Origin: Deltaproteobacteria bacterium
Lineage (GTDB): Bacteria > CG2-30-53-67
Reading direction: 5' to 3'
Length of the DNA stretch: 36,324 nucleotides
NCBI GenBank assembly: GCA_013151235.1
Contig: JAADIO010000059.1
Span: 1 to 36,324, forward strand
Of this stretch, positions 1 to 36,324 are shown one piece after another. Both the position numbers and the translations under genes were made by a program. How positions within the stretch are numbered: position 1 is the stretch's first letter; every line of letters begins with the position of its first letter. A model generated the notes under the pieces. It had not been told where the DNA came from. It saw only the letters and a program-made list of their open reading frames with translations, and ran no database searches.

Positions 1-118
1 GAACGGTGTAAGTGATTGATATTCCGTTCGTGTGGTTCGGCAAGTTTAATGGACCGTTCGTGGTGAGCCTGTCGAACCATGAACGGAATCCAGAAAACGA
101 CTTTTTACGACTTCATCA
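1..118. repeat. REP/MITE-like palindromic element (partial, runs off left edge)
   Basis: Hairpin ccgttcgtggt-gagcctgtcga-accatgaacgg (54-86); 22-44 is an imperfect inverted copy of 68-88; IHF-consensus TATCAATCACTTA on minus strand at 9-21; gactttttacga at 99-110 recurs at 26159-26170. Confidence 0.65.
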
Positions 119-130
119 AAGGAGATCCTG

Positions 131-622
131 ATGAAATTTCGTACTTTTCTGTCCATCCTCCTGTTGCTGGCCTTTGCTTCCGCCTCCCAGGCAGTCATCT
201 ATAAATGGGTAGATCATCAGGGGGTCGCTCATTTCACCGACGCCCAGGAAAAAATCCCTACGGCCTACCGGAACGAGGCGGTCGATTTCAACCGGGTCAA
301 GGCCGCGGGAAGTGTTACATACGATCCGGCCTCCGGAAAGGGTACGTCGTCACAGCCCCCATCGGTCGAGAAAGCCGCAAAAAACCCCACGGTAATTCTC
401 TACATGACCGACTGGTGACCCCACTGTACGGAAGCGAAGAGGTACTTCGCGAAGAACAATATCCCGTACAGGGAGGTCAACGTGGAAAAAAGCGAGCAGG
501 GCAGACAGGAGATGCTGCAGAAAAGCGGCGGATTCAGAGGGATCCCGTTGATCGACATCAACGGAACAATTCTGCGGGGCTTTTATCCCGACGCTGTGGA
601 ACGGGCACTGAAAGCACACTAA
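131..622 (+). CDS. Selenoprotein: signal peptide + DUF4124 + glutaredoxin/NrdH-like domain, Sec at codon 96 (UGA 416-418), 163 aa
   Basis: RBS aaggag before ATG131. N-terminal signal peptide, then IYKWVD-x2-G-x2-HFTD (DUF4124-like). The frame stays open past TGA: ...VILYMTDW-U-PHC-TEAKRYFAKNNIPYREVNVEKS...GIPLIDINGTILRGF...KAH-TAA(620-622), a complete Grx-type domain with UxxC and the cis-Pro motif. Confidence 0.9.
419..450 (+). promoter_or_regulatory. Bacterial SECIS-like hairpin
   Basis: Perfect stem GCGAAG(434-439)/CTTCGC(445-450) with a G-containing AGGTA loop beginning 22 nt after the UGA, consistent with bacterial SECIS geometry. Confidence 0.75.
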
Positions 623-679
623 TCTCCGCCCAACGGAGGATCTCTCCTGTATATCTGATTCTTCTCCGGGAGGGCCGGA

Positions 680-1771
680 ATGCCGGCAATATCAAAAGTT
701 ACGATGTTCTTCTGCCTGTTCTTCACCCTGATCGGACTGCCGGTTTCCGCCCTCCCGCTGAAAGCGGCATCGTCCCTTCCCGACCTCATCTCTCTCTCTC
801 CCACCCTGCCGCAGATTCTCGGATGCGGGTTTCTGCTCATCCTGGGGATCGTGATCATTTTCTATCTCCGGTATCGGCAGATACAAACAATTCGAACCCT
901 GCGCCGTCATGCCGAAAGGGTCGCCGATGGAGATTTCAATCCCCGGGTCCCCCTTCAGCACCACAATGAACTTGGACGGCTGGCAGAGGCCTTCAACCGG
1001 ATGGCCGACGCCATGGAAGAGCGGACACAGGCCCTCACGAGAACCAACCGGGAGCTCAAAGACCAGGATGCCCGGAAGACCCGATTCCTCGATGTCGTCG
1101 CCCATGATCTGCGCACCCCCCTCACCTCCATCAAGGCCTATTCGGAACTGCTGTTGCGATATCCGGATGAATCTCCTGAAACGCAGAGGGAATTCCTCAA
1201 TATCATTCAGAAGGAATCGGACCGGATGGCGGCCCTCATCAATGACTACCTCGATCTGACCAAGCTGGAAAGCGGCATCCTCTCTTATCATTTCCGGAAA
1301 GTTAAGCTGGACGATATGATCCATGAATCGGTCCGGGTCCACCAGGCGGAATGCCGGCTCAAGGAAATGGAGATCATTCCGATGATCGACGGCCCCCTCC
1401 CCCCTCTCCGGGCCGATCCCGATCGATTAAACCAGGTCTTCACAAACCTGATCCATAACGCCATCCATCATTCCCCCCCAAAAGGGAAGATCACCATTTC
1501 CGCCTCCGTAAAAGAGGAGAACGGAAACACATGGATCGAAGTCGCAGTTGCCGATGAGGGACCGGGGATCCCCGAAGAATATCATGGGATGATCTTCGAC
1601 AAATTCCGTCAGATCGACACCACCAAACTGCCTACGAAAGGCGGGGTCGGTCTCGGCCTCCCGATCTCGAAGGAAATTCTTCGACGCCATCAGGGAACGA
1701 TTCGGGTCGACCCGGACAATCAGCGGGGGGCCTGTTTCCGGTTCCGTCTCCCGCTTTCCTTCTCCGATTGA
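680..1771 (+). CDS. Sensor histidine kinase (2 hydrophobic segments, HAMP, HisKA, HATPase_c)
   Basis: HAMP (ELGRLAEAFNRM), H-box VAHDLRTPLTSI, N-box QVFTNLIHNA, DEGPGI, GGVGLGL. Confidence 0.93.
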   Translation: MPAISKVTMFFCLFFTLIGLPVSALPLKAASSLPDLISLSPTLPQILGCGFLLILGIVIIFYLRYRQIQTIRTLRRHAERVADGDFNPRVPLQHHNELGRLAEAFNRMADAMEERTQALTRTNRELKDQDARKTRFLDVVAHDLRTPLTSIKAYSELLLRYPDESPETQREFLNIIQKESDRMAALINDYLDLTKLESGILSYHFRKVKLDDMIHESVRVHQAECRLKEMEIIPMIDGPLPPLRADPDRLNQVFTNLIHNAIHHSPPKGKITISASVKEENGNTWIEVAVADEGPGIPEEYHGMIFDKFRQIDTTKLPTKGGVGLGLPISKEILRRHQGTIRVDPDNQRGACFRFRLPLSFSD

Positions 1772-1847
1772 TCACCCGGTTTGACGAAATGCCCCTTCTC
1801 TGATTCACTATAACCGTACATGAACTCCGGCAAGGCGGAATGCCGCT

Positions 1848-4082
1848 ATGATAACGCAAATGAAATGGGTAACAATCACCCTTGCCATGATCCTGTTGGC
1901 GGGCACGCCCTCTATCAGGGAACAAAATGCCGGGAAAAACGGAGAGGGGAAGATCATGGAGACTCATGGAAAAACACCGAATCACCTAATCCGCGAAAAA
2001 AGCCCTTACCTCCTTCAACATGCCTGGAATCCGGTGGAGTGGTATCCCTGGGGGGAAGAAGCCCTCACCCGGGCAAAGAAGGAACATAAGATCATCTTTC
2101 TCTCCATTGGATATTCCACCTGTCACTGGTGTCATGTCATGGAGAAGGAATCCTTCGAAAATGAGGCGATCGCAGCCCTGCTCAACGATAATTTCATCTG
2201 TATCAAAGTCGACCGGGAGGAGCGACCCGATCTGGATCAGATCTATATGGCCGCCGTACAGGCAATGACCGGAAGCGGCGGCTGGCCGCTCAACGTTTTC
2301 CTTACACCGGATTTGAAACCTTTCGCGGGGGGGACCTATTTCCCTCCGGAGGATACACCCTGGGGGCAGATCGGAATAGAAACCCTTTTGACCCGGGTTG
2401 CCGATTTGTGGCGTGAAAATCCGGAAACGGTTGTAGAAAATGCGGAAAGATTGACACAGGCAATCCGCAACGCTCGGGAAAAAGGTCCCAGCGGCAAGAT
2501 TTCCGCCGCCTTGTCCCGGCATGCCTATGAATCAATCGCAGAAAATTATGACAACCTCTATGGAGGGTTTGGCCCGGCCCCCAAATTCCCACAGGGAATG
2601 ACCCTCTCCTTTCTGCTCCGTTATCACCACCGCACCGGAAATCCGACAGCCCTCTCCATGGTGGAAAAAACACTACAGAAGATGGCACAGGGAGGAATAT
2701 ACGACCAGTTGGGAGGAGGTTTCCACCGTTACTCCACCGACGAACGCTGGCTCGTTCCTCATTTCGAGAAGATGCTCTACGACAACGCCCTCATGGCCCA
2801 GGTCTATCTGGAGGCCTTCCAGGTCACGGGCTTTGAAAAATACTCCACAACTGCCCGTGAAATCCTTGACTATGTATTACGTGACATGACGGCACCTGCG
2901 GGCGGGTTTTACTCCGCCGAGGACGCCGACAGTGAAGGAGAAGAAGGTACCTTTTACGTCTGGACACCAAAGGAGGTAGAGGAAGTGCTGGGAAAGCAGA
3001 AAGGGAGCATCTTCAACCGGTTTTACGGCATCTCTCCCCCCGGGAATTTTACGAAAGGGAAGAGCATTCCGAACCGATGGATCGATGAAGCGAGTTTTGC
3101 CAAAGATCGGAAGATCCCCTTGACGGAACTTCGGGACATCCTCCTCCACGGGAAAAAGAGGCTGTTCCAGGCACGGACAGAGCGCGTTCGCCCCCGCCGG
3201 GACGACAAGATCCTCACCGCCTGGAATGGAATGATGATCGGCGCCCTTGCCTATGCGGCAGAGGTCCTGGATGAACCCCGCTATGCCCGTGCCGGGGAGA
3301 AGTCAGCCCGGTTTATCATGAAGAATCTTATGGAGGGGAAGGACCTCCTCCGGCGCTACCGGGACGGGGAAGCAAGATACCCCGGCTATCTTGATGACTA
3401 TGCCTTTTTTGTTCAGGGTCTGATCGAGCTCTACCAGGCCACCTTCAATCCCGAATGGATCACGACGGCCCTTTCATTAAACCGGAAAATGGTGGAGCGT
3501 TTCTACGACCCGAAGGAAGGAGGATTCTTTTTTGCCCGTGAAGAGGACCCCACCCTCCTGACCCGGAACAAAGAGTTCCACGACGGCGCCAAACCAGCGG
3601 GAAACGCCATCGCCCTGCTGAACCTCTTGCGTCTTGCAGAATTCACCGGCAGGAAGGATTTACGGGGGATGGCGGAGAAGACCTTGAAGGGGATGACGGC
3701 CGGAATCAAGGAATTTCCCGCTGCTTTCCCGCAAAGCCTGACGGCCCTGGAATTTCTCCTCTCCTCCCCCTTTGAGATTATCGTGGCGGGATCACCAAAA
3801 AATGAGGAGACCCATGCACTGATCCAGGCCGTCACCGCTCCCTTCGTTCCAAACAAAGTCGTCGCCCTGGCCGGAGAGAAGAAAAGCAATCTCGTAAAGA
3901 CACTACCCTTCCTGACGGGAAAAACAAGCATCCAGGGAATACCGGCCGTCTATATCTGCAGGAACCACACCTGTCAACGTCCCCTGACCGACCCGGTGGA
4001 GGTGGACAGAGCCATGAAAAACAGCGGAATGGTTCAGGGACCGGCCCTGCGGATCTCGATCGGAACCTCTTCGGAAAAGTGA
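1848..4082 (+). CDS. YyaL/SPATA20-family protein (DUF255 thioredoxin-like + alpha/alpha-barrel domain)
   Basis: [62 protein letters not shown]. Start may instead be the Met at 1956. Confidence 0.93.
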
Positions 4083-5605
4083 TCAAAATATTCCTTGAAT
4101 TGTCCTACAAGTTCCCGTGCCCGGGTGTCATAGAGTCCACGGTCTTTCCACAATTGCCGGGGATCCAGAAACTCCGGCGGAAGACCTTCACAAACCTCGG
4201 GAACCTCGAACCCGAAAACCGGCTCCTTCCGCATGGGCACGGAATCGAGTTTGCCCGACAGAACAGCCCGGACAATGGCACGGGAATGCTCAATCCCGAT
4301 CCGGTGCCCCTCGCCGAGTGGACCGCCTGTCCACCCGGTATTGATCATCCAGCACTGCACATGGTGCCTGGCAATCTTTTCACCCAGGATTCTTGCATAG
4401 ACCAAGGGGGAAAGGGCCAGAAAGGGGGCTCCAAAACAGGGATTAAAGGTGGGCACCACTCTCCCCTCTTCAATTTCAGAGGTGTATCCCAGCAGATAAA
4501 AATAAAGAGCCTGTTCCGTATTCAGGCAGGCCACAGGCGGCATAACCCCCGAGACATCTCGGGTCAGCATGAAGAGATGTTTCGGATGGGCACCCCGGCC
4601 GGAGGCCACGGCATTCTCAATGGCCGTGATATGGTAAGCGGCCCGGGTATTCTCCGTTAAAGCCGTATCGGAAAGATCGATCCGTCGCGTCTCCATATCG
4701 ATGGTCACATTTTCCAGAACGGTGCCAAACCGTTCCACACAGGCCTGGAGAGCAGGATTTTTTTCGATGGTCAATCCCGCCACCCGACTGTAGCAGCCTC
4801 CTTCGAAATTAAAAACTCCGTCATCGGACCAGCCGTGTTCATCATTCCCGATGAGACGCCTCCCCTCCACCAGGGCAAGGGCCGTCTTCCCCGTCCCCGA
4901 GAGCCCGAAGAAAACCGCCACATCGTTTTCATCGTCACAACCGGTATTCACTGCACAGTGCATGGGAAGGATGTTCCCCTCCGAAAGGAAGGCATAATTC
5001 AAGATGGTAAAGGAGGAACGCTTGATCTCTCCGGCATAGCTCGTCCCCCCGATGAGGATCATCTTCTCCCCGAAGTTTACAATGACAAAGGTTTCGGAAT
5101 GGGTCCCGTCGAACTCGGGAAAGGCATGGAACCGGGGGACGTCGATGATCGTACACTCCGGCTCATGGTGGGTCAGTTCTTCGGGATCGGTACTCTGTAT
5201 AAACAGGTTGCGGGCATAGAGGCTGTGCCAGGCGTTTTCCGAGATCACCCGGATCGGGACCCGGTACTTCGGGTCGGCCCCGGCATAGCAGTCCTGGACG
5301 AAGATATCCTTCCCCTGGAGGTAGGCCTTGAGGCGGTTATAGAGTGAATGAAAATGGTCCTCCTCGAAGGGTTTGTTGGTCTTGCCCCAGAGGATATGGC
5401 TGGGGTTGGCCGGGTCCCGGACCACATACTTGTCTTCACGGCTCCGTCCCATATGGTGCCCCGTCCGGACCACGATCGGCCCCTTGTGGGCCACGAGCCC
5501 CTCCCGCCGTTTGACGATCTCTTCATAGAGCGCCCCCGTGGGGAGATTCCAGTAGATGTTCCCGACGTTACGGAAACCGAGTTTCTTCATCTGGTCATTG
5601 TTCAT
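4034..5605 (-). CDS. pckA: Phosphoenolpyruvate carboxykinase (ATP)-family protein with atypical active-site residues
   Basis: [58 protein letters not shown] motifs. Confidence 0.88.
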
Positions 5606-5847
5606 GAATTTCCGCGTTCCTTCCTTTCTGCGATGCTCGGCTTCATGGAGGGGACCCCGCTCCCCCTCCGGGGGAGTTAGGAAAAACCTCTCCCAGGTCT
5701 ATCGGTTCGCAATACATTTAAGGGAGTGCCCTGTTTTTTCTTTGTGCCTCTGCCCCTCTGCCTCTTGCTCTTGCCTTCCCCGTGCCCCCGTGCCCCCCGT
5801 GGTCAATGGCTTTTGACTTTGCCTCTGTACCTTTGTCGTTGCGTTGT

Positions 5848-5876
5848 AATTTATGCAAGAAGAAAGAGGATGTCAA
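5848..5876 (-). promoter_or_regulatory. Putative sigma70 promoter of pckA
   Basis: TTGACA-N17-TAAATT on the minus strand. Confidence 0.5.
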
Positions 5877-5877
5877 T

Positions 5878-5913
5878 AAAAATCCCCGGCGGGAAAAAAC
5901 CCCGACGGGGATT
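5878..5913 (-). terminator. Intrinsic terminator after the FadL-like gene
   Basis: aatccccggcggg...cccgacggggatt hairpin followed by a T-run on the minus strand. Confidence 0.75.
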
Positions 5914-5942
5914 GGTCGGAACCGAAAACAACCGCAACCCGA

Positions 5943-7304
5943 TCAGAACCGGTAGGAAAGCTGAAGGTCAATGCTGTCTTCCACCAGTTGGATGCGGGTC
6001 TTGCTGGTCGCCGCAAATCCAAGGTTCTGGTACGCCTTGGGCACATCCTTCTTCCCGGAAAGATCTCTTTTGAAGGCATGCATATAGGCCGCCGCAATGC
6101 CCCAATGGTCACCCAGATTATAGCTCGCGCCAAGACTGGCGTGCTGCTCTACCGTGACGGGGAGGGCAACATTATTAAAGACGTCCGCTTCGTTGATGGG
6201 AGACTTGGCATATTCATATCCGGCCCGAACCGTCAGGGCATCGTTGACGGCATAGCGCCCACCGAGGGCGAAAACCCACTGGTCATCCCAGCCGAAATTC
6301 AGGTCAATACTGCTGGGGTGGTCGATCACTGTTCCCAAACCGTTTTTCCGTACGAAATTGCCGGAGAGTTTAACGGCGTCGTGGGTGGCGGACCAGTTGA
6401 TCCATTTGACGTCGAATTCCAGCGTCAGTGCCTCCAGGGGGGTCACGGCAACACCGAGGGCAAACTGCTGAGGAAATTCAAGATCAAGCTTTACCGTCCC
6501 TGGAGACTCCACGGAAGCAAGATAACCACCGGAAGCAAGATTCTTGACATCACTGTCTCCAATACGATATTTCATTTCCGGTAAGTACTGCCTCGATGTG
6601 TAGGAACCGCCGACGGTAATCATGTCGTTTATCTTGTAGATCGCCCCGATGTTGGCGCCCAGACCATAGACACCTTCTGCCCGCCCAAGGTCAAGATTGA
6701 TTCCACCTAATGACGGAGCAGCAAAGGTCTCCTGGATATCGAGGAGCTGCCAGTCGATGCTGACACCGGCGCCGACGGACAACCGTTCATTCACGTTCCA
6801 GGCAATCGCCGGCTGGACCTTGGCAAAGATAAAGGTGGAGGAAACACTGGCGTCCTTAAATGCTCCTCCAGCGTCAATCACATCGTAGTCAACTCCAAGA
6901 CCTCCCGTTGCGAAAAAACCACCCCCGAAGAAGACATCGTCCCGATTGAAGGCCGGGGCCGTCCAGCCGAGGGCCGGCAGGGCGTAAAGTTCGGAGCCGC
7001 CTCCCGTCTCTTCACCGGGACCGGCAAAGGCCGAGGGAGAAACAGGTAGATCTGTAAAATCGAGCTGACGCCGTGGCATAAAAAATTCACCGTTGAAGTC
7101 GGCCCGGCTCCCGATAGTCGCCATGCCTGCAGGGTTGGAGATCGCAGTAATGGCATCTTCCGGCACTGCCGTCACGGCACCGGCCATCCCCTTCTGGGTG
7201 GCCCCGACCCCGATCAACTGGGCGCCGTTGGTGGCAAAGGCATTAAAGGGAAAGAAAAAACTTAAAGATAAAACAAATGCAGCAAACATCATAAAGCGTT
7301 TCAT
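5943..7304 (-). CDS. OmpP1/FadL/TodX-family outer-membrane channel
   Basis: Signal peptide (AFA-TNG), GMAGA..A..DA..A..NPAG hatch motif, amphipathic beta-strands, W.DQW...G..Y, C-terminal YRF. Confidence 0.92.
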   Translation of the reverse strand: MKRFMMFAAFVLSLSFFFPFNAFATNGAQLIGVGATQKGMAGAVTAVPEDAITAISNPAGMATIGSRADFNGEFFMPRRQLDFTDLPVSPSAFAGPGEETGGGSELYALPALGWTAPAFNRDDVFFGGGFFATGGLGVDYDVIDAGGAFKDASVSSTFIFAKVQPAIAWNVNERLSVGAGVSIDWQLLDIQETFAAPSLGGINLDLGRAEGVYGLGANIGAIYKINDMITVGGSYTSRQYLPEMKYRIGDSDVKNLASGGYLASVESPGTVKLDLEFPQQFALGVAVTPLEALTLEFDVKWINWSATHDAVKLSGNFVRKNGLGTVIDHPSSIDLNFGWDDQWVFALGGRYAVNDALTVRAGYEYAKSPINEADVFNNVALPVTVEQHASLGASYNLGDHWGIAAAYMHAFKRDLSGKKDVPKAYQNLGFAATSKTRIQLVEDSIDLQLSYRF

Positions 7305-7428
7305 GTCCGCCCTCCTTGAATGATTTTCCTGCTACATAAAAAAACAAACAAACCCCGCGTCTTGACTTTTCGGTTCCTCAATCACCCCCTTTGCCTGTAT
7401 CGGAAATAGAATAATGTCCTCCGTGAAC

Positions 7429-7445
7429 TGCATTTCTCATGCCGT
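7429..7445 (-). promoter_or_regulatory. Putative sigma54 (-24/-12) promoter of the FadL-like gene
   Basis: Minus strand CGGCATGAGAAATGCA = GG-N10-GC, about 125 nt upstream of the ATG. Confidence 0.5.
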
Positions 7446-7700
7446 TTCTTATAATCGCCTAAGTTATATCGCCTATCCGGATGAATTGTAAAGCTTTTTC
7501 AACCTTCCCCTCTTTGGATCCCTCGATTCACGATACAGCACCAAGACAGCATTCCGCACGATCATGAGGAATCTTTTTCCCAAAAGAGGAAAAATTTTTC
7601 CACTTCCCCTCACTAAAGTAGCCCTATTCGTAAATACGGTGACATTTGAGTGCCGCAGAGCGGCCCTCTCGGTGCGTCACAGTATTTACGAACAGAACCA

Positions 7701-8750
7701 CTAAGGATATCCAATAATCCCCAAAAGCGATTTATAGATCCGCCCTGAAAAATTAGGGTCCCGAGCCATAAAAGCAGCCCCGGTCCTGAAAGGGTCATCC
7801 CAAAGGTAGAACCGCATCCGCCAGAACTGATCCAGGATCCCGATCCGGATTTCCCCCTTTTCCACATAGACCAGGATCTCAACAGGAAACTGGGTCAAAT
7901 GATACAGGCCGCTGCAGGAGTCCGGATCCCGGGATGAAGGCCATTTCAGCCCGGTATAGTTCAGTGTCAGGTTTTCGATATGGCGGTTCGTCACTCCCAT
8001 GAGGCAGGCCCGGTCGGCAATCATATCCCGATATACCGGGTGCCAGCCGTTCATGTTGATCCGCATTCCCTTCTCCAGACGGTCGCAGACCTTCTTGATG
8101 GCCCCCGCCGGATCTCCCGTAAGGGGAATGTGCCGGATTACATCAAACTGATCCTGCATCCCTCTCCAGAAAAAGCGTATGTCCCGGTCGTTCCGGACCG
8201 GCGGGAGCTGTTCCGTCAGGATTGTCCCTTCCATCCCCTTGATGCAGAAGGTCACCAGGTCCTTCTTCACCACATTGGCCATCGCCACCATCTTGTCCTG
8301 CTCCGCGAAGGGAAGATCTGCGAAAAAGACCTTTGCCAGCAGCTCGGGGTTCGTAAAAACCACAACCACCGTTTCTCCTTTCCGGTAGACACCGATCCGG
8401 ATCGGAAGAAACATCAGGTAGCGGGCCCCCTCCGCGAGAACCGCCCGGTCGTAGTCCTCATTCCGAATCAGGTAGACCCGGGCCCGAGTCCCACAGGCGC
8501 TGGGAATGTCGAGGTCCCAAAAGGTGATGATTTCCCAATCCGACTGCTGCACATTCGATTCGATCCGGCGGCAGACCGAATCGAAGGGGGCCTCCATCTC
8601 CAGCGCCTTCTGGTAGAGTCCATAGCTCTTTCCCGGGTCAAGACGTTCCTTGATATCACGGCGAAAATCTTTCAGGAAGGCCCGGGCGGAAAGAGGGAAA
8701 CATTGCAGGAGTAGTAAGCACGCAAGGAGAAAGGAGAAAATCGATCGCAT
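7701..8750 (-). CDS. Exported protein, tandem DUF302-like domains (paralog of 8918-9976)
   Basis: Signal peptide; LPIRIGVY..NP and FPVEILVY repeats resemble DUF302; shares YQKALE, RIGVY, NP..LA.V.F and WRM..Y.WD with its neighbour. Confidence 0.7.
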   Translation of the reverse strand: MRSIFSFLLACLLLLQCFPLSARAFLKDFRRDIKERLDPGKSYGLYQKALEMEAPFDSVCRRIESNVQQSDWEIITFWDLDIPSACGTRARVYLIRNEDYDRAVLAEGARYLMFLPIRIGVYRKGETVVVVFTNPELLAKVFFADLPFAEQDKMVAMANVVKKDLVTFCIKGMEGTILTEQLPPVRNDRDIRFFWRGMQDQFDVIRHIPLTGDPAGAIKKVCDRLEKGMRINMNGWHPVYRDMIADRACLMGVTNRHIENLTLNYTGLKWPSSRDPDSCSGLYHLTQFPVEILVYVEKGEIRIGILDQFWRMRFYLWDDPFRTGAAFMARDPNFSGRIYKSLLGIIGYP

Positions 8751-8847
8751 GATGCCTCCGAAAGATTGGTTCGTCGAAATGCAGCACAGAGGCTGAAAAA
8801 ATCAATGATTATAAAACAAACGGACTTTTTAAGGTGTGTCGGAGAAG

Positions 8848-8877
8848 AAAAACCCCTGCCGGAATTACCGGCAGGGG
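8848..8877 (-). terminator. Intrinsic terminator between the two paralogs
   Basis: Perfect 10-bp stem cccctgccgg/ccggcagggg, 5-nt loop, T-run on the minus strand. Confidence 0.8.
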
Positions 8878-8917
8878 GAGAATTAAAGATGCAACAGGTT
8901 TCATCCCGCCGGGAAAA

Positions 8918-9976
8918 TCACTTCCCCTTCACCATATCCTCAATATCACCGAAAATGGTGGAAGGAATGAGCGTATTTTTGGCGAAAGCAAGATAACCGG
9001 AATCCCAGAAGTAGAGCTGCATCCGCCACATCTCACCATACTGAGCGATTTGCCATTTGCCGTCCTTCCCTTTGTAGATTACTAACTCCAACGGCAGAGC
9101 CGGGGCATGATCAACGCCGGGATACTTGTTGTTATCCGCCTTGGCACTGAAACGGAAATCGGAATTGATGTTAATGCACTTGGTCTCGGTGTACCGGTTG
9201 GTAATCCCGAGCCAGGCGGCCTTGCCGTCGAACTTCTTGACGGCCACAACATGGAACCCTTTGTCCGTATCCGCCTGGCGACTGGCCGCAGCCTTACTCT
9301 TCAGGTCACCAATAATCGTATCGAGGCTCGTCGAACCATCGACCTCCTTGACCGTCAGCAGGCTTTCCCGGAAATCACGGAACTTGGCCATCATCTTGGC
9401 CGGACCGTCGCCGTCGTACCCGCGGTACTTGCTCAGCTTTCGGATCGGCTCCTGCTGTGTGCTGACTGCCTTGCCCGGCACGGCCCGGATGACCTGGACC
9501 AGTTCATTCTTGGCAGCGGAAGCTGCGGCCATCAGGGCATCGTTATTTTTCACGCCATCGAAATAAACATTGGCCAAGGCATCCGGATTGGCGATATTGA
9601 TATTGACCTTACCGTAAGCCTCGTAAACCCCGATTCGCAGGATCAGGACCGATATGGCATCGGCCGGCATGTTTCCCAGGGCCGCCTGATTGAAGACCGG
9701 GGAAGTCAGAATATAGGTCCGGGCCTTCTGCGCATTTTCGGGAACGGCAATGTCCATCTTGCCGAGAAGCTCCAGATTCGATTTTGCAATGCTTTGTTCA
9801 AGGGCTGCCGTCACCTCGGGAAAATCGTCATCCGCCTCGAGGACCTTCTGAAAGACCCCGACCTTGACGCTCTTTGCCATGGCCGTTGAGGCAAACGCAA
9901 GCATCAGAAAAACAGCAAACAAATTAACAATTATCCCTTTGTTGCGTATCCAGCTCATAAGTATTCCCTCCTTCAA
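8918..9976 (-). CDS. Exported protein, tandem DUF302-like domains
   Basis: Signal peptide (AMA-KS); ILRIGVY..NP, HAPALPLELVIY, WRMQLYFWD. Start is more likely at 9958 (MSWIR), which follows the RBS aaggaggg. Confidence 0.75.
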   Translation of the reverse strand: MKEGILMSWIRNKGIIVNLFAVFLMLAFASTAMAKSVKVGVFQKVLEADDDFPEVTAALEQSIAKSNLELLGKMDIAVPENAQKARTYILTSPVFNQAALGNMPADAISVLILRIGVYEAYGKVNINIANPDALANVYFDGVKNNDALMAAASAAKNELVQVIRAVPGKAVSTQQEPIRKLSKYRGYDGDGPAKMMAKFRDFRESLLTVKEVDGSTSLDTIIGDLKSKAAASRQADTDKGFHVVAVKKFDGKAAWLGITNRYTETKCININSDFRFSAKADNNKYPGVDHAPALPLELVIYKGKDGKWQIAQYGEMWRMQLYFWDSGYLAFAKNTLIPSTIFGDIEDMVKGK

Positions 9977-10109
9977 CCAATGTTAAAAAACTTTTTTCCT
10001 CCCTGATCCATAACGAACCGGTCTCCTCCCCCTCGCCCCCCCTTTCCTGAAAGTATAAAACGATCCCTCCAACCCTATTATTCCGGTCACTCCGGAAAAA
10101 CCCACATTA

Positions 10110-10127
10110 AATTAGCATATCTTAATT
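10110..10127. promoter_or_regulatory. Palindromic operator AATTA-N8-TAATT upstream of the DUF302-like genes
   Basis: aattagcatatcttaatt; lies downstream of a minus-strand TTGACA-N17-TAAGTT promoter (10176-10204). Confidence 0.4.
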
Positions 10128-10215
10128 ATTTCATAACCTCTTATTTTTACAGGTTTTTCCCGAAAGCTTTCCGTCAACTTACCGGAAGATATTGTCGCTG
10201 TCAAGGATTTTCATC

Positions 10216-11619
10216 TTACCTCTCTTTCGGCTTGGGTAGATGAATACAGATCCCATGTACGGCATGAGCCGTCTCCATGACCACCTCGGAGAGGGTCGGA
10301 TGAGAATGGATCGTATCCCCCAGGTCCCTGACCGTCCCGCCCAGTTTCATGACCAGGGCACCTTCCTGAACGATATCCGAGGCATGGGCGCCCAGTATAT
10401 GCATCCCGAGAAGACGGTCGGTCTTCGCATCGGCCACGATCTTGGCCATCCCCGTGATCTTTCCCATGGCATGGGATTTCCCCAGTCCGCGGTAGGGGAA
10501 GGTCCCGACGGCGACGTCGAATCCCTTCTCCCGCGCCTGCGCCTCCGTCAATCCCACGGTCCCGATCTCGGGCATGGTGAAGATCGCACCGGGAACAACA
10601 CTGTAATCGACGGGACTTTCCTTTCCGAGGGCGTTCTCCGCTGCGGCGATCCCCTCGGTGGAGGCAACGTGGGCCAGCAGGATTCCCCCCGTCACATCCC
10701 CTATTGCGTAGATGCCGGGGACGCTGGTCTCCAATTTCTCATTGACCTCGATATTCCCGCGGGGACCGACCTTCACGCCTGCGGCGTCCAGGTTCAGACC
10801 GTCCGTATTGAAGGTCCTGCCGATGGAGACCAGCACCTGGTCGGTGATGATCTCCTTGCCGGAGGCGAGCGAGGCAACCATCTTCCCTTCCCCGTTCTCC
10901 TTCACCGATTCGATCTTTTCATCGCAGTAAAGCTTGATCTTCTTCTTTTTCAGTTCCCGCTCGAGAAGAGCCGTGATCTCCTCGTCCACGAGAGGAATGG
11001 CATGGGGCATCATCTCGACCATGGTGATCTTCACCCCGAGGGCATTGAGGATGAAGGCAAACTCGCAGCCGATCACCCCGGCACCGATCACCAGGAGGGT
11101 CCCGGGGAGTTTTTTCAGAAAAAGCGCATCGTCGCTGGAGATGATCTTCTCCCCGTCCAGGGGAAAGACGGGGATGTTCGCCGGACGAGAGCCGGTCGCC
11201 AGGATGATCCTGTCGGCGGCCACATCCTCCGTCCCGCCCTCACGCAACTGCACGGTCACGGTCCGGGCATCCCTGAGGCTCCCCGTCCCCTCGATGAGGC
11301 GGATCTTATGACTCTTGAAAAGTGACCGGATCCCCTTGACCTGGGTGGAGACCACCTTGTCTTTCCGTTTCATCATGGCCTCCAGGCTGTAGGTCACCTC
11401 GCCTGCAACCTCTACCCCGTAGTCCCTGGCATGACGCACCATTTCCAAAGCCTCGGCCGAGTAGACCAGCGCCTTCGTGGGGATGCACCCGCGGTTCAGG
11501 CAGGTTCCCCCCACCTCGTCGTTTTCCACCACCGTCACCTCGGCGCCGAGCTGTGCCGCCCGGATCGCCGCCACATATCCGCCGGGGCCCGCCCCGACAA
11601 TCACAACATGTTCCGACAT
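10216..11619 (-). CDS. lpdA: Dihydrolipoyl dehydrogenase
   Basis: GAGPGGYVAA, GGTCLNRGCIPTK redox disulfide, GAGVIGCE, HPTLSE. Confidence 0.96.
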   Translation of the reverse strand: MSEHVVIVGAGPGGYVAAIRAAQLGAEVTVVENDEVGGTCLNRGCIPTKALVYSAEALEMVRHARDYGVEVAGEVTYSLEAMMKRKDKVVSTQVKGIRSLFKSHKIRLIEGTGSLRDARTVTVQLREGGTEDVAADRIILATGSRPANIPVFPLDGEKIISSDDALFLKKLPGTLLVIGAGVIGCEFAFILNALGVKITMVEMMPHAIPLVDEEITALLERELKKKKIKLYCDEKIESVKENGEGKMVASLASGKEIITDQVLVSIGRTFNTDGLNLDAAGVKVGPRGNIEVNEKLETSVPGIYAIGDVTGGILLAHVASTEGIAAAENALGKESPVDYSVVPGAIFTMPEIGTVGLTEAQAREKGFDVAVGTFPYRGLGKSHAMGKITGMAKIVADAKTDRLLGMHILGAHASDIVQEGALVMKLGGTVRDLGDTIHSHPTLSEVVMETAHAVHGICIHLPKPKER

Positions 11620-11729
11620 ATCTTATTCTCCCTGCTCAACCATTGCCATAAATAAACCGACAGACCTGAAAGAAAAAAAAAGGGATTCACGTTGAATCCC
11701 TTTCAAAGCATTTATCAGGATGGAACCCA

Positions 11730-12116
11730 TCAGTCGCTCTCTTCCTCCACGAAGGCCTGGTAGGCCTCTGCTCCCATCAGTCCCTTCAACTCGGAGGGAT
11801 CTGAGAGCTTGATCCGAACGATCCACCCGTCTCCGTAAGGGGCCTCATTGATCGTCTCCGGGGCATCTTCTATATCCTCGTTGACTTCGATTACCGTCCC
11901 GCTCACGGGAGACAGCACCGACGATGTGGCCTTGGTCGATTCCACTTCGGCCACTTCTTCCCCGGCCTCCACGTCGTCGTCGATTTCCGGGACATCAACG
12001 TAGACGATATCGCCCAAGCTCTCCTGCGCATAGTCCGTAATCCCGACCGTTCCCTCATCCTCTTCGACACGGACCCAAGTGTGATCCTTTGAATATTTCA
12101 GATCCTCAGGATTCAT
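11730..12116 (-). CDS. gcvH: Glycine cleavage system H protein (lipoyl carrier)
   Basis: Y...H.W, GITDYAQESLGDIVYV, lipoyl-Lys motif VESTKA, PYGDGW. Confidence 0.95.
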   Translation of the reverse strand: MNPEDLKYSKDHTWVRVEEDEGTVGITDYAQESLGDIVYVDVPEIDDDVEAGEEVAEVESTKATSSVLSPVSGTVIEVNEDIEDAPETINEAPYGDGWIVRIKLSDPSELKGLMGAEAYQAFVEEESD

Positions 12117-12176
12117 ATCTATTCCTCCTTCTCATGCAGATTCTTTATGGATACAGCCCTCAACAAAAGTGGAGTG

Positions 12177-12206
12177 ATCTTATCGAACAACCCTTTCTCG
12201 TGTCAA
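12177..12206 (-). promoter_or_regulatory. Putative sigma70 promoter of gcvH-lpdA
   Basis: TTGACA-N18-TAAGAT on the minus strand. Confidence 0.5.
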
Positions 12207-12308
12207 GTCTAAAAAACCAGGAAAACAAAGCAGGAACCAAGGTGAAAAACCGGCCTTCACAAAACCGGGCCTTCCCTGCAGATCCCCGGGGAGGCGTTGA
12301 AAAAACCC

Positions 12309-13076
12309 TCAGAAAAACCAGAACCGTTTTCGTCGCGGGAAGGCCTCCACCACGGCCGCCTCGATCTCTCCTCCGGCAAGGACGATCTCCGGATGATCCA
12401 CCACGAATCTTCGGGCCGTCTCCCTGCCGACCAGGTTCTCGGCCACCTTCAGGGCCGGAAGAAGAGAGGGGTTCCGCCATCCGGTCGAGTGGGCATCGGA
12501 AGCGATAAAATGGACCCCGCCCGCCTCGATCAGCGCCCGGGAGAACCACTCACTCTCTTTCCCGAATTCCCCGGTCACGCTCATGGCCGTGATCTGGCAG
12601 AGAGCGCCGGCGGAGAGGAGTTCCAACAGGATGGAAGGGTTCCGGAGGATCGGGAGATTCCGTTCCGGGTGGGTGATGATCGGAAGATAGCCGTTGCTGA
12701 TCAAGTCGAAGACCAGGCCATGAAGATTCTTCGGCAATACACGGGAGGGGAGTTCGAGAAGAAAATACTTTCCATGGTTCAGGGTCACGCCTTTCCCCTG
12801 GGCGAACCGTTCCGGCAGATCCGGGACCAGATGGAGATCGGACCCGGGATAAAGTTTCAGGGGAATCCCCTCTTCTTCGAGCAGGTTCCGGGTCCTCTCA
12901 AAAACCGAGAGAATTAATTCCCGATCGGTGGAAAACATCTCCTGAAACAGGTGGGGCGTAGCAAAGATCGCCGTCACCCCCTCGGCCAGGGCCAAACGGC
13001 ACATCTGAATCGTCTCTTCCGGATTGTCCGCACCGTCATCAAGACCGGGAAGGATATGGCAATGGATATCAATCAT
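12309..13076 (-). CDS. CpsB/CapC/YwqE-family PHP tyrosine-protein phosphatase
   Basis: MIDIHCHILPGLDDG, ATPH, THPERN, ASDAH; start set at the Met of MIDIH. Confidence 0.93.
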   Translation of the reverse strand: MIDIHCHILPGLDDGADNPEETIQMCRLALAEGVTAIFATPHLFQEMFSTDRELILSVFERTRNLLEEEGIPLKLYPGSDLHLVPDLPERFAQGKGVTLNHGKYFLLELPSRVLPKNLHGLVFDLISNGYLPIITHPERNLPILRNPSILLELLSAGALCQITAMSVTGEFGKESEWFSRALIEAGGVHFIASDAHSTGWRNPSLLPALKVAENLVGRETARRFVVDHPEIVLAGGEIEAAVVEAFPRRKRFWFF

Positions 13077-13241
13077 CAAACAAGCTCCCGGCATTCAGCA
13101 ACCACTCATCAGCACTCTTCAACAGAAGATACACGGCTTGCCGGGACGGCGTCAACCCAAAATCAATCTGTAAACGCTTGATTTCAGGAAGGGGATAGGA
13201 TAATATCGGGCCAGTTACTCTGTTGGTGAGGAACATTTCTC

Positions 13242-13721
13242 TTGTCCGAGCTCACACATTTCGACGAAGACGGCCGCGCCAGAATGGTCGATGTCTCCGC
13301 CAAGGACGAAACGGAGCGGGTGGCCGTGGCCCGGGGTTCGATTGCCATGAAGCCCGAGACCTTCCGGCTGATCGAAGACCGCAGGATCGCCAAGGGGGAC
13401 GTCCTGGGGGTAGCCCGGGTGGCCGGGATCATGGCGGCGAAGAAAACGTCCGGGATCATCCCCATGTGCCACGCACTGAACCTTACCGGGATCGATATCT
13501 ACTTTCAGCCCGACGAGAAAAACTCCCGCATCGGCATCGAAGCGGAAGTCCGGATCGTCGGGAAGACCGGCGTGGAGATGGAGGCCTTGACGGCCGTCTC
13601 CGCGGCGGCGCTCACAATCTACGACATGGCCAAGGCCGTGGACCGGGGGATGGTGATCTCCGAGATCCGCCTGATGAAGAAGAGCGGCGGTAAGAGCGGA
13701 AGTTATGTGCGGGAGGGATAA
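13242..13721 (+). CDS. moaC: Cyclic pyranopterin monophosphate synthase MoaC
   Basis: [53 protein letters not shown] start with RBS gagga. Confidence 0.96.
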
Positions 13722-13774
13722 ATTTTCCCTGCCCCCCTTTCACCAAAAAGATACAGAAACCGGGAGGGTATATC

Positions 13775-15517
13775 ATGCGCATCAAACTGATCGATCCGGC
13801 ATTGAAACAGTCTCACATGAAGCACAGCCGCAAGGAAGTGCAGGAGCTCTGGTTCCCGCGCCTGAGCCTGCCGATCATCGCCGCGCTGACACCGCCGGAA
13901 CACGCGGTGACGATCACCGACGAAACGGTGGAGCCGCTCGACATCAACGACAGGCCCGACCTCGTCGGGATCGGCGCCATGAGTACCTATATCCCGAGGG
14001 CCTACGAGATCGCGGACGACTACCGGAAGCGGGGAGTCCCTGTGGTGATCGGCGGAATCCACGCCTCCCTCATGCCGGAGGAAGCGCTGCAGCACGCCGA
14101 CGCCGTGGTCGTGGGAGAGGCGGAGAACCTCTGGGGGCGGGTCCTCGCCGATGCCGAGGCCGGCAAAATGAAAGGGATCTACAAATCAGACCGGCCGGCG
14201 GAGATGGACCGGGTCCCGATGCCGCGGCTCGACCTTTTGAGACGGGACCGCTACATGACAGCCAATTCCCTTCAGACCACCCGGGGCTGCCCGTTCTCCT
14301 GCGACTTCTGTTCCGTGACGGAATTCTTCGGAAACACCTACCGGTTCCGGCCGGTCGGGCAGGTCGTCGCCGAGGTACGCCGCCTGAAGGAGGATTTTAA
14401 CGCGAAGTTCATCGCTTTCGTTGATGATAACATCGTGGGAAATCCGAAATACGCCAAAGAGCTCTTCCGGGCATTGATCCCCCTGAAGATCAAGTGGGGC
14501 AGCCAGGGATCTCTCACCATGGCAAAGGACGACGAGCTGCTTGACCTTGCGGCGAAGAGCGGATGCGTCTCGATGTTTGTCGGGATCGAATCGATCTCCG
14601 AGGCGAGCCTGAAGGCGGCGAACAAGAAGATCAACAAGGTCGCCGACTACGAGAAGTCCATCGCGAAAATCCATGATCACGGGATCATGATCAACGCCGG
14701 TTTCATTTTCGGTTTCGACACCGACGATGAGGGAGTCTTCGAACGGACGGTCCGTTTCGTACAGAAGAACCGGCTCACACTACCGACCTATCACATCCTC
14801 ACTCCGCTGCCGGGCACCCACCTTTTCCACCGGCTGAAGGAGGAGGGGCGGATCTTCGATTTCAACTGGGCGAACTACAACTCGGGCAATGCCGTCTTCA
14901 CCCCCCGGCTCATGAGTCCGGAGACCCTGCAAGAGGGGTATTTCTGGGCCTTTCATGAAACATACACCCTCTCATCGATCGCGCAGAGGGTCTTTCACCC
15001 GCAGCCGAGACTCTTTCAGCGGACGGCACTGAATCTCGCTTACCGGCGGATCGTCCGGCGGAGTCCGGAAGGTAACCTTTCCCCGTTTTCCGAGATCTTC
15101 AACCGGATTCCGGAGATCATCCCATCGAGGGAAAAGATCTCCACCGCGATTGAACTTTCCACCCGCGGTGCTCGGGAGACAACGAACCGGATCGTCGATT
15201 TTCTAAAAATACAAATTTGCAAGATCGGAACGGAGCCGATCTTCCAGTTCGACCTGCAGGGCGTCCTGGACCGGGTCTCCGCCCGCAAGCTATGGAAGAA
15301 GAGCCGGATGGCGCTCAACCGCGGGGCCGAGATGGTCGTGATCAATTTCCAGGAGGTCCGGGCGGTCACACCGAATGCCCTGAAAATTCTTCTCTTCAGG
15401 ACGAGAAGAATCCGGAAGTTCCACCAGAAAATCCGCCTGATCAACATCGATCCGAACTATGTGGATGCCGTGCGAAAAATTACCGGTTTCCAGGTTTATG
15501 CCCGGGAGAGGCGGTAG
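13775..15517 (+). CDS. B12-binding radical SAM protein with C-terminal STAS-like domain
   Basis: Cobalamin-binding GGIHAS..PEE..VV.GEAE, TRGCPFSCDFC, FVDDN, GIES; C-terminal LQGVLD...VVINFQEVRAVTPNALKIL resembles STAS. Confidence 0.88.
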   Translation: MRIKLIDPALKQSHMKHSRKEVQELWFPRLSLPIIAALTPPEHAVTITDETVEPLDINDRPDLVGIGAMSTYIPRAYEIADDYRKRGVPVVIGGIHASLMPEEALQHADAVVVGEAENLWGRVLADAEAGKMKGIYKSDRPAEMDRVPMPRLDLLRRDRYMTANSLQTTRGCPFSCDFCSVTEFFGNTYRFRPVGQVVAEVRRLKEDFNAKFIAFVDDNIVGNPKYAKELFRALIPLKIKWGSQGSLTMAKDDELLDLAAKSGCVSMFVGIESISEASLKAANKKINKVADYEKSIAKIHDHGIMINAGFIFGFDTDDEGVFERTVRFVQKNRLTLPTYHILTPLPGTHLFHRLKEEGRIFDFNWANYNSGNAVFTPRLMSPETLQEGYFWAFHETYTLSSIAQRVFHPQPRLFQRTALNLAYRRIVRRSPEGNLSPFSEIFNRIPEIIPSREKISTAIELSTRGARETTNRIVDFLKIQICKIGTEPIFQFDLQGVLDRVSARKLWKKSRMALNRGAEMVVINFQEVRAVTPNALKILLFRTRRIRKFHQKIRLINIDPNYVDAVRKITGFQVYARERR

Positions 15518-15553
15518 AAGTGAACATTCCTGCATATTAAGGAGACCAAATCA

Positions 15554-17314
15554 ATGCAACATCAGGAGCGTGGCATCATTTGTTTCAGCGTACTTTCTTT
15601 GCTTCTCTTACTCTCCGGGCTCTTTTTCACTGCCCCCGCCACGGCCGGTCTCCAGTCCGAACTGACGGCGCGGCTCAATACCGCCTATCCCCACTTCACG
15701 GGCAAGATCATCGGGGGATCGGGGAAAACCCTTGTAGTAAAACAAACTTCCGCCGGGCCCGTACAACCGGGGGCAACGCTCCTCGTGAGGGGAAAAACGG
15801 AAGTCAGGGTCCTTTCCGTTCGAGGAACGTCACTGAAAACGGAAATGGAGCAACCCGAAAAAATCCGGCCCGGCGAGACGGTCACCGGGCTTCCTCGGCC
15901 GTTGAAAACGGCGCTGGTCCCACTATCGAAGAATGCGCTGCAGTATCTCCTTCTGCATCCCTTCCCGAAGGGCGAAATCGAAACCGTCCGGACCGAGGAT
16001 GTACTCACGGCCATGATCGAAATGGGAATCACTGATTTCAGCACCATCCAGCCGGAAGAGCTGTCCGGACTCCGCAAAATTCTGAATGTCGACCTGATCC
16101 TTCAGGTCAAGACGATGGAAGGTCTTGGAGAGAAACTGCTCCGAATCGCCCCAGTGCCCGAACCGGGAGGAAGTTCCTTTCCCCCCTTCTCGGTCCTGCT
16201 GAACCAGGGAACCTTCCCCGCCGCCATAAAGGCTGCAACGTCGGCATCGCTCGTGCCGCAGCAAGTCGCGCCCCCAATGCCGGTCATGCTCCCGGCGAAA
16301 CCGGGAAGCCCCGCAGCCTTTGTGCCCCTCGTGCCGGAACAGCAGGAACCCAAACCGGCGCCGGCCCTGCAACCGTCGGCAACGCCTTCCACCACACCCT
16401 CCGCCCACCGGATGCCGGAACTTTCCGGTTTCAACAGCCCGGATCGCTGGGTCCGTATATTGGAGTTATCCGATGAAGTCGTCTCCATGGCGACGGGAAG
16501 TCTGACGGGTCTCGGGAAAAAAGAACTGGCTCTTTCTTTCCCCGGCGAGATCAGAATTTATTCCTACTCGGAAAGAAAAAACCGTTTCCGGGAACGAAAA
16601 ACCTTGGAAAGTGAGGATCTCGACACCCTCTTCCGGATCGAAACCTATGATGTCAACGGAGACGGAGAGGATGAGGTCATTGGTGACACCGACCGAGGGG
16701 TCGTACTCATTACCGTACAGGGAGAAAATCCGAAAATCGTAGAGAAGCAGAAAGGGATCGTCATTCGGAAGATCGGAGACAATCTCTTCTCGCAAAAAAT
16801 CGCCGACTTGACCGAAGGAAACCCGGTGATCCACCCGGTCTCCTGGAACGGACGGAGATGGGTCGAAGGAGGGGACATCAAAATCCCTGACGGTGCCGAC
16901 CTTTTCTCCCTGGTTTCACTCTCCTCCGCCCCGCCACGATTTATCGATTCGGACCACCGGCTCACCGGCGCCGGGAAGAGCGCACGCCATTCGGGTTACG
17001 GACGTTGCAACATCGCCCGGTTGCTCAAAATCGATTTTCCGGTTACCGGGCGGTCCCTGACCGTTCCCTTCGGGGAACTCCTTTTTTCCAACACCACCGG
17101 CAGCACCTTCAAAATCGGCAAAGTCAACTACCCGACCGGCGGCAAGGTCATCTTCCTGTCCAAAGAGGCGGCGCCAATCTCCTCTCCCCCCTTCCTCGGG
17201 TATGTCGCAGACATCGCACTTTACGACATGGACGGAGACGGAACGGATGAAATCTTCGTCTCCGAGATCAGCTCCGGTCTGACGGGAACAAAAACGTATA
17301 TTCTACGGTATTAG
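15554..17314 (+). CDS. Exported protein with Pro/Ala-rich linker and FG-GAP/VCBS-type repeats
   Basis: Signal peptide; Pro-rich linker; DVNGDGEDEV and DMDGDGTDEI Ca-binding-type motifs. Confidence 0.75.
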   Translation: MQHQERGIICFSVLSLLLLLSGLFFTAPATAGLQSELTARLNTAYPHFTGKIIGGSGKTLVVKQTSAGPVQPGATLLVRGKTEVRVLSVRGTSLKTEMEQPEKIRPGETVTGLPRPLKTALVPLSKNALQYLLLHPFPKGEIETVRTEDVLTAMIEMGITDFSTIQPEELSGLRKILNVDLILQVKTMEGLGEKLLRIAPVPEPGGSSFPPFSVLLNQGTFPAAIKAATSASLVPQQVAPPMPVMLPAKPGSPAAFVPLVPEQQEPKPAPALQPSATPSTTPSAHRMPELSGFNSPDRWVRILELSDEVVSMATGSLTGLGKKELALSFPGEIRIYSYSERKNRFRERKTLESEDLDTLFRIETYDVNGDGEDEVIGDTDRGVVLITVQGENPKIVEKQKGIVIRKIGDNLFSQKIADLTEGNPVIHPVSWNGRRWVEGGDIKIPDGADLFSLVSLSSAPPRFIDSDHRLTGAGKSARHSGYGRCNIARLLKIDFPVTGRSLTVPFGELLFSNTTGSTFKIGKVNYPTGGKVIFLSKEAAPISSPPFLGYVADIALYDMDGDGTDEIFVSEISSGLTGTKTYILRY

Positions 17315-17363
17315 GGCATGCCGTGAGACCCTTAGTGGTCCTGTTCGTAAAAGGGACTTGGGT

Positions 17364-18923
17364 TCAGGAACCCTCCTCCACGGACACATTCTCCATGCTC
17401 TCCTCATAACGGCAGACCCGGTTTCGCCCGGATCGTTTTGCGATATAAAGGGCCTGGTCACTGTGGCCGATCAACTCCTCACGAGTCTCGGCATCCTCGG
17501 GATAGGCGGCGACACCGATACTGACGGTGATCCGTAAAACCGTTCCTCCCCCAGGGGGAGAAATCTTCATCCCTTCAATGGCCTTGCGAATCCGCTCCGC
17601 AGCAATCTCCGCCTTTTCTCCCTCCGTTTCGGGAAGGATCACCACGAACTCCTCACCGCCGTAACGGGCGGGAGCATCCATTTCCCGGGTACTTTTCCGA
17701 AGGATCCCGGCAAGTTCGCTTAAAACCTGATCCCCCACGGGATGGCCGTAGGTGTCATTGAAATGCTTGAAATGATCGATATCGAGCATCAGGAGACTGC
17801 AGCAGCGCCCGTAACGGCCGCATCGCCGGACCTCTTCCTCCATACGCCGCTGAAACTCCCGGTGATTGAAGAGTCCCGTCAGGCCATCGGTAATCGCCAG
17901 CCGCCGGGTATATTCCTGCAGACGGGCGTTCTCAATAGCCAACCCCGTCTGGAAGGTATAGGTTAAAATCAGGTCCTCGTCCTGGGGAGAAAAGGGACCG
18001 TGCTTTCCCCCGTTGAGCAGGATCAGCAGGCCATTGAACGCTTCCAGGTGCATGATCGGCACCGTCAGAAGGTGGTGGAATTCCTCCGCAGGAAAAGGAA
18101 GATCCGTGATCTTCTCTGCAAGGTCCTCTGATTGCAGGTTCAGCACATGCTGTGCAAGAAGCACACCCGACAGCGTTTCCCCCACGCCCCCCGAAAGATC
18201 GATGGATTCCACAGCCAGATCGCCCGCGCAATAGACCCGATCGATCTTCTGCAGGTCCTCTTCCACCAGAAGCAGCAGGGACGCATCACTCCGCAGGAGA
18301 AACTGGGCGTGATCGGTCAGCTTCTGAAAAAGAAAATCAAGGGAAGGCTCCGACGAAAGGGAGAGGGTCGCTTCGTTTAAGATATTCAATTGCCGGATCT
18401 GCCGTTCTTTTTCGAGGAAGGCCTCGGCATTGCTCAGGGCGGACCCGGCCTCCTCGGCGAAAAAACGCAGCAACCCGATCTCTTCTTTCGAAAAGGCCCC
18501 GGCTTGAAAACGGAAAAAATAGAGAATCCCTCTTTCCCCCTCTCCTGCGGCAAGAGAGAAACAGTAGATCGACTCGATCTCCTCTTTCCCGGAACCGGGC
18601 AGATCGGGAAAGGAAGCGCACCCATCGACACTCACCACGTCCCGTACCTTCTCCCGGGTCAGCGCCGGGATGCTTTGCGTAAAGGTCTCACTCAATCCCC
18701 GCGAGAAAACCTCGCAGGATTCGTTTCGGTCTTCCCGGAAAAGGGCCAGGGCCGTCCCTGCACCTCCGGAAAGAATGGAACCTTCCTTCAGAATCGATTC
18801 GATCACGATGGATCGTGCCAGCGAAGAATGAATCTTCTGAAAGGAATGCAGGAGTGCGGGTAAATGTTTCGGGTATGAGAACAGTTCAGAAGACATAGGG
18901 ATATCAATTTTCCCGTTGGGCAA
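17364..18923 (-). CDS. Diguanylate cyclase with two GAF domains
   Basis: Two GAF-like segments (FS..E..LL..FA; FS..DE.L...AIENARL), TDGLTGLFN, DIDHFK.FND.YGH..GD, I-site REMD, RYGGEEF. Exact start uncertain. Confidence 0.93.
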   Translation of the reverse strand: MPNGKIDIPMSSELFSYPKHLPALLHSFQKIHSSLARSIVIESILKEGSILSGGAGTALALFREDRNESCEVFSRGLSETFTQSIPALTREKVRDVVSVDGCASFPDLPGSGKEEIESIYCFSLAAGEGERGILYFFRFQAGAFSKEEIGLLRFFAEEAGSALSNAEAFLEKERQIRQLNILNEATLSLSSEPSLDFLFQKLTDHAQFLLRSDASLLLLVEEDLQKIDRVYCAGDLAVESIDLSGGVGETLSGVLLAQHVLNLQSEDLAEKITDLPFPAEEFHHLLTVPIMHLEAFNGLLILLNGGKHGPFSPQDEDLILTYTFQTGLAIENARLQEYTRRLAITDGLTGLFNHREFQRRMEEEVRRCGRYGRCCSLLMLDIDHFKHFNDTYGHPVGDQVLSELAGILRKSTREMDAPARYGGEEFVVILPETEGEKAEIAAERIRKAIEGMKISPPGGGTVLRITVSIGVAAYPEDAETREELIGHSDQALYIAKRSGRNRVCRYEESMENVSVEEGS

Positions 18924-18969
18924 ACACCAGTCACGGCCGTTCGCGAAGAATCACTGATTTCTATAATTC

Positions 18970-18999
18970 ATTATAATCGCAGGGGTTTTCTCCTGTCAA
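18970..18999 (-). promoter_or_regulatory. Consensus sigma70 promoter of the diguanylate cyclase
   Basis: TTGACA-N18-TATAAT on the minus strand. Confidence 0.65.
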
Positions 19000-19088
19000 C
19001 AGGGATAAATTTTCAAAAGGTGCGATGCATCTTTTTAAAATTTATCATCATTCTTACCGCTTGAAGGAACAGGGAGGGAAATTCATTT

Positions 19089-20339
19089 TCAGGACTTGCC
19101 GGAACACCGTACAAGGAGAACAACATTGGCGCCACCGAAAGCAAAGGAATTGGAAACAACCGTTGAAAACCTTCCGCGCAAGGGCCTTCCCCGGACAAAG
19201 TTCAGGCGGCAATCCGGATCAGGATCGTCCAGGTTCCGGATCGGAGGAACCTGCCCGATCCGTGCCGAGAGGAGGGAGACAATCAGTTCCACCGCGCCGG
19301 AAGCCCCGAGCATGTGCCCCGTCATCGACTTTACAGCACAAACCGGCAGACGCTCTATCCCGGGACCGAAGACCCGTCTCAGTGCCTTTGCCTCAACCCG
19401 GTCGTTTAAGGCCGTTCCCGTGCCGTGGGCATTCACGAGATCCACTTCATCGGGGCCGATCCCCGCCGCACGCAGAGCGGCCCGCATCGCCCGAACCATC
19501 CCCTCCCCCGTCGGATCGGGTGCGGTCATGTGATGCGGATCGGTTGCGGTTCCGCAGCCGACGAGTTCTCCGAGGATTGCCGCCCCGCGCGCCTCGGCAT
19601 GGCCCCACCGTTCCAGGACAAGAATCCCCGCCCCTTCGGCAATGACGAATCCCTCCCGATGCCGATCGAAGGGACGGCAGGCGTTTTCGGGATCTTCATT
19701 CCGGCGGGAGAGGGCCCGGGCCCGGGCGAAACCGCCGAGGATGATGCGGGTCACCGGCGCCTCGGCACCCCCGGTAAGGACAACATCGACCTCATCCGTT
19801 TTAATCATGCGGGCCGCCTCGACCACGGCATGGGCACCGGAGGAACAGGCCGTCGAAACGGCCAGGGCCGGTCCCGTAAGTTGATATCTCTGCGCAATGG
19901 CCGAGGGGGCCTGGTTGATCAGGGAGGAGACGGTAAGCCGGGGTGAAAGGGAGTGATAGCCTCTCTCTCCATAGTTTTGAAAATTGCTTTCGAGGGTTCC
20001 GATCCCGCCTCGGCTCGATCCGATCACCACACCCGTCCGTTCCCGTTCCCGGACGGAGACTTCCAGACCGGACTGCAACACCGCCTCTTCACAGGCGGCA
20101 AGGGCAAAAAGAGCGAAGGAATCCAACCCCCGCAACAGCTTTGAGGACATTCCGGGCAGGAGATTCAAAGGAGGAACCTCCCCGGCAATCCGGCAGGGCA
20201 ATCCCTCCGCGTCAAAGCGGGTCACGGGGCCGATTCCTGACCGCCCTGCGAGGAGCCCCTCCCAGGTTGCATCAAGATTGCTCCCCAAGGGGGTCACCGC
20301 CCCCATCCCGGTAATGGCGATTCGCTTGTTTATTTGCAT
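19089..20339 (-). CDS. fabF: Beta-ketoacyl-ACP synthase II family
   Basis: ITGMGAVTPLG, TACSSG catalytic Cys, NAHGTGT, KSMTGHMLGA, SNSFAFGG. Confidence 0.92.
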   Translation of the reverse strand: MQINKRIAITGMGAVTPLGSNLDATWEGLLAGRSGIGPVTRFDAEGLPCRIAGEVPPLNLLPGMSSKLLRGLDSFALFALAACEEAVLQSGLEVSVRERERTGVVIGSSRGGIGTLESNFQNYGERGYHSLSPRLTVSSLINQAPSAIAQRYQLTGPALAVSTACSSGAHAVVEAARMIKTDEVDVVLTGGAEAPVTRIILGGFARARALSRRNEDPENACRPFDRHREGFVIAEGAGILVLERWGHAEARGAAILGELVGCGTATDPHHMTAPDPTGEGMVRAMRAALRAAGIGPDEVDLVNAHGTGTALNDRVEAKALRRVFGPGIERLPVCAVKSMTGHMLGASGAVELIVSLLSARIGQVPPIRNLDDPDPDCRLNFVRGRPLRGRFSTVVSNSFAFGGANVVLLVRCSGKS

Positions 20340-20496
20340 GGGTTTTCTTTTTATTGAATATTGATTTTCAGCTTTTGCAAGTTAAACAAATACGGTAATG
20401 GATTCCACCGTTACAGTCAACAGGAGATCCGTCAGGGACAAAGAGTGCTGAAAATCACAGGCTTGCCATTTTTTCGATTTTCGGTAAATATAGGAC

Positions 20497-21495
20497 ATGA
20501 AAAAAATTCTGCTGGCCCACGGAGGCGGTGGAGAAGAAACACGGGGACTGATCAACGGCATCTTCCGGAAAGAGTTGTCCAATCCCATTCTGAACGGGAT
20601 GGAGGACGCAGCTCTTCTTTCTTTTGATTACGCGAAGATCGCCTTTACGACCGACTCCTTCATTGTCGATCCCCCCTTTTTTCCCGGCGGGAACATCGGC
20701 AACCTCGCTGTCGCAGGAACCGTGAACGATCTTTCCGTCATGGGCGCCAGGCCCCGATATCTCTCAGCGGGATTTATTCTGGGGGAAGGGTTCAGGCTTT
20801 CCGATTTAAAGAAGATCGTCACCGCCATGGCGGAAGAGGCCGAGGTGGCCGGCGTCAAGGTTGTGACCGGCGACACGAAGGTGATGCCGGGCGCTGATTT
20901 CTCCGGTATTGCCATCAACACCGCCGGTCTTGGAGAAGTCGTCCGGGAGGGGCTCTCGGCCTCCAATCTTTGCCCCGGAGATACCCTCATCCTTTCGGGA
21001 ACGGTGGGCGATCACGGTGCCTGCATCCTCGCCGCACGGGAGGGAATCGATTTTCAGCTCTCCATTGAAAGCGACTGTGCTTCCCTCTGGCCGATGCTGA
21101 AAGGGATCCTTTCATCGCATCCCGATCTGCACGCCCTGCGCGATCCGACACGGGGCGGCTTGGCCGGCGTGCTGACCGAATGGGCCGAGGCATCCTCGGC
21201 TACGATCGAGATCGACGAAGAGAAGATCCCCATCCAGGACGCCGTCCGGGGAACCTGCGAACTTCTCGGCATGGATCCCCTCCACTTCGCCTGTGAAGGG
21301 AGGGCCGTGATTGCCGCGGCAGGGAACGGGGATGCGATCCTTGCAAAGCTGAGGGACCACCCGCTGGGCCGTAAGGCAGTGATCATCGGCCGGGTCGTTT
21401 CAAAGGACCGGCCCCGGGTAATTCTGAAAACTTCCTGGAACACGCGGCGGATTCTGGATCCCCCTTCGGGCGAACTCCTCCCCCGCATCTGCTGA
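20497..21495 (+). CDS. hypE: Hydrogenase maturation carbamoyl dehydratase HypE
   Basis: LAHGGGG, TTDSF, GTVNDL, RDPTRGG, C-terminal PRIC. Confidence 0.96.
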   Translation: MKKILLAHGGGGEETRGLINGIFRKELSNPILNGMEDAALLSFDYAKIAFTTDSFIVDPPFFPGGNIGNLAVAGTVNDLSVMGARPRYLSAGFILGEGFRLSDLKKIVTAMAEEAEVAGVKVVTGDTKVMPGADFSGIAINTAGLGEVVREGLSASNLCPGDTLILSGTVGDHGACILAAREGIDFQLSIESDCASLWPMLKGILSSHPDLHALRDPTRGGLAGVLTEWAEASSATIEIDEEKIPIQDAVRGTCELLGMDPLHFACEGRAVIAAAGNGDAILAKLRDHPLGRKAVIIGRVVSKDRPRVILKTSWNTRRILDPPSGELLPRIC

Positions 21496-21507
21496 AAGGC
21501 CGAGAGC

Positions 21508-21867
21508 ATGCACGAATTATCCGTTGTACAGAGCCTGCTGGAGACCATCGAAAGTTATGCCGCAGAACAGAAAGCCACAACCGTGACGAAGGTCATCGTC
21601 CGGAACGGCCCCCTCTCGGGCGTCGTTCCCGATCTTCTCCGTACAACCTTCGACACCTTCAAGGAGAAGACCATCGCCGAAGATGCGGAACTGGTGATTG
21701 GAGAAAATCCCCTGCTCATCCAATGCCATGACTGCAAGCAGGAAGTACGGAGCATGATCCAGAAATTCGCCTGCCCCATTTGCGGTTCCCGGAACGTCGA
21801 TGCCCGGGGGGGAGACGACCTGATCCTCGAACGGCTGGAGATGGATGTTGCCGATGATCCGGATTGA
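21508..21867 (+). CDS. hypA: Nickel metallochaperone HypA
   Basis: N-terminal MHE, CHDC...CPIC Zn site. Confidence 0.95.
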   Translation: MHELSVVQSLLETIESYAAEQKATTVTKVIVRNGPLSGVVPDLLRTTFDTFKEKTIAEDAELVIGENPLLIQCHDCKQEVRSMIQKFACPICGSRNVDARGGDDLILERLEMDVADDPD

Positions 21868-24076
21868 ACTCCGCCTCCGGGGCGCCGTCCAGGGGGTCGG
21901 TTTCCGCCCTTTCATCTACCGGACCGCCCGGCGTCTCGGACTCTGCGGTTATGTGGTCAACGAACCTTCGGGGGTAACAATCGAGGCGGAGGGAACCCGG
22001 GAGAAGATCGACCGGTTTTTGAAGATCATCGAAAGCGATTCCCCACCCCTTGCGAAAATTCTCCACCGGACCACCGCCTTTATCCCCCCGGCAGGATACA
22101 ACGACTTTGAAATCCGTCGAAGCGAAGAGGGAGGCGACCGGAAGGCCGTCCTGATTCCCGATCTCTCCACCTGCAGGGTCTGTACGGAGGAACTCCTCGA
22201 TCCCGGGAACCGTCGATACCGCTATCCTTTTATCAACTGCACCGACTGCGGCCCCCGCTTCTCTATTATCGAAGGACTTCCCTACGACCGTTCCCGGACG
22301 ACGATGAAGAGATTCACCCTCTGCCCCGACTGCCGGAGAGAATATGAAGATCCCGGCAACCGCCGGTTTCATGCCGAACCGAACGCCTGCCCGGTCTGCG
22401 GCCCTCGGGTCCGGCTGATTGACCCTGCCGGGAAGGAGATCGCCGACGGAGGCAAGGCGATCGACCGGCTGCTCGCAGAGATCCGGCGGGGGAGGATCGC
22501 AGCGATTAAGGGAGTCGGCGGATTTCATCTCGTCTGTAACACCACATGCGAGGCATCGGTATTCCTCCTGCGAAAGCGGAAAGGACGGTCGAACAAACCC
22601 TTCGCCGTCATGTTCAAGGATCTCGACCAGGTCCGCCGCTATGCCGATCCGACGGAGGAAGAAGAGACCCTCCTCTCCTCCCCGGAGCGGCCCGTCGTCC
22701 TGATCCGCAAGAGAGAAGGTCAACTCACGGCCGTCTCACCGGGTCTTGCAACCGTCGGAGCCTTTCTTCCCTACTCCCCCCTCCATACCGTTCTCCTTTC
22801 CGCCCTTCCCTTCCCCATCGTCGCCACTTCGGGAAACTTCTCGGAAGAGCCGATCGTCAAGGGGAACGAAGAGGCAGAAAGACGTCTTTCCCCCCTGGCC
22901 GATTTTCTCCTTCTTCATAACCGGCCGATCCGCCGCCGCTGCGACGACTCCGTCACCAGAATCATCGGGAAGAAACCACGACTGTTGCGGCGGGCAAGGG
23001 GATTCACGGCAACACCGATGATCCTGCCCGCAAAGAGAAAAGAGAAGATTCTTGCCGTGGGCGGTCAGTTGAAGAACACCTTCGCCCTCGCCTTCGACGA
23101 CCAAGTGATCGTGAGCCCCCACATCGGAGACCTGGAGACACCCGAGGGGATGGACCACTTCGAGTCTGCACTTTCGGATCTCTGCAGGATCTACGACTTC
23201 ACGCCGGACCGGATCGTCCACGACCTTCATCCCGGCTACGCAACCACCCGCTGGGCAAGAGGGCGGGCCGACATCGAAACAACCCCGATCCAGCATCACT
23301 ACGCCCATATCCTCTCCTGCATGGCGGAACATGGTCTGACGGATACGGTCACGGGGATCGCATGGGACGGCACCGGTTATGGACCCGACGGGACGGTCTG
23401 GGGCGGAGAGGTCCTCCGCTGTACCCCCACGGAATATGAACGGCTCTTCCACTTCCGTCCCTTCCCCCTTTTGGGAGGGGACAAGGCCGTCTTCGAGCCC
23501 CGCCGCGTCGCGCTGGCCCTGCTGATGGAGATCTACGGGGAGCGGGCCTTCGCCATGGACCTTCCCCCCATCCGGGCCTTCCGGCAGGCGGAACTCCACT
23601 TCCTCGAAAAAGCGTGGGAGAAAAGGATCAACGCCCCCCTGACCTCCTCGGTGGGGCGGCTCTTCGACGGCGTAGCCTCTCTTCTCGGCATCGTTCAGAT
23701 CCTCAATTACGAAGCCGAAGGAGCGATGAAGATCGAGGATCGGGTCCTTCCCGGCATAGATGGCCATTACCGCTATAACTTTGAGGAAGGGATAATCGAC
23801 TGGCGGCCCCTGATCGAAGAGCTGATCCACGACCGGGAGCAGGAGAAGGTTCCCGCCCGTTTCGTGAATACCCTGGCCCGAATCATCATCGATTGCGCCC
23901 ACCGGGCCGGCCGGAAAAGAATTTGCCTCTCGGGCGGCGTATTTCAGAACCGGCCTCTCACCGAACGGGCGGAGAGACTGTTGCGGAAGGACGGCTTTTC
24001 GGTTTTCACACAGAGCCGTATCCCCTGCAACGACGGCGGGCTCTCCCTGGGCCAGGCCTACTGGAGAACGCCATAG
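21845..24076 (+). CDS. hypF: Carbamoyltransferase HypF
   Basis: GAVQGVGFRPF acylphosphatase domain, CxxC zinc fingers, RRFHA, KGVGGFHL, QHHYAH, DGTGYG, NDGGLSLGQ. Start may be 21854. Confidence 0.96.
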   Translation: MLPMIRIELRLRGAVQGVGFRPFIYRTARRLGLCGYVVNEPSGVTIEAEGTREKIDRFLKIIESDSPPLAKILHRTTAFIPPAGYNDFEIRRSEEGGDRKAVLIPDLSTCRVCTEELLDPGNRRYRYPFINCTDCGPRFSIIEGLPYDRSRTTMKRFTLCPDCRREYEDPGNRRFHAEPNACPVCGPRVRLIDPAGKEIADGGKAIDRLLAEIRRGRIAAIKGVGGFHLVCNTTCEASVFLLRKRKGRSNKPFAVMFKDLDQVRRYADPTEEEETLLSSPERPVVLIRKREGQLTAVSPGLATVGAFLPYSPLHTVLLSALPFPIVATSGNFSEEPIVKGNEEAERRLSPLADFLLLHNRPIRRRCDDSVTRIIGKKPRLLRRARGFTATPMILPAKRKEKILAVGGQLKNTFALAFDDQVIVSPHIGDLETPEGMDHFESALSDLCRIYDFTPDRIVHDLHPGYATTRWARGRADIETTPIQHHYAHILSCMAEHGLTDTVTGIAWDGTGYGPDGTVWGGEVLRCTPTEYERLFHFRPFPLLGGDKAVFEPRRVALALLMEIYGERAFAMDLPPIRAFRQAELHFLEKAWEKRINAPLTSSVGRLFDGVASLLGIVQILNYEAEGAMKIEDRVLPGIDGHYRYNFEEGIIDWRPLIEELIHDREQEKVPARFVNTLARIIIDCAHRAGRKRICLSGGVFQNRPLTERAERLLRKDGFSVFTQSRIPCNDGGLSLGQAYWRTP

Positions 24077-24203
24077 GGGCCAGGGCATCGGGAATTCAAG
24101 GGCGCAAGGAAAAAAATAAACCTTCCCAAATGGACTCATTATCGCTTATGATCCTGCCCGCAACGACATAAAGCGGAAACTTACAAAACAACGTACAGGG
24201 AGA

Positions 24204-24728
24204 ATGGTCATGACGGAGAAGAATCACCTCGGAGAAATTGTCGCCAAACGGATCGAACACCTGCGTGCACGCCCGAAGGTTGCCATTTATAAGCCGAAGA
24301 TCTCATCGAGACATGTCCGCAATCTCTACACCGAGTCGGAGGTACGCGGGCACATCGTCAAATCGGACTACCCGGAACCGGCCGGGGGGGAGAACCTCGC
24401 CCCGAATCCGATCGAACTCCTCCTGTCGGCCATGGCCTCCTGTATCGAGGCCGCTTTCTACGAATTCGCCGAATACGAAGGACTGACGATCCACTCCATC
24501 ACGGTGGACATCAAAGGGGAACTCGATCTGCGGGGACTCTTTATGGTGGATGAGACCGTCGATGCCGGATTCCGGGAGCTGGCCTACACCTTCCGGATCG
24601 AGACCCCCGACCCCGCCGAAAAGGTGAAAAACCTGGCGGAAAAAGTCGTCGACCATTGCCCCGTTGTCGATAGTCTGCGGAGGCCCATCAACATCCACGG
24701 TGAAATCGAGATCCGGAAGCCGGAATAA
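24204..24728 (+). CDS. OsmC/Ohr-family protein
   Basis: D.P...GG....PNP.ELLL.A.ASC and HCPV.DSL two-Cys signature. Confidence 0.9.
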   Translation: MVMTEKNHLGEIVAKRIEHLRARPKVAIYKPKISSRHVRNLYTESEVRGHIVKSDYPEPAGGENLAPNPIELLLSAMASCIEAAFYEFAEYEGLTIHSITVDIKGELDLRGLFMVDETVDAGFRELAYTFRIETPDPAEKVKNLAEKVVDHCPVVDSLRRPINIHGEIEIRKPE

Positions 24729-24920
24729 ACAACAAAATTCGCGTATTACAATATTTGATATTTGCAAGAATTTATTTGCAATCCGGATTTGACAATTCGT
24801 ACATTTGGTGCTAATTCTTTATTGCACCTGCATTTCCCATCAATCCAGGAGGTCCGGAAAAAGATTTTATGCCGTCATCATCGGGATGAAGAATTATCCG
24901 TTTGCCGAAGGGAGGCGTTC

Positions 24921-26021
24921 ATGGATGGGTCACACAGACATGAGGTTGGTTCCCCGGAAGAAACGATTTATGAGTCCTTGGTCCGAAAGGGGTATTCCCG
25001 AAGAGACTTTCTGAGGTTCTGCACCGCCGTCACCGCCGCCCTCGCCCTTCCCGCCCCTTTCGTCTCCAGGGTCGCCGAAGCACTTGAAACCAAGAAGAAA
25101 CCGATCCTCGTCTGGCTGGAATTTCAGGACTGCGCCGGAAACTCCGAGGCACTTCTCCGGGCGACGAAACCGACGGTCGGAGAACTCATCCTCGATATCC
25201 TCTCGATTGAATACCATGAAACAATCATGGCGGCGGCAGGACACCAGGCGGAAAAATCTCTGGCCGACGTCGTGGCGAACCATAAGGGGAACTACATCGC
25301 CGCCGTGGAAGGATCGATCCCGATGAAGGACGGCGGTGTCTACTGCTGTATCGGGGGCCGGTCGGCAAAGGATATCGTAACCGAGGTCTGCGGCAATGCC
25401 ATGGCAACCATTGCCATGGGGACCTGCGCCTGCTTCGGCGGTCTCCCCGCCGCGGCACCGAACCCGACCTCCGCCGTCGGCGTCTCCGCAGCCCTCCCCA
25501 ACATTCCTGTCGTAAATCTCTCGGGCTGCCCCGTCAACGTGGAAAACATCACCGCAACGATTGTTTATTTCCTGACCTTTGGTACGCTCCCCCCCCTCGA
25601 CAAGTTCGGCCGTCCCCTCTTCGCCTACGGAAAACGAATTCACGACAACTGCGAACGCCGGGCGCATTTCGACGCCGGACAGTATGTCCGGGAATGGGGC
25701 GACGAGGGACACCGGAAGGGGTGGTGTCTCTATGAAATGGGGTGCAAGGGGCCGGAGACCTTCCATAATTGTCCTCGCATCAAATACAATGACGGGACGA
25801 GTTGGCCCGTCGGATCGGGACACGGCTGTATCGGCTGTTCCGAACCGGCCTTCTGGGACGGGATGACGCCCTTCTACGAACGTCTCCCGCAACCACCCGG
25901 CTTCGGTGTAGAAGCGACGGCCGACAAGGTCGGGCTCGGCATCACCGCCGTAACGGGCGCAGCCGTGGCGGCCCATGGGATTGGGAGGATGATTACAGGC
26001 AAGAACACCCGGAAAGACTGA
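24921..26021 (+). CDS. Group 1 [NiFe]-hydrogenase small subunit (Tat-exported, C-terminal membrane anchor)
   Basis: RBS ggagg before ATG24921; SRRDFLRFC Tat motif, WLEFQDCAGNSE, GCP, HDNCERR, WCLYEMGCKGP, GHGCIGC, C-terminal hydrophobic helix. Confidence 0.95.
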   Translation: MDGSHRHEVGSPEETIYESLVRKGYSRRDFLRFCTAVTAALALPAPFVSRVAEALETKKKPILVWLEFQDCAGNSEALLRATKPTVGELILDILSIEYHETIMAAAGHQAEKSLADVVANHKGNYIAAVEGSIPMKDGGVYCCIGGRSAKDIVTEVCGNAMATIAMGTCACFGGLPAAAPNPTSAVGVSAALPNIPVVNLSGCPVNVENITATIVYFLTFGTLPPLDKFGRPLFAYGKRIHDNCERRAHFDAGQYVREWGDEGHRKGWCLYEMGCKGPETFHNCPRIKYNDGTSWPVGSGHGCIGCSEPAFWDGMTPFYERLPQPPGFGVEATADKVGLGITAVTGAAVAAHGIGRMITGKNTRKD

Positions 26022-26052
26022 CGGCTGCTCTGCGTAAAGGGGATGCTTTTCA

Positions 26053-26176
26053 ACGGTAAAGCAAAAAGTTCCGGCTGCAAGGCGCGAAGGTTTTGAAGAG
26101 CGAGGCGTACTTTGTGGTACGTTGAAGCGAACTCAAAACCTGATAAACGCAGCAGACGGACTTTTTACGAAGCCGC
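26053..26176. repeat. MITE-like intergenic element
   Basis: Imperfect terminal inverted repeats (acggtaaagcaaaaagttc / ggactttttacgaagccgc) and internal cgtac...gtacg palindrome; the right end matches 99-110. Confidence 0.6.
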
Positions 26177-26195
26177 AGAGAAAAGGAGAGATTCC

Positions 26196-27905
26196 ATGGT
26201 AAAGATCGCAATCGATCCGGTCACCAGAATCGAAGGACACCTGAGAATTGAAGCAAAGGTGGAAGGCGGAAAGGTCGTCGATGCCTGGTCGTCGAGTACC
26301 ATGTTCCGGGGGATCGAGCTGATTCTCAAGGGCCGCGACCCCAGGGATGCCTGGGCCTTTACCCAACGGGCCTGCGGCGTCTGCACCACCGTCCACGCTT
26401 TTGCTTCGATCCGGGCGGTGGAAAACGCCCTCGATATCACGATCCCCGATAATGCCCGGATCATCCGGAACATCATCTCGGCCGTCCAGTTCGTGCAGGA
26501 CCATGTGATTCATTTTTACCATCTCCATGCCCTCGACTGGGTTGATATCATCAGCGCCCTTTCGGCCGACCCGGCAAAGACCGCGGCCCTGGCCCAGTCA
26601 ATCTCGGACTGGCCGAATTCCTCCGTCACCTACTTCCGGGAGACCAAGGCAAAGATCCAGACCTTCGTCGATTCAGGACAGCTCGGCCCCTTTTCCAATG
26701 CCTACTGGGGACATCCGGCTTACAAACTTCCGCCCGAGGCCAACCTCATGGCCGTCTCCCACTATCTGGAGGCCCTCGACTGGCAGCGGGACATCATCCG
26801 GATTCACGCCCTCCTCGGCGCCAAGAATCCCCACCTGCAGACCTTTCTCGTGGGAGGGATGGCGGTCCCCGTCGACCCGAACAGCCAGAACGCACTGAAC
26901 GCAGGGAGTCTCGCCTTCATGAAGGAACTGGCAACGAAAATCCGCCGGTTCGTGGAACAGGTCTACATCCCCGACCTGCTCGCCGTAGCCTCCTTTTACA
27001 AGGAGTGGGCCGCGTACGGCGGCGGCGTGGGCAATTATCTCGTCTATGGAGAATTCCCGAACAACAACGTAAGCAACACCGACAACCTATGGCTTCCCCG
27101 GGGGATCATCATGAACCGCGACCTCTCCACGGTCCTCCCCGTGGACCAGGAGAAAATCCGTGAATACGTCACCCACTCCTGGTATGAATACCCGGAAGGG
27201 AACGCAACGGGGAGACACCCCTATGAAGGGGAAACAAACGACCGGTACACGGGGCCGAAACCGCCTTACGACTTTCTGAACACGGATGCCGAATACAGCT
27301 GGCTCAAGGCTCCCCGCTACGAGGAGACCTCCATGGAGGTCGGTCCCCTGGCCCGGATGCTCGTGGCTTACGCCTCGGGTCATGCAGAGGTCAAGGCAGC
27401 GGTCAATCTCGTCCTGGGCAAACTCGGCGTCGGGCCGGAGGCGCTCTTCTCCACCCTCGGCCGGACGGCGGCACGCGGCGTGGAGACTCTCGTCATCGCC
27501 GACAGGCTCCCCGGCTGGATCGATGAACTTGCCGCCAACATGAAGAAGGGGGACCTGCGGGTTCATGCCGACGAAAAATGGGACCCTGCAACCTGGCCGA
27601 AAACGGCACAGGGATACGGCTGGTATGAGGCCCCCCGGGGGGCATTGGGACACTGGATCAAAATCAGGAAGACCAAGATCGACAATTACCAGATGGTCGT
27701 GCCGAGTACCTGGAACGGCTCTCCCATGGACGCCGGGGGCAAAAAAGGTCCCTGGGAGGCCGCGATCATCGGGACCCCCGTAGCGGATCCGGAGAAACCG
27801 CTGGAGATCCTCCGGACCGTCCACTCCTTCGACCCCTGCATGGCCTGCGCCGTCCATGTCATCGATCCCGAAGGGAAGGAAGTGATCCGAGTCAAGGTGA
27901 TCTAA
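26196..27905 (+). CDS. Group 1 [NiFe]-hydrogenase large subunit
   Basis: RBS aaggag before ATG26196; IDPVTRIEGH, L1 QRACGVCTTVH, L2 SFDPCMACAVH, plus a cleavable C-terminal extension. Confidence 0.96.
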   Translation: MVKIAIDPVTRIEGHLRIEAKVEGGKVVDAWSSSTMFRGIELILKGRDPRDAWAFTQRACGVCTTVHAFASIRAVENALDITIPDNARIIRNIISAVQFVQDHVIHFYHLHALDWVDIISALSADPAKTAALAQSISDWPNSSVTYFRETKAKIQTFVDSGQLGPFSNAYWGHPAYKLPPEANLMAVSHYLEALDWQRDIIRIHALLGAKNPHLQTFLVGGMAVPVDPNSQNALNAGSLAFMKELATKIRRFVEQVYIPDLLAVASFYKEWAAYGGGVGNYLVYGEFPNNNVSNTDNLWLPRGIIMNRDLSTVLPVDQEKIREYVTHSWYEYPEGNATGRHPYEGETNDRYTGPKPPYDFLNTDAEYSWLKAPRYEETSMEVGPLARMLVAYASGHAEVKAAVNLVLGKLGVGPEALFSTLGRTAARGVETLVIADRLPGWIDELAANMKKGDLRVHADEKWDPATWPKTAQGYGWYEAPRGALGHWIKIRKTKIDNYQMVVPSTWNGSPMDAGGKKGPWEAAIIGTPVADPEKPLEILRTVHSFDPCMACAVHVIDPEGKEVIRVKVI

Positions 27906-27921
27906 GAGGAAGGAGACCGTC

Positions 27922-28578
27922 ATGCCCCGAGAACGCATCCGCACCTACGCATGGGAGATCCCGGTCCGCCTCACCCACTGGGTGAATTTCCTCTGTATCA
28001 TCATACTGGTCGTCACCGGCTTTTACATCGGAAGGCCCTATGTCCGGACCGGCAGTCCGTATCTCATGGGGTGGATGCGATTCATTCACTTCACAGCCGC
28101 TTATCTCTTCGTGATGAGCCTGTTGGTCCGAATCTACTGGGCCTTTGCCGGAAACAAATATGCAAGCTGGCGGGTCTGGCTCCTCCTCACAAAGCGGCAA
28201 TGGAAGGATTTTTGGGGAGCATTGAAATTCTATCTCTTTCTCAGCAAGCATCCTCCCTCCGCCGTAGGACATACGGCCATCGCCGGGTTCACCTACTTTT
28301 TCGTCTTCCTCCTTTTCGGGTGGCAGATCCTCTCCGGCTTTGCCCTCTATTCTCTTTCTCATACGGGAGTCCTCTGGCTCTACCTGGGCGGCTGGCTGAC
28401 GGGTGTGATGCATCTGCAAACGATCCGTCTCTACCATCACCTGGCGACATACGCCATTATTTCCTTTGCCGCAGCCCATGTCTACATTGCCTGGTACCTG
28501 ACACTGAAAGAGCGGAACGGATTAATGGGATCGATCTTTGACGGGTATAAGTTTGTGACGGGGAAAGAATGGGAGTAG
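27922..28578 (+). CDS. Ni/Fe-hydrogenase b-type cytochrome subunit
   Basis: VRLTHW, RFIHF, LYHHL, AHVY heme-ligand histidines, four hydrophobic segments, SIFDGYK. Confidence 0.93.
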   Translation: MPRERIRTYAWEIPVRLTHWVNFLCIIILVVTGFYIGRPYVRTGSPYLMGWMRFIHFTAAYLFVMSLLVRIYWAFAGNKYASWRVWLLLTKRQWKDFWGALKFYLFLSKHPPSAVGHTAIAGFTYFFVFLLFGWQILSGFALYSLSHTGVLWLYLGGWLTGVMHLQTIRLYHHLATYAIISFAAAHVYIAWYLTLKERNGLMGSIFDGYKFVTGKEWE

Positions 28579-28633
28579 TTATCGTAAGGAACCTGAGCGG
28601 TAACTCCAAGAAAAAAACTATGCGAAATTTCCT

Positions 28634-29176
28634 ATGAACGATACACACCAGGGAAAGATCGCCGTGGTCGGTATCGGGAACCTGCTTCTCACCGATGACG
28701 GGATCGGGATTCATGCCCTGCGGGAATTAGAAGCACGCTATCGATTCCCCGGTCATGTCGATCTCCTCGACGGGGGGACGATGGGGCTCGACCTCCTCCC
28801 CTTTTTAGAGGGAAAGGACCGGATCCTCTTTTTGGATGCCGTCAGTTTCGGAAAAGCTCCGGGGACGATCGGTGAACTGAACAACGGAGAGATCCCCGGC
28901 TTCTTCGCAACCAAGCTTTCCGTCCATCAGATTGCTCTGCCTGATCTGTTGGGAGCCGGCAGGCTCCTCGGTACGCTCCCGGAACGGATGTGCCTGATCG
29001 GGATCGAACCGGAAAGCATCGAAAGCGGATACGGTCTCAGCCCTACGCTGGGGGAACAACTGGAAGGTTATCTGACCGCCGTTCTCGAAAGACTGGCCGA
29101 ATGGGGCGTTCATCCATCCGCCGTTGAATATGAGAATGACGAGCGGTGCCGGTCCATGAAAGCACCGACGACTTGA
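28634..29176 (+). CDS. Hydrogenase maturation protease (HyaD/HybD family)
   Basis: GIGNLLLTDDGIG, DGGT, LDAV, SVHQ. Confidence 0.94.
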   Translation: MNDTHQGKIAVVGIGNLLLTDDGIGIHALRELEARYRFPGHVDLLDGGTMGLDLLPFLEGKDRILFLDAVSFGKAPGTIGELNNGEIPGFFATKLSVHQIALPDLLGAGRLLGTLPERMCLIGIEPESIESGYGLSPTLGEQLEGYLTAVLERLAEWGVHPSAVEYENDERCRSMKAPTT

Positions 29177-29204
29177 CCCTTGACTCCGAAACCCTGGTTT
29201 TATT

Positions 29205-29483
29205 ATGTGCCTTGCCATCCCCTCCCGCATCACGGAGATTGAGAACCTCACCGCCACCATCGATGTTCTGGGCGCCGCCCGCAAGATCAGTCTTATCCTC
29301 CTGCCCGAACCGGCCGCCGTAGATGACTATGTTCTTGTCCACGCAGGATTCGCCCTTCAGAAGATCTGCAGGGAGGATGCCCTCGACTCGATCCGGATCC
29401 TCCATGAGATCGCACGGCAGATGGAGGAGGAAGATCCGTTGAAGGTGCAGGAAAGACCTGAATCCCCCGGCAAAACTCCATGA
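29205..29483 (+). CDS. hypC: Hydrogenase chaperone HypC
   Basis: MCLAIP N-terminus, DYVLVHAGFA. Confidence 0.95.
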   Translation: MCLAIPSRITEIENLTATIDVLGAARKISLILLPEPAAVDDYVLVHAGFALQKICREDALDSIRILHEIARQMEEEDPLKVQERPESPGKTP

Positions 29484-29523
29484 TCCTCCCGCAACACTTT
29501 CCGATCACAAACAGGGTTGAAAA

Positions 29524-30651
29524 TCAGACCTGCCGGAACCGGTAATAGGCGTTGCAGGCGCCTTCGGAAGAAACCATGCAGGCCCCCGCCGGATGATCGG
29601 GGGTACACCCCTTTCCAAAGAGGGTGCAATGAAGCGGTTCCGCCTTGCCCCGAAGGACCTCCCCGCAGAGACAGGCAGGATGTTCACAAGGTTCTCCGAC
29701 AGGGAGAACATCTTCATAGACGATTTCCGCATCAAACCGGGCGTATTCCTCTTTCAGACGAAGGCCGCTTTCCGGAATCGACCCGATCCCCCGCCAGGAA
29801 AAGCTCTTTCGGGGAACAAAATATCTCTCCATCAATTCCTGCGCCTTGGGATTCCCTTCAAAATCAACGGCCCGGTCGTACTGGATTTCCACCTCCCGCC
29901 TGCCTTCCGCAGCCTGGCGAACAATCATGAGCACACTTTCGAGAAGATCCACCGGTTCAAAGCCGGAAACCACGATGGGAACTTCGTATTGTGCTGCGAT
30001 GGAACGATAGATCCCGGCCCCGGTAATCACGCTGACATGACCGGGGGCAATGAAGGCCTGCACTTTCACATGATCATCGGCCATGATCGCATGGAGGGCC
30101 GGAGAGATCAACACATGGTTGACGTGAAAGAAGATGTTCTCCCGCTCCTCCTTTAGAACCCGATCCACAAGCGCCGCAGTTAAAGGCGCCGTCGTTTCGA
30201 AACCGATCGCGAAATAGACAATTCTTTTCTCCGGATTTGCTCCGGCGATTTTCAGAACCTCCAGGGGGGAATAGACGGTCCGCACATCCCGTCCCCCCGC
30301 CCGTTCCAGAATCAGGGAACTCTCCGAACCGGGCACCCGCATCATATCGCCCAGGGTCACCAGGATCACGCCCTCCTGCCGGGCCAATGCAATGGCATGG
30401 TCGATCCTCCCCTTCGGCATGATGCAGACGGGACAGCCCGGCCCGTGCAGAAAAGAAATTCCATCCGGCAGCAACTGGTGCAAACCGTAGTGCATGATCA
30501 CATGGGTATGCCCGCCGCAGACCTCCATGATTCGAAGGGACGGACCCGCCTCTTCACAAATCCGGGCGGCCAGGGCGGTGATCGCTTCCCCGCTTCGGAG
30601 ACTCTGAAAGTCACCGGTCAATCGCCGTTCCATTGGATCCTCCACGGTCAA
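29524..30651 (-). CDS. hypD: Hydrogenase maturation protein HypD
   Basis: MEVCGGHT, GPGCPVC, GFETT, PGHVS, C.CG.VL.G...P..C..F...C.P..P.GACMVSSEGAC. Exact start uncertain. Confidence 0.95.
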   Translation of the reverse strand: MTVEDPMERRLTGDFQSLRSGEAITALAARICEEAGPSLRIMEVCGGHTHVIMHYGLHQLLPDGISFLHGPGCPVCIMPKGRIDHAIALARQEGVILVTLGDMMRVPGSESSLILERAGGRDVRTVYSPLEVLKIAGANPEKRIVYFAIGFETTAPLTAALVDRVLKEERENIFFHVNHVLISPALHAIMADDHVKVQAFIAPGHVSVITGAGIYRSIAAQYEVPIVVSGFEPVDLLESVLMIVRQAAEGRREVEIQYDRAVDFEGNPKAQELMERYFVPRKSFSWRGIGSIPESGLRLKEEYARFDAEIVYEDVLPVGEPCEHPACLCGEVLRGKAEPLHCTLFGKGCTPDHPAGACMVSSEGACNAYYRFRQV

Positions 30652-30654
30652 TCT

Positions 30655-30751
30655 TCCCTTTTCCGAAACGGTAGATCACGCGAAACCGACCGATTCGATA
30701 ACTCATCAATCCCTCCGGTTTATTTTTCAGGGCTTTCCCGGCGAAAGGCTT
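30655..30751 (-). pseudogene. Fragment of a RelE/ParE-family toxin gene
   Basis: Translates KPFAGKALKNKPEGLMSYRIGRFRVIYRF, the typical central/C-terminal RelE pattern; no plausible N-terminus, since upstream lies the nrdJ terminator. Confidence 0.6.
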
Positions 30752-30753
30752 CG

Positions 30754-30787
30754 AAACAAAAATAGGAGGCCCCGGCAAAGGGCCTCC
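30754..30787 (-). terminator. Intrinsic terminator of nrdJ
   Basis: Stem ggaggccc/gggcctcc (30765-30787) followed by TATTTTTGTTT on the minus strand. Confidence 0.75.
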
Positions 30788-30846
30788 CCGTGTCTTGAGC
30801 CAACCGCCCCCCAAGGTCGGGCGGCAACCTTGTTATCCTCGTTTTC

Positions 30847-33408
30847 TTAGCCGCACTTGGAGTAACCACAGGAAAGACATTTGAGACACCCTTCCGCCCG
30901 CTCCAGGGTCCCCACAGCCCCGCAGTCGGGACAGGTTGTCTGTTTGACGACCACTTGGTCCGTCTCAACATGCAACTTATGTTTGCCGTTTTTTCCGTTC
31001 GTCTTCATGTAGCGCCGCTCCAGGATCCGGGCGATGGCATCGGGGATGGAACGGACCAGCCCGTCCTTCTGAAAGATCGGATAATCCCCGCCGATCCCCT
31101 TGAGCTGACGGACGATCTTCTCTACAGGAACTCCATAACGAAGAGAGAGTGAAACCAGACGTCCGATCGCCTCGGTCTTCGCCATCGTCGACTGTCCCGA
31201 TTTACCGATCGTTGCAAAAACCTCGACCGGTTTGCCTTCCACCTCGTTTACGGTGATGTAAAGGGTGCCGTGACCCAGTTTCATCTTGGCGGTAAATCCC
31301 TCGAGAATGGCAGGACGTGACAAAACCCGTTCCGCCCGCGCTGGTATGGACCTTTGCGATTCAGGGACGGATAATGGCTCAGAACGCTCACTATCTTCCT
31401 TCCCCACGTTCAGGACCTGTCCCGCCTTGCTCCCGTCCCGGTAGATGGTAACCCCCTTGCAGCCGGTCTCATAGGCCCGGATGTAGACCTCCTCCACATC
31501 TGAGATGGTGGCGTCATGGGGGAAATTGACGGTTTTGGAGACGGCATTATCCGTATATTTCTGGAAGGCCGCCTGCATCCGGATATGCCACTCCGGAGTC
31601 ACATCGTGCGCCGTAACGAAGACCTCCCGGACCTCGCGGGGGACCTCCTCCATCCCCTGGAGCGTACCCTTTTCGGCAATTCGGGCCATCAATTCTTCGG
31701 AATAGAACCCCTTCTCGATGGCAATCTTCCGGAAGGACTCGTTCACCTCAATCAGTTTATCGTTGTCCATCACATTTCGGTAATAAGAGAGAGCAAAGAT
31801 CGGCTCGATCCCGGAAGAACAGTTTGCAATGATCGAAAGAGTCCCCGTGGGGGCGATGGTCGTCATCGTGGCGTTCCGCACCTTCGGCATCCCCTTGTTG
31901 TCAAAAATACTTCCCTTGAAGTTGGGGAAGGCCCCCCGGACGGCAGCCAGTTCCTTCGAGGCTGTTCGGGCCTCCTTCCGGATAAACGACATGACCTTCT
32001 CGGCAAGGTCGATCGCCCGCTCCGAGTTATAGGGAATATTCAGGGCGATAAGGAGATCGGCCCATCCCATAATGCCGAGACCGATCTTCCGGTTCCCCTG
32101 CACCCGGTCCCGGATCTTTTTCAGGGGGAACTTCGACATATCAATCACATTATCCAGAAAATTAACCGAGGTATGCACAATACGGGAAAGTTGCTCATAG
32201 TCGACTTCCGGAAATCCGTCCCGGGATTTGACCACCCGTGCCAGATTGATGGACCCGAGGTTGCAAGCCTCGTAAGGAAGGAGGGGCTGCTCGCCGCAAG
32301 GGTTGGTCGATTCAATCTCCCCCAAAAGAGGCGTCGGGTTGTCCCGGTTCAGGCGATCCAAGAAGACAATCCCGGGATCACCGTTCTTCCAGGCCAGTTG
32401 AACGATCTCGTCGAAGACCTCCTTCGCATCAAGCTGCCCCGCCAATCCCTTTGTATAGGGATCGACCAGATCATAGGGTTTCCCGGCCTTGGCCGCTTCC
32501 ATAAAAGCCTCGGTCAGCCCGACGGAAAGGTTAAAATTATTGAGGCTTCCGTCATTCTCTTTGGCATGGATAAACTCAAGGATATCGGGATGATCCACCC
32601 GGAGTATCCCCATGTTCGCTCCCCTGCGGGTCCCCCCCTGCTTCACCTGCTCCGTCGCCGTATTGAAAATCCGCATGAAAGAGATCGGACCGGAAGCAAC
32701 CCCGCCGGTGGAACCGACCTGTGAGTTCTTGGGCCGGAGACGGGAGAAGGAGAAACCGGTACCGCCGCCCGACTTGTGGATCAGGGCCGCATGTTTCAGG
32801 GAATCGAAAATCCCCTCCATGGAATCATCCACGGGAAGAACAAAGCAGGCGGAAAGCTGCTGCAACTCCCGGCCGGCATTCATCAGGGTCGGAGAGTTGG
32901 GCAAAAACTCGAGATTGGTCATCAACCGGTAAAAAATCCGGGCTTTCTCCGGCACGTTGGCCTTTTTATCGTAGATCCGCTCCGCCCCGGCAATGTTCTT
33001 CGCCACCCGGAGAAACATATCCTTCGGGGCCTCGAGCGGTCGGTTCTTTTCATCTTTTTTCAGATAGCGCCGCTCCAGAACACGAACAGCATTTGGAGAA
33101 AGATCAAGGGAAGGTAAAGATTCCGAGGGAGTCACGGGGAAAGCCACCGCAGGCATGCGCTTGATCCCGTAATACATCAGCTTCGCTTCGATCAGTTTCT
33201 GCATGACCGGCTGCGTCAGCGGCTTATTCTTGTGGGAGGCAAACTCCTTTTCAATATCCCGGCTGATCATCGAAGCCACCTCTTCACTGCCGTGATTGCC
33301 CCGGACCAGGGCATCGACAAAGGAATCCCGGTCCCATACGGAAGCAAGCTCCTCCCGGTTTCGATCCAGGACTTCACCAACCGACTCTACACCTTTTTTG
33401 CCTGACAT
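30847..33408 (-). CDS. nrdJ: Adenosylcobalamin-dependent (class II) ribonucleotide reductase with TSCPD domain and C-terminal Zn ribbon
   Basis: PNSPTLMNAG, LSACFV, GGGTG, TNPCGEQPL..YEACNLGS, APTGT, NAVSKTVN, KGVTIYRDGS, SIPDAI, CPDCG..EGC..C..CGYSKC. Confidence 0.95.
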   Translation of the reverse strand: MSGKKGVESVGEVLDRNREELASVWDRDSFVDALVRGNHGSEEVASMISRDIEKEFASHKNKPLTQPVMQKLIEAKLMYYGIKRMPAVAFPVTPSESLPSLDLSPNAVRVLERRYLKKDEKNRPLEAPKDMFLRVAKNIAGAERIYDKKANVPEKARIFYRLMTNLEFLPNSPTLMNAGRELQQLSACFVLPVDDSMEGIFDSLKHAALIHKSGGGTGFSFSRLRPKNSQVGSTGGVASGPISFMRIFNTATEQVKQGGTRRGANMGILRVDHPDILEFIHAKENDGSLNNFNLSVGLTEAFMEAAKAGKPYDLVDPYTKGLAGQLDAKEVFDEIVQLAWKNGDPGIVFLDRLNRDNPTPLLGEIESTNPCGEQPLLPYEACNLGSINLARVVKSRDGFPEVDYEQLSRIVHTSVNFLDNVIDMSKFPLKKIRDRVQGNRKIGLGIMGWADLLIALNIPYNSERAIDLAEKVMSFIRKEARTASKELAAVRGAFPNFKGSIFDNKGMPKVRNATMTTIAPTGTLSIIANCSSGIEPIFALSYYRNVMDNDKLIEVNESFRKIAIEKGFYSEELMARIAEKGTLQGMEEVPREVREVFVTAHDVTPEWHIRMQAAFQKYTDNAVSKTVNFPHDATISDVEEVYIRAYETGCKGVTIYRDGSKAGQVLNVGKEDSERSEPLSVPESQRSIPARAERVLSRPAILEGFTAKMKLGHGTLYITVNEVEGKPVEVFATIGKSGQSTMAKTEAIGRLVSLSLRYGVPVEKIVRQLKGIGGDYPIFQKDGLVRSIPDAIARILERRYMKTNGKNGKHKLHVETDQVVVKQTTCPDCGAVGTLERAEGCLKCLSCGYSKCG

Positions 33409-33563
33409 CGCGATTTCCTCCCTCAGGGTAGCCAGTACCTAATCTTTTAAAGATAAAATCTGTCTGTATGGATTGGGTTGAAGATAATTACGGAATGATC
33501 TTTTCTGCAGGTCTTCCGGGACATGATGAATACCGGCGTCCTTTTCTCCACAACAACCTCCCG

Positions 33564-33607
33564 GAATGCCCACAGGATATTAACAGGATGTTCACAAGAA
33601 TCACACA
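33564..33607 (+). repeat. Four imperfect 11-bp tandem repeats in the nrdJ leader
   Basis: gaatgcccaca / ggatattaaca / ggatgttcaca / agaatcacaca. Confidence 0.55.
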
Positions 33608-33654
33608 ATGTTGTATATGAGTTGGGACTATACCACAATATTTAGTGATGTCAA
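33601..33654 (-). promoter_or_regulatory. nrdJ promoter with tandem NrdR boxes
   Basis: TTGACA-N16-TATAGT (33654-33627, extended -10 TG); the spacer TCACTAAATATTGTGG (33633-33648) matches the NrdR consensus; a weaker box lies at 33601-33616, 32 bp away. Confidence 0.75.
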
Positions 33655-33720
33655 GACTTTTATCTCAGAAAGTGCATGTGGATTATGGACCCTTGCAGTA
33701 CGGGGAAAAGCTCCGGGTCA

Positions 33721-33799
33721 CAAAGAGGTCAAGTCTGCTTTTGGCTCTTTTGGTTAGCATCTTTTTCAATAAGAGCCAAAAGCAGACTTGACCCCTTTG
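33721..33799. repeat. Long inverted repeat (29-bp arms, one mismatch, 21-nt spacer)
   Basis: caaagaggtcaagtctgcttttggctctt ... aagagccaaaagcagacttgacccctttg. Confidence 0.85.
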
Positions 33800-33813
33800 C
33801 TGTGTGTATAAAA

Positions 33814-33880
33814 TGGCGGGAGAGGGCGGGAATCGAACCCACCAGGCGGGGTGTTAAGCCGCCCCACCGGATTTGAAGTC
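33814..33880 (-). tRNA. selC: 3' fragment of tRNA-Sec (anticodon UCA); not a complete gene, probable att-site copy
   Basis: Minus strand GA-CTTCAAA-TCCGGT, long variable arm, GTGGG-TTCGATT-CCCGC (5-bp T stem), CCTCTCCC (8-nt acceptor strand), G, CCA: the 8/5 tRNA-Sec layout. Sequence 5' of the anticodon loop is AT-rich and cannot form the D arm or acceptor 5' strand. Confidence 0.88.
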
Positions 33881-34055
33881 TATTTTGATATGATTTGTAT
33901 GGATTAGCCAAGGTCAATAAAAGCATAAAAAACACTTGATTTGTCAAAGAGTTACATGCTATGTTGATTCATGGAAATCAACCTTGATTTTTGGCGTTTC
34001 GTGAAACGTACAAAACCAGAACAAGACCAAAAAATGAGTATCCCCGATATTCCGC

Positions 34056-34082
34056 TTGACGGATGAATTAACATAATGTTAA
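34056..34082 (+). promoter_or_regulatory. TA operon promoter with palindromic operator
   Basis: TTGACG at 34056-34061; perfect palindrome TTAACAT-A-ATGTTAA (34068-34082) over the spacer/-10 region. Confidence 0.55.
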
Positions 34083-34104
34083 CTTCAGGATACAGGACAG
34101 CGGG

Positions 34105-34416
34105 TTGAAAAAGGCACCGGATCAATTCAGCAGAAGCGAGGCTCTCAAACATATCCGGGAAAACTGGGTCAAGGGGTCGATTCTCTCCAGCAGGCATTTC
34201 AGGGAACGGCTGATCGAAAGAAATATCACCATGCAGGATGTGGCTTATGCCGTGAAGCATGGGAGAATCGAAGACCCGCCGGACCTCCACCCGAAAACAA
34301 ATGAATGGTGCTACAGGGTGAAGGGAAGAACAGTCGACAAGATACCGGTCACGGTCGTCATCGAACTGGGAGATCCGGATATCAACCGGCTGGTAACGGT
34401 CTATCCGGGAGAATAG
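34105..34416 (+). CDS. DUF4258-family putative toxin
   Basis: S.HFRERL.ER.IT..DV...V..G.I ... Y.V.G ... LVTVY pattern; directly upstream of an antitoxin-like gene; TTG start. Confidence 0.75.
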   Translation: MKKAPDQFSRSEALKHIRENWVKGSILSSRHFRERLIERNITMQDVAYAVKHGRIEDPPDLHPKTNEWCYRVKGRTVDKIPVTVVIELGDPDINRLVTVYPGE

Positions 34417-34418
34417 CG

Positions 34419-34916
34419 ATGAAGTGCATCAGTTGCGGCGCAAGGATGAAGAAAAAGATCGGCAACTATCGTTATGACGAATCCGGCCTGAAGGATGTGA
34501 CCCTGGCCGGGGTGCCGATATATACATGCCGTTGCGGGGAGATCTCTCCCCTGATCCGGAATACCGATGAACTGCACCGGGTCATTGCGTACATGCTCAC
34601 AAAGAAGACGGCTCCCCTAACCGGCCCCGAGTTCCGTTTTCTCCGGAAAGAGATGGGAATGAACGCCAAAGAGATTGCAAAACTCCTCGGGGTGTCACCG
34701 ATAACGGTTTCACGGTGGGAGACCGGCAACAAGAATATCGGAAACTCCAACGACCGGCTGATCCGCCTGATCTATATCCGGCACCTGGAAGGCCTCTGTT
34801 CAAAATTCATCGATACGGATATGAAAACGGTTCTGTACAACATCACCCCTGAACACTCCGGGAAAGTCACCATCCCCGTCGACCGGCTCCCCGATCTGCT
34901 TCCCTGTACGGTCTGA
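34419..34916 (+). CDS. MqsA/YgiT-type antitoxin (Zn finger + XRE HTH)
   Basis: MKCISCG...CRCGE Zn ribbon; LTGPEFRFLRKEMGMNAKEIAKLLGVSPITVSRWETG HTH; start 2 nt after the toxin stop. Confidence 0.88.
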   Translation: MKCISCGARMKKKIGNYRYDESGLKDVTLAGVPIYTCRCGEISPLIRNTDELHRVIAYMLTKKTAPLTGPEFRFLRKEMGMNAKEIAKLLGVSPITVSRWETGNKNIGNSNDRLIRLIYIRHLEGLCSKFIDTDMKTVLYNITPEHSGKVTIPVDRLPDLLPCTV

Positions 34917-35141
34917 TAACCACGATTGCCCTGAAATCCCGGTCGGAACCTGCTGAAAAATCCGGTGTCTTCATTTTTCTGCGCGACTTTTCCCTTTCTC
35001 AAGTTACTGATATAACAGAATGTCTTCAAAGAGTGGCGAGTTGCACCATCTGTCGGCACCTGAGCATACTCTCATAGCAACAAGGGGCACCAAGAAAATC
35101 GCCAATAACACCATACGGTTAGCCTATGCCACAAACAAACC

Positions 35142-35170
35142 TTGACAAACGGTTATTTTTTGAGTATTTT
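35142..35170 (+). promoter_or_regulatory. Putative sigma70 promoter of the PEP-CTERM gene
   Basis: TTGACA-N17-TATTTT. Confidence 0.5.
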
Positions 35171-35203
35171 GCTCTTGCGTATACAACCAAGGAGGGAAAG
35201 GCG

Positions 35204-35974
35204 ATGAAAAATTTTTCTGGGAAGATGGTTTCGCGGTTGGCGGCGGGGGTTTTCGCTGTCTTGGTTATTTTCTGCTTTTTGGCTGGGAGCGCGGAGGCGG
35301 TGTCTACCGTTACCGCTCGTATTGAGCCGTATGGAGAACAGATCGGGCTTCGGGATGCCGGATATTACAACGGCATCTACATAATTGACATTGACGGCAA
35401 GGACTATCAGGCGATGCTGAATTTGCCGGATTTACCGCTTATTGGTGGTTTTGGAATGGGTAACTCTACGGATTTCCTGCCGTTCCAGGCGGAGCTGTAT
35501 GATTTCGCCGATATTCAGGCGACTGGCGGGCCGTATCCGGACCGGATCACGGCTTCGGAGTATAACCAGAGCGCTGATGTATTTGTTACCGCTCTTTTGG
35601 GATACAACCCGCCGGATCCGCTCTGGGCTGCGGGGCTCGGGGATTGCCTTTGGGAATCCATATATGGCACAATTGGTGCGTTCCAAGGAGACCCGACATT
35701 ATCTTACTCGAGTCGGGTATATGATACATCAACAGGTATGACGATGTATGACGCCTACAAGACGCTGTGGCCCCTCAATCCGAATATGGATTGGAGCGGA
35801 GATATGTGGGTTTTGTCTGAAGTGCAAGGGGTAGAGCAAAATTTTTTTGTCTTCGCCACGCCTGTGGGGCTTGCGGGTGGGGCTCCGGTGCCGGAACCGG
35901 CGTCGCTTTTCCTCATCGGGACGGGTATCGTCGGGATTCTGGCGATACGGTCGTCAAAGAAAAGGTGGCAATAA
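35204..35974 (+). CDS. PEP-CTERM sorting-domain surface protein
   Basis: RBS aaggaggg, signal peptide (AEA-V), C-terminal PVPEPASLFLIGTGIVGILAIRSSKKRWQ. Confidence 0.9.
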   Translation: MKNFSGKMVSRLAAGVFAVLVIFCFLAGSAEAVSTVTARIEPYGEQIGLRDAGYYNGIYIIDIDGKDYQAMLNLPDLPLIGGFGMGNSTDFLPFQAELYDFADIQATGGPYPDRITASEYNQSADVFVTALLGYNPPDPLWAAGLGDCLWESIYGTIGAFQGDPTLSYSSRVYDTSTGMTMYDAYKTLWPLNPNMDWSGDMWVLSEVQGVEQNFFVFATPVGLAGGAPVPEPASLFLIGTGIVGILAIRSSKKRWQ

Positions 35975-35978
35975 CCAC

Positions 35979-36010
35979 AGCGGGACGCGAATGCGCCCCG
36001 CTTTTTTTTT
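35979..36010 (+). terminator. Intrinsic terminator
   Basis: agcgggacgc-gaat-gcgccccgct followed by a long T-run. Confidence 0.85.
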
Positions 36011-36058
36011 GCTGAAAATGTTTCTTTTGCCCACTTGTTTCATCCTCTCAGGCGATAC

Positions 36059-36324
36059 TTAATTAAAATCGTATTTGCACAATACCCCACCAACATTGCC
36101 AGCATATTTCCCTCCCGGACAGGATGCGTCTTTTTCAAGCGACCAAAACATTGAGAATGGAGCCGTACATACTGGATTGGTATTTTGCGTGCAGTAATAT
36201 ATCCCTTCGTTAAAAAAAACACCTGGACCTGTTGATTTTGGTATCAAAGGAAGAGATGGCATAAATTTCTTTATCTCCGTGTTTACAGCCGGATTCTGCG
36301 GATACAAATCAAAGAAACCGCAAT
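36059..36324 (-). CDS. C-terminal part of an unknown Cys-rich protein (5' end outside the window)
   Basis: Frame open to the window edge (CGFFDLYPQN...CKYDFN-stop), five Cys, lower GC than the core genes. Confidence 0.5.
   Translation of the reverse strand, partial: CGFFDLYPQNPAVNTEIKKFMPSLPLIPKSTGPGVFFNEGIYYCTQNTNPVCTAPFSMFWSLEKDASCPGGKYAGNVGGVLCKYDFN

Follow-up and report, generated by a model that had tools for sequence, protein, structure and literature searches.

Replacement of the attacking Cys in the CxxC motif of a thioredoxin fold by selenocysteine (Sec, U) is the commonest kind of bacterial selenoprotein, and the locus described here adds no new principle in that respect. Automated annotation systematically loses selenoproteins. 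The Sec-glutaredoxin of Clostridium oremlandii (OhILAs) was reportedly studied experimentally by Kim and colleagues in 2011. The PDB entry 7c10_A, 'Dithiol cGrx1', is presumably part of the clostridial glutaredoxin set, judging from the PDB titles and from reference 109 of a review. Sec-glutaredoxins with a UxxC motif are listed as experimentally verified in two reviews, PMC9312934 and PMC13188914. Exported UxxC selenoproteins (DsbA-like, DsbG-like, and thiol:disulfide interchange protein) are also tabulated in these two sources.

The window (the whole 36,324-nt stretch of DNA that was analysed, contig JAADIO010000059.1) contains a reading frame that starts at ATG131 and reaches TGA416-418 after ...M-T-D-W. 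The frame then continues as P-H-C-T-E-A-K... for 67 codons to TAA620-622, which gives a codon count of 95 + 1 + 67. These are the coordinates and the codon count of the preliminary description, where the ORF stop at TGA416 had been placed at the first Cys of a CxxC motif. In the read-through protein, a signal-peptide-like N-terminus is followed by a DUF4124 module, then by a linker, and finally by the glutaredoxin domain that carries U96-P-H-C99. The frame very likely codes for a secreted redox protein of the glutaredoxin type in which Sec takes the place of the key active-site Cys, and because of this replacement gene callers shorten the gene at the TGA. The overall interpretation of the preliminary description is supported, and all of its proposed checks that were run turned out in its favour. 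The gene sits 130 nt from the contig end. The features of the locus are shown in Table 1.

Table 1. Features of the DUF4124-glutaredoxin locus and of the remaining window, with the basis of each assignment.
Feature	Position	Strand	Basis
Shine-Dalgarno-like AGGAG, 6 nt 5' of ATG131	120..124	+	direct sequence reading
Full CDS, predicted DUF4124-glutaredoxin selenoprotein, 163 aa + TAA	131..622	+	translation with TGA=U
Signal-peptide-like N-terminus, residues 1-21 (MKFRTFLSILLLLAFASASQA), putative cleavage before V22	131..193	+	sequence features
DUF4124 module, structured in model at residues 22-64	158..322	+	PF13511 match at residues 10-47
Low-confidence linker, residues 65-87	323..391	+	block-mean pLDDT 52-77
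Glutaredoxin/NrdH-like domain, residues 88-163	392..619	+	PF00462, 58 bits; AF2 fold
In-frame TGA, predicted Sec (U96), position 1 of U-P-H-C	416..418	+	invariant in 8 orthologues; aligned Cys in 56 Cys-form homologues
Extended lower stem including UGA, this genome only	416..478	+	MFE -29.9 kcal/mol, z -4.85
TGT, resolving Cys99 of UxxC	425..427	+	C99 column invariant in 63 sequences
Putative SECIS apical hairpin GCGAAG-AGGUA-CUUCGC	434..450	+	8/8 orthologues; frozen synonymous arm sites
Pro139 codon, cis-Pro position conserved in thioredoxin folds	545..547	+	P139 column invariant in 63 sequences
HAMP/HisKA/HATPase sensor histidine kinase	680..1771	+	Pfam; tblastn synteny in G001, G002, G004, and G007
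DUF255/Thioredox_DsbH protein, 744 aa, hydrophobic N-terminus, C92-H-W-C95	1848..4082	+	PF03190, 251.6 bits
selC 3' fragment, 63/63 identical to nt 32-94 of the genome selC	33880..33818	-	blastn-short

A full-length match with a single in-frame TGA was identified in this genome and in seven of its eight same-family relatives (8/9 genomes of one Nitrospirota family), and the seven related genomes support the 131-622 CDS. All eight orthologues read ...M(T/A)DW-U-P(H/A)-C... and are 48-77% identical at the protein level. The TGA at 416-418 rests on independent assemblies. The remaining relative (G005) belongs to the same family and has selB, without a DUF4124-Sec-glutaredoxin gene. The U96 column of the alignment of 63 sequences (7 Sec and 56 Cys) holds Cys in all 56 Cys forms, and C99, P139, and G150 are also invariant. 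The alignment of Cys or Sec to codon 96 that the preliminary description had looked for was thus obtained, with TGA in 8/9 family genomes. Homologues that end at codon 96 would have refuted its reading; the frame continues in the eight orthologues and in the 56 Cys forms. A Nitrospirota homologue with 29% identity (L058) reads VILYMTDWCPYC, with DWCPYC at its active site.

The frame after the TGA is coding and under purifying selection, as judged from the orthologue comparison. Of the 28 orthologue pairs, 17 have an unsaturated dS, and for these the dN/dS of the post-TGA frame ranges from 0.043 to 0.353; in the remaining 11 pairs, where dS is saturated, dN is just 0.21-0.31. The post-TGA part also holds the most conserved columns of the whole protein in the orthologue alignment. 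The seven Sec rows form one clade in the tree (support 100/99) among 57 Cys rows. The best explanation for this topology is that the Sec form arose once, in one uncultured Nitrospirota family, from a widespread Cys-type DUF4124-glutaredoxin family. Matches from the sister family (f2) and from other relatives were rejected as orthologues: they are Cys glutaredoxins, either cytoplasmic and GrxC-like or anchor-bearing, and have no DUF255 neighbours.

Public databases carry the family in damaged form. The entries P0002, P0004-P0012, and P0099 are called as proteins of 94-174 aa that end at ...DW, and the entry P0003 has W at the U96 site. Six metagenomic proteins stop at, or show W at, exactly this site. 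The expectation in the preliminary description that standard pipelines would split or truncate the gene agrees with these entries. The clade-specific family is hidden in public data because the database entries examined are all cut or misread at the UGA and no NCBIfam model covers the family.

Both domains were recognised by Pfam above their cut-offs. Glutaredoxin (PF00462) matches residues 88-146 (E 1.1e-15, 58 bits against a cut-off of 22.9), and DUF4124 (PF13511) matches residues 10-47 (E 7.2e-10, 39.4 bits against a cut-off of 22), which bears out the earlier claim that DUF4124 is fused to a complete glutaredoxin domain. The AF2 model of the 163-aa protein has a mean pLDDT of 87.8. The modelled DUF4124 module comprises strands 24-27 and 33-36, helix 44-49, and strand 62-64, and its D28 and G31 are invariant in the 63 sequences. 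The linker is about 11-19 residues shorter than in the other orthologues, with the gap opposite their ...PFYKRFLRQ... segment. The glutaredoxin domain is modelled as beta-alpha-beta-alpha-beta-beta-alpha, where strand 88-92 is followed by helix 97-108 and the (U/C)xxC motif lies at the start of helix 1. The best PDB match of the domain in Foldseek is glutaredoxin 7c10_A (target-normalised TM 0.92, rmsd 1.0 A), which is also the best PDB sequence match (E 7.8e-11).

At the N-terminus of the protein, K2 and R4 are followed by a hydrophobic core that bears no charge, positions -3 and -1 are occupied by small residues, and the model shows the segment as helix 2-19. This charged-hydrophobic-small layout is kept in 8/8 orthologues despite little sequence identity. 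The c-region reads A-S-Q-A then V, and its orthologue equivalents (e.g. SSA|A, AFG|E, and ALG|E) fit signal peptidase I sites. We infer from these features that the selenoprotein is exported from the cytoplasm. Another protein that carries DUF4124 is gonococcal TfpC, for which its authors predict a periplasmic location (PMC7593972).

The protein resembles Sec-glutaredoxins (PF00462) in its glutaredoxin-fold domain, in the placement of Sec first in U-x-x-C, and in its best match to 7c10_A. Unlike the known Sec-glutaredoxins, which are small and single-domain, the 163-aa protein adds a signal peptide, DUF4124, and a linker, and it is predicted to work outside the cytoplasm without recycling by NADPH/glutathione reductase. 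A small Sec-glutaredoxin was also found in G019 (L037, TPTUPYC, 101-aa frame), and it has no hydrophobic N-terminus and no DUF4124. The top NCBIfam match is the YruB family (TIGR02196), to which residues 88-161 align end to end (profile positions 2-74 of 74), and Cys-form homologues are named 'glutaredoxin-like YruB-family protein' in their sources. The score of 81.6 bits falls below the curated cut-off of 88.55, so that TIGR02196 is the nearest NCBIfam family and membership is not assigned. The NrdH model TIGR02194 scores 42.5 bits against its cut-off of 85.75. No NCBIfam selenoprotein model is matched at its cut-off, where the Uxx-star families reach 28-48 bits versus the 66-100 required. 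The NrdH motif is WSGFRP, and the (L/F)RGF(S/Y)P segment of the Sec-glutaredoxin family resembles it. YruB and NrdH-redoxins, unlike the protein described here, are cytoplasmic, single-domain Cys proteins.

The Cys-type DUF4124-glutaredoxin fusions, which are uncharacterised and widespread in metagenomes, share the same architecture as well as D28, G31, C96, C99, P139, and G150. They differ by having Cys instead of Sec and are at most 38% identical to the protein of the window. Among the aligned family members, glutaredoxin is present in 63/63 and DUF4124 in 46/63, and CxxC is present in 142 of the best 149 representative matches. Among the papers listed by a literature search, judged by title or abstract, no functional study of a DUF4124-glutaredoxin fusion was found, and supplementary tables of selenoproteome papers may list the family. 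Exported thioredoxin-fold selenoproteins are similar in being UxxC thiol-disulfide oxidoreductases with export signals or from periplasmic families. However, these proteins are built on a thioredoxin fold that contains a helical insertion (PF01323/PF13462/PF13098) instead of on the minimal glutaredoxin fold, and they lack DUF4124. UxxC Sec-glutaredoxins are already known, and what is new is a DUF4124-fused Sec-glutaredoxin architecture, predicted to be exported, in uncultured Nitrospirota, with a conserved position beside the gene of an exported DUF255 thioredoxin-like protein. The natural Sec/Cys pair in one architecture would be useful for asking what selenium gives to an envelope oxidoreductase. 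The fusion also suggests that at least one branch of DUF4124, an uncharacterised family, functions in thiol redox.

A hairpin follows the UGA. Its arms are GCGAAG (434-439) and CTTCGC (445-450) around the loop AGGTA (440-444), as the preliminary description had noticed. It is 17 nt long with a 6-bp stem, it begins 15 nt after the TGA, and its loop begins 21 nt after the UGA. The E. coli fdhF has a 17-nt minimal SECIS element 11 nt after its UGA, with a loop G-U that is contacted by SelB, and the bSECISearch range is 16-37 nt from UGA to loop. The hairpin of the window is similar to SECIS elements of the fdhF type in being short, in frame, and just 3' of the UGA, with G-U in the apical loop. 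Unlike in the fdhF type, the bulged U is not evident, the sequence differs, and no Rfam family is matched. The search of Rfam at gathering thresholds and at E <= 1 returned no SECIS or tRNA family at the site, and the weak matches to mir-186 and Xoo8 are due to chance.

The arms GCGAAG/CUUCG(C/U) and the loop AG(G/U)U(A/U) are conserved in 8/8 orthologues (dG -5.2 to -6.6 kcal/mol). Of the degenerate codon columns, 29 encode an invariant amino acid, and the codon itself is invariant in only three of these (GCG, AAG, and TTC); all three lie in the hairpin arms and the other 26 columns vary. Five of the base pairs are invariant and one alternates between G-C and G-U, and covariation cannot prove the hairpin because the eight orthologues show no compensatory double changes. 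The same two arms also follow TGC (Cys) in one of 69 Cys-form loci (L065, loop UCCUU, no G), so the A-K-x-F-F-A codons can form this stem by chance. In the same genome, the UGA codons of selD and of a Sec-DsbA-like gene are likewise followed by a hairpin with an AG(G/U)U loop, 32 nt downstream in selD and 34 nt in the DsbA-like gene. Such a hairpin occurs at 0.73% of 20000 random sites, with length and distance ranges that were set after the three sites had been viewed. The 434-450 hairpin is a putative SECIS that would recruit SelB, and the lineage-specific loop motif AG(G/U)U could serve to detect further selenoproteins in the phylum. The 71-nt stretch 410-480 of this genome folds at -29.9 kcal/mol (z = -4.85), and 0/200 shuffles fold as well. 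The orthologue folds have z from +0.64 to -2.14, with the apical hairpin in the MFE of 5/7. A conserved lower SECIS stem was rejected as a family feature since it is absent from RNAalifold and from the single orthologue folds.

The genome has the complete Sec machinery. The genes selC (73.3 bits), selB (422.6; C26:64722-66611), selA (620.4), and selD (370.4) are all above their curated cut-offs, and the complete selC lies on contig C19, separate from the window contig. Genes selA, selB, selD, and a full selC had been named by the preliminary description as the genes to look for, and the lack of selAB and of a full selC that would have refuted its reading was not observed. Same-family relatives have selB above its cut-off in 7/8 cases. 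The selD gene itself has one TGA, at GAGUACK. The Sec-DsbA-like gene (C11:77632-78099) reads FDDYQ-U-PYC and has a signal-peptide-like N-terminus. TGA is the commonest stop, closing 923/1791 long frames and ending both neighbouring genes, and a reassigned code (TGA = Trp/Gly) was rejected on the basis of those 923 frames. The tRNA-Sec fragment that had been noticed in the window is a 63-nt copy of selC (Table 1). ARAGORN found 0 tRNA genes in the window, and Rfam likewise made no call of the fragment, because it is only the 3' two-thirds of the tRNA.

If the TGA were a true stop, the product would be a 95-aa protein of signal peptide and DUF4124, and the glutaredoxin frame would either remain untranslated as a remnant or form a gene of its own. 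The gene callers end the database entries at DW in this manner, and TGA is the commonest stop in the genome. Partial UGA termination is also expected for any bacterial selenoprotein, and a truncated DUF4124-only product may coexist. However, purifying selection acts on the 65 codons that follow the TGA across eight species with near-saturated synonymous change, this part has the most conserved columns of the protein, and the TGA lies exactly on the invariant catalytic Cys column. The first in-frame start past the TGA is GTG482, which would drop strand 1 and the active site. A true stop is very improbable in view of these points. The closeness of the contig end could raise the suspicion that the TGA is an error of sequencing or assembly, or that a recent nonsense mutation has left a pseudogene. 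The same TGA is nevertheless present in eight independently assembled genomes (48-77% protein identity) and in further metagenomic contigs, and the downstream frame is intact and constrained, which leaves this explanation a practically negligible chance.

The UGA could also be read through but not as Sec, by near-cognate insertion of Trp or Cys or by local recoding without SelB. The W in entry P0003 and the lack of compensatory covariation in the hairpin are in line with such a reading. However, the W of P0003 is best explained by a gene caller with a TGA=Trp table, and Trp would inactivate the domain. The site is that of the nucleophilic Cys of CxxC, which is the classic Sec position, the Sec machinery is complete and specific, the UGA of selD is at the canonical Sec position, and hairpins with related loops follow both other UGA sites examined in the genome. 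Read-through without Sec therefore deserves very little credence. The location of a real selenoprotein is a separate matter, where an uncleaved signal anchor may keep it attached to the outer side of the cytoplasmic membrane; a cytoplasmic location is the less likely variant. Anchor-like hydrophobic N-termini are found in Cys-form relatives of the glutaredoxin domain in other phyla (L059, L060, L090, and L030), but the A-S-Q-A|V c-region is small at -3/-1 and the orthologue equivalents fit signal peptidase I sites. We consider this alternative unlikely, though not remote. The choice between a cleaved and an anchored N-terminus does not change the main claim of a predicted extracytoplasmic Sec-glutaredoxin.

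The preferred reading is a one-gene, 163-residue selenoprotein with Sec at UGA416, which would be exported, act as a thiol-disulfide oxidoreductase, and have a single Sec origin. We consider this reading as a whole highly likely. SelB with Sec-tRNA(Sec) would decode UGA416 as Sec while competing with release factor 2, and the 17-nt hairpin (loop AGGUA, which contains G-U) 15 nt downstream would recruit SelB. This step is proposed because of the sequence pattern and of established bacterial Sec decoding. Residues 1-21 would serve as a Sec-type signal peptide, and a mature protein of about 142 aa would be located outside the cytoplasm. In the mature protein, a small DUF4124 module would be joined through a flexible linker to a minimal glutaredoxin/NrdH-like domain, where U96-P-H-C99 at the start of helix 1 would face cis-Pro139. 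By homology, the selenolate of U96 would attack an oxidised thiol or the disulfide of a substrate, after which C99 would resolve the selenenylsulfide formed at U96.

The DUF255 gene is found downstream of the Sec-glutaredoxin gene in G001, G002, G003, G004, G006, and G008. The likeliest setting for the Sec-glutaredoxin is an envelope thiol-redox module that it would share with this conserved and likewise exported DUF255/DsbH-like CHWC protein, and a CcdA/DsbD-type membrane protein or low-molecular-weight thiols of the periplasm may supply the electrons. A more specific and speculative proposal, which we think is probably wrong, is a selenium-dependent envelope relay of the Sec-glutaredoxin and the DUF255/DsbH-like protein. 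DUF4124 would then dock the selenol domain to an envelope structure or partner, and selenium supply would set the ratio of the DUF4124-only form to the full-length form. If the relay were true, it would be a periplasmic redox system with a composition switched by selenium, in bacteria where DsbB and VKOR were not found (99.25%-complete genome). Two DsbA-like/Thioredoxin_4 genes are present in the genome, and the Sec-glutaredoxin was rejected as a substitute for a missing DsbA for this reason.

A GSH-synthetase-type domain was detected in the genome at 168 bits, with a model that also matches genomes not known to make glutathione. L058, the one Cys-form locus compared for synteny, has no DUF255 neighbour. 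A conserved upstream partner was rejected since the upstream genes differ, with CopD-like and unknown proteins at L056 and ThiI-like, FIST, and YHS proteins at L052. The sensor kinase gene separates the two redox genes in only some of the genera.

The frame was examined in its own genome (2.62 Mb, 99.25% complete), in which the window is contig C4. Under translation table 11, the frame from ATG131 is closed by TGA416-418 after 95 codons with M-T-D-W as its last residues. The same frame is open for 67 codons beyond that TGA (P-H-C-T-E-A-K...) up to TAA620-622. The preliminary description of a TGA within the frame, a glutaredoxin frame beyond it, and a hairpin downstream is accurate in every detail.

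Features of the probable selenocysteine (Sec) glutaredoxin gene, its product, its surroundings, and the Sec machinery
Feature	Location	Strand	Remark
AGGAG	120-124	+	5' of ATG131, read from sequence
Hairpin GCGAAG-AGGTA-CTTCGC	434-450	+	fifteen nucleotides 3' of TGA
HAMP/HisKA/HATPase kinase	680-1771	+	downstream of Sec-glutaredoxin gene
DUF255/Thioredox_DsbH protein, 744 aa	1848-4082	+	251.6 bits; hydrophobic N-terminus, CHWC motif
Ribonucleotide reductase	30850-33408		other side of 63-nt selC copy
ORF without Pfam match	33955-34290	-	flanks selC copy
HTH/MqsA-antitoxin-like gene	34305-34913		flanks selC copy
PEP-CTERM protein	35126-35971		flanks selC copy
selC	C19:29724-29817		73.3 bits; ARAGORN: tRNA-SeC (tca)
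selB	own genome		422.6 bits
selA	own genome		620.4 bits
selD	own genome		370.4 bits; own TGA at GAGUACK
N-terminal helix	residues 2-19		AlphaFold model
Small DUF4124 beta-hairpin-plus-helix module	residues 22-64		AlphaFold model
Low-confidence linker	residues 65-87		AlphaFold model
Minimal beta-alpha-beta-alpha-beta-beta-alpha glutaredoxin fold	residues 88-162		AlphaFold model

To determine how conserved the TGA is, 60 related genomes and the own genome were searched in six frames. Full-length matches with exactly one in-frame TGA (52-76% protein identity) were identified in the own genome and seven of the eight same-family relatives. The eighth relative (G005) yielded no full-length match in this search, only a small unrelated glutaredoxin match. 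The TGA occupies the identical codon in all eight extracted orthologues, with the nucleotide context GAY-TGG-TGA-CC and the protein motif M(T/A)DW-U-P(H/A)-C. A collection of 5.8 billion proteins contains seven matches: the window's own 95-aa product, five proteins of 94-116 aa that all end in ...MTDW, and one protein of 165 aa that reads MTDW-W-PAC, where the second W is what a TGA yields when a TGA=Trp table is used. Searching 1.84 billion representatives exhaustively with a profile brought in further truncated forms, four ending in (T/A)DW and one in SADW. The recurrence of the TGA at the same codon in eight genomes, and in truncated or W-read database proteins, excludes both an assembly error and a private nonsense mutation.

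Over the 65 codons 3' of the TGA, dN/dS is 0.043-0.353 wherever dS is unsaturated, in 17 of 28 pairs; dS is saturated in the remaining 11 pairs, where dN is 0.21-0.31. This stretch is coding sequence, translated and under constraint. The first in-frame start 3' of the TGA is GTG482, and starting there would delete the active site. The genetic code of the own genome is standard: TGA is the commonest ordinary stop, closing 923 of 1791 stop-to-stop frames of at least 300 codons, and both neighbouring genes end in TGA.

The profile search of the 1.84 billion representatives retrieved 9577 relatives at E <= 1e-3, and CxxC is present in 142 of the best 149 (the window's own product left out). Seven Sec forms were aligned with 56 full-length Cys forms, taken from the best 150 matches where one match spans nearly the whole profile. 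As the preliminary description anticipated for codon 96, the U96 column is Cys in all 56 Cys forms, and computation thus places the TGA of one conserved frame at the catalytic Cys column. The other invariant columns are C99, P139 (cis-Pro position), G150, and D28 and G31 of DUF4124. All 63 sequences contain the glutaredoxin domain and 46 contain DUF4124. The Cys form L058 from another Nitrospirota genome (29% identity) reads VILYMTDWCPYC. The seven Sec rows form one clade among Cys rows (support 100/99) in the maximum-likelihood tree of 64 rows, which fits one change from Cys to Sec; the tree is midpoint-rooted for drawing only. An unrelated genome encodes a small single-domain Sec-glutaredoxin of the classical cytoplasmic type (L037, G019:C99, 101-aa frame around 1453-1755, ...VVVYSTPT-U-PYC...). 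Another genome, G053, yielded two more weak matches resembling glutaredoxin, each with one TGA.

The 163-aa read-through protein matches Pfam Glutaredoxin at residues 88-146 (58 bits, cut-off 22.9) and DUF4124 at residues 10-47 (39.4 bits, cut-off 22). AlphaFold modelling from the 63-sequence alignment (mean pLDDT 87.8, pTM 0.58) gives a glutaredoxin fold in which U96 immediately precedes helix 97-108. By structure, the closest PDB entries are a small glutaredoxin, 7c10_A (TM 0.92, target-normalised; rmsd 1.0 A; 32% identity), which also ranks first by sequence (E 7.8e-11), and the thioredoxin-like protein BC3987, ahead of the NrdH-redoxins. The nearest NCBIfam model is the YruB-type TIGR02196, aligned end to end at 81.6 bits, below its cut-off of 88.55, and no selenoprotein-specific NCBIfam model fits the protein. 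The first 21 residues (MKFRTFLSILLLLAFASASQA, with V22 next) show the n-, h-, and c-regions typical of a Sec-type signal peptide and lack a lipobox, and all orthologues keep this layout despite differing sequence. The protein is thus probably exported, which is supported by TfpC, the sole studied DUF4124 protein found, predicted by its authors to be periplasmic (PMC7593972). The linker appears to be dispensable or variable, since the window protein (323-391) and the database protein P0004 are without the conserved, amphipathic ...EP(Y/F)YKRFLRQ(L)EEE... segment present in most orthologues.

In all eight orthologues the hairpin retains its arms, GCGAAG and CUUCG(C/U), and its loop, AG(G/U)U(A/U); folded in isolation, these hairpins reach a dG of -5.2 to -6.6 kcal/mol. 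RNAalifold recovers exactly the 6-bp helix from the orthologues. No compensatory covariation was detected by RNAalifold among the eight because five of the pairs are the same throughout and the sixth alternates between G-C and G-U (4:4). Synonymous sites were compared at the 29 codon columns, between positions -8 and +65 relative to the TGA, that have an invariant amino acid and a degenerate codon. The codon is invariant in only three, Ala+6 GCG, Lys+7 AAG, and Phe+10 TTC, which are the hairpin arms, and varies in all 26 others. These frozen sites are a stronger argument for the hairpin than its pairing pattern, and by computation the conserved hairpin is under RNA-level constraint. Window 410-480 has a folding energy of -29.9 kcal/mol (z = -4.85). 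Its long lower helix is not conserved in the orthologues' 71-nt folds (z +0.64 to -2.14), where the apical hairpin lies within the MFE structure of five of seven.

Among 69 Cys-form control loci, nine have any stem of at least 6 bp within the search range. One of the 69, L065, has the identical two arms after a TGC codon with a G-less loop, UCCUU. This locus (nt 2069-2782, Thermoanaerobaculia MAG) encodes a Cys-form exported glutaredoxin with GCGAAG...CUUCGC at the same offset as in the window. Its arms may have arisen by chance from A-K-S-F-F-A codons or, conceivably, represent a SECIS that is pre-adapted or fossil. A-K-x-F-F-A codons can therefore yield the stem by chance, roughly at the control rate, which does not explain eight of eight.

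In bacterial SECIS elements, the minimal fdhF hairpin is 17 nt long, SelB contacts a G-U in the loop, and the loop lies 16-37 nt from the UGA. The window hairpin fits these features in position and loop. Hairpins also follow the UGA of selD (ccca-AGUUC-uggg, loop 32 nt downstream, C53 about 16298-16315) and of a DsbA-like gene (7-bp cuccggc-AGGU-gcuggag, loop 34 nt downstream) in the own genome. The AG(G/U)U loop at all three UGA-Sec sites examined there is possibly a lineage-specific SelB recognition motif. Such hairpins occur at 0.73% of 20000 random sites, an exploratory comparison because the length and distance ranges were set after viewing all three sites.

The Sec-decoding host suggested by the preliminary description is supported computationally, with selA, selB, selD, and a full selC all above curated cut-offs. 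selB is above cut-off in seven of the eight relatives and was not found in G002 (93% complete). By established bacterial Sec decoding, SelB with Sec-tRNA(Sec) would bind the hairpin and Sec would be inserted at UGA416. The chain would be exported through its signal peptide; by thioredoxin-fold chemistry, the U96 selenolate would attack disulfides or oxidised thiols and C99 would then resolve the selenenylsulfide. A DUF4124-only by-product under selenium scarcity is speculative.

The available text of two reviews lists glutaredoxin (PF00462, UxxC) among the experimentally verified prokaryotic selenoprotein families, and it also lists exported UxxC selenoproteins of DsbA, DsbG, and interchange types (PMC9312934, PMC13188914). 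Neither the chemistry of Sec-glutaredoxins nor the notion of a Sec oxidoreductase outside the cytoplasm is therefore new. That text does not contain 'signal peptide' and uses 'periplasm' only for selenite reduction. Among papers on periplasmic or exported glutaredoxins and periplasmic selenoproteins, one names a glutaredoxin of the Geobacter periplasm that is upregulated, and another refers to an exported Grx3 made by engineering. No mention of DUF4124 was found in literature on selenoprotein and glutaredoxin combinations, and, judged by title or abstract, none of the DUF4124 papers listed (9 of 11) deals with glutaredoxin. No Sec-glutaredoxin combining a signal peptide with DUF4124 was found in published literature, though supplementary tables may list one. 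The finding is solidly supported and useful for annotation.

A DUF255 gene lies downstream of the Sec-glutaredoxin gene in six relatives (G001, G002, G003, G004, G006, and G008), with the kinase in between in G001, G002, and G004. The G007 locus has the kinase after the glutaredoxin gene and ends before any DUF255 gene could show. No terminator-like site was seen on the plus strand between the three genes, and no conserved genes lie upstream. The DUF255 protein continues into a six-hairpin-glycosidase-like part with a weak Glyco_hydro_88 match. The own genome encodes a CcdA/DsbD-type membrane protein (70.4 bits), a glutathione-synthetase-type domain, and two DsbA-like genes, one itself a UxxC selenoprotein; DsbB and VKOR were not found there. 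Cooperation with the DUF255 protein is speculative, as is electron supply via the CcdA/DsbD-type protein or periplasmic thiols. That DsbA-like selenoprotein gene, C11:77632-78099 (-), encodes a second exported UxxC protein (DsbA-like/Thioredoxin_4) that looks unannotated. It has a single in-frame TGA (FDDYQ-U-PYC), the one followed by the AGGU-loop hairpin, and besides its signal-peptide-like N-terminus it carries an additional N-terminal domain.

The tRNA-Sec fragment of the preliminary description is an exact 63-nt copy of selC nt 32-94, from anticodon loop to 3' end, at 33818-33880 (-). No integrase was seen near it up to the contig end at 36324. The copy looks like an att-site duplicate from an element integrated into the tRNA-Sec gene.

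Follow-up and report, generated by a model that had tools for sequence, protein, structure and literature searches.

The window analysed here, a stretch of 36,324 nucleotides that makes up the whole of contig C4 of the genome under study (G000; 2.62 Mb in 73 contigs), carries near its end a displaced piece of the tRNA-Sec gene selC. The best explanation, to which we give a probability of roughly 0.7, is that this marks the remnant of an integrase-type element in selC, a dead island that holds a recent, non-functional transfer of DNA from Patescibacteria (CPR) into a non-CPR genome. The attachment scar itself is real and ordinary. The initial annotation read the region as an island in selC; the scar, the intact selC and the empty site bear it out, the analysis does not support the predicted integrase or a large intact element, and the CPR cargo was not visible from the window alone. 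Comparisons were made with the related genomes G001 to G008, of which G001 is of the same genus, in sets of nine family genomes and 13 other genomes of the phylum. Features of the window are collected in the table.

Features at the right-hand end of the window and their positions.
Feature	Position	Strand	Remarks
nrdJ, B12-dependent ribonucleotide reductase; native downstream neighbour of selC	30847..33408	-	NF006417 over cut-off; directly after selC in G001 and G007
REP/REPIN-like hairpin between tRNA fragment and nrdJ promoter, host side	33721..33799	.	z -10.3; arm has 30 genome matches
70-nt direct repeat: tRNA-Sec 3' fragment (33814-33880) plus 3 nt	33811..33880	-	attR-type scar, anticodon-loop crossover class; 100% identity to C19:29755-29824
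Arm-like, AT-rich element DNA with five TGATTY/RAATCA motifs and a tandem 11-mer pair near 34008-34029	33881..34040	.	32% GC; layout as in both tRNA-Leu island arms; putative integrase arm sites
15-nt palindrome upstream of toxin gene	34068..34082	.	seen in the sequence; candidate operator
DUF4258 (RelE/ParE-superfamily) toxin-like gene	34105..34416	+	PF14076, E 2.9e-12
MqsA-like zinc-finger/HTH antitoxin	34419..34916	+	TIGR03830, 70.2 bits (cut-off 61.8); MqsA structures, E 0.0016
PEP-CTERM surface protein, host-lineage type	35126..35974	+	PF07589; likely start 35204; upstream motif common to other G000 loci
Terminator hairpin and T9 run of PEP-CTERM gene	35979..36010	+	hairpin z -2.8; putative right junction of CPR piece
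Second CPR pilin gene, apparent first 16 codons, cut off	35996..36043	-	13/14 nt common with first pilin start; putative
Patescibacteria-type type IV pilin, C-terminal half (87 aa)	36059..36324	-	N-terminal half ends contig C19 (31486-31753)

The initial annotation had described a tRNA(UCA) piece of 8/5 geometry that runs from the anticodon loop onward, without the D arm or 5' acceptor strand, and had taken it for a displaced 3' piece of selC, with a second copy and an intact, correctly oriented gene to be expected at the far end of an island. The intact gene, which contains the second copy, is present on contig C19. Positions 33814-33880 (minus strand) are nucleotides 32-98 of a 98-nt tRNA-Sec(UCA) at C19:29724-29821, identical at 67 of 67 positions, and with three extra bases the exact block comes to 70 nt (E 8e-31), extending 0 nt further on the 5' side. 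The fragment begins 2 nt before the anticodon loop, and neither ARAGORN nor an Rfam scan reported it on the window alone. The C19 gene is the sole intact copy in G000, scores 73.3 bits against RF01852 (cut-off 47) and folds with an acceptor stem of 8 bp and a T stem of 5 bp. AT-rich DNA and then accessory genes follow the fragment, also as first described, with the 160 nt beyond 33880 at 32% GC against about 55% for the genome. The wider region is no more than mildly atypical, at 49% GC and with tetranucleotides in the top 4-8% of 3045 windows. Among the nine family genomes G000 alone has two copies of the repeat; seven have one and in one none is assembled. The genome therefore holds an intact tRNA gene and an end fragment of the same gene, the pair by which Islander recognises tRNA islands, and the 3' fragment would lie downstream in the same orientation once the pilin gene described below is used to link C19 (+) with C4 (-), as also follows from gene order in the relatives. 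A dispersed repeat of about 200 nt, with many genome copies, lies just upstream of selC (C19:29495-29705).

Because relatives show an empty selC-nrdJ junction, the fragment is confirmed as the right-hand (attR-type) scar of a mobile element in selC. The empty junction, a check proposed at the outset, was seen in G001 and G007, where selC lies 209 nt and 69 nt, respectively, from a conserved nrdJ promoter block; in G000 the fragment lies 159 nt from this block, and the space is filled by the dispersed REP-like hairpin. A match of this hairpin to mir-186 (Rfam E 0.42) was discarded as chance. On the other side, a NUDIX gene stands 5' of selC on C19 and in 7/7 relatives in which selC was found. 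The space between selC and nrdJ measures 2.2 kb in G008 and 3.9 kb in G003, and contains PEP-CTERM genes but no fragment; the two genes are unlinked in G005 and on separate contigs in G004 and G006. Judged from these gene orders, the selC-nrdJ spot is a variable region in the family, with an attachment signature of the Islander kind only in G000. No intact sister element at selC was found in 13 relatives or four metagenome loci. The att core had 0 matches among viral contigs, and its four metagenome loci each carried one intact selC and no fragment.

Several further features of this neighbourhood were observed. In the family, selC stands between two tandem paralogues of class II ribonucleotide reductase (C19:26634-28394 and window 30847-33408). 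In G000 nrdJ is followed by a NiFe-hydrogenase and maturation cluster (window 21845-30651), and the genes found behind it in G001, G002 and G005 sit, in G000, on contig C18 near 36500, which indicates a local rearrangement. Homologues of the gene at C27:24628-25674, which from its N-terminal motif may be Y1-transposase-like, occur near nrdJ in G004.

The AT-rich DNA next to the fragment has the appearance of an element arm. Five TGATTY/RAATCA motifs were counted against a shuffle mean of 0.32, and 0 of 5000 shuffles reached five, for a motif that was chosen after looking. G000 also has a tRNA-Leu(GAG) island, with its intact gene, arm and integrase end at C41:63-489 and a 55-nt anticodon-loop 3' fragment at C69:479-533. 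There, both sides share the tandem 11-mer, and some 160 nt separate the intact gene from the end of the integrase. Unlike this island, C19 has no arm motif, arm repeat or integrase after the intact selC, and no copy of the 22-nt arm repeat lies near selC; the core repeat is on both sides and the arm-like repeats on the right only. In other relatives, selC is immediately followed by the AAATCA motif of the tRNA-Leu island arm (G006, L037, G006:C81:1-104; G008, L033:8136-8180; G005, L031:10744-10780), in G006 with the tandem 11-mer as well. These motifs are likely to be scars left by other selC elements that have no fragment on the right.

An integrase beside selC had been predicted; neither it nor a large, intact mobile element was recovered. 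The search for a tyrosine recombinase within the interval gave 0 of the six PF00589 matches of the genome, all six being on other contigs, and nothing of the large serine recombinase type turned up in the genome. With five of the genome's own integrase loci as queries, tblastx returned a single 40-aa match over the antitoxin gene (E 0.005), taken as chance. All open reading frames of the interval are assigned to functions other than integration or transfer, as in a cis-mobilizable element (CIME), and the longest unassigned stretch is 254 nt.

Behind the intact selC come 44 nt with 80% likeness to the trailer of the empty site in G001. They are not a common repeat, as the G001 trailer matches C19 only in G000. 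A single clean insertion would put this native-like trailer after the fragment, so that one further event must be supposed: the trailer may at first have been part of the att repeat and later have given way to the hairpin on the right side, or DNA of an empty-site relative may have replaced the left end. Beyond the trailer lies a 27-codon stub that might be the start of a HEPN gene; neither Pfam nor an own-genome search supported this assignment.

The two contigs appear to meet within one gene. C19 ends in an open 89-codon pilin N-terminus, and the window ends in an open 87-codon reading frame without a Pfam match. The 120 best longer homologues of the N-terminal half were collected and then compared with the C-terminal half, whose best matches were P0004, P0003, P0001, P0020 and P0002; four of these five are the top four homologues of the N-terminal half. 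Against the C-terminal parts of the homologues this half gave E 4e-22, the next of 1018 contig-end peptides reaching 6e-4. In an independent search of 1.84 billion proteins P0004 was again its first match (E 1e-14; four matches in total). A word-indexed search with the same query gave no match where an exhaustive search did, and the ESM Atlas gave weak leads, with recognition below threshold. The halves are complementary, with no overlap, and in four homologues 13-18 residues lie between them, corresponding to about 36-51 bp of unassembled DNA. A search for direct overlap of sequence between the ends of C4 and C19 found none. We infer that C19 and C4 join through one split pilin gene, and that the interval is therefore about 4.4 kb long and without an integrase, the repeats enclosing 4373 assembled bases and the pilin gap. 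On its gene content the element would be a decayed, CIME-like islet of this size, by all appearances immobile. A split gene can in this way join contigs of a metagenome-assembled genome (MAG) and size an island.

Some 250 nt beyond selC, the sequence of C19 changes to that of a groEL truncated behind codon 277, together with an intact groES and the pilin. By its tetranucleotides this groEL-groES-pilin stretch is among the most atypical 0.5% of 3045 windows, and with the apparent start of the second pilin the CPR piece, including its half groEL, comes to about 2 kb. The GroEL piece is 58% identical to the intact host copy (on contig C9), 70-75% to Paceibacteria genomes and up to 91% to database proteins, and its taxon-named matches are from Patescibacteria in 11 of 14 cases, the other three being unassigned. 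In a quick tree of 82 rows its clade has an SH-aLRT of 99, and the 13 further rows of this clade bear 12 Patescibacteria labels; the GroEL of G000, also by quick tree, groups with deltaproteobacteria-like lineages. Taxon-named pilin homologues are from Patescibacteria in 10 of 11 cases. The genes of the piece group, then, with Patescibacteria and not with the host copies, the GroEL piece falling with Paceibacteria. The 13 other genomes of the phylum match this stretch of C19 only through their own groE genes (63-88%, in short pieces) and the G001 trailer. Within the fetched flanks of 17 groEL loci, 16 of them CPR-labelled or CPR-grouping, a search for a pilin motif had no match, which counts against donor synteny.

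The groEL piece has lost five codons between repeated AMG units, a deletion absent from 120/120 close and 80/80 wider homologues, and 0 of its 133 near-invariant sites are changed. This combination fits a recent arrival followed by one slippage deletion. At the right-hand end, none of 2000 shuffles reached the 13 nt that the second pilin frame shares with the start of the first, and in 35 of 120 homologues the pilin motif comes after AG. The last 15 nt of the terminator (35996-36010) read K-K-K-A-G on the opposite strand, just where the second-pilin frame ends, which suggests a cut within this gene at a microhomology, up to 15 nt long, on the host terminator. In keeping with DNA uptake, comEC and dprA are present in G000, although both also match in 10-11 of 14 control genomes.

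The remaining cargo is of other kinds. The adjacent toxin-family and antitoxin-family genes, encoding the DUF4258 and MqsA-like proteins, are probably a type II toxin-antitoxin pair; a promoter scan called no promoter at the palindrome upstream. With the window query, no antitoxin relatives were found in the 13 other genomes of the phylum, nor any in viral contigs, and no toxin relatives turned up in plasmids or among solved structures. The DUF4258 family is listed among BECR-fold toxins, with its activity given as uncharacterised (PMC11980606). The PEP-CTERM gene is not an ortholog of those near nrdJ in relatives, as only the anchor motif matches. Its predicted model (35204-35974) shows a weak likeness to thioester-domain proteins, with TM about 0.5.

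Taken together, the data are consistent with the following course of events. A tyrosine-integrase element, to which the crossover subsite and the arm point, would have inserted at the anticodon loop of selC, leaving the intact gene on what is now C19 and the 3' fragment beside nrdJ. The element would then have lost its integrase and, apparently, its left arm, so that the remaining islet would read selC, native-like trailer, short gene stub, CPR piece, PEP-CTERM gene, toxin-antitoxin pair, right arm and fragment. The CPR piece would most likely have entered by illegitimate recombination of DNA that was taken up, aided at the right junction by a short stretch of common sequence, and would now be decaying. 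The toxin-antitoxin pair may protect the remnant from deletion.

An alternative that we consider unlikely accepts the scar and treats the CPR segment as a double assembly or amplification chimera with co-occurring Patescibacteria, the true island lying in unassembled DNA and perhaps being larger, with an integrase. Polymerase template switching yields short shared sequence at junctions and deletions between short repeats, so both the junction microhomology and the groEL deletion could arise in this way. Both CPR stretches are contig ends, and the gap of about 45 bp was left unscaffolded in an assembly that holds 12 small N-gaps. The pilin 23-mer had 0 matches in metagenome contigs, and no sequence outside the assembly backs the CPR junctions or the contig join. 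Chimeric contigs are, moreover, common in MAGs; a preprint gives interspecies chimeric contigs in 20.5-69.4% of near-complete benchmark MAGs (10.64898/2026.10.15.759294). A chimera would, however, demand two independent wrong joins, leading from what independent evidence shows to be the two ends of one island into a single foreign gene, consistent in order and strand and about 45 bp apart, and a deletion seen in none of 120 homologues would be unlikely in a living CPR genome. As 70 of the 146 contig ends in the assembly are non-repeat dead ends, the contig break itself is ordinary, and limited checks, covering 10 atypical regions and a CPR-locus protein search, found no other CPR-like stretch in G000. 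With these points weighed, we are fairly confident that the CPR piece is a real insertion. Contig C64 (12.8 kb) of the same assembly has ends that overlap by 91 nt, and is either circular or bounded by one repeat.

We see very little chance that selC holds an intact, integrase-bearing element of ordinary size, in line with the initial annotation, and that the pilin halves belong to two distant genes: CPR pilins do occur as paralogues, the halves could be two related genes and the join is by homology only, but the halves are complementary with just the residues missing that four homologues place between them, and the integrase matches lie elsewhere. Equally improbable is that C19 is an undisturbed locus with its native trailer, the fragment being a duplicate or else an att site of other incoming DNA in a variable selC-nrdJ region, as the trailer 3' of the intact gene and the fragment-free PEP-CTERM inserts of G008 and G003 might suggest; against this, the copy starts exactly at the anticodon-loop subsite, its island side carries arm-like repeats as in the tRNA-Leu island, and its distance to the nrdJ promoter is native.

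On the preferred reading of a remnant with CPR cargo, it is this cargo that makes the islet unlike routine attachment scars. The cargo matters because few Patescibacteria have a known host. A CPR-to-non-CPR fragment with mapped ends, and a donor at about 91% GroEL identity, offers a concrete pair for testing. It is possible, if doubtful, that the 2-kb piece is a recent footprint of physical contact, its DNA coming from an attached Paceibacteria (Parcubacteria) episymbiont, which would make this small uncultured phylum a candidate bacterial host of that CPR lineage. Free-DNA uptake explains the piece equally well, and a host is therefore suggested, not proven. Were the contact reading true, cut CPR housekeeping genes in dead tRNA islands could be mined in many genomes as directional host markers. 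CPR genes at MAG contig ends are, in addition, not always contamination. According to a groundwater study, evidence for lateral transfer is not strong even where CPR-host pairs have been confirmed (PMC8672522). As background, Patescibacteria occur together with Nitrospirota in one aquifer.

Among known systems, the islet resembles the tRNA islands of Islander in having an intact tRNA gene and a downstream 3' fragment, in the same orientation, from the anticodon loop; the anticodon-centred (A) subsite is used by 2083 of 3919 islands described there (PMC4383910). It differs in its size of only about 4.4 kb and in having no integrase, for which reason it would fail the Islander integrase filter. 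Like a CIME, it has lost integration and transfer genes and kept the att core repeat on both sides and passenger genes; unlike one, it has apparently lost the left arm, has no tandem helper and includes housekeeping DNA of another phylum (PMC5704250). No helper element was found in the family genomes or the metagenome att-core loci, and since no copy of the 22-nt arm repeat lies near selC, the islet is probably not a true CIME with two functional att sites. Enterobacterial islands share the selC target, with inserts of 3.4 to 57 kb, whereas the present host is unrelated and belongs to a small uncultured phylum, and the islet has no virulence cargo (PMC6174562). The toxin-antitoxin pair is like MqsR-MqsA modules in placing a BECR-family toxin gene beside a CxxCG zinc-finger/HTH antitoxin, but the toxin comes first here and the antitoxin first in the published family table (PMC11980606). 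In the literature searched, no report of a CPR fragment in a tRNA island came up. Exchange involving Patescibacteria is described for DNA common to CPR and non-CPR genomes, in fragments of 0.5-5.7 kb that hint at host links, with the cases in these sources mainly into CPR or undirected (PMC12455944, PMC10031880, PMC8672522). The piece in the selC islet, by comparison, would have passed out of CPR into a non-CPR genome; it lies inside a tRNA island, and each of its two mapped ends cuts through a gene.
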